30,473 nt of DNA from a virus (taxonomy: Duplodnaviria; Caudoviricetes): IMG/VR virus record IMGVR_UViG_3300012942_000105, positions 1 to 30,473 of that record; one strand, given 5' to 3'. Both the position numbers and the translations under genes were made by a program. The notes beneath the pieces are model-generated. The model worked only from the letters and a program-made list of their open reading frames with translations. It did not search any database and had not been told where the DNA came from. Positions within the stretch are counted from its first letter, which is position 1, and each line of letters begins with the position of its first letter. This document shows, piece by piece, positions 1 to 30,473 of the stretch.

Positions 1-2342
1 ATGAATGCACCCTCGACATCGTCATATTCCAAACGGGTAATGAGTTCATCAACTGGGTAACCCGAAGTATCGAATGTCTGAAGATGAACGATCGCATTCT
101 GATCAGGGTTGATATTCTTCAATACCTTGTAGGTGTATGGAACATCTGGAATATCATCCCCATTACGGTCATTGAATCTGACCTTAACCTTACTAGGATC
201 CTGGAAACCATCAGGATAGAGGAAGGCATCTTCCAATTTGAGAACTAGATCCGTGCTCAGGGGCGCCTGTAGCGTATTATCAGAATGGTAGAGGCGTAGG
301 CCTTTGAAATTGTTAGGGGCCTTAAGGATAGAGATCGTATCCGAACCAGCCCTACCAGTGTTAGGATCAATGGATTTGTACTCGGAGACGAAGTAGAACT
401 TACAGTCTTGCTCTGACTCGAAGACGTAGTAGAGACCGCGAGTGGTGATCCTCCAGAAGTTGCTGTTGTATTGGCAATAGATCAACCAGCTATGTGGGCC
501 CATTCCCGTTCCATCAACCTCATACTGGGCCGTAAGATCAGGATCTACATCACTACTCTGAAGCACATACCAACCCTTATCCGCATCATTGTTGAAACCA
601 AGAGCGAAGGTGCGATTGAGGTCTAGGTTATCCTGAACAGCTCTCTTGACTTGGCTCGTGAGGTCATACTCAACCGTGAAGTTATTCTCGATATCAATCT
701 GGTTGTCAGGCTGTAAACGGTAGAGGTAGTTGGAGAAGAAGTCTCGTAGAGGCACGCTAGCAGCGGCATCACTGAGGTAGGTATTCATAATCTCCTCAGT
801 AGTGGTCGTCAGGGGATTCACTTCGATGGAATCCGATGATTCCTCGAGGTAAAACGCGCCGTCATCAGCAAACACATTGGTATTCTGGTAATTGCCCGTT
901 GGATCATTGAGATCAATGAATCGGCTCTGACCACTGTAGATGCGATTCACAGCCTTGAGCTTTACCGCTAGATTGGTTTGAACGGGTAGTTCATTGTAAT
1001 CCGAACCACTAACCATTCGACCCTGGGTACCATAAACCTTTGACGCCCTTCGACGAACCTCAGTATTGGATTCCGCAGGAACACCGTTGTTGACGGTCTC
1101 TTGGAGGTTGAAACTGAGGTTGATCCTCTTCTGAGCGTTATTGGGTGCGTAGAACGGAACATTGATGGCCACACCCTGCATATCCTCAGGGCGGATCGTT
1201 AGGTTCTCCCCCGACGATACTCGATACCAAACTCGAAGGTTACCAACTGGAGATTTACCAAAACGACCATCACCAAACCTCAAGGAGATCTGATCATTTT
1301 CCTGTGTAGTAACCTGGTAGATCGTCTGGATCTCTGGATCGATATTGTTGTAGGTCACATTCTCCGTGGTCAGAAGAATCTTCGTGATATCATCGGTTGG
1401 CACATAGCCAACCCTCGACCAATCACCATCGGATAGAACCGATCCAAGATCATCAACACTCTGAACCCACACATCAGTTTCATTGATGTTGTTTACTGCG
1501 ACGGAGATCGTTCGGTTCTCAATAGGTTCAGTGATACCAAAATCCTGTTTCTCCAAAGTGCCCTGCTTGAAGTAAACGAAGAAGCCGGTATTGGCTGAGC
1601 TATTGCCGTTGCCATCAGACCTGTAGATGATATGGAACGGAGCACTTGGATTTGGGGTCTGCTCAACGAATCCATAAGTCGCATTGAAGTCAGCATTACA
1701 GACATCGAAGGAATACGTCTGGTTGTTGACGATCGTGCTGAATGGAAAATTACCAGCGGAGATTGCGATGTTGTTGAAACGATAGAGCTGAGTCTGAATG
1801 CCATCCAGACTTTCAGTCTTCAAAGGCACACCAAAAGGGTTAGTCGAAATCAGGCTTGCATTCAAGACCTGGATCCACTGCTCAAACCAATCGGCATTGT
1901 TTGGATCATCCCAGCGAATCGCTAGATTGTTGAGGTTTCTACCAGCCGAATCATAGACATCATGCGTCGTACGAATCTCAGTTAGCTTCGCAAGGCCTCG
2001 AGCTGGATAGTTACGCTTTGCGTTATATGAGAGTGATCGAGCGAGACGCAGGATGGATTCACGACGCCTCGCCACATCGAGAAAGTTCTCACGCGCGTTG
2101 ATGTCAGTTCTGAAAGCCAGGCTCTGGCCCAGGTAGGATAGCAGATCAATGATGGCTACGAATTCCGATGACTCAATCCAGTCGTTGAAATCCTCAGGAT
2201 AGTTACGACGGATGTAATCAACCATTGCCTGACGGATAGTCGAGAAATCGAAGGCGTTGAGGTTGACCTCAGTGAACGCACGATAGGCGGCCAGCCAGTC
2301 GTTACCGGCAAACAACTCACTCTGGCGTTGTGACTGACTCAT
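1..2342 (-). CDS. gp6: Baseplate wedge subunit, T4 gp6-like (3' part runs off the window; absent from ORF track)
   Basis: Manual translation from ATG at 2342: MSQSQRQSELFAGNDWLAAYRAFTEVNLNAFDFSTIRQAMVDYIRRNYPEDFNDWIESSEFVAIIDLLSYLGQSLAFRTDINARENFLDVARRRESILRLARSLSY, the typical gp6 N-terminus. It directly follows the gp25-like gene. Confidence 0.88.
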   Translation of the reverse strand, partial: MSQSQRQSELFAGNDWLAAYRAFTEVNLNAFDFSTIRQAMVDYIRRNYPEDFNDWIESSEFVAIIDLLSYLGQSLAFRTDINARENFLDVARRRESILRLARSLSYNAKRNYPARGLAKLTEIRTTHDVYDSAGRNLNNLAIRWDDPNNADWFEQWIQVLNASLISTNPFGVPLKTESLDGIQTQLYRFNNIAISAGNFPFSTIVNNQTYSFDVCNADFNATYGFVEQTPNPSAPFHIIYRSDGNGNSSANTGFFVYFKQGTLEKQDFGITEPIENRTISVAVNNINETDVWVQSVDDLGSVLSDGDWSRVGYVPTDDITKILLTTENVTYNNIDPEIQTIYQVTTQENDQISLRFGDGRFGKSPVGNLRVWYRVSSGENLTIRPEDMQGVAINVPFYAPNNAQKRINLSFNLQETVNNGVPAESNTEVRRRASKVYGTQGRMVSGSDYNELPVQTNLAVKLKAVNRIYSGQSRFIDLNDPTGNYQNTNVFADDGAFYLEESSDSIEVNPLTTTTEEIMNTYLSDAAASVPLRDFFSNYLYRLQPDNQIDIENNFTVEYDLTSQVKRAVQDNLDLNRTFALGFNNDADKGWYVLQSSDVDPDLTAQYEVDGTGMGPHSWLIYCQYNSNFWRITTRGLYYVFESEQDCKFYFVSEYKSIDPNTGRAGSDTISILKAPNNFKGLRLYHSDNTLQAPLSTDLVLKLEDAFLYPDGFQDPSKVKVRFNDRNGDDIPDVPYTYKVLKNINPDQNAIVHLQTFDTSGYPVDELITRLEYDDVEGAF

Positions 2343-2344
2343 TC

Positions 2345-2728
2345 TTAAATCCTCTCAAGAGAGCGGCGATCAAACTCCAAAGAGAATGTACCCACTACGT
2401 CAAAGGGTACATACTTGAGCTCAATAGCAACCATGATACCATGGATAGATGTTGAAACATTGGTGCTCTGGAGGATAACTCTTGGATCATGACCCACAAT
2501 ACGAGTCACATCACTAACTACGGCTGCTTTGGTCGAATCAGTGAATGGTTCAAAGAGAAGATCCCAGATAATGGTTCCATAGGTTGGAAGCATTACTCGC
2601 TCACCCTTACGGGTCATAAATTCATTGAGTAGGTCGCGCTTAACTAGATCAATATCACTCACTGACCAGCCGCGCTTGCCCTGCATATCCTGAGTACTGA
2701 AACCAATGAAAAGCCTGCGCTGAGCCAT
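2345..2728 (-). CDS. gp25: Baseplate wedge protein, gp25/GPW-like
   Basis: DLVKRDLLNEFMTRKGERVMLPTYGTIIWDLLFEP and DPRV motifs of the GPW_gp25 family. Start moved to ATG 2728, which follows a GGAGGTGA RBS. Confidence 0.9.
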   Translation of the reverse strand: MAQRRLFIGFSTQDMQGKRGWSVSDIDLVKRDLLNEFMTRKGERVMLPTYGTIIWDLLFEPFTDSTKAAVVSDVTRIVGHDPRVILQSTNVSTSIHGIMVAIELKYVPFDVVGTFSLEFDRRSLERI

Positions 2729-2748
2729 TCTCACCTCCAATGTATGCT

Positions 2749-2754
2749 TATTTA
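2749..2754 (-). promoter_or_regulatory. Late promoter (TAAATA box) for gp25-gp6
   Basis: TAAATA 20 nt upstream of the start codon; resembles the T4 gp55-dependent TATAAATA box and recurs before other structural genes. Confidence 0.7.
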
Positions 2755-2795
2755 TTGCCCCTATTAACCACCGAGATAACTACGATTGTTGGATA

Positions 2796-2823
2796 TTGAC
2801 ATTCAGGTAACAGGTAGTACAAA
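2796..2823 (+). promoter_or_regulatory. Sigma70-like early/middle promoter
   Basis: TTGACA-N16-TACAAA immediately upstream of ORF 2833. Confidence 0.5.
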
Positions 2824-2832
2824 GTAGGAAAT

Positions 2833-3072
2833 ATGGAGAATTCAGGTGATGACGATCCCAAGACGATTGAGGATCGTAAGAAATTCGAGAGTATCGCTAA
2901 GGTAACAACTCACCCTATCATCGTTAAAGGATCTAGGGGTAAGAGAACCCTGAAGGCACCTGCTCTAAAGAGCCCTGACGAGCTCAATCCCAAATGGCAT
3001 GAAGATCCAGAAGAGCTTCTAGCTTCCAAGAAAGCGGCTGCTCGCCAAGAGAAGCGCGATTCCAAATCATAA
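2833..3072 (+). CDS. Hypothetical small charged protein
   Basis: 79-aa ORF filling the gap, with AGGA RBS and upstream promoter; no recognisable motif. Confidence 0.6.
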   Translation: MENSGDDDPKTIEDRKKFESIAKVTTHPIIVKGSRGKRTLKAPALKSPDELNPKWHEDPEELLASKKAAARQEKRDSKS

Positions 3073-3107
3073 AATACGAGCCAGTAAACTGGTCGAGAAA
3101 TGAACGT

Positions 3108-3713
3108 ATGGGTGGTAAACCAGAAATCTATTGTATGACTGACATCGAGGCTGATGGCAAATGCCCTGGCCTCTCGAGTATGCTTAGCTTCGCTACAGCG
3201 GCCTTTGATGTCGAGAAGAACCTTGTGGGGACGTTTGAAGCTAATTTGGAATTACTCGAAGGTGCTTCTCCAACTGAAGACACAACCAGGTTCTGGAATG
3301 AAAGCGAAGCTAACAAGCGAGCCTATCGAGCTACTCGACAGAATGTACAAGATCCAGCACTTGCGATGACCAGGTATGCTGCCTGGTTACAAGCTCTCCC
3401 TGGTCAGCCCATCTTTGTCGGTTACCCAGCGGTCTATGACTTCAAATGGATTGACTACTACTGTGTGAAGTTCCTAGGCAGTAATCCATTCAGCTTTAGC
3501 CGTGCCGTAGATGTCAAGAGTTATGCTTGGGCCGTTCTTGGAAGGCATTTCCAATCCTGTAGCAAACGCACAATGCCCAAGCATTGGTTTGATAATCTTC
3601 CCCACACGCATGTGGCCATCGACGATGCCATTGAGCAAGGCGCCATGTTTATCAACATGATGCGCGAAACGCGAGGAATGCCAGCCATTAAGGGTATTCC
3701 AAACCGAGCATAA
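3108..3713 (+). CDS. DEDDh 3'-5' exonuclease (Rv2179c/DUF5051-like)
   Basis: ExoI TDIEADG, ExoII YDFKWI and ExoIII HVAIDDAIEQG motifs. Confidence 0.85.
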   Translation: MGGKPEIYCMTDIEADGKCPGLSSMLSFATAAFDVEKNLVGTFEANLELLEGASPTEDTTRFWNESEANKRAYRATRQNVQDPALAMTRYAAWLQALPGQPIFVGYPAVYDFKWIDYYCVKFLGSNPFSFSRAVDVKSYAWAVLGRHFQSCSKRTMPKHWFDNLPHTHVAIDDAIEQGAMFINMMRETRGMPAIKGIPNRA

Positions 3714-3735
3714 TGAAGGGCCATATGGCCCTTCA
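3714..3735. terminator. Perfect 22-bp palindrome between convergent genes; possible bidirectional terminator
   Basis: TGAAGGGCCATATGGCCCTTCA fills the space between the stop codons ending at 3713 and starting at 3737; no U-tract. Confidence 0.55.
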
Positions 3736-3736
3736 C

Positions 3737-5614
3737 TCATTTCTGATCCCCTGCTTTCATAGCCTTACCAGTAGCAAATGGAATGACCTGTGCTGGATTG
3801 ATAGGCGAACCACCCTGTCGCACCTCGAAATGTAGGTGAGGCCCAGTTACTCTGCCAGTCGCTCCAACCTTACCAATCTGCTGCATTTGTGTTACCGTCT
3901 GGCCCTTCTTTACCAAGATAGCGCTCTGGTGAGCATAAAGAGTTGACATGCCGTTGCCATGATCAACGATCGTACAATTACCATAACCACCCTTAGTTCC
4001 AGCGAAAGTTACTGTGCCTGCTTTTGAAGCATAGATCGGAGTGCCTACTGGTGTGCTGCGGATATCAACGCCAGTATGCATCTTCTTCACCTTGAGCACT
4101 GGATGGATACGATATCCAAAGGGTGAACCACCCACACCGCTGACGGGGCAACAGAATTTGGTTCCATCATCCGGAATGACTGCTGGCTGAGTATCATCCA
4201 CCTCACCACCCTGGCCTTCCTCTTCAACGCTATCCGTGCCTTCTCCTCCACTACTGGAACTCGAATCAGAGCTGCTAGCCATACTGGCTGCTGGGCTTTT
4301 GGTGCCAGGATGACCATTATAAGGCTCGTGCGTTGGCATCCTGGAACAAATACTCATCGTGCTGCTATCTGGATAGCCAGCACTTGGATCGAGGTCTCGA
4401 TCAGCTAGGCGTGTTGGTTTCGGGCCTTGTGCTTCGGCTGCCTTAGTTGCCGTGGGGCCATTACCACCATTTTGTTGAATCTGAGCACCTTTGAGGAATA
4501 GGTTGCCGCCTGCGGTGATACCACATACACCGCCTGACTCCAAGGCAATCGTTCCACCGGCTTTGGTGCTCATGTTGCCACTTGATGTGATGTTTGCGGC
4601 GCCCTTACTCAAAAGGTTCATATCACCGGCAGCACTGATATTGCAGGCCGCCCCAGTAAGAACCTCTAGATTCTTACCAAATTGCATTGACCCACCACCA
4701 GCACCATAGGCATTCCATGATTTGATGGCATTCATATTGATCTGACCATCTGCATGTAGATTCAGATCGCCCTGGCTCCTCAGGCTGATACTCTTGGCGG
4801 AATAGGCATCAATACCATCATCACTAACCTCGAGCCAGCTATTGCCGTTACCAGATATGAAATACACATACCCCGTGGCATCATTGATATAGACCTGCGC
4901 ACCAGTCTTGGTGCGAATGCGAATCGACGAATCGTTACCGTCATCAAAGACCAGCTGATGACCACCAGGGCTCTTAAAGCCATAGACATTGCTGATCTCA
5001 TCACGGCGTGCACCAGCATCTGTTGGGCCTCTACTGGTATCCTCGTAAAGGCCTTGCGCTTGTAAACCATCATGAAGTGGATCAAAGCGAGCTCTTGTGT
5101 GGTTATCCGAATTTGGTACGTTTGGGTCCCAGCGGTTGTATTCTGCTACTGGTGGATTGGCACCATCCACGCCAGGATCGTAGGAATTGTTGGTTGGAAT
5201 ACCTGGAACCATGTGGTTCATAAAGCTCTGGTAGAGCCCGCCAATGTAGATTCCACGGTTAGGGTCACCATTGATAAACATGACCACAACCTCGTTCTCA
5301 AGGTCGGGTGGCACGGCCCACCAACCATATGATTGCTGAGTATCGGCGAGCTTCTTACCCTGCTTGGTGTTACTTTTCGGATTAGTCGCGCCAGCGAATG
5401 GTGAGCAATATTGAACGGTGAGCCATGACAACTCATCATCTGGATTTGAACTCAATTCAGGAATCCAGACTTGGAGGCGACCTAGTTTGAAGGCATCCTG
5501 GTTGTTCTTGACGTAACCAATGTAAGCCTGGTTGAGGAGGTTGATGCGGCCACCTGGATCCTGTTGATATCCACGTGGAGTTCTAAATGAACGACCAAAG
5601 CTACGACTAGACAT
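3737..5614 (-). CDS. gp5: Baseplate central spike, gp5-like, with C-terminal M23 peptidase
   Basis: N-terminal gp5 OB-fold motifs (KLGRLQVWIPEL, SYGWWAVPPDLENEVVVMF), Gly/Ser/Asn beta-helix repeats and a PTHEPY motif. These are followed by M23 zinc motifs HTGVD, YAH and TGPHLHFEVR. Confidence 0.85.
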   Translation of the reverse strand: MSSRSFGRSFRTPRGYQQDPGGRINLLNQAYIGYVKNNQDAFKLGRLQVWIPELSSNPDDELSWLTVQYCSPFAGATNPKSNTKQGKKLADTQQSYGWWAVPPDLENEVVVMFINGDPNRGIYIGGLYQSFMNHMVPGIPTNNSYDPGVDGANPPVAEYNRWDPNVPNSDNHTRARFDPLHDGLQAQGLYEDTSRGPTDAGARRDEISNVYGFKSPGGHQLVFDDGNDSSIRIRTKTGAQVYINDATGYVYFISGNGNSWLEVSDDGIDAYSAKSISLRSQGDLNLHADGQINMNAIKSWNAYGAGGGSMQFGKNLEVLTGAACNISAAGDMNLLSKGAANITSSGNMSTKAGGTIALESGGVCGITAGGNLFLKGAQIQQNGGNGPTATKAAEAQGPKPTRLADRDLDPSAGYPDSSTMSICSRMPTHEPYNGHPGTKSPAASMASSSDSSSSSGGEGTDSVEEEGQGGEVDDTQPAVIPDDGTKFCCPVSGVGGSPFGYRIHPVLKVKKMHTGVDIRSTPVGTPIYASKAGTVTFAGTKGGYGNCTIVDHGNGMSTLYAHQSAILVKKGQTVTQMQQIGKVGATGRVTGPHLHFEVRQGGSPINPAQVIPFATGKAMKAGDQK

Positions 5615-5616
5615 TG

Positions 5617-8517
5617 TTATTCCTTAATCGAGGTAGCACCAAATGCCGCCCAGGTTTGTGATAGTTGTGATGGGTTTCCCCGAACCTTATTCCAGAGGTT
5701 CTCAGCCAAGGCATCTTGTGTCGCAGGGCTGAATGTCACATTCCTCCAATTGCTACCATAAACATCACGAGCGTTCTCAGCCAGTGTGCCGCTAACAAAC
5801 TGATACGCACCAACCGCAGAGGAAGATTGGTTGCCATCGAAACCACTAGTTGCAGGAATCATCACTGACTTCTGGTAATCGTAGACCTGACCCATAGTCA
5901 TGCTCGTAAGGTTCTGTTGTGTCAGACCCGCAGCATTACTGGTAGGAGAGGTGTTGTAAACTAGGGTGTTGTAACCACCTAGATGTGGAGTGCCTTCAGC
6001 TGATTGAATATTGGCCTTAACTGCCGAGAATGGTGTATTAGCCTGACCATATGGAGAAAGTTTGTTGTTTGCCTTGAAGGTAGGTTGCGATGTGCCAGTG
6101 GATTGACCAGTTGTTTGTGGCCCACTTGACGCAGGGCTATTGGTCATTGACGGGCTCTCATCAACGGTGGAGACACGCCCTTCGATGATATCTTCGAAAC
6201 TCCAACCAGGCACGCGATACGCACTAATATCCTGTGTGAATTGACCTCCGGAGAATCTGTTGGTCACCATGTTACAGGCGTAGAACCCAGTGAAGATATC
6301 GCTGTTGCCACCACTACCCTTTGATGTATTCGCGTTATCACCAGAACCGGTAGCTGGTGCCGAATTGGGTGATTCATCGGCAGGAAGCGAAACACTTCCT
6401 GTCTCACTATCGTATCCTTGAGGTAGCTTGAATTTGAATACGAACATGTGCTCACCATTGAACTGATTGATCTTATCATCAGTGCTTGGTGAATCAAATG
6501 GTTCACCCGAGTTACCCGGACCTAACCAATAAGGGTCACCCTTAATCTGGAGGTCTATAGTTTGAAGGTTTGCATCTATAGAGCCATAGAGCTGATTCAG
6601 AAGAGTGCCATAGACAGTCTTGTATGGATCGTTATCATTACTCGTTCCAGTGGTAGCTCTAGCACCAGGATTACCAGCATCCTGAGTGATAGTGATAGGC
6701 ATGAAGCTTTGACTACCCTGATCGGCACCCTGATATTCGGGGTGCTGAGCATTCTCATAAACTAGATCCTCACCATCAAGAATCGCGCCACTCTGGCCTG
6801 GTGGAAGTTTTCTTGGTGGAATGGAAGCCTTGGCCGCATCTTGGCTCTTACCAGCAATGGTTGCCAGTTGATCATTTTGGTTTTTGGCTGCATCATAGGC
6901 CGCCTTTAATGAGTCTCTCTGTGCCTGTTGATCAGCAGTTAGAGTTTGACCAGGTTGATCATACTCTGCCTCGAAATCTTCATAGGCCTGTCTCTTTTTC
7001 ACCATATCGTCATAAGCACTCGATGTATCTTGGCTCTGGCTAAATGCGTCTTTTGAAGGATCAATCTGAGCTGGGGTTCCAGTGAAAGTGAGTTTACCTT
7101 GAACTTTAGGTACAGAAACCGCCCAATTGAAATTGATGCTAATGTCAAATTTCAATACCTCGGTATTCATACCAGTGAAGATGTAATCATACTCTTTTCG
7201 AAGGAAGGCCTGTTGAACGGCGAATGATGCCTTCTGCTTGTTCAGTTTGGCGTTCTTATCAAAGTTCTTGGCCAGGCCCATTGACGTAAGGAGGCGCAGA
7301 GTCAAATAAGGTCTAATGATGTAGGTGATCTTACGGCTGTAATTGCCCTGAACTGGATTGTAGTCTTTGTATTCCACCTTCGAATCAACGCAATGCATGA
7401 TTGACATAACATCACGGATCTCTTTCTCATCATCGTCACCAACAGTAGGCGGTAATTCTCGAGAAAGCCTTGCCATTCTGATGGCCGTGTGGCAGTGAGC
7501 CAACACCATATCAACGATGGCGGGGAAGTCAGTACCAGAACTGAACTGACCACTTTGAGTTCCATAAGACGGATCAGTACCCTGGTTGGCAATAGTTGGA
7601 ATGCTAGATGACAACGGATGGTCAAACGGATTCTTGATTCCTACCTTGGTATCGAAGGGATAATCTCTAGCCTCAACGGCATATTCAATAAAAGGAACAG
7701 CGGTCTTACCATACTTCTCTGGTACATCGTTATTCATCGCGGTGATAACATTCTTGAGTGCTTCACCAACAGTATTACCAGTTGCTTTGGCCGTGCTAGG
7801 CAGGATACCATACTGGTTATCTAGAGCTGTTTCATTCAATGGTACAGCGGTAATAGTGTGCATGGATCCTGTTTCATTGATATCGGATTTAATGTCAATA
7901 AGGGTTAGCTGCCAGGTCCACTTGTCACCAATGTTAACCATATGACCTTCTTCATCATACCCCCAGAGTTTCAGCTGGAGAAACCAAGGGGCTTTCAGGT
8001 AGTTGTAAATCTGCTTGGTAACCGCAGCCTGGTAGAGAAGATCTGGAAGCATGGCTCCATAAGGCTCATAAATCCTTATGGTCACGTTGGTCGTCAGAGC
8101 ATTCTTGGTACGGATATTGGGGCCAATCACTGAATCAATGATCACTTCCTGGATATTCATACCAGTCAAACCAGTCTCGGCAATCACAAACTCATTACCC
8201 TTGCCTTGCTCTTGGAGATACTCACTATCAAGGTAGAAGGAGAAGTGATAGGATGGTTGGAACACCTCGCTCATCGCGTTCGGAACTGGTTCAAATCCAA
8301 CACTCTGAAGTACATCCTCACCCGTGCCATCACCATCTCGGATCATACCAGCATCTTGTTTGATGGAGGGTTGATCTGAGCTCTTGGCGTTAGGATCCTT
8401 AGTTCCTGCACTACTCGTAGTCTTGCCACCAAGATCCTCATCTTGCGATGGTGAGGCCACTGGGTTGGTGGTTTTCTTAGGTAGAGTTGCCGATGGGTCG
8501 TTGAAAACTACTGGCAT
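5617..8517 (-). CDS. Large baseplate hub/tail-associated protein with C-terminal lysozyme-like domain
   Basis: 966 aa in the baseplate operon, with an IKGDPYWL hub-like motif. The C-terminal SAEG..YNTLV..SMTMGQV..SSAVGAYQF..FSPATQD..LSQTWA resembles lambda-type lysozyme/lytic transglycosylase. Confidence 0.7.
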   Translation of the reverse strand: MPVVFNDPSATLPKKTTNPVASPSQDEDLGGKTTSSAGTKDPNAKSSDQPSIKQDAGMIRDGDGTGEDVLQSVGFEPVPNAMSEVFQPSYHFSFYLDSEYLQEQGKGNEFVIAETGLTGMNIQEVIIDSVIGPNIRTKNALTTNVTIRIYEPYGAMLPDLLYQAAVTKQIYNYLKAPWFLQLKLWGYDEEGHMVNIGDKWTWQLTLIDIKSDINETGSMHTITAVPLNETALDNQYGILPSTAKATGNTVGEALKNVITAMNNDVPEKYGKTAVPFIEYAVEARDYPFDTKVGIKNPFDHPLSSSIPTIANQGTDPSYGTQSGQFSSGTDFPAIVDMVLAHCHTAIRMARLSRELPPTVGDDDEKEIRDVMSIMHCVDSKVEYKDYNPVQGNYSRKITYIIRPYLTLRLLTSMGLAKNFDKNAKLNKQKASFAVQQAFLRKEYDYIFTGMNTEVLKFDISINFNWAVSVPKVQGKLTFTGTPAQIDPSKDAFSQSQDTSSAYDDMVKKRQAYEDFEAEYDQPGQTLTADQQAQRDSLKAAYDAAKNQNDQLATIAGKSQDAAKASIPPRKLPPGQSGAILDGEDLVYENAQHPEYQGADQGSQSFMPITITQDAGNPGARATTGTSNDNDPYKTVYGTLLNQLYGSIDANLQTIDLQIKGDPYWLGPGNSGEPFDSPSTDDKINQFNGEHMFVFKFKLPQGYDSETGSVSLPADESPNSAPATGSGDNANTSKGSGGNSDIFTGFYACNMVTNRFSGGQFTQDISAYRVPGWSFEDIIEGRVSTVDESPSMTNSPASSGPQTTGQSTGTSQPTFKANNKLSPYGQANTPFSAVKANIQSAEGTPHLGGYNTLVYNTSPTSNAAGLTQQNLTSMTMGQVYDYQKSVMIPATSGFDGNQSSSAVGAYQFVSGTLAENARDVYGSNWRNVTFSPATQDALAENLWNKVRGNPSQLSQTWAAFGATSIKE

Positions 8518-8828
8518 TAGGAGGCCTTAGAAAGTGCCGCAAGGCGATTCAAAGTGGGGATGTAGAGACTCATACCAGTCTTCATATCATAGATCGGGTC
8601 TTTGATCACATTCGGATTGATGATCATGAAAACCCACCAATAGTTAGGCGTGTTGTATTGATCATATGATAGTAGATCAGGGCGGTTCTCATACTTGTTA
8701 GCCAAAGATGGAATGAAAATATCCGTGCTATCTCGAGGAATAGACCGATACGTCAGATTACTCAGAAACCAACTGGTCTGTTGAGTGGTGTAATAGGGGC
8801 TTGTTGGGCCATATTTGACTATACTCAT
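8517..8828 (-). CDS. Baseplate wedge protein, gp53-like (LysM-like)
   Basis: YENRPDLLSYDQYNTPNYWWVFMIIN..IYIP motif. Start at 8828 overlaps the upstream stop (TAATG). Confidence 0.8.
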   Translation of the reverse strand: MSIVKYGPTSPYYTTQQTSWFLSNLTYRSIPRDSTDIFIPSLANKYENRPDLLSYDQYNTPNYWWVFMIINPNVIKDPIYDMKTGMSLYIPTLNRLAALSKAS

Positions 8829-9952
8829 TAGATCCATCCCTTACTGGCGGCGTTACCCGAACCATGGCCAAACATCTTACCATTCACGAAATCAGCCAGG
8901 TTGAAATCTTCTCGTTGCTGTTTCGGTGTCTGTTGAACCACACAAGTGATCGTCATGGTAGTCAGGCTTGGCACCCAGGCTACCGTTCCATCACTCATAG
9001 TTACCTCCAGGTAGTTCACATTGTTTGGCAGAGCCATCGAAAAATCTTGGAGGAGCACCGTGAGATCATTAAACATGAATTCACCATAACCACTTAAAAC
9101 GAGTGGCGGAGGTGGCAATCCAGCTGTGCCCTGCTTCCTTTCATATTCACCAAAGTGCATCTTGGTGGCACTACGGAAGAAATGCATACAGGCCAGTGTG
9201 TATCTCGCCTCATCAAGATTCTGAGCACTAAACTGACCTTCAATCTGAATCTGAACTGCTGGCGTGTTGGTATAGGTATAATAATCAGTATTCGCATGGG
9301 TGGGTGTCATCTGACTATAGTTCACCTTATGCGCCATCGTGATTGTTGGTGTATAGGGGAAGAACGCACCATTGGTCTCATTGAGCATATAGAGAACACT
9401 ATCCTTGTCACCAAAGAACGGATAGGTCGATCCAGTTTGCTCCTTTGGTCGGAGACGAACTCGCACGTCAATCTTGTGACCAGTTACCGTGATATCAGGC
9501 TGTGTTCCATCGGGTGGAGCATCTGTAGAACCAGGTGTCGCCGAGGCTGATGTAGTTTGGTCTGATTGACCAGTTAGATCAACGTCAGTCGATGAGTCTG
9601 AGTTGGTTGTTCCAGTAGAATTATCGGAATCATCAGCACTGGTGACACCTGCCGTAGTATTACCCTGGGTTTGTGATAAATTGGTTTGGGCCAATTCCAA
9701 AGTCTGTTGGGCTTGAACCGTATTTTGCTTAGCTTGAAGGTATTCTGGGCTATTAACCCCATGATTATCCTTGGCCAGATCCATGGATTCCTTGGCGGAG
9801 AAGTAGTCGCTCTGCGCAAAATTGAAGAGCGATTCAGCATTTTGCACATCTCTAGAACTCGCCGCAGATGTTGCGCCTTCGCTCTGACCCGAACCGCTAC
9901 TTACTGGAAGGAGTGGTGGTTTGGATGTGGAATCAATTGGGTTGCTCGCCAT
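8828..9952 (-). CDS. Baseplate/tail-tube initiator-like protein (gp48/gp54-like) with low-complexity N-terminal half
   Basis: FPYTPTIT..Y..Y..IQIEGQF and PPP.VLSGYG motifs of tube-fold baseplate proteins; lies before gp53-like. Confidence 0.6.
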   Translation of the reverse strand: MASNPIDSTSKPPLLPVSSGSGQSEGATSAASSRDVQNAESLFNFAQSDYFSAKESMDLAKDNHGVNSPEYLQAKQNTVQAQQTLELAQTNLSQTQGNTTAGVTSADDSDNSTGTTNSDSSTDVDLTGQSDQTTSASATPGSTDAPPDGTQPDITVTGHKIDVRVRLRPKEQTGSTYPFFGDKDSVLYMLNETNGAFFPYTPTITMAHKVNYSQMTPTHANTDYYTYTNTPAVQIQIEGQFSAQNLDEARYTLACMHFFRSATKMHFGEYERKQGTAGLPPPPLVLSGYGEFMFNDLTVLLQDFSMALPNNVNYLEVTMSDGTVAWVPSLTTMTITCVVQQTPKQQREDFNLADFVNGKMFGHGSGNAASKGWI

Positions 9953-10484
9953 TAGAAGCCTCTCGAATCATCCTAGCAATATCCGCAAGGTCTGAATTCG
10001 AGAGTTCAGGCATATGGTTCGCAAATTCAACCATATTGCCTTCTAGAGCCGCTTGGCGGGCCGCGGTAGCACTTACTCCATCTGCCTCGCCAGCCTCGCG
10101 GTCTACCTCAAATACCTCACAATCTAGCTTCTCGCTAGCTATGAGCTTGCGGTAATTGGAAGCACGATCCGAACCAGCAATCCAAGCTCTTGGTTTCAGG
10201 CCTTGTAGATCCAAAACCTCCAGAGCTTCATAGGCTGATGCCACAACATCAACCATTATACCCGGAAATAACTTCCGAATGATTGCTAGACGCTGCTCAG
10301 CAGTTAAAGGGTTCTTTACTCGATCCTTGCTGCTCTTCTCACCATCTACGATGTAGAGGATTGGTCGAGCGCCAAGTCGTGAAGCAGTCTCCCTGAGCCT
10401 ACTGATCAGAATACCATGACCTCTAGTAGGAGGATTCATTCTACCTACCATGAATGCCACTAGGTTGTTCTGGCCTCCACCCAT
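9933..10484 (-). CDS. Cytidyltransferase-like (HIGH-superfamily) nucleotidyltransferase
   Basis: GRMNPPTRGH, KNPL, AGSDR and VSATAARQAA motifs. Start is uncertain (ATG 10484, or GTG 10460 after GGAGG). Confidence 0.8.
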   Translation of the reverse strand: MGGGQNNLVAFMVGRMNPPTRGHGILISRLRETASRLGARPILYIVDGEKSSKDRVKNPLTAEQRLAIIRKLFPGIMVDVVASAYEALEVLDLQGLKPRAWIAGSDRASNYRKLIASEKLDCEVFEVDREAGEADGVSATAARQAALEGNMVEFANHMPELSNSDLADIARMIREASNGEQPN

Positions 10485-10502
10485 ATTTACCGCTCCATTA
10501 AC
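10482..10502 (-). promoter_or_regulatory. Late promoter with extended element GTTAAT-N7-TAAATA
   Basis: GTTAATGGAGCGGTAAATATG, identical at 20 of 21 positions to 21876-21896; heads the leftward baseplate operon. Confidence 0.7.
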
Positions 10503-10531
10503 CACTACTATTTGATTCAGTCACACCAATA

Positions 10532-10560
10532 GTGACATCCAGGTGACGATCCTATAGAAC
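10532..10560 (+). promoter_or_regulatory. Putative middle promoter for the sigma-factor gene
   Basis: GTGACA-N17-TAGAAC containing the shared motif TGACATYYRGGTRAC. Confidence 0.4.
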
Positions 10561-10646
10561 ATACTGAGTGCTAACCAATAGCGTACCACCTATGTGGGGC
10601 ACAATATAGAACCGCCAAAAGCAGAACATAAGGAGCGGCGCCAAAC

Positions 10647-11522
10647 ATGGCTCTACCACCCAAAGTGAATTACCTGACCAATAAGGAACTCCTCAGCGAG
10701 ATCCACAAATCCAAGAATTCCTACAGCTACTTCATCGATAAGGCATATGAAAACTATGATGCTATCGTGGAATCTACCGATAAGATTGATGATGATTTGG
10801 TAGCACAGACCAGAGCTATTAAGGCCAAGAAGATGCTACAGGCCCAAAAGCAAGCTCTCAAGGATCAGGGCTATAAGAACCATCAGATTAAGGTCAATGA
10901 CATCGACCCAGATTCAATCCCCCTAGAGAGCTTAGTCTTTCGAGTGATGACTCATGATCACATTCCACTTGAAGAAGGTCGGGTCAAGAATCCCAAGAGT
11001 GTAGCTGACCACCACGTTCGATTGAACTTTCCCCCATTCAAGCATTACGCAATCCTGGATGATCAGATCACTGAAGTTGGGCGCTCACATTGGAAGGATG
11101 CGTTGGATAATGGCACCTTTTCACAGGATCATGGCAAGATCTCTAACCGGTTGGCTCTCATGTTTATGAAGCTAGTGGATCGCTATTCACAGCGAGGTAA
11201 TTGGCGTGGCTACACCTACCTGGAAGAGATGAAATCACAGGCTTTGCTCCAGTTGAGTCTGATGGGCCTACAGTTCAACGAAGCTCGCTCCGATAATCCA
11301 TTCGCCTACTACACCGTCACAGTCAGCAATGCATTTACCCGTGTGTTGAATCTTGAGAAGCGTAACCAAAACATCCGAGATGATCTTCTGGTTATGAATG
11401 GTGTCACTCCTAGCATCACTCGACAGATTGATAATTCGCTAGCCCAGAGGGCTCTTGCGAATGGTGAGGTACCAGAACAGAAGAAGATTGTGCGACGGGG
11501 TGCTCCTAAGAAGCTTGCCTAA
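10647..11522 (+). CDS. gp55: Late-transcription RNA polymerase sigma factor, gp55-like
   Basis: NYLTNKELL N-terminus, NWRGYTYLEEM and SDNPFAYYT..NAF....EK motifs; lies upstream of gp47/gp46 as in T4. Confidence 0.88.
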   Translation: MALPPKVNYLTNKELLSEIHKSKNSYSYFIDKAYENYDAIVESTDKIDDDLVAQTRAIKAKKMLQAQKQALKDQGYKNHQIKVNDIDPDSIPLESLVFRVMTHDHIPLEEGRVKNPKSVADHHVRLNFPPFKHYAILDDQITEVGRSHWKDALDNGTFSQDHGKISNRLALMFMKLVDRYSQRGNWRGYTYLEEMKSQALLQLSLMGLQFNEARSDNPFAYYTVTVSNAFTRVLNLEKRNQNIRDDLLVMNGVTPSITRQIDNSLAQRALANGEVPEQKKIVRRGAPKKLA

Positions 11523-11576
11523 ATAATGACATCTGGGTGACCAGGTCTTTACAAATAGGGCAAACTAGGAGACCTT

Positions 11577-12605
11577 ATGAGCAACCAGCTCTTTCAGAAA
11601 GCGGCTGTTTTTACTGACATTCATTTTGGCCGGAAGAACAACGACCGTCAGCATAACCAAGATTGCGAGTCGTTCGTGAAATGGTTCATTGAGCAAGCCA
11701 AAGCCGCTGGCGCTGATACTGTGATTTTTACCGGTGACTGGCATGATAATCGTCATGCGATTCACGTGTCTACACTCAACTATAGCCTCTCCAATATGGA
11801 GCGGATAGCCAATGAGTTTGATAACTTCTACTTCATTCCTGGCAATCACGATCTCTACTACAAAGAGAAGCGCGAGATCTCCAGTATTGCGATTGGTAGA
11901 AACCTCAAAAACATCACAATCATCAACGACTTCCTAACTGTTGGTGGGGTGACTTTTTGCCCCTGGTTAGTAGGTAATGATTACAAGCAGATCCAGAAGC
12001 TAGCCAAGAAGTCAGACTACATGTTTGGCCATTTCGAACTACCGCACTTCATGATGAATGCGATGGTCGAGATGCCTGATCATGGCGGCCTGAATGCCAG
12101 TCATTTTGATGATGTGACCTATTGGGCGTTCAGTGGTCACTTCCATAAGCGTCAAGCCAAGAACAAGATCTGCTATCTGGGCAACCCCTTCCCCCATAAC
12201 TTCGCTGATGCCTGGGATGATGATCGTGGTATGATGTTGCTGGAATGGGGTAAGGAGCCAGAATTCAGAGCCTGGCCTGGTGCGCCTAAGTATCGCAACT
12301 TCAAGATGACGGATCTGCTAGAGAATCCAACTGGTCTGATTGATGAGCGAACTTACGCTAGAATCACAACTGATGTGATGATCAACTATGATGAAGCCCA
12401 ATTCATCAAAGAGACATTCAACGCGCATTTCAATCCTCGAAAGATTGACGTGATGCCTGGTACGAAATCGGAAGACGAGCAGTCATTCGGTGACGATGTG
12501 ATCTTCCGGTCTGTTGATCAGATTGTGACTGAGGGTCTTAATGCCATCGATAGCCTGACTGTGGATAAGAACCTCCTCATTGAGATCTACCGGGGGCTCG
12601 CCTAA
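11577..12605 (+). CDS. gp47: Recombination endonuclease subunit (Mre11/SbcD-like)
   Basis: Metallophosphoesterase motifs DIHFG, GDWHD, GNHD, GHFE and SGHFH; AGGAG RBS. Confidence 0.93.
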   Translation: MSNQLFQKAAVFTDIHFGRKNNDRQHNQDCESFVKWFIEQAKAAGADTVIFTGDWHDNRHAIHVSTLNYSLSNMERIANEFDNFYFIPGNHDLYYKEKREISSIAIGRNLKNITIINDFLTVGGVTFCPWLVGNDYKQIQKLAKKSDYMFGHFELPHFMMNAMVEMPDHGGLNASHFDDVTYWAFSGHFHKRQAKNKICYLGNPFPHNFADAWDDDRGMMLLEWGKEPEFRAWPGAPKYRNFKMTDLLENPTGLIDERTYARITTDVMINYDEAQFIKETFNAHFNPRKIDVMPGTKSEDEQSFGDDVIFRSVDQIVTEGLNAIDSLTVDKNLLIEIYRGLA

Positions 12606-12946
12606 TGGAATTTGAACCTTGGCAACTTGAACTTCTGATAGCAAGTCAGGATGTCTCTCAAGTCAATCATGCTTATTGGTTTGTGAAACACAACCAGAAG
12701 ATGACGCGTACAGATTTCATGAACTCGGTTATAGCTATTCGTGACTTACTAGGTAACCAGGGTGTAGAATATGCCATATTGATGATGGCTCATGGCTTCT
12801 ATGTCTTCACTGATAAGGGCCTCAACATTGATCCTGTTATGACCAAATTGGCTCATGGTATCAACTTTGAGGGTGAGATAATTGATGCGGCGCATAAGGG
12901 CGTTATTAATCAGGTAAACACCACTTTGGCGGGAAAAGCAAAATGA
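12605..12946 (+). CDS. Hypothetical protein
   Basis: 113 aa, translationally coupled to both neighbours (TAATG upstream, ATGA downstream). Confidence 0.7.
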   Translation: MEFEPWQLELLIASQDVSQVNHAYWFVKHNQKMTRTDFMNSVIAIRDLLGNQGVEYAILMMAHGFYVFTDKGLNIDPVMTKLAHGINFEGEIIDAAHKGVINQVNTTLAGKAK

Positions 12947-14727
12947 TAAAGATCCGCACAGTAACGATGAAGAACTTCCTTAGTGTTGGTAACACCACAC
13001 AGGCGGTTCAACTAGATGAGCATGGATTGACTCTAATCCTTGGTGAGAATGTCGATCAGGGTAGTGGTGGTTCGAGGAACGGGGTCGGTAAAACCACGCT
13101 AGCTCAGGCCATTTGTTATGCGCTCTACGGAGAGGCGTTGACCCAGATCCGTAAGGATAACCTAATCAACAAGATCAACCAGAAGCAGATGAGCGTTTCA
13201 CTGGATTTTGATATTGGTAACAAGAGCTACCGTATTGAGCGAGGCCGCAAACCCAATTTCCTCCGCTACTATGTCAATGATGGTCTGGTTACTCAGGATG
13301 GTGATAATGAAGCTCATGGTGAAAGCAAGATCACCCAGCAGGAGATTGAGAAGACCATCGGTTGTTCACATACACTCTTCAAGCACATCGTAGCCCTTCA
13401 TAGTAAGACCACACCATTCTTGGAAATGAATGCCAAGGATCAACGGGTAGTCATTGAAGAGCTACTGGGTATCACCCAGTTGAGTAGCAAGGCAGAGCAG
13501 CTCAAAGCCCTGATCAAAGAGATCAAGGACGAGATCAAAGGCGAGGAACTGAGGATTAAGATCCTCATTGATAACAATGATCGTATCCAGAAGACGATCA
13601 ATGACCTGAAGTTCAAAGGCACTGTTTGGGATAAGGAACATAGCAAGAAACTGGATAAACTCCAGACTGCGATTGATCAGCTCAAAGAAATCGACATTGA
13701 AACCGAAATCAACAACCAGCGCCTCCTCGTTGAGTTCAATCGTGTTTCGCAAGAAGTGATGCGATTTGAACGTGATGCCGGTCGTGTTGAAAAAGCCTAC
13801 AATGCAGCTGACTCTTCCATCCAACGCCTCGATTTACAGATGGAAGCTGCCAAGGAGAAGAAGTGCCACACCTGTGGCCAAGACGTTCATGACGATAAGC
13901 ACCAGGAGATCCTAGCTGATCTAGTGGCTCACCGTAAGCAATATGAAGAAGAGCGTAGCCAGATCCAAGAAGAGCTCTTTGCAGTGGCTGGTGATCTCGA
14001 GAAAGCTCTTGGAGAGCTCTCGGGTCTTGGTAATATGCCAGAAGTCTCCTACCCCAATATTGAGCAGGCAATGAATCATCGTCATACTCTCGACAAATTG
14101 GAAGCTGATCAACAGCGTGAGACGGCTCAGGATAATCCTTACATTGATCAGATTGCCAACCTGAGCACCAGTGGGTTACAGGATATCTCCTATGATTATT
14201 TGAATGAATTGGTTAGGCTGAAAGAGCACCAGGATTTCTTACTCAAGCTGCTGACCGATAAATCATCATTCATCCGCAAGAAGATCATCGACCAGAACCT
14301 CAGTTACTTGAATGTGAGGTTGAACTCCTATCTGGATAAGATCCAGTTACCACATGAGGTAGTCTTCCAGAGCGATCTAACCGTAGAGATCACCCGACTG
14401 GGTAGAGAGTATGATTTCGCCCAGTTGAGCAACGGTGAACAAAATCGAGTCGTGTTGGCGCTCGCATGGGCCTTCCGTGATGTCTGGGAGACCATGAATA
14501 AGCCAATGAACCTCATCCTGATTGATGAGTTGGTTGATGCTGGTATGGATAGTAAGGGTATGGATCTTGCCCTCGAGATCCTGAAGAAGAATGCGCGTGA
14601 TAGAGGCAAAAACATCTTCCTCATTAGCCACAAAGATGAATTGACATCCAGGGTTCCGAGGGTGCTACTCGTTCAATACGAGAATAACTTCACTACCTAT
14701 ATCACGGATACTGAGCAGAATGACTGA
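12943..14727 (+). CDS. gp46: Recombination ATPase subunit (Rad50/SbcC-like)
   Basis: Walker A NGVGKTT, coiled coil with CHTC zinc hook, LSNGEQ signature, LILIDE Walker B and ISH H-loop. Confidence 0.93.
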
Positions 14728-15604
14728 GATCCTCTATAGCAATGAGGACGCCAGCGTAAACTTTGTAACGCCCCATCCACAAGGTGGGGCGTTCGAGTCA
14801 CGGTATGTCAGGCGCACCCCTGAGTATTTCATCACCTATCTGAGCAGCCACTCTGGTTGTAATAAGGCATGTCGCTTCTGTCATTTGACCCAAACTGGTC
14901 AGACCATGATGGCACCAGCTAGTGTGAAAGACTATGAGCAGCAAGCCCTGGATGTCTTCCGTCATTACCGACAGTTCGATGATGCCCTGAGAGTCAATTT
15001 CAACTTCATGGCACGTGGAGAGCCCTTGGCTAACCCCAATGTACTCACCAGCTGGAATGACGTTCAGAGACCCTTACAGAGCCTAGCAGAACAACATGCC
15101 TTGGTAGGCAAGTACAACATCAGTACGATCATGCCCTCAGAGATGGCAGACCGTAGCCTCTACGATGTCTTTGGTCAATCGGGCGCACAGATCTACTATT
15201 CACTCTACAGCCTCAAACCAGAGTTTAGGAAACGGTGGCTACCTAGGGCCATGGATCCTCATAAGGCTCTCTGGAAGTTGACTGAATGGCAGCAAAAGAC
15301 TGGAGAACTCGTAACCCTCCATTGGGCCTTCATCGAAGGTGAGAATGATGATCTCGAAACACTCGAGAAAATCGTTATGGCCATCCTGTTTCGAGGCCTC
15401 AAGGTGAAGTTCAATCTGGTTCGCTACAATCCATACAGCGAGGCCCAAGGTAGAGAACCGGCCGACGACATCATCCAACGCAACTTCGACTATTTGGCCC
15501 AGGCCTTTGGTAACGAGAAGTCTCGGATAGTGCCTCGAGTTGGCTTTGATGTCAAAGCCTCATGCGGAATGTTTGTCGATGCTACCCACAAGCCTATGCG
15601 CTGA
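14720..15604 (+). CDS. RlmN/Cfr-like radical SAM enzyme
   Basis: [13 protein letters not shown] cluster motif, MARGEP (cf. MGMGEP), NDD, NLVRYNP and C-terminal ASCG (cf. AACGQ). Confidence 0.85.
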
Positions 15605-15809
15605 ACGCCACGTTTGGATTGACAAAGGTATCGCTATCGGGGCCTATTCCGGTCTTAATATCGACCTATCACCTTCATGTCGAGATTGGCTTAATCAGAT
15701 TGTGCGACCACACCGTTGGTGGTGGGATTATTTCATCGAAGAGCGTGAGGTTGCGATGTATTTCGTAGACCCTAAAGATGCCATGCTATTCAAGTTGACC
15801 TGGCTCTGA
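15579..15809 (+). CDS. Small hypothetical protein with F.D.KDA.LFKLTW C-terminus
   Basis: Ends [17 protein letters not shown], paralogous to the next ORF; start codon uncertain. Confidence 0.65.
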
Positions 15810-15822
15810 TAGGTGCTAGAAT
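15795..15822 (+). promoter_or_regulatory. Sigma70-like promoter; probably gives a leaderless mRNA
   Basis: TTGACC-N16-TAGAAT, with ATG 6 nt downstream and no RBS. Confidence 0.5.
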
Positions 15823-15828
15823 GGTCAT

Positions 15829-16050
15829 ATGAGTGGTTGGCACACCATCCTAGAATTACCAGGGGATCGGATATGGTTCGATGAGGATGGCTATCTGATA
15901 TTCTACAAGTGGATCAATGACACCTTTGGCGAACGATCCTACCGAGTAAGTGCTGGAACCTGGCGCTGGAATGTCAAGGGCGATAACCCTATCCGAGTCT
16001 ACTTCCGCCATGCCAAGGATGCCACGCTCTTCAAGTTGACATGGTTCTAA
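15829..16050 (+). CDS. Small hypothetical protein with F..KDA.LFKLTW C-terminus
   Basis: Ends VYFRHAKDATLFKLTWF. Confidence 0.75.
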   Translation: MSGWHTILELPGDRIWFDEDGYLIFYKWINDTFGERSYRVSAGTWRWNVKGDNPIRVYFRHAKDATLFKLTWF

Positions 16051-16054
16051 TTGG

Positions 16055-16098
16055 TTGACTCTGGGCCAGCTTGTGCTAGATCCGTAGAAGGTTAAATA
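16055..16098 (+). promoter_or_regulatory. Tandem sigma70-like and late promoters
   Basis: TTGACT-N16-TAGATC (16055-16082), followed by TAAATA (16093-16098) and a GGAG RBS. Confidence 0.55.
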
Positions 16099-16109
16099 CG
16101 GAGTGCGCG

Positions 16110-16475
16110 ATGAGCGGCAATAGGCTTGATATTCAAAAGGTCAATCGGTATGAAGCCGATTGGGATGCCAAGACGATATTCACAGGCTTTAACATCCGGG
16201 CCGTTCTCGCAGGCACGACAGACATGATTACTCGTATTACCGAGCGTTCGCGCCTAGCAAAAAGGCTGCGTCGCGAGATTGGCGAGGAAGACATTGACTG
16301 GATCTTGCAGGATCATCCCCGATCGGGTGAGGTCGAACTCTACTTGAAGAGTTCAGGACCCCTGATCATGTGGAAGCTTCAGGATCACGAAGCATTCAAT
16401 AAGCTGTTTGACCGGGTGGAACAGCACACGGATACCCCACCTGATGAAATTCGAGACCCTGAAGACCAAGAATAA
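16110..16475 (+). CDS. Hypothetical protein
   Basis: 121-aa ORF with RBS and promoters. Confidence 0.75.
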   Translation: MSGNRLDIQKVNRYEADWDAKTIFTGFNIRAVLAGTTDMITRITERSRLAKRLRREIGEEDIDWILQDHPRSGEVELYLKSSGPLIMWKLQDHEAFNKLFDRVEQHTDTPPDEIRDPEDQE

Positions 16476-16665
16476 GCCTGGATACCACATTGAATTCAAA
16501 TCAACCCAACAAGCATTGAATGCTGGGGTTTGGCTCAAGCAAATTGGTCTTAATGAATGGTCAGCAGGTGGTGGATTGATCTCCACCATCGACCTAGAAG
16601 TTGCCTACAAATTGCGAATCCATTTTGATCATCAGATCAAACTGATTAGGTGTCTTGTAGCTTGA
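16444..16665 (+). CDS. Hypothetical small protein
   Basis: MKFETLKTKNKPGYHIEF...; fills the gap between neighbours; start chosen at ATG 16444. Confidence 0.55.
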   Translation: MKFETLKTKNKPGYHIEFKSTQQALNAGVWLKQIGLNEWSAGGGLISTIDLEVAYKLRIHFDHQIKLIRCLVA

Positions 16666-16960
16666 TCTGATAGATCTTGTGGATCTTATCCGCATGAACC
16701 AATTTGATCAATGCGAGATCCATCGGATTCAATAGAAAGAGGTGGGTGTAGACTCGCCTATTCTTCCAATTTGGTTCAAAATCCAAACGATACTGGTCTA
16801 TACAGGTATCACGCAGAAGATCACGCATTGCCTCAATATCACCGGCATTGCTTTCACAATGCCAGATCTTCCTGGCTGGTCGAGCTAAGAGCACCTGGTA
16901 GGTGAAACGCCCATAGGGGAGGTTCTTCTTCCTCAATGTCTTGATAGACAGGCGGCCCAT
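16646..16960 (-). CDS. Hypothetical protein
   Basis: 104-aa ORF with GGAG RBS upstream. Confidence 0.7.
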   Translation of the reverse strand: MGRLSIKTLRKKNLPYGRFTYQVLLARPARKIWHCESNAGDIEAMRDLLRDTCIDQYRLDFEPNWKNRRVYTHLFLLNPMDLALIKLVHADKIHKIYQIKLQDT

Positions 16961-17026
16961 TGGATCTCCAAAATACGCGGATGGCTCAACTAGTCAGTTT
17001 TATCTACATTCTGACTTAGGTCGAAA

Positions 17027-17566
17027 TCAATCTTCCGCTCCACCTAGACGGCGAATTGCGCCTTTATTCTGCTTGAAGAACCCCTCATGAGTCACAATCA
17101 CGTAATCACATGCCTCTGGTGTTCCAAATGACTTGCGATACGTCACATAGGATAGACCAGTAAGATCCAACTCAGACAGGTATTTGGCTTTGAAAGCGGC
17201 CCAGGATCCTTTGCGGGTGATCTTGAAGATGGTAAGCGAGAAATCCTGGTCATCCGCAGGTTCTTCTGTCTGATCAATCCAGGTATCGAGTTGCTTACAA
17301 GATCCGTCAATGATCTGATGAAACGCGATGTCAGCGTAATTCTTGGCCTCAAGATTCAGATAGGGTAGATCGTCTGGAGGAATGATATCACCCTTGGCCG
17401 CTCTCTGCTGACCGCTACTAAGGAACTCCTTACGGAAGACGTTTTTGCCGCCCATGTAGGCTCCTGAGTTAGGAACTCGTTGGAAGTTACCTCCTAGAGT
17501 CTCACCCAAGAAAACGCAGATCTCGCGTTCCCATGAATTGCCCTTCAATTTTGATTTGCTAGTCAT
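17027..17566 (-). CDS. Holliday junction resolvase, PD-(D/E)xK (Hjc-like)
   Basis: SKLKGNSWERE, RVPNSGA, GDIIPP and LEAKNY motifs. Start overlaps the HNH stop (TGATG). Confidence 0.8.
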   Translation of the reverse strand: MTSKSKLKGNSWEREICVFLGETLGGNFQRVPNSGAYMGGKNVFRKEFLSSGQQRAAKGDIIPPDDLPYLNLEAKNYADIAFHQIIDGSCKQLDTWIDQTEEPADDQDFSLTIFKITRKGSWAAFKAKYLSELDLTGLSYVTYRKSFGTPEACDYVIVTHEGFFKQNKGAIRRLGGAED

Positions 17567-18030
17567 CAGATATGACTCCACGATTTTCGATTTACCACAC
17601 ACCTGATAGTTTCTTCAGAAACGCCATAATCAGGAGCCAGTTCTGCTTGGGTATAATAATCAGTGGCATATCGAGACCTAATATCATGAACCTGAGCTTC
17701 AGTTAGCTTCGTGTGCTGTCGCCCTTTTAATACTTTATCAGTCATATTGATTTGGTTAGATCCTAAGAAAAGGTGGTCAGGGTTGATACAGGTTGGATTG
17801 TCACAGGAATGGCAGACATGATCATCAGATCCTATTGGGCCATTATGACAAATATAACTGAGTTGGTGAGTTCCACTTTTACCGTGAACTCTATACCAAC
17901 GATCAACATGGCGACCATATCCATCCTTATCCGTATAACCTGTCCAATTCCAACAACCGTTAGATTGGATAGAAGTTCGAGCGGCCAGATATTCCTTCAG
18001 AGTTCTGGTGTGTTTATGTCCAGATGTCAT
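17566..18030 (-). CDS. Free-standing HNH endonuclease with C-terminal HTH
   Basis: CWNWTG..DGYG, VCHSCDNPTCINPDHLFLGS..NM.D, then KLTEAQV..IR..TQAELA..YGVS..TI. Confidence 0.9.
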   Translation of the reverse strand: MTSGHKHTRTLKEYLAARTSIQSNGCWNWTGYTDKDGYGRHVDRWYRVHGKSGTHQLSYICHNGPIGSDDHVCHSCDNPTCINPDHLFLGSNQINMTDKVLKGRQHTKLTEAQVHDIRSRYATDYYTQAELAPDYGVSEETIRCVVNRKSWSHI

Positions 18031-18057
18031 TGCTACCCTCAAGTTGGATTATGTGGG

Positions 18058-18063
18058 TATTTA
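18058..18063 (-). promoter_or_regulatory. Late promoter (TAAATA) for HNH-resolvase
   Basis: TAAATA 27 nt upstream of ATG 18030. Confidence 0.6.
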
Positions 18064-18124
18064 TCTACACCAATATAGACTCCAGGGTTGGTTGTATCGC
18101 ATTGTGCTTATAAAGGAGCACAAC

Positions 18125-18949
18125 ATGGATAAGCGAAATCGTGATCTGACTGTGATGGTGAATGTCTCACCAACCGACAAAGTGCGTTTTCGAGAGTTCA
18201 TGAAACAAGAGCTTGGTTACTACAACGCTCTTGTTGAAGGTCTAGGACCGCGTGCCCGAACTTTCCCCGAGACCCTTATAGCCCTCCACAAGGATTGGCA
18301 GAACCTTTGGTCAGCTTTGGCACAGGGTGGTCACAATCTAAAGCTCTATGAAAAGGCTCCAATGGATATCCAGCTGCCAGCTGATCTGGAGCCGCATCGT
18401 AAGATGCTTGTTGGTCGAGATTCCAAGGGTGAACGATTCCTGAATGATCGCATGTTCAACATCATGAGTATAGCGACCACTCCAGCTTTGATTCATCCTA
18501 TTGTGCGACGGAACATGGCCAACTTGGTTCTTGAATTCTTCAAAGACCAATCCATCAAACTAGCCAATCGCAATGAGAATGCCCTGGGTGAGCAGGATAT
18601 GTATTCCAAGCCTATTGATCTCCTGGTTAAGCATGACCTGGTGACTAAGCGCCACCTACAGATTCCTCGTAACGCGCTTAATGCGGTCTATTACTATGAT
18701 GATCGCGAACTCACGGAGATCTACACTCCTTACAGTGATAACCCTTTGGTGGTTCAGGGCCATGATCTCGAGCACAACAATCACTGGAATCTGATCATCC
18801 TACATCAACAGGCTGGTATGGAAGCTGACCCCACGACCCCTTGGGTTATTGACATCACGTATAACCAGAACCCATACTTACTCCGTTACCAGGATGTTGA
18901 TCAACCAAAGACTGGTAGGATTTTCGCGGCGATGAAGAGCCGTAACTAA
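18125..18949 (+). CDS. Hypothetical protein resembling the TnpB N-terminal (WED/REC) half, with no RuvC domain
   Basis: AAGGAG RBS and ATG at 18125; 274 aa. The ORF itself is solid; the TnpB resemblance is a by-eye motif alignment only. Confidence 0.5.
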   Translation: MDKRNRDLTVMVNVSPTDKVRFREFMKQELGYYNALVEGLGPRARTFPETLIALHKDWQNLWSALAQGGHNLKLYEKAPMDIQLPADLEPHRKMLVGRDSKGERFLNDRMFNIMSIATTPALIHPIVRRNMANLVLEFFKDQSIKLANRNENALGEQDMYSKPIDLLVKHDLVTKRHLQIPRNALNAVYYYDDRELTEIYTPYSDNPLVVQGHDLEHNNHWNLIILHQQAGMEADPTTPWVIDITYNQNPYLLRYQDVDQPKTGRIFAAMKSRN

Positions 18950-19023
18950 TAGGGTAGAGTTACCCTAAGATCGATCTCAGATGTAGCTGAATCGCGCTCA
19001 TTCGGTTGAGCGAATCTGTGTAC

Positions 19024-19029
19024 TAAATA
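19024..19029 (+). promoter_or_regulatory. Late promoter (TAAATA) with no downstream ORF; likely drives the ncRNA
   Basis: Same box as before structural genes; the next credible gene is about 890 nt away and has its own box. Confidence 0.55.
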
Positions 19030-19034
19030 ACCCC

Positions 19035-19600
19035 AAAGAGGGACCACCCACAGATTCTACTTTATAGCCCCTAGATATCCCCTGACACCAATAATCATAA
19101 AAAGAAGCCCCAGAGGAACACTAGGTTCCAACTGGGGCCTTACATAGCTTAACATCCTAGAATCTATCGACACCTTGTCCGGAAGAAGACGGAATGGTAG
19201 CCGCTAGGGGCGAACTGGGTCCTACATTAGTAGGTATGGGTATTACCCTACGACACACCAGTATAAACAAAGCCAGTGGGGAAAACGCTGGTGGTGATCC
19301 GAGAAGCAACCTGGGGTGCAAACCGACTTTCCCCTGGGCTCTGGTTCTTCGTAGGAAGTGAGGCCACCGGTGACCCGGAACCTCACAGCCGAGTCTGGGC
19401 TACTTGAAAGGTCTAGGTCTCGGTACCGCCATAACTCAGAGTTCCTATCTGAAAAGCCGACAGGATGACCCCGGCGCTGGTTTACCAGTGATAGTTTCAA
19501 GATCTTGCGACAACCTCTAACTGCAAGGCTGAACTCCCCTCTTGCTGATTCATTTTTGTTTCGGTAAGGGGGGAGTAAAGATCTGTGCTTCCTACCTACT
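19035..19600 (+). ncRNA. Putative large structured non-coding RNA (~560 nt), family unidentified
   Basis: No credible ORF. Many helices: 19067-74/19204-11, 19107-13/19132-38, 19271-84/19328-40, 19351-59/19587-95, 19358-63/19381-86, 19388-93/19419-24, and a 16-bp stem 19533-48/19561-76 with three G-U pairs on the + strand. Confidence 0.65.
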
Positions 19601-19674
19601 GCAAGTCTTACATTCACTCGCAAGCTCGTTCATTCCTCCGCTTCGCTCATCCAGTTATCACCCAGTAATCACCA

Positions 19675-19830
19675 ATTCAAGTGGTCTTTGAATCGAAGAG
19701 TTCATATGGAACTTTCGCAAAGATTCGTGAAGATTTCGCAAAGGATCGCACGGAATTACCGCTCTAAGGATCGCTTCATATCTCAGAGATTCTCACAGAT
19801 CCAATCGCATTGTACGGTTCTCAGAGAACC
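19675..19830. repeat. Cluster of short direct repeats and hairpins
   Basis: TTTCGCAAAG x2 (19713, 19734), AAGGATCGC x2 (19741, 19766), TCTCASAGA x3 (19781, 19791, 19819); hairpins at 19675-19693, 19694-19717 and 19816-19830. Confidence 0.6.
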
Positions 19831-19883
19831 AAGAGATCATGGCGATCATCTATTTGACTGAAATCCTTCGAACTCCATACCGA

Positions 19884-19889
19884 TAAATA
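19884..19889 (+). promoter_or_regulatory. Late promoter (TAAATA)
   Basis: TAAATA 27 nt upstream of ORF 19917. Confidence 0.5.
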
Positions 19890-19916
19890 CCACTATAATG
19901 AGACAATGGTGGTCAT

Positions 19917-20411
19917 ATGCGTCAAAGATTCAATGATCAAAGTGGTGAGTTCGTGGGTTGGAAGTTCAGTCGTACTGAAGCCGCCTATATTTCCTCAAAC
20001 ATCCTGCCATTCCTCAAGGGATCAAATGAGTGGGAATCTAGATTCCTGAGAACCATGGTCGGTGATTTCAACCATGATTTACCCTTCCTATCGATCAAGC
20101 AGAAAGAACGTCTAGACCTCATTCTACGACGTCATGGTATCTCCAATCTTTCTTACCTATGTGATCAGCTTCCTATTGCTCGTTGGAATGGTAATACAGA
20201 TTCACTGATCAACTTCATTAAAGAGATCATGCCCCTGATGGAATGCGAATTCATCTGGTTCTATGAATACAGCCCAGCAGCATTCGCCTATGATAGAACT
20301 CCTCTTGAGATTGCTACCGAGGATCATGACCTATATTTTGGCTTCGTGAGTGAACTTGATGCTGAGATGGTGGTTGCGGAGATAACTCATAGGGTACAAG
20401 CTACCGTCTGA
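19917..20411 (+). CDS. Hypothetical protein
   Basis: 164-aa ORF coupled (TGATG) to RNase H. Confidence 0.7.
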   Translation: MRQRFNDQSGEFVGWKFSRTEAAYISSNILPFLKGSNEWESRFLRTMVGDFNHDLPFLSIKQKERLDLILRRHGISNLSYLCDQLPIARWNGNTDSLINFIKEIMPLMECEFIWFYEYSPAAFAYDRTPLEIATEDHDLYFGFVSELDAEMVVAEITHRVQATV

Positions 20412-20791
20412 TGGAGATCTACTTTGATGGAGGATGCGCTCCTAATCCAGGCAAGATGAGCGCATGTATCGTGATATGTCAGCCAGGTCGTAAAGCCCGT
20501 GCCTTCACGATAAAGGATCTAGGTCAGGGTACCAACAATATAGCCGAGTGGTCAGCTCTTATCTGGGCCATCCTTTGGGCCAAAGATAATTCGGTTGAGC
20601 AATGTGTCGTTATCGGTGACAGCAAGTTGGTCATTAACCAGGCCAGGGGTATGTGGAAGGTCAATAACAAGGTGTTGGCCGATTTGCTCAAAGAGTTCCA
20701 TGAGATCTCTAAGGGTCTTGATCTTGAGTTTCGCCACGTTCTCCGCGATTCCAATCTAGCCGGCATCTACCTAGAGCACGGCACGCTCTAG
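20411..20791 (+). CDS. rnhA: Ribonuclease HI-like protein
   Basis: YFDGGC.PNPG, TNNIAEW.AL, GDSKLVINQ..G.WKV and HV.R..N motifs. Confidence 0.88.
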   Translation: MEIYFDGGCAPNPGKMSACIVICQPGRKARAFTIKDLGQGTNNIAEWSALIWAILWAKDNSVEQCVVIGDSKLVINQARGMWKVNNKVLADLLKEFHEISKGLDLEFRHVLRDSNLAGIYLEHGTL

Positions 20792-21024
20792 TGCATCATC
20801 ACACCAGTCTTATTGGTGCGCTCGATATTTTCCTCAATCAGTTCCAAAGCGTATTTGCGTTGTCTTGGTGTCATAGCAAAGGCCTGATCCAATGGTGCGC
20901 CCCCACGCATGTAGAAGCTGATCTGGATGAGTTGTTTCTCTAAGGCTCTTGCGTCTTCGATATACGACTGAAGAAACACAGGAATGTCTTCAGCCGATAG
21001 ACCCAAGAGCCTTATGCGAAAAAA
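20788..21024 (-). CDS. gp51-like baseplate hub assembly protein; possibly expressed by -1 frameshift from the upstream ORF
   Basis: ISFYMRGG..LDQAFAMTPRQR...ELIEENIE. No strong independent start/RBS; overlaps the end of the gp26-like gene in the -1 frame. Boundary is set at the slippery site. Confidence 0.6.
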   Translation of the reverse strand, partial: FFRIRLLGLSAEDIPVFLQSYIEDARALEKQLIQISFYMRGGAPLDQAFAMTPRQRKYALELIEENIERTNKTGVMMH

Positions 21025-21854
21025 CGCGAAGCGTCGAAGATCATACCGGCGGTCCATTTGTGCTTACACTCTTCCTTGGGGCATTCCACCTCAAGTGTCT
21101 TAGGAATACCCGACTCACTAAGGCTCTTCAGCTTATCGGTGATCTTCTGGATAGTCGCCCTATCGGTATTCTGAATGAACTCACTGATAAACTGCTGATC
21201 AGTGACTTTGTTTTCAGGGATGGTGATCGATTTGACACAATGGCTCAGTAGATCCAGATTCAGTTCAGCCATACGTTCAAAAGCTGAATTGAACTTTGAC
21301 TGTCTCTCATCCTCTGTCAGCTCTGTATCTGTCAAATATTGGAGGGCTTTAGTCTCCTGGAAGGTCTTGATATCCAGGATGGTCTTGCTCTCGAAGTCAT
21401 AGGGTTTGAGATTGATAACCATAGTGTCATTGACTCTCAGAACCGTATCCTCGTCTTTCACTGGAGCGATAGCACTCAAGAGACCTCTGATACTCGTTTC
21501 AGTCGAGAACTCGTTTTCACATTCTGGGCAAGTGACATTGACCTCCAAGTTATCACCATAGCTGGCTAGTTTAATCGCTAGAAGGAGCACATCCATATCA
21601 GGAACGCTAATATGACGGGGGTTCTTGATAGCCGGAACGCATGATTTGAAAAGACGTTCTAGAGCCTCTCCATTCAGGAGGGCATCTGGGTTCTTGAGGA
21701 TGATTTCATCGCTAGCAGTCATGGGAAGGATCGCAACCTCTCCATTCAGCGCAAGGTCAATTTCACCTTCTTCGAAGAACTGGCCACTAGTAGGCAAAGC
21801 CTGATGAACTGTAGCAGCCCGGCAATATCGGGCGAGTGGATTGGTGGTATCCAT
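21012..21854 (-). CDS. Baseplate hub assembly protein, gp26-like
   Basis: NPL..Y.R, LPTSG, PMTASDEI.LKNPDALLNG, D.DVLLLAIK.ASYG, and CPEC / CPKEEC zinc motifs. AGGAG RBS before ATG 21854. Confidence 0.8.
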   Translation of the reverse strand: MDTTNPLARYCRAATVHQALPTSGQFFEEGEIDLALNGEVAILPMTASDEIILKNPDALLNGEALERLFKSCVPAIKNPRHISVPDMDVLLLAIKLASYGDNLEVNVTCPECENEFSTETSIRGLLSAIAPVKDEDTVLRVNDTMVINLKPYDFESKTILDIKTFQETKALQYLTDTELTEDERQSKFNSAFERMAELNLDLLSHCVKSITIPENKVTDQQFISEFIQNTDRATIQKITDKLKSLSESGIPKTLEVECPKEECKHKWTAGMIFDASRFFA

Positions 21855-21875
21855 GTGAACTCCTAATTCTATACG

Positions 21876-21921
21876 CATATTTACCGCTTCATTAACTCCG
21901 CAGATAATGCTCCAATAAATA
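21876..21921. promoter_or_regulatory. Divergent pair of late promoters
   Basis: Minus strand: GTTAAT-N7-TAAATA (box at 21878-21883). Plus strand: TAAT-N7-TAAATA (box at 21916-21921). Confidence 0.7.
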
Positions 21922-21940
21922 CTGGAACAAGGGGGCAACC

Positions 21941-24334
21941 ATGTCTGACTTTTCATTTGAGCAGTTGCGATCGCTGTTTGAAAACCTGCAAGACCGTCTG
22001 GATAAGACTGCCGGTGATAAGTTGAGCCATGACGAGCTCGAGAAGATTCGTCAGATTCTAGATCGTCAAGCCAAGGATATGAAGAAGGCTTCCACCTCTG
22101 GATCATCCAAGGATACCGATGAATTCATCAGGAAGTTCTGGGATTCATGGAGAGCCCAGCAACCCCTCAAGGGTATTTCGGGTGGTCGCCCATCCAAATC
22201 ATCCTCTACTGGTGATGATGGCCAGACATTCATCCGCCGTAAACAGCAAGAACTAGGTAATGCCACTGGTGATATAACGGATTCGCTCAGGCAGTCAGCT
22301 AGATCTCAACGTGAGGCTAGTAAGAAAAGAGAGACTGGTCTTAACCGCTTTACCAAGAATCTGGATAAGGCCACCTTTAAGCTCACCAGTTGGACCAGCG
22401 CCCTTAAGAGTGGTTCACTTGCAGCAGTAGGCACTGGTGCTACCAAGAAAGGTCTCGGCGCCTTACAGACCCGCATTGACGCATTCCGTGATGTTATTGC
22501 GTCTAGTGGTGGTCAGTTCAAGAATATGACTGAGATGACCAACTCGGCCAATCAGGCTCATATGTCAGTTACTGAATTGGCTGATGCTTTGAATAAGAGC
22601 CAAGGCGCTCGTATGATGGGTGGCGCCTCTTACGCCCAGTTGACTGGCCAGTTGACCAAGTCTACCAATGCTATTGGTAATATGGGGTTGTCGTTCGAAC
22701 AACGCCAGGATGCCATGCAGGATTACCTGGAGATACAACGCAGAACTGGTAATCTGAATCACCTCACCACTAATCAGATGAATGATGGCATTCAGAGTAT
22801 GGTTAAGTCTTCACAAGAGACAGCTCATATTCTGGGTCTTACTCGTAAGGAAGCGCTAGACCGACAAAAGGAATTAGCAGCCGATCACGTTCGCAACGCG
22901 GTGATCCGCAGTAAGGGGTTGGATCAGAGCCAGGTAGATCAGGGCGAAATGGCCATGAGTCAATTCGGACCTGGTGCCCAAAAGATGTTCGAAGAGATTC
23001 TGGCCAATGGTCAGATTACTTCTAAGGAATCCGCAGTATATGCGTCAATGAATAAACCAGTTTTGGATATGGCCCATAATCTGGTCGATAAGTTGAATGC
23101 GCATCAGAAACTTGATCCTGAATCTATCGCTAAAATGGGTCAGACTGTCGCTGATGGTATCAAGCAGAGCTCCGTGACAGGTGCTCTTGCGCGCCAGACC
23201 TATGCAGCTGGCTTAAACCCTGAGGTAGCCAACGCAATCGCAGGTAGGGCACAGGCTGCTGATGCTGTCTTCAATACTAAGCCGAAGGAAGATCAGCTTG
23301 CTGATAAAGGAGACCTGGCTGAACTAAGTGCTCAGGAAGCCATGAGAACCGCTGCTAGCGCGGCGGCAACGGCTTTCGATACTCTGCACAACAGCTTGAA
23401 GGCCGAATTCGGCCCAGAGATGTACGCGTTCATGCAGAAGGTTATCAATGCTGGAACCTCGTTGACTGATTTCATCCAGAAACTTCAAGGGTATCCAGCC
23501 ACTATGTCAGCTTTGGGTGTTGCCGCTATTGGTGCAACAGCCGGTTTGTCAGCTGTGAGTCTTGCCTTCAAGGCATTCAAACTGCCTGGCCTGCTCTTGA
23601 ATCTAGTCAAAGGTGGCGGCAAAGCAGCCGTTGCAGAAGCTGGAGCAGCGGGCGCAGCTGGTGCGGCAGCTCGAGGCGGTGGTGGAACCCTTATCAGTCG
23701 TTGGTTGGGTCGCGCTGCCCCAGCCGCAGAAGGCATTGCGGAGAGTGGTGCAGGTAAAGCCGTTCTAGGTGCCGCAGCAGCAGGCCTGAAGCGTAATGCT
23801 CTTATTGGAAGTCTCTTCGAGGGCGTTGGCTATCTGACTGGTCAGAAGGATTTCTCGCTCAAGAACCTCGCCAAATCAGGCCTTAGAATTGGTGGTGGCG
23901 CACTTGGTGCTCTTGGTGGTGGTCTCCTGACTGCTGGTATGGGTGGTGAGGTCGTAGGTGGTATTGGTGGTTATGCGGCTGGTGATAAACTAGGTGATTG
24001 GCTTCTTGGGCCAGATGATACGCCAGCCACTGATGCCGCGAATGCCAAGAAGGCCCAGGGGAAGAAAGCAAACCCCAATCCGGCTAAGAAAACCGCAGAT
24101 GCGACTGGTCGGCAGGCTCCAGGTGTTCTTACACCAGAGCAGATGAATCAGCGTATCATGGAGGCTAGTGAGCGTGCCACCAATATCCTCAAGGCACTCA
24201 AGGATAATTCCGATAAGCAGTTGGAGCTCATGCGTGAGGATTTGATCATGATGCGACGAGCAAATGATCGAACTCATCGTCTGCTGGAAGATGGTAACAA
24301 GAATACCAAGGCCATTATGGACAACTCCGTATAA
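21941..24334 (+). CDS. Tape-measure-like tail protein
   Basis: 797 aa, helical Ala/Gln-rich body with hydrophobic Gly/Ala-rich segments near the C-terminus; late promoter; adjacent to hub/chaperone genes. Confidence 0.65.
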   Translation: MSDFSFEQLRSLFENLQDRLDKTAGDKLSHDELEKIRQILDRQAKDMKKASTSGSSKDTDEFIRKFWDSWRAQQPLKGISGGRPSKSSSTGDDGQTFIRRKQQELGNATGDITDSLRQSARSQREASKKRETGLNRFTKNLDKATFKLTSWTSALKSGSLAAVGTGATKKGLGALQTRIDAFRDVIASSGGQFKNMTEMTNSANQAHMSVTELADALNKSQGARMMGGASYAQLTGQLTKSTNAIGNMGLSFEQRQDAMQDYLEIQRRTGNLNHLTTNQMNDGIQSMVKSSQETAHILGLTRKEALDRQKELAADHVRNAVIRSKGLDQSQVDQGEMAMSQFGPGAQKMFEEILANGQITSKESAVYASMNKPVLDMAHNLVDKLNAHQKLDPESIAKMGQTVADGIKQSSVTGALARQTYAAGLNPEVANAIAGRAQAADAVFNTKPKEDQLADKGDLAELSAQEAMRTAASAAATAFDTLHNSLKAEFGPEMYAFMQKVINAGTSLTDFIQKLQGYPATMSALGVAAIGATAGLSAVSLAFKAFKLPGLLLNLVKGGGKAAVAEAGAAGAAGAAARGGGGTLISRWLGRAAPAAEGIAESGAGKAVLGAAAAGLKRNALIGSLFEGVGYLTGQKDFSLKNLAKSGLRIGGGALGALGGGLLTAGMGGEVVGGIGGYAAGDKLGDWLLGPDDTPATDAANAKKAQGKKANPNPAKKTADATGRQAPGVLTPEQMNQRIMEASERATNILKALKDNSDKQLELMREDLIMMRRANDRTHRLLEDGNKNTKAIMDNSV

Positions 24335-24336
24335 GC

Positions 24337-24342
24337 TAAATA
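24337..24342 (+). promoter_or_regulatory. Late promoter (TAAATA) for portal
   Basis: TAAATA 27 nt upstream of the portal ATG. Confidence 0.65.
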
Positions 24343-24369
24343 TCTGGAATTCATCCTACAAGGATCCAG

Positions 24370-26121
24370 ATGTCTTACAAAAAGCACGTTCAAGTCGTTC
24401 CAGTAAACCAGATGTTGAAGAAGCAACTGGCGCGAAACCGTGACCTTATTGATCCATCCTCTGGTGGCTCAAGCGCCAACTATTCCTCGCCCTTGCCTGA
24501 GATCTACGAGGGTTCACCCATGCGTATTGATCGATATGGTCAATATGACGATATGGATAACGATGCCGAGGTGAATGCGGCACTTGATACGATTGCCGAT
24601 TTCAGCACGCAGAAAGACAGTAAGACTGATGAGGTCTTCGAGATCAAATACCGCAAAGAAGCCTCGGATACTGAGGTAGAGATCCTTAAGACCTGCCTAA
24701 TGCAGTGGAGTAAGGTCAACGATTTTAAGAAGCGTATTTGGCGAATGTTCCGCAACACGATCAAATACGGTGATCAGTTCTTCATCAGAGACCCAGAGAC
24801 CCTGCGTTGGTATTGGGTAGATCCATCCAAGGTTGAAAAGATCCTAGTCAATGAGGCGGAGGGTAAGTCAATAGAGGCTTACATCTTCAGTGACCTGGAT
24901 GTCAACCTAGAGAGTTTCACGGCTACCGCACCTGATGATTATGGTCAAAACCTGACTGGTGGTACGAGCCAGATGGTATTCCAGTATCCAAGCCGAGATA
25001 CCAAGCGTTGGGGTCATGGCAAATCCTCAGGTAGTCGCTTTGAGGGCGACCAGAGTATGACGGCTATTGAGGCTACTCATGTGGTTCACCTCAGTCTTAG
25101 TGAAGGTCTTGATGCCAATTGGCCATTCGGCACAAGTATCTTAGAGAGCGTCTACAAGGTATGGCGTGAAAAGGGTCTGCTCGAAGAAGCCATTATCATC
25201 TACCGCATTCAGCGCGCCCCAGAACGTCGTGTCTTCTATGTGGATGTTGGTTCAATGCCCCTCCATAAGGTTGGTGGCTATCTCGAGAAGGTTAAGAACG
25301 AGATCCATCAGCGTCGTTTCCCCAGTAGAACTGGTGGCGGTGGTAATATCACTGATGCGACCTACAACCCTATGTCGATCATGGAAGACTTCTTCTTCGC
25401 ACAATCAGCTGAAGGCCGTGGCTCAAGGGTTGAAACTCTTCCGGCTGGTGAGAACCTAGGTCAGATTGACGACCTTCGATTCTGGAACAACAAGCTGATG
25501 CGCGGCCTCCGTGTTCCATCATCCTACCTTCCAACAGGCCCCGATGACGGCGTTCAGAGCTTCAATGATGGTCGTGTGGGTACGGCGTATATTCAGGAGT
25601 TTCGCTTTGCTGAGTATTGCAAGCGTCTCCAGAACCTGATCTGCAATGTCTTTGACGATGAGTTCAAGCTATTCGTACGTCGTCGCGGTTACAACATTGA
25701 TAGTTCGCTCTTCGAGTTGAGCTTCAATGAACCTGAGAACTTTGGTGTGTATGCCAAGATGGAGCGCGACTCCGCGGCCATCAATATCTACACCCCTCTT
25801 GCTGAAATGAAACACTTCAGCAAGCGCTATCTGATGATCAATTACCTTGGTATGTCTGAGGAAGAGATCAACGAGAACGAGCGTATGTGGCGCGAAGAAA
25901 ACCGAGACCTCACGAAAAACACAAAGGCTGATGATGGCTTCGCAGGTGGTGCACCAGCGGGCCTAGATGCCGTTGGTGTAAGACCACAGGATGAACTCGA
26001 TATGGGTGATGATCTAGAAGATGAAGAGCCAGATACCGGTTCTGATGACGGTCAGTCTAGCCCAATCTCGGGTGATGAAGGTAACAACACTGAAGATGAG
26101 GGCGACGAGAATGCGCTATAA
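24370..26121 (+). CDS. gp20: Portal protein, T4 gp20-like
   Basis: IYRIQRAPERRVFYVDVG, EDFFF..EGRGSRVETLPAGENLGQIDD, L.VPSSYL and E.RFA motifs; acidic tail. Confidence 0.95.
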   Translation: MSYKKHVQVVPVNQMLKKQLARNRDLIDPSSGGSSANYSSPLPEIYEGSPMRIDRYGQYDDMDNDAEVNAALDTIADFSTQKDSKTDEVFEIKYRKEASDTEVEILKTCLMQWSKVNDFKKRIWRMFRNTIKYGDQFFIRDPETLRWYWVDPSKVEKILVNEAEGKSIEAYIFSDLDVNLESFTATAPDDYGQNLTGGTSQMVFQYPSRDTKRWGHGKSSGSRFEGDQSMTAIEATHVVHLSLSEGLDANWPFGTSILESVYKVWREKGLLEEAIIIYRIQRAPERRVFYVDVGSMPLHKVGGYLEKVKNEIHQRRFPSRTGGGGNITDATYNPMSIMEDFFFAQSAEGRGSRVETLPAGENLGQIDDLRFWNNKLMRGLRVPSSYLPTGPDDGVQSFNDGRVGTAYIQEFRFAEYCKRLQNLICNVFDDEFKLFVRRRGYNIDSSLFELSFNEPENFGVYAKMERDSAAINIYTPLAEMKHFSKRYLMINYLGMSEEEINENERMWREENRDLTKNTKADDGFAGGAPAGLDAVGVRPQDELDMGDDLEDEEPDTGSDDGQSSPISGDEGNNTEDEGDENAL

Positions 26122-26365
26122 GGAAATCATCAAGGAAGACGTTCAGCAGGTCAAGGACGAGAAAGACATCCAGACTAATCGCTTTGATCCAGAGAGCGAT
26201 TCATTTGATCACCTGGATCTCGGTGATGATCGTAAACCCAAGTTGACTCTGAAGATGATCAACAGGTTGAAGAAGATTCGCTCTACCAAGAACCTAGAGA
26301 TGGTCAAGAAGCAAGAGCTTCTTGGTATCATGTATGGTATTGGTGGAGATGAGGAAGAGTCTTAA
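26111..26365 (+). CDS. Small head-region hypothetical protein
   Basis: MRYKEII...RKPKLTLKMINRLKKIR...MYG; start overlaps the portal end. Confidence 0.7.
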   Translation: MRYKEIIKEDVQQVKDEKDIQTNRFDPESDSFDHLDLGDDRKPKLTLKMINRLKKIRSTKNLEMVKKQELLGIMYGIGGDEEES

Positions 26366-26652
26366 GCGAAGAGCTTATCCGAAATCTTCTTGATCTGAAC
26401 GAGTTCAGTCTCGCCTAGTTTCTCGATACGTGTCTTGAATTTGGCTTTGAATGCCTGAGCTTCCTCGCCATTAAGAGCCATAAGATCACAGCCTGAATCC
26501 TTGAGGTGTTGGTAGATCGCCACAGCAAAGGTTGGAGATTTGCTCATATCTCTGACCATCACCTCCGCAATAGCCTCTGGAAGATCTTCTCCTCGAGTTA
26601 CTGCCTTGGCCTGTGCCACGATGGCTTTGATCTTATCGGTATTCATACTCAT
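26362..26652 (-). CDS. Hypothetical protein
   Basis: 96-aa ORF with AAGGA RBS. Confidence 0.65.
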   Translation of the reverse strand: MSMNTDKIKAIVAQAKAVTRGEDLPEAIAEVMVRDMSKSPTFAVAIYQHLKDSGCDLMALNGEEAQAFKAKFKTRIEKLGETELVQIKKISDKLFA

Positions 26653-26704
26653 TTGGTAATCCTTACGCGCACTAACCCTACTCTAAAGTGCACCAGAGCC
26701 TAAA

Positions 26705-27160
26705 TCAACCACCTCGTTGAATCGCGATTACTCGCTTGAGTCGATCACTGGCGCCCTTGGTATCAATGTCAGAATCTGGCACTTCCTCTGATTCGGTGAC
26801 CTTCTTGGGTTTGCGCGTAGGTTTGGCTGGTTTCTTCTCGATTGGTGCCTTGGCTTCAGGCACTACCACAACGCATTCATAGTCAAACGTATCACGGATC
26901 AGATCGAAGGTGGTAGCTTGGTATTCAGTTGGGTCGAGTTTCTTCCGCTCGGGAAATTCGGCGAATAGGTGGGTTAAGATTCCAGCGAAGTCGCTGTCTG
27001 GGGTAAAGGGCCAGTGTTTGAGCTGCATGAGATAACGCACCACAGCCTGACCCTGAATATCATTCCGATCTAACGCCTTCAGAGTTTCGAGAAACCCTCG
27101 ATCTCCTGATTCCAAGAAGGCGCGAACGCCCTGAGCCAAATCACTATTGATCATAACCAT
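26705..27160 (-). CDS. Hypothetical protein
   Basis: 151-aa ORF with AAGGAG RBS and sigma70-like promoter. Confidence 0.75.
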   Translation of the reverse strand: MVMINSDLAQGVRAFLESGDRGFLETLKALDRNDIQGQAVVRYLMQLKHWPFTPDSDFAGILTHLFAEFPERKKLDPTEYQATTFDLIRDTFDYECVVVVPEAKAPIEKKPAKPTRKPKKVTESEEVPDSDIDTKGASDRLKRVIAIQRGG

Positions 27161-27175
27161 GTGCTCCTTTCCGAT

Positions 27176-27203
27176 AGATTAGCAGCCTGGATCGCCATGT
27201 CAA
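27176..27203 (-). promoter_or_regulatory. Sigma70-like promoter
   Basis: TTGACA-N16-TAATCT, with the spacer ending in TGC. Confidence 0.6.
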
Positions 27204-27217
27204 ATAGGATGTCTGGG

Positions 27218-27223
27218 TAAATA
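27218..27223 (+). promoter_or_regulatory. Late promoter (TAAATA)
   Basis: Upstream of acidic head protein 1; followed by hairpin GGGTGA..TCACCC (27238-27256). Confidence 0.6.
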
Positions 27224-27278
27224 GATAACATGAATATGGGTGACATGATTTCACCCTCCTTTGCGCAAAGGAGCTCAC

Positions 27279-28679
27279 ATGAAGATTACACTTATGGATA
27301 TCATGGAGTCGCTGAATAGCGATAACGTGGAAGATGCCCAGGCTGCTCTACATGAGTGGTTTGTTGATCAGGGTAAGGCAGTTCAATCGAGGCTAAGTGG
27401 TCAGGCTGTTGATGAAGAAACCATCAATGAATCCTCTGACACGTTGGTTCTACTTAGAGATCCAAATGATGGTTATGATGAGGTTTGGGCCTTCCAATCT
27501 AAGGATGATGCTCAGAAGTTCATCGAGCGAAACCGGAATTACTATGAAGGTTCCCGCTATGATATGGTAGCTGGTGATCTGGCTCGCATCATTACACCTG
27601 AGGAGATGGGTAAATTCAGCCCTCCACAACATGCCGCACCAGCTGGTATCATGGACGAAGTCGGATCAAATGATTACGATGACGAAGATGAGTATGGTGA
27701 CGAGTATGGCGCCGAGGATGATTATGATGAGGCATTTGATCAGTGGCTCAACGCCAACAGAGACAAATATGCCGTTGAAACACCTGACCTATCCTGGGGC
27801 TCAAATGAAGACGACGAGGATGATGTCGAAGAGGCAATCGACGAAGCAGCTGGTCAGGGCGGTTTCTATGTCTGGAATGAAGTGTCAAATGCTGCCCAGA
27901 CTTTCACTGGCCCATTTGAATCTGAGGAAGAAGCCCAAGCAAACGCGGCTCAGGTAAATGGCAAGGTTCTTCCTGCTTCTGAACTGACTCCTGATGAGCA
28001 GAAGGTTCTTGCCCAGTATGAGTCATATCAGTGGAAGGATGCCAACGGCACCATTGAAGTTGACCTTGGTGACCAGGAAGAGCTCGCAGATGTCTGTAAG
28101 CTAATCGGTATTGATGGTGTTCCGACCGGCCCTACCGATGATATGGATGATGAGGCCATTGACGCCGCCCAAGATGCGGTTGACGAATGGCAAGATAATG
28201 GTGGTTATGAAGCTACCATTAATGCGGTTCAAGCTAAGCTACCCCACATGAGGCTCGGCGCGGTTGATGATGCCGATAGAGCTACTTCCGCTGTTTCTGA
28301 AGCTGATATCATCGCAGAACTCAATGAAGCATTCGCTGGCCTAGAGAAGGTTAGTGATAAGCTTCAGAATGTTGAAGGCGCAGCGGTCGGTGAGGATGGT
28401 AAGCTGCCCGTCAACACCAAGGATACGGTTCCTCATCACAAGGCAAAGGATCGTCAGGGTGGTGAACCCGTGGAGATCAAATCGGATGATCACAAGGGTT
28501 TCGATCTAGAGAAGTCTCCAACGGTCAAGGATGCTCCAGTCAAGCATCACGTTCAGAATTCCAAAGACGACCCCAAGAAGGTCGGCAAGGAGAAGGCTGC
28601 TCTACTCAATAAGGTAGATGGCACAATCAACACCCAGTCGCCAATCAGCGGCAAGGGCGCAAAGGGTCTCAAGAAGTAA
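27279..28679 (+). CDS. Acidic prohead core/scaffold-like protein, paralog 1
   Basis: AAGGAG RBS; very D/E-rich; lies between portal and protease; shares LHEWFV and GGE.VEI.S.DH.GFD motifs with the next gene. Confidence 0.65.
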   Translation: MKITLMDIMESLNSDNVEDAQAALHEWFVDQGKAVQSRLSGQAVDEETINESSDTLVLLRDPNDGYDEVWAFQSKDDAQKFIERNRNYYEGSRYDMVAGDLARIITPEEMGKFSPPQHAAPAGIMDEVGSNDYDDEDEYGDEYGAEDDYDEAFDQWLNANRDKYAVETPDLSWGSNEDDEDDVEEAIDEAAGQGGFYVWNEVSNAAQTFTGPFESEEEAQANAAQVNGKVLPASELTPDEQKVLAQYESYQWKDANGTIEVDLGDQEELADVCKLIGIDGVPTGPTDDMDDEAIDAAQDAVDEWQDNGGYEATINAVQAKLPHMRLGAVDDADRATSAVSEADIIAELNEAFAGLEKVSDKLQNVEGAAVGEDGKLPVNTKDTVPHHKAKDRQGGEPVEIKSDDHKGFDLEKSPTVKDAPVKHHVQNSKDDPKKVGKEKAALLNKVDGTINTQSPISGKGAKGLKK

Positions 28680-28690
28680 GAGACCAAACC

Positions 28691-28721
28691 GGGTGGGGAG
28701 AGCGATTCTCCCCACCCTTTT
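28691..28721 (+). terminator. Rho-independent terminator
   Basis: GGGTGGGGAGA-gcgat-TCTCCCCACCC-TTTT just after the stop at 28679. Confidence 0.85.
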
Positions 28722-28793
28722 CGCATTTGACGCCGTTTGACTTCAAAATCGCACCTTTTGACCCGTTTCTGACTATCAAGAAGAACTTCTGGT

Positions 28794-28799
28794 TAAATA
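28794..28799 (+). promoter_or_regulatory. Late promoter (TAAATA)
   Basis: Downstream of the terminator, upstream of paralog 2 and the protease. Confidence 0.65.
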
Positions 28800-28848
28800 C
28801 AGCGTGAACCGAGCCCGGCGACGTTCAATGAAACAAGGAGAGCAACCT

Positions 28849-29844
28849 ATGAAGACGGTAGACCTGAGTAAGGTTCTCGAGATGCTCGTCAATGAAGAGC
28901 ACGACGAGGCTACTGGCCTTCTGCATGAATGGTTTGTGGAGACCTCAAAGAAGGTTCTCGAAGACCAAATGGCAGAGGACAATTCGCTTTCCCAGGACAT
29001 CGAGGATGACCAGGAAGCAATTAAGTCCGAGGAGTTCTACAGCGAAGCTGATGGCGACGATGAAGTCGAAGCTGATGCCGATGAGGTAGCAACGGACGAT
29101 GTTGATGGTGATGACGGTGATGTTGATCTTGAGCCAGGTGCTGAGATTGAGTCCCCAGAGGAAGTCGGTGCTGAAGCAGCACTAGGCGACACCATTGAAG
29201 ACCTAGAGGCAGTGATGACACGTCTCAAGGCAGAATTCGCAGAGATCACTGGCGCTGGTGCTGACGAAGAATCAGTTGATATGGATGGCGAGGTCGACGG
29301 CGACGTTGATGAGCCAGTCGACATGGATGCCGGTGATGAGATGGCAGACGAGAGTCTTGCTTTTGAATCGGCTGATGACGATGGCGAGGATGTGGATGCT
29401 GACGCAGACGCGGATGATGCCGAGGAAGTCACTGAATCCGAAGACGACTTTGCTGATCTCGAAGAGAGCTGGAACCTAGAACCAGTCAAGGCAACCGATA
29501 TGGTCGATGGTAAGGAGATTGGCGCTGACGGCAAGAAGTTTGCCGGCAATGACAAGAGCCCACTACCTGAGCACGATGCAGATGCCCGTGTTGGTGGTGA
29601 AGCTGTTGAGATCCACTCCGAAGACCACAGCGGCTTCGATCGTGAAGCCGCACCTGAGGTTAAGGCAAAGCCACTCCTGAAGAACCAGGTTAAGAAGAGC
29701 ACTGATGGCCGCTCCAAGGTCAGCAAGGAAGGCGACAAGTCGGCCAAGCTGAACTCGAAGGATGGTTTCGGCTCGGATAGCCCAAAGAGCCCAATCGGCG
29801 GCGGCGCTGCTGACCTCCGTGGCTCTGACTTCAAGAGGAAGTAA
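28849..29844 (+). CDS. Acidic prohead core/scaffold-like protein, paralog 2
   Basis: AAGGAG RBS; D/E-rich; directly upstream of the prohead protease, where T4 has gp67/gp68. Confidence 0.7.
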   Translation: MKTVDLSKVLEMLVNEEHDEATGLLHEWFVETSKKVLEDQMAEDNSLSQDIEDDQEAIKSEEFYSEADGDDEVEADADEVATDDVDGDDGDVDLEPGAEIESPEEVGAEAALGDTIEDLEAVMTRLKAEFAEITGAGADEESVDMDGEVDGDVDEPVDMDAGDEMADESLAFESADDDGEDVDADADADDAEEVTESEDDFADLEESWNLEPVKATDMVDGKEIGADGKKFAGNDKSPLPEHDADARVGGEAVEIHSEDHSGFDREAAPEVKAKPLLKNQVKKSTDGRSKVSKEGDKSAKLNSKDGFGSDSPKSPIGGGAADLRGSDFKRK

Positions 29845-29846
29845 TC

Positions 29847-30473
29847 ATGGCATTGATTCTCACCGAGAGGATGAACTTCGACGAGGCCAAGTGCGTCGTT
29901 GAAGCCGGGGGCGAACAGGGCCCAGATGGAAAGGCAAAAGACCTTTTCATGAGGGGCATCTTCGTTCAGGGTGGAGTCAAGAATCATAACCAGCGCGTCT
30001 ACCCAGTCAACGAGATTCGTATGGCGGTAGAAAGCATCAATGAAACTCTGCGTAGGGGTGAAAGCGTTCTTGGTGAAGCTGACCATCCAGAAGAGCTGAA
30101 CATTAACATCGACCGTGTGTCTCACATGATCACCGAGATGTATATGGATGGCCCAAATGGTATGGGCAAGCTCAAGATCCTACCTACCCCAATGGGTAAC
30201 ATTGTTAAGACCCTTCTGGAGAACGGTGTGAAGCTTGGTGTTTCATCCCGTGGTTCTGGTAACGTAAATGAAAGCGGTGAGGTTTCGGATTTCGAGATCG
30301 TAACCGTCGACATCGTTGCCCGACCAAGCGCTCCAGAGGCTTACCCAAAAGCAGTCTACGAGGCACTTAACATGCGCCGTCGTGGAGCAGTCATTGAAGA
30401 CCTGGCACATGCCGTGAAGCATGATCCGAAGGCGCAGGGGCATCTCGCAAAAGAGCTCCTGAACTGGATCCAC
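29847..30473 (+). CDS. gp21: Prohead core protease, T4 gp21-like (runs off the window; absent from ORF track)
   Basis: Manual translation: MALILTE...GIFVQGGVKNHNQRVYP...LGEADHP...RVSH...LPTPMG...KLGVSSRGSG...DIVARPSAPEAYP. Confidence 0.93.
   Translation, partial: MALILTERMNFDEAKCVVEAGGEQGPDGKAKDLFMRGIFVQGGVKNHNQRVYPVNEIRMAVESINETLRRGESVLGEADHPEELNINIDRVSHMITEMYMDGPNGMGKLKILPTPMGNIVKTLLENGVKLGVSSRGSGNVNESGEVSDFEIVTVDIVARPSAPEAYPKAVYEALNMRRRGAVIEDLAHAVKHDPKAQGHLAKELLNWIH

Follow-up and report, generated by a model that had tools for sequence, protein, structure and literature searches.

The window analysed here is the whole 30,473-nucleotide stretch of IMG/VR record IMGVR_UViG_3300012942_000105, and its gene content (baseplate, late sigma factor, SbcCD, resolvase, tape-measure-like and portal genes) is that of a T4-like jumbo phage. 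Among cultured phages, the closest by late sigma factor is the Sinorhizobium phage Phosso (55%); the PA5oct-like phages and Atu_ph07 follow at 47%, and the Serratia phage BF group at 42%. We confirmed a plus-strand ORF of 274 aa at 18125-18949, starting with an ATG at 18125, followed by a gap of 967 bp (18950-19916), the largest among the 31 listed ORFs from position 2345 onward (runner-up: 224 bp). Beyond the gap, also on the plus strand, lie a 164-aa ORF (19917-20411), which could be assigned to no family and for which tblastn found a match among distinct related phages in L002 only, and an RNase HI gene (20411-20791), the identity of which, proposed earlier, was upheld by PF13456 (E 6.5e-12), PF00075 (E 4.3e-9) and phrog_531. 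Upstream, on the minus strand, is a Holliday-junction-resolvase-like gene (17027-17602; PF24608, phrog_244), which by synteny is the usual neighbour. The neighbours of the 274-aa ORF are phage core genes, with no IS element or CRISPR array context, and a repeat search of the gap revealed no CRISPR-type array. Between the resolvase gene and the 274-aa ORF the window also carries an HNH homing-endonuclease-like gene (17566-18042, minus strand) that near relatives do not have; since different ORFs are inserted at or near the same spot in L074 and L079, this interval looks like an insertion hot spot.

The AlphaFold model of the 274-aa protein (pLDDT 94) matches the WED and REC recognition lobe of TnpB, Cas12f and Fanzor and nothing beyond it, bearing out the claim of a TnpB-like protein that lacks RuvC. 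Comparison with solved structures by VIA-align placed model residues 2-246 on TnpB residues 1-173, leaving only 27 residues (a loop and one helix) and no RuvC-sized region; over model residues 1-247 the predicted fold is shared with IS200/IS605 TnpB in complex with omega-RNA (ISDra2, 8h1j; ISFba1, 8iaz), Cas12f and Fanzor2. We refer to this predicted nuclease-less recognition lobe as half-TnpB. Pfam and PHROGs hold no family for it and no consistent one for its relatives, and the ESM Atlas returned only unnamed giant-virus clusters at 0.91, which is a lead only. Foldseek neighbours of the model in BFVD include longer viral "transposases"; the half appears to stand alone, as the 150 best HMMER matches span 96-345 aa and a search for family members of 605-2000 aa, a weak test, found none.

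The family comprises 199 clusters, and in every locus with both flanks readable its gene occupies the slot between the resolvase and baseplate-hub genes, a fixed position. Family members have a basic median pI of 9.3 (n = 183), and the window member is neutral (pI 7.2). Five query sequences yielded no homologue in cultured phages, a profile search of Phosso, BF, PA5oct and Atu_ph07 yielded none, and neither did the GTDB contigs. BFVD contains an unnamed viral protein of 280 aa, A0A345MN37 (TM 0.78, 26% identity to the model), which may belong to the family and stem from a sequenced phage, having escaped tblastn.

Three hairpins had been described after the stop codon, at 18950-67, 18977-90 and 18995-19012. 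All fold as claimed (-7.9, -2.0 and -8.2 kcal/mol, respectively), but sequence is conserved only in the middle one; the hairpin directly after the stop (18950-18967, plus strand) varies and is absent in L002. An alignment of nine near-clade loci instead defined a conserved plus-strand leader of ~170 nt (18969-19140), consisting of a hairpin (18973-18994), an A-rich linker and a closing hairpin (19107-19138), in which 7 of 18 consensus pairs display compensatory changes. The loop of the first leader hairpin (18981-86) is invariant and complementary to 19057-62; the resulting pseudoknot is a prediction outside the covariation test, because loop and partner are both invariant. Behind the half-TnpB gene, the leader is present in 11 of 11 near-clade loci with readable DNA (the window, L002, L003, L004, L005/L017, L006, L007, L008, L014, L018 and L294), including two outside the nine-sequence model, L004 and L294 (the latter at E 1e-32). 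Searches with the model drew a blank in Phosso and in G002, G005 and G006, three genomes whose homologues are distant; in Atu_ph07 they gave one weak match (E 0.015) at a different place in the genome. A pattern scan returned 51 loci, 7 of which were already known behind the protein; the remaining 44 look like chance and were rejected. The leader was seen only behind near relatives of the half-TnpB. A 20-nt match to its first hairpin, amid short repeats in an unrelated 106-kb phage contig without a half-TnpB homologue (L067:2501-2520; E 0.017), may be chance.

Within the leader lies a TAAATA motif (19024-19029, plus strand). Of the 11 other TAAATA motifs in the window (12 in total), 10 sit ~10-60 nt ahead of genes, while the remaining one runs into a start codon, and the window encodes a late sigma factor. 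From these positions and the T4 late-promoter consensus we infer that the motif at 19024 is a T4-type late promoter.

The leader is followed by a predicted structured RNA body of ~490 nt, which we term type A (19151-19640, plus strand). Across seven copies, 36 of 76 pairs show changes at both positions, 93.5% of cells pair, and none of 500 shuffles scored as high; this covariation is strong, yet it is no true probability, since the alignment tested is also the one that yielded the structure, and its sequences are related. G-U cells are commoner than A-C cells (57 vs. 9), favouring an RNA read from the plus strand, with the bias that the structure was itself predicted on that strand. Folding of 18940-19600 gave a z of -6.5 (20 shuffles), a value that is not specific by itself because one of two coding controls reached -4.2. 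Together with the compensatory changes, it bears out the large structured RNA proposed earlier. Rfam gave no match for the type A body in a search of the whole window at E up to 1, and at E up to 10 only two chance-level matches; RF02955 (EGFOA) has no match in the window. As described, a G6 tract is present near the 3' end (19568-73), but it is predicted to be paired within a C-rich/G-rich hairpin (19533-19576, plus strand; -29.8 kcal/mol); every RNA type observed has a similar hairpin close to its 3' end. An 8-nt word that flanks this hairpin on both sides (19520-19527 and 19598-19605) is nearly invariant in all seven type A copies and is possibly a protein-binding or tertiary motif.

Relatives carry other bodies. 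Type B has an EGFOA-like 3' domain, slightly below the cut-off (37.5 and 34.8 bits vs. a gathering score of 37.7), and type C, of ~400 nt, follows the gene in a distant protein clade (19 loci, 7 of them aligned, plus L011) and shows covariation in 54 of 79 pairs. The three types span 400-560 nt; their sequence HMMs do not cross-match and so give no sign of common ancestry. A search of sequencing runs listed no holder of the RNA, a result that weighs neither way. Behind the leader, type A occurs in the window, L002, L004, L014 and L005/L017, and type B in L003, L006, L007, L008, L018 and L294. The exchange is seen between L006 and L014, which share 98.3% identity through the final base of the first conserved leader hairpin and 97.5% from the RNase H start, and between these near-identical flanks carry B and A, respectively; the first leader hairpin thus remains with the protein while the rest is swapped.

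The body also occurs away from the protein. All three large type B genomes examined (G003, G001 and G004) contain type A at a second site without half-TnpB, complete in G003 (E 3e-93) and with the 5' half altered or shortened in G001 and G004; a TAAATA motif stands immediately ahead of it in G003 and G001. These copies (L129:4443-5752 in G003; L167; L170) follow a conserved, unrelated ORF of ~250 aa that belongs to no Pfam family and bears no resemblance to the half-TnpB profile. No type A match came from G002, G005, Atu_ph07, Phosso or BF. In Phosso, the resolvase and RNase HI genes are separated by a 1-kb gap that holds a type B RNA (detected by blastn at E 0.006 and then clear from its conserved motifs), and no half-TnpB homologue was found in this phage. 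A pattern scan for type B, covering 35 of 64 parts, returned at least 120 loci; among those listed, five are type B, including a new one. By contrast, the protein occurs in L074/G002 with none of the RNA types A-C, although the DNA downstream of its gene also folds (z -3.5). The RNA body is an independent, exchangeable cassette, and these occurrences speak against a single module of protein, RNA, repeats and RNase H.

The region between the body and the 164-aa ORF (19641-19883) had been described as a repeat tract. This proved marginal: the repeat search produced two-copy families only, and 11 repeated 7-mers at 19620-19900, compared with 4.3 ± 2.7 in shuffles (p 0.03), were equalled by 21 of 302 windows of this DNA, so we regard it as a variable, weakly repetitive spacer and not an array. 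A primosome-site heptamer on the minus strand at 19638-44 recurs at 21884 and was not seen in the aligned relatives, and this candidate was discarded. A TAAATA motif (19884-19889, plus strand) precedes the 164-aa ORF and RNase H, which therefore need not be co-transcribed with the RNA. RNase H occupies the slot in the near clade and in Phosso; it is absent from all 10 distant loci examined (L009, L011, L074, L076, L079-L083 and L085) and from the slot of BF and PA5oct/Paride. RNase H and the spacer are likely neighbours and not parts of a system. Protein, RNA, repeats and RNase H probably do not form one four-part system, and the locus likely consists of two adjoining units, the predicted recognition lobe and an exchangeable large structured RNA.

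As in IS200/IS605 TnpB loci, a structured RNA is encoded 3' of the gene. Unlike them, the locus here lacks the RuvC/ZnF half, shows no transposon context and sits in a fixed phage core slot, and its RNA is ~670 nt in all and exchangeable, which sets it apart from omega-RNA. Closer counterparts are the TldRs, nuclease-dead domesticated TnpB proteins, some of which are C-terminally truncated yet able to bind DNA by guide (10.1101/2023.11.30.569447), and dCas12f, reportedly a nuclease-dead domesticated Cas12f (PMC13472631). Half-TnpB is likewise a predicted nuclease-dead TnpB derivative in a new fixed gene association, and these counterparts, too, include phage-encoded examples. Unlike TldR and dCas12f, its model lacks any RuvC-sized region, its host genome is a T4-like jumbo phage and not a prophage, a large RNA body follows, and no guide or target was found in G003. 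Large ornate RNAs include ROOL, GOLLD and OLE, and EGFOA reportedly comes from a candidate-RNA survey that may describe its neighbours. EGFOA RNAs occur in large gene-free regions and oligomerise (10.64898/2026.07.01.735769). The likeness to EGFOA lies in the 3' domain of type B, and the type A body of the window has no Rfam match. We found no printed description of the protein family or of the locus in the literature searched, which mostly excluded subscription papers. The half-TnpB locus is real and unusual, a domesticated TnpB variant beside a previously undescribed large RNA cassette.

In the reading that we tentatively favour, drawn from sequence and a structure model, the leader would be a relic omega-RNA scaffold to which half-TnpB binds, gating or stabilising a large RNA made late. 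In TnpB, the WED domain grips the omega-RNA. Correspondingly, a read-through transcript from the half-TnpB gene would fold the leader pseudoknot, the WED domain would grip the leader, and the complex, incapable of cutting, would stabilise, process or gate the downstream RNA; the late promoter inside the leader would yield a shorter form without the first hairpin, and the body may act as a structural or scaffold RNA of late infection. Consistent with this are the presence of the leader alongside the near protein clade, the independence and exchange of the body, the basic pI of the family, and the match of the model to WED and REC only; against it stand the distant homologues without this leader, the one without any recognised RNA, and the pI of 7.2, since the window member is not basic.

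A somewhat less probable account is that the two units are independent neighbours, half-TnpB being an RNA-free DNA-binding helper and the entire gap, leader included, an unrelated ncRNA locus joined to it by core-genome synteny only. The body without the protein, the protein without recognised RNA in L074/G002, the neutral pI, the equal synteny of the neighbouring core genes, and the slot gap in BF and PA5oct/Paride, with no homologue found in BF or PA5oct, all agree with it. The leader, however, was found with no proteins other than those of the near clade, and its first hairpin remains beside the gene through swaps; in the distant type C clade, too, a covarying RNA directly follows the gene (54 of 79 pairs). 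Going beyond the favoured leader-scaffold reading, a bare TnpB recognition lobe on a relic omega-RNA handle might carry interchangeable RNA machines (A, B and C) as a plug-and-play RNP that jumbo T4-like phages built from a transposon nuclease, the RNAs being swapped as cassettes, with a reserve copy kept at another locus, to serve some late process, for instance replication priming or the assembly of particles; this we consider unlikely.

Lower still stands a TldR-like RNA-guided DNA binder that would block or mark a phage or host promoter without cutting, with the leader as scaffold and the guide in the bases after 19062 or after the body: WED and REC are the domains that engage guide and target, and the sequence after the predicted pseudoknot is variable, but that stretch is A-rich and linker-like, and in the complete genome G003 the 14 nt after the pseudoknot have no target at up to 1 mismatch, while candidates after the leader or body ends give scattered 15-mers with 1-2 mismatches and no shared flank (the phage genome alone was searched).

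Comparison systems for an R-loop-primed origin are ColE1 RNA II and the T4 R-loop origins, which the locus resembles in its ~500-nt RNA, G tract and nearby RNase H. The large RNA would be the primer precursor, with the G tract anchoring the hybrid, RNase H trimming it and half-TnpB holding the R-loop. The G-rich hairpin that all RNA types share close to their 3' ends, the adjoining RNase H in the near clade and Phosso, the two such elements ~125-132 kb apart in G003 and G001, and the location of the gap about 49% of the way along the BF and Phosso records fit this idea, as does the detrended skew minimum of BF at 176.3 kb, beside the gap. That minimum, however, falls where a minus-strand block ends; gene strand dominates the cumulative GC skew in all three complete genomes (BF, G003 and Phosso), which gives no clear origin signal, and the extremes of G003 and Phosso lie far from the gap. 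Given the predicted pairing of the G tract, a promoter motif of late type, the absence of RNase H from distant loci and the lack of such a gap ahead of the baseplate-hub gene in Atu_ph07, we regard this origin as improbable.

The locus suggests a further fate of TnpB, in which only the recognition lobe survives and has become fixed in one core slot throughout a broad lineage of jumbo phages. Added to this are at least two large structured RNA types without an Rfam family, A in the window and C in distant phages (Rfam check on L011 alone), besides the EGFOA-like B. With type B present in the cultured Sinorhizobium phage Phosso, the role of large phage ncRNAs is directly testable. If programmable, the predicted 274-aa non-cutting RNA-binding scaffold would be of interest to tool builders.

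Gene-poor gaps occupy the same slot in the cultured phages BF (L098:6402-7206) and Paride/PA5oct (L097:7080-8590). Both fold at z about -3.4 and end with a C/G hairpin, and neither matches the type A, B or C models; they are possibly further RNA types. Four ncRNAs have been reported in PA5oct (PMC7318152), at positions that fall outside the syntenic gap (75.7-77.2 kb), so they were rejected as counterparts. Elsewhere in the window, the SbcCD operon includes a radical-SAM gene (14720-15604; phrog_27142) with 78-88% conservation among near relatives and a possible RNA-modifying role.

Follow-up and report, generated by a model that had tools for sequence, protein, structure and literature searches.

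A RuvC-less jumbo-phage protein with a predicted TnpB/Cas12f-type WED and REC fold, and the conserved leader behind its gene

What use could a phage have for the recognition half of a TnpB-like nuclease when the cutting half is gone? This question is raised by a gene in the 30,473-nucleotide stretch of viral DNA analysed here in full (IMG/VR record IMGVR_UViG_3300012942_000105; hereafter the window), whose product had been described, from its letters alone, as tracking the WED/REC layout of TnpB and stopping where RuvC should begin. The window belongs to a T4-like jumbo phage, as a portal, a baseplate hub, a gp5-like protein, a late sigma factor, a resolvase and an RNase H were identified in it, and the contigs of its close relatives measure 416-465 kb. 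Judged by the late sigma factor, the nearest cultured phage is Sinorhizobium phage Phosso (55%), followed by the PA5oct-like and Atu_ph07 phages. The gp5-like baseplate protein (3737-5614) carries a C-terminal M23 peptidase (E 1.6e-34).

The open reading frame starts with ATG, preceded by AAAGGAG at 18112-18118, and encodes 274 residues. Homologs are plentiful: 40 at E<=0.001 (264-297 aa) among 218 candidates, in a family of at least 198 representative sequence clusters. The alignment used here (A3, 149 rows) draws on the 150 clusters listed, minus eight outside 225-350 aa and one further fragment, with seven homologs from the first search added. Four diverged family pairs have pN of 0.12-0.19 against pS of 0.67-0.74, and two near-identical pairs have pN = 0; the family gene is real, conserved and under purifying selection. 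The near-invariant positions are E29, N34, K175, H177, Q179, W240 and Y251, and two motifs, ExxYYN and KRHxQ, are near-invariant across 143 sequences, in which K175, R176, H177 and Q179 are kept in 95, 88, 94 and 99%, respectively. Family proteins are basic overall, that of the window being neutral (pI 7.2). A Pfam search of the 274-aa protein gave no match. A probable family member in UniProt, BFVD A0A345MN37 (280 aa, TM 0.76, 25% identity), may come from a cultured phage.

Is the resemblance to TnpB real? The five peptide segments quoted in the preliminary description are all present and in the right order, and its caution that the likeness is weak was justified, as the sequences by themselves are no more alike than chance would give: hhalign of the 149-member alignment against 65 TnpB proteins gave a probability of 0.2% (E 0.31), no better than eight block-shuffled controls, although it nonetheless paired the expected first strand and the YN helix. 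The predicted structure, in contrast, supports the proposed layout. The model shows a WED barrel with a helical REC between strands 1 and 2, and the top 30 rows of a structural comparison all belong to the TnpB/Cas12 superfamily; they span almost the entire model and share its insertion topology and end point. Residues 2-247 of the model cover TnpB 1-174, at 5-12% identity across the rows and an rmsd of 3.6-4.6 in the best ten. Foldseek also ranks this superfamily first, with TM-scores of 0.3-0.4, as does another search (Fanzor1, E 0.0023 over 88 positions). Of the matches that the preliminary description had looked to, none appeared in Pfam, comparison of profiles gave the chance-level hhalign result beside the Fanzor1 match, and the structural WED+REC match did appear, with no unrelated family among the top 30. 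TnpB (ISDra2, 8H1J; ISFba1, 8IAZ), Cas12f (8DZJ, 7C7L, 9NZP) and Fanzor2 (9B0L) likewise place REC after WED strand 1, the interval between strands 1 and 2 (REC plus linker) being ~160 residues in the phage protein against ~104. The KRHxQ strand would correspond to the TnpB strand with Q121/T123/N124, a match of topology rather than of superposed residues. On the strength of the model, we consider the WED+REC fold, and descent from a TnpB/Cas12f-type nuclease, to be highly probable.

Unlike TnpB, Cas12f and Fanzor2, the phage protein has no RuvC, bridge or zinc finger. The motif G[IVL]D[LIVPR]G occurs in none of the 149 aligned members and CxxC in just two, and the C-terminus lies a median of 23 residues (range 0-64; 149 members) past the last conserved Tyr, so that the missing RuvC-I motif and zinc finger, and the stop where RuvC should begin, hold for the family as they had been read from one sequence. 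The same applies to the claimed lack of tnpA and IS ends, since the genes around it encode an HNH protein, a resolvase, an RNase H and a baseplate hub. A longer, fused form of the family was not found (a weak test), and matches to TnpB or OrfB_IS605 are absent from five phage records with the gene and present in 9 of 14 control genomes. Because RuvC is missing and neither a fused form nor a separate TnpB was found, the protein is neither a TnpB nuclease nor the product of a decaying IS copy. We rejected the first of these identities on the absence of the RuvC D-E-D triad and the C4 zinc finger (TNB), with no separate partner in the five records, and an IS200/IS605 or IS607 element on the shared neighbourhood in 16/16 loci with one copy per genome. 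The phage gene further differs from TnpB systems in being single-copy at a fixed position, with no tnpA, IS ends, CRISPR array or guide found.

Table 1. Features of the locus, in window coordinates.
Feature	Position	Strand	Basis or remark
Holliday-junction resolvase-like gene, constant upstream neighbour	17027..17566	-	PF24608 E 3e-21, phrog_244; 15/16 loci
HNH endonuclease gene between resolvase and WED+REC gene	17566..18042	-	absent in seven closest loci
sigma70-like promoter candidate (-35 18076-18081, -10 18100-18105) and ribosome-binding site	18076..18118	+	by eye
Gene for 274-aa predicted WED+REC-only (RuvC-less) TnpB/Cas12f-fold protein	18125..18949	+	ORF, homologs, alignment, predicted model
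Predicted first WED strand, residues 8-12	18146..18160	+	DSSP on model; TnpB layout
Predicted helical REC insertion, residues 16-147; conserved E29, Y33, N34, Q142	18170..18565	+	model and alignment
Near-invariant K175-R176-H177-x-Q179, entering first WED strand after REC	18647..18661	+	143 sequences and model
Predicted rest of WED barrel, strands 177-245	18653..18859	+	model
Short hairpin directly after stop, without U tract	18950..18967	+	
Conserved folded leader, ~100 nt	18968..19067	+	predicted structure
Leader hairpin H1, sequence-conserved	18968-18994	+	
TAAATA box within leader	19024-19029	+	
Conserved leader segment able to pair with H1 loop, predicted pseudoknot	19057-19062	+	
Hairpin H4, read as intrinsic terminator of minus-strand transcripts	19105..19140	-	T-rich tail
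'Type A' body, large, structured and non-coding, probably late RNA	19150..19640	+	folding and paired changes
RNase H gene, 3' of non-coding gap in close clade	20411..20791	+	
Baseplate hub (gp26-like), constant convergent downstream neighbour	21012..21854	-	

T4-like jumbo phages keep the gene as a single copy, in a stable setting. Across 16 IMG/VR records, several of them near-identical, it lies downstream of gp46 in all 16; in 15 the resolvase adjoins it, and in 15 the hub block comes after it, the contig of the remaining one ending there. Eleven of these loci have a non-coding gap behind the stop; the other five (L010-L012, L142 and L145; three lineages) have a terminator-like hairpin right after the stop and no gap. 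In the cultured phages Phosso, Paride and GAP32 the gap is present at the locus and the WED+REC gene is absent. In the close clade, a radical SAM gene (14720-15604, phrog_27142) keeps a constant place behind gp46. Endonuclease-like ORFs were also seen by eye beside the resolvase in L013, L143 and G006 and, together with the HNH gene of the window, suggest a homing hot spot.

The flanks of the gene are informative as well. Similar promoter boxes at equal spacing were recognised by eye in 7/7 upstream regions compared, which suggests, from sequence, early expression by the host polymerase; a consensus promoter scanner did not list the candidate at 18076-18105. Behind the stop, the folded leader with its possible pseudoknot recurs in 8/8 close loci (the window and seven others), and its hairpins H2 and H3 vary in sequence and keep their pairing. 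The leader motif has seven matches in IMG/VR, all behind a WED+REC gene, and in G002 and G003 the leader profile finds solely the sites behind the gene. The profile finds nothing in Phosso or GAP32, nor behind the distant members L010, L013, L014, L142, L143, L145, G006 and G005 (partial), and Rfam has no match for the leader. Gene and leader are therefore linked within the close clade. Ten of the 12 TAAATA occurrences in the phage lie just upstream of ORF starts, a distribution suggestive of a late promoter, the gene itself having the sigma70-like candidate instead; we take this box to parallel the T4 late promoter. On the minus strand, H4 has its T-rich tail in 8/8 loci compared, weaker in three.

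Farther downstream, the sequence at 18950-19800 folds better than shuffles (z -4.9). In the type A body, 36 of 142 pairs are changed on both sides among five sequences, with 0/500 shuffles as high, a count that leans favourable because the structure was derived from the same five-sequence alignment. Four close loci have a different, EGFOA-like body, here called type B. Two loci, L024 and L026, encode identical proteins and are 98% identical to ~50 nt past the stop, where ~930 nt are exchanged for 1130 nt; moreover, stand-alone type A bodies occur in 4/5 genomes searched. Because the bodies swap beside identical proteins and stand alone elsewhere, the large body constitutes a mobile module in its own right, and the leader alone tracks the gene. 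These data weaken any view in which the protein's partner is the full ~800-nt RNA. Lone type A bodies at G003:C1:224424-224947 and G002:C1:42275-42762 (minus) sit behind promoter-like boxes of their own; such bodies lie near ORFs resembling, by eye, ClpX and IF3, and have no Rfam match. All four type B loci score 34.8-37.5 bits (E 0.003-0.01) against EGFOA (Rfam RF02955), and the Phosso body (L028:9210-9339), which keeps the type B part, scores 29 bits, every score being just below the Rfam cut-off of 37.7 bits. The window, type A body included, has no match to EGFOA or any other Rfam family. EGFOA oligomerises and sits in gene-free regions of unusual size, according to the accessible part of its report (bioRxiv 10.64898/2026.07.01.735769). 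Its ~110-nt motif lies within a conserved type B stretch of ~600 nt (L003, L005, L007, L008 and Phosso), and a far larger jumbo-phage RNA may include EGFOA as one of its domains. This places an orphan motif inside a large, swappable non-coding element of jumbo phages, present in the cultured Phosso.

What, then, does the protein bind? The reading that we rank first, tentatively and at somewhat less than an even chance, has the protein bind nucleic acid without cutting it and, in the close clade, take as RNA partner the ~100-nt leader 3' of its stop, a leader that is likely a remnant or analogue of the TnpB omegaRNA. Early transcription from the host sigma70-like promoter would yield an mRNA with the leader at its 3' end; the WED domain of the phage protein would grip this leader, and the WED/REC cleft, with its near-invariant KRHxQ, would hold a short fixed duplex or a duplex/single-strand junction. 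The likely site of action would be the non-coding locus, where the late-promoter box inside the leader may drive the large RNA. The entire chain, from early expression and leader grip to the fixed duplex and action at the locus, is a shade more tentative still. In TnpB, binding of the TAM duplex falls to the WED/REC cleft, with no other domain involved; Q121 and N156 of WED secure the phosphate where the duplex opens, and the omegaRNA pseudoknot is bound jointly by WED and RuvC. TnpB, Cas12f and Fanzor2 genes also have structured non-coding sequence directly 3', as the phage gene does in the close clade. We favour a binder with a fixed ligand because the TnpB WED/REC binds the TAM duplex, KRHxQ is near-invariant and the family is basic; guide-programmability is no part of this proposal. 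Against leader binding, RuvC makes most of the omegaRNA contacts in TnpB and is now gone, the leader profile is empty behind every distant member examined, and 5/16 loci have the terminator-like hairpin and no gap. Moreover, the leader may be a mere 3' mRNA element, or late-promoter surroundings travelling with the gene, the profile likeness to TnpB is at chance level and the window's own protein is neutral.

Alternatively, the protein may bind DNA independently of RNA, its cleft reading a short TAM-like duplex motif or a fork or junction, to assist transcription or recombination alongside the resolvase and gp46/47, with the leader a mere fellow traveller. The TAM precedent involves WED and REC alone, the two motifs are near-invariant in 143 sequences while downstream DNA is not conserved family-wide, the resolvase adjoins in 15/16 loci and 5/16 loci have no adjacent RNA. 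We nevertheless regard this second-ranked reading as rather unlikely, as the close clade and Phosso have gene and leader together or lack both, H2 and H3 conserve their pairing instead of their sequence, a sign of a single strand, and adjacency to the resolvase may be plain synteny.

It is tempting to speculate that a lineage of jumbo phages domesticated TnpB by deleting its whole nuclease lobe and that the recognition lobe with a remnant omegaRNA forms an RNP serving the swappable ~500-nt RNA module, docking on or opening DNA for a type A or EGFOA-like module, e.g. to set a late promoter or an R-loop primer; we consider this improbable. Marginally less probable, and third among the functions ranked, is a role with the ~500-nt RNA, whether type A or the EGFOA-like type B: the protein could act as its chaperone, join it as a subunit, or load it at a replication origin as an R-loop primer for the neighbouring RNase H to process. 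A large structured body follows the gene wherever the gap is present (11/16 loci), its paired changes exceed those of all 500 shuffles (with the structure taken from the same five sequences), RNase H adjoins in the close clade, and GAP32 has four further partial copies of its gap element around its genome. However, identical proteins accompany either body, bodies exist without the gene and lie 2.3 kb from it in G006, and GC skew follows the coding strand with no clear switch at the gap (four whole genomes, one partial).

More doubtful again is a programmable role on the pattern of TldR or dCas12f, in which the protein, without a nuclease, would repress or activate under the direction of a guide supplied by the sequence that follows the predicted pseudoknot. 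The position and size of the leader, and a pseudoknot followed by a variable stretch, do resemble an omegaRNA, and such exaptations exist, phages included, in the accessible part of PMC12259090. The variable stretch, however, is rich in A and C and looks like the tail of the minus-strand terminator; candidate guides have no own-genome match above 15 nt in G002 and G003, save a self-palindrome and one mismatched match of 18 nt; and RuvC is half of the heteroduplex channel in TnpB. Known cases, as far as the accessible text of PMC12259090 and PMC10691335 goes, keep an inactivated or partly truncated RuvC. TldR and the sigma-E-linked dCas12f (PDB 9N9C) have defined guides, whereas the phage protein misses the whole RuvC lobe and no ECF sigma or flagellin gene adjoins it. 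Membership in TldR/dCas12f was rejected, RuvC being wholly absent and not inactivated or partly truncated. Least probable of all is mere analogy, an OB-like barrel plus helices in a protein of an unrelated phage family, which the low structural identity, rmsd and TM-scores and the missing Pfam and hhalign matches would fit, but which the top 30 rows, solely of the TnpB/Cas12 superfamily with one insertion topology and end point, and two further searches contradict.

Our literature searches found no paper on a WED+REC-only family. A functional parallel is TasA of TIGR-Tas, which likewise binds RNA as a stand-alone domain, has no nuclease and occurs in mobile elements; it differs in its unrelated Nop fold and its repeat arrays, as described in the accessible part of PMC12045711, and the window has no array. 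In the non-cutting derivatives of TnpB/Cas12 known so far, at least a portion of RuvC remains and serves as RNA scaffold, in what is accessible of the sources on them. A ~270-aa family made up of the recognition lobe alone, with purifying selection over at least 198 clusters, would demonstrate that this lobe has a use of its own and would be the smallest Cas12-fold binder found in nature; it would also add an exaptation path whereby a viral core gene arises from a transposon nuclease. If the protein binds the leader as proposed, the RNA-guided scaffold would gain a new use without cutting. If the protein instead served the large RNA in an RNP, this RNP would count as a minimal one of Cas12 fold, and EGFOA would have its first link to a protein.

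Other non-coding elements were observed along the way. The gap element of GAP32 (L031:5398-6201) has its four partial copies near 35.6, 98.9, 261.5-262.1 and 340.8-341.2 kb, roughly evenly spread round the genome; they could be paralogous RNAs or multiple origins. In L274 (G006), ~880 nt of non-coding sequence lie between small genes and the hub block, and other, unrelated-looking stretches occupy the locus at L013:5700-6130, L143:3950-4400 and L009:6030-6560; all four end in a pyrimidine/purine-run hairpin and are possibly more types of large RNA. In the window, short imperfect direct repeats and small hairpins at 19700-19830, before the next gene, are conserved in L002.
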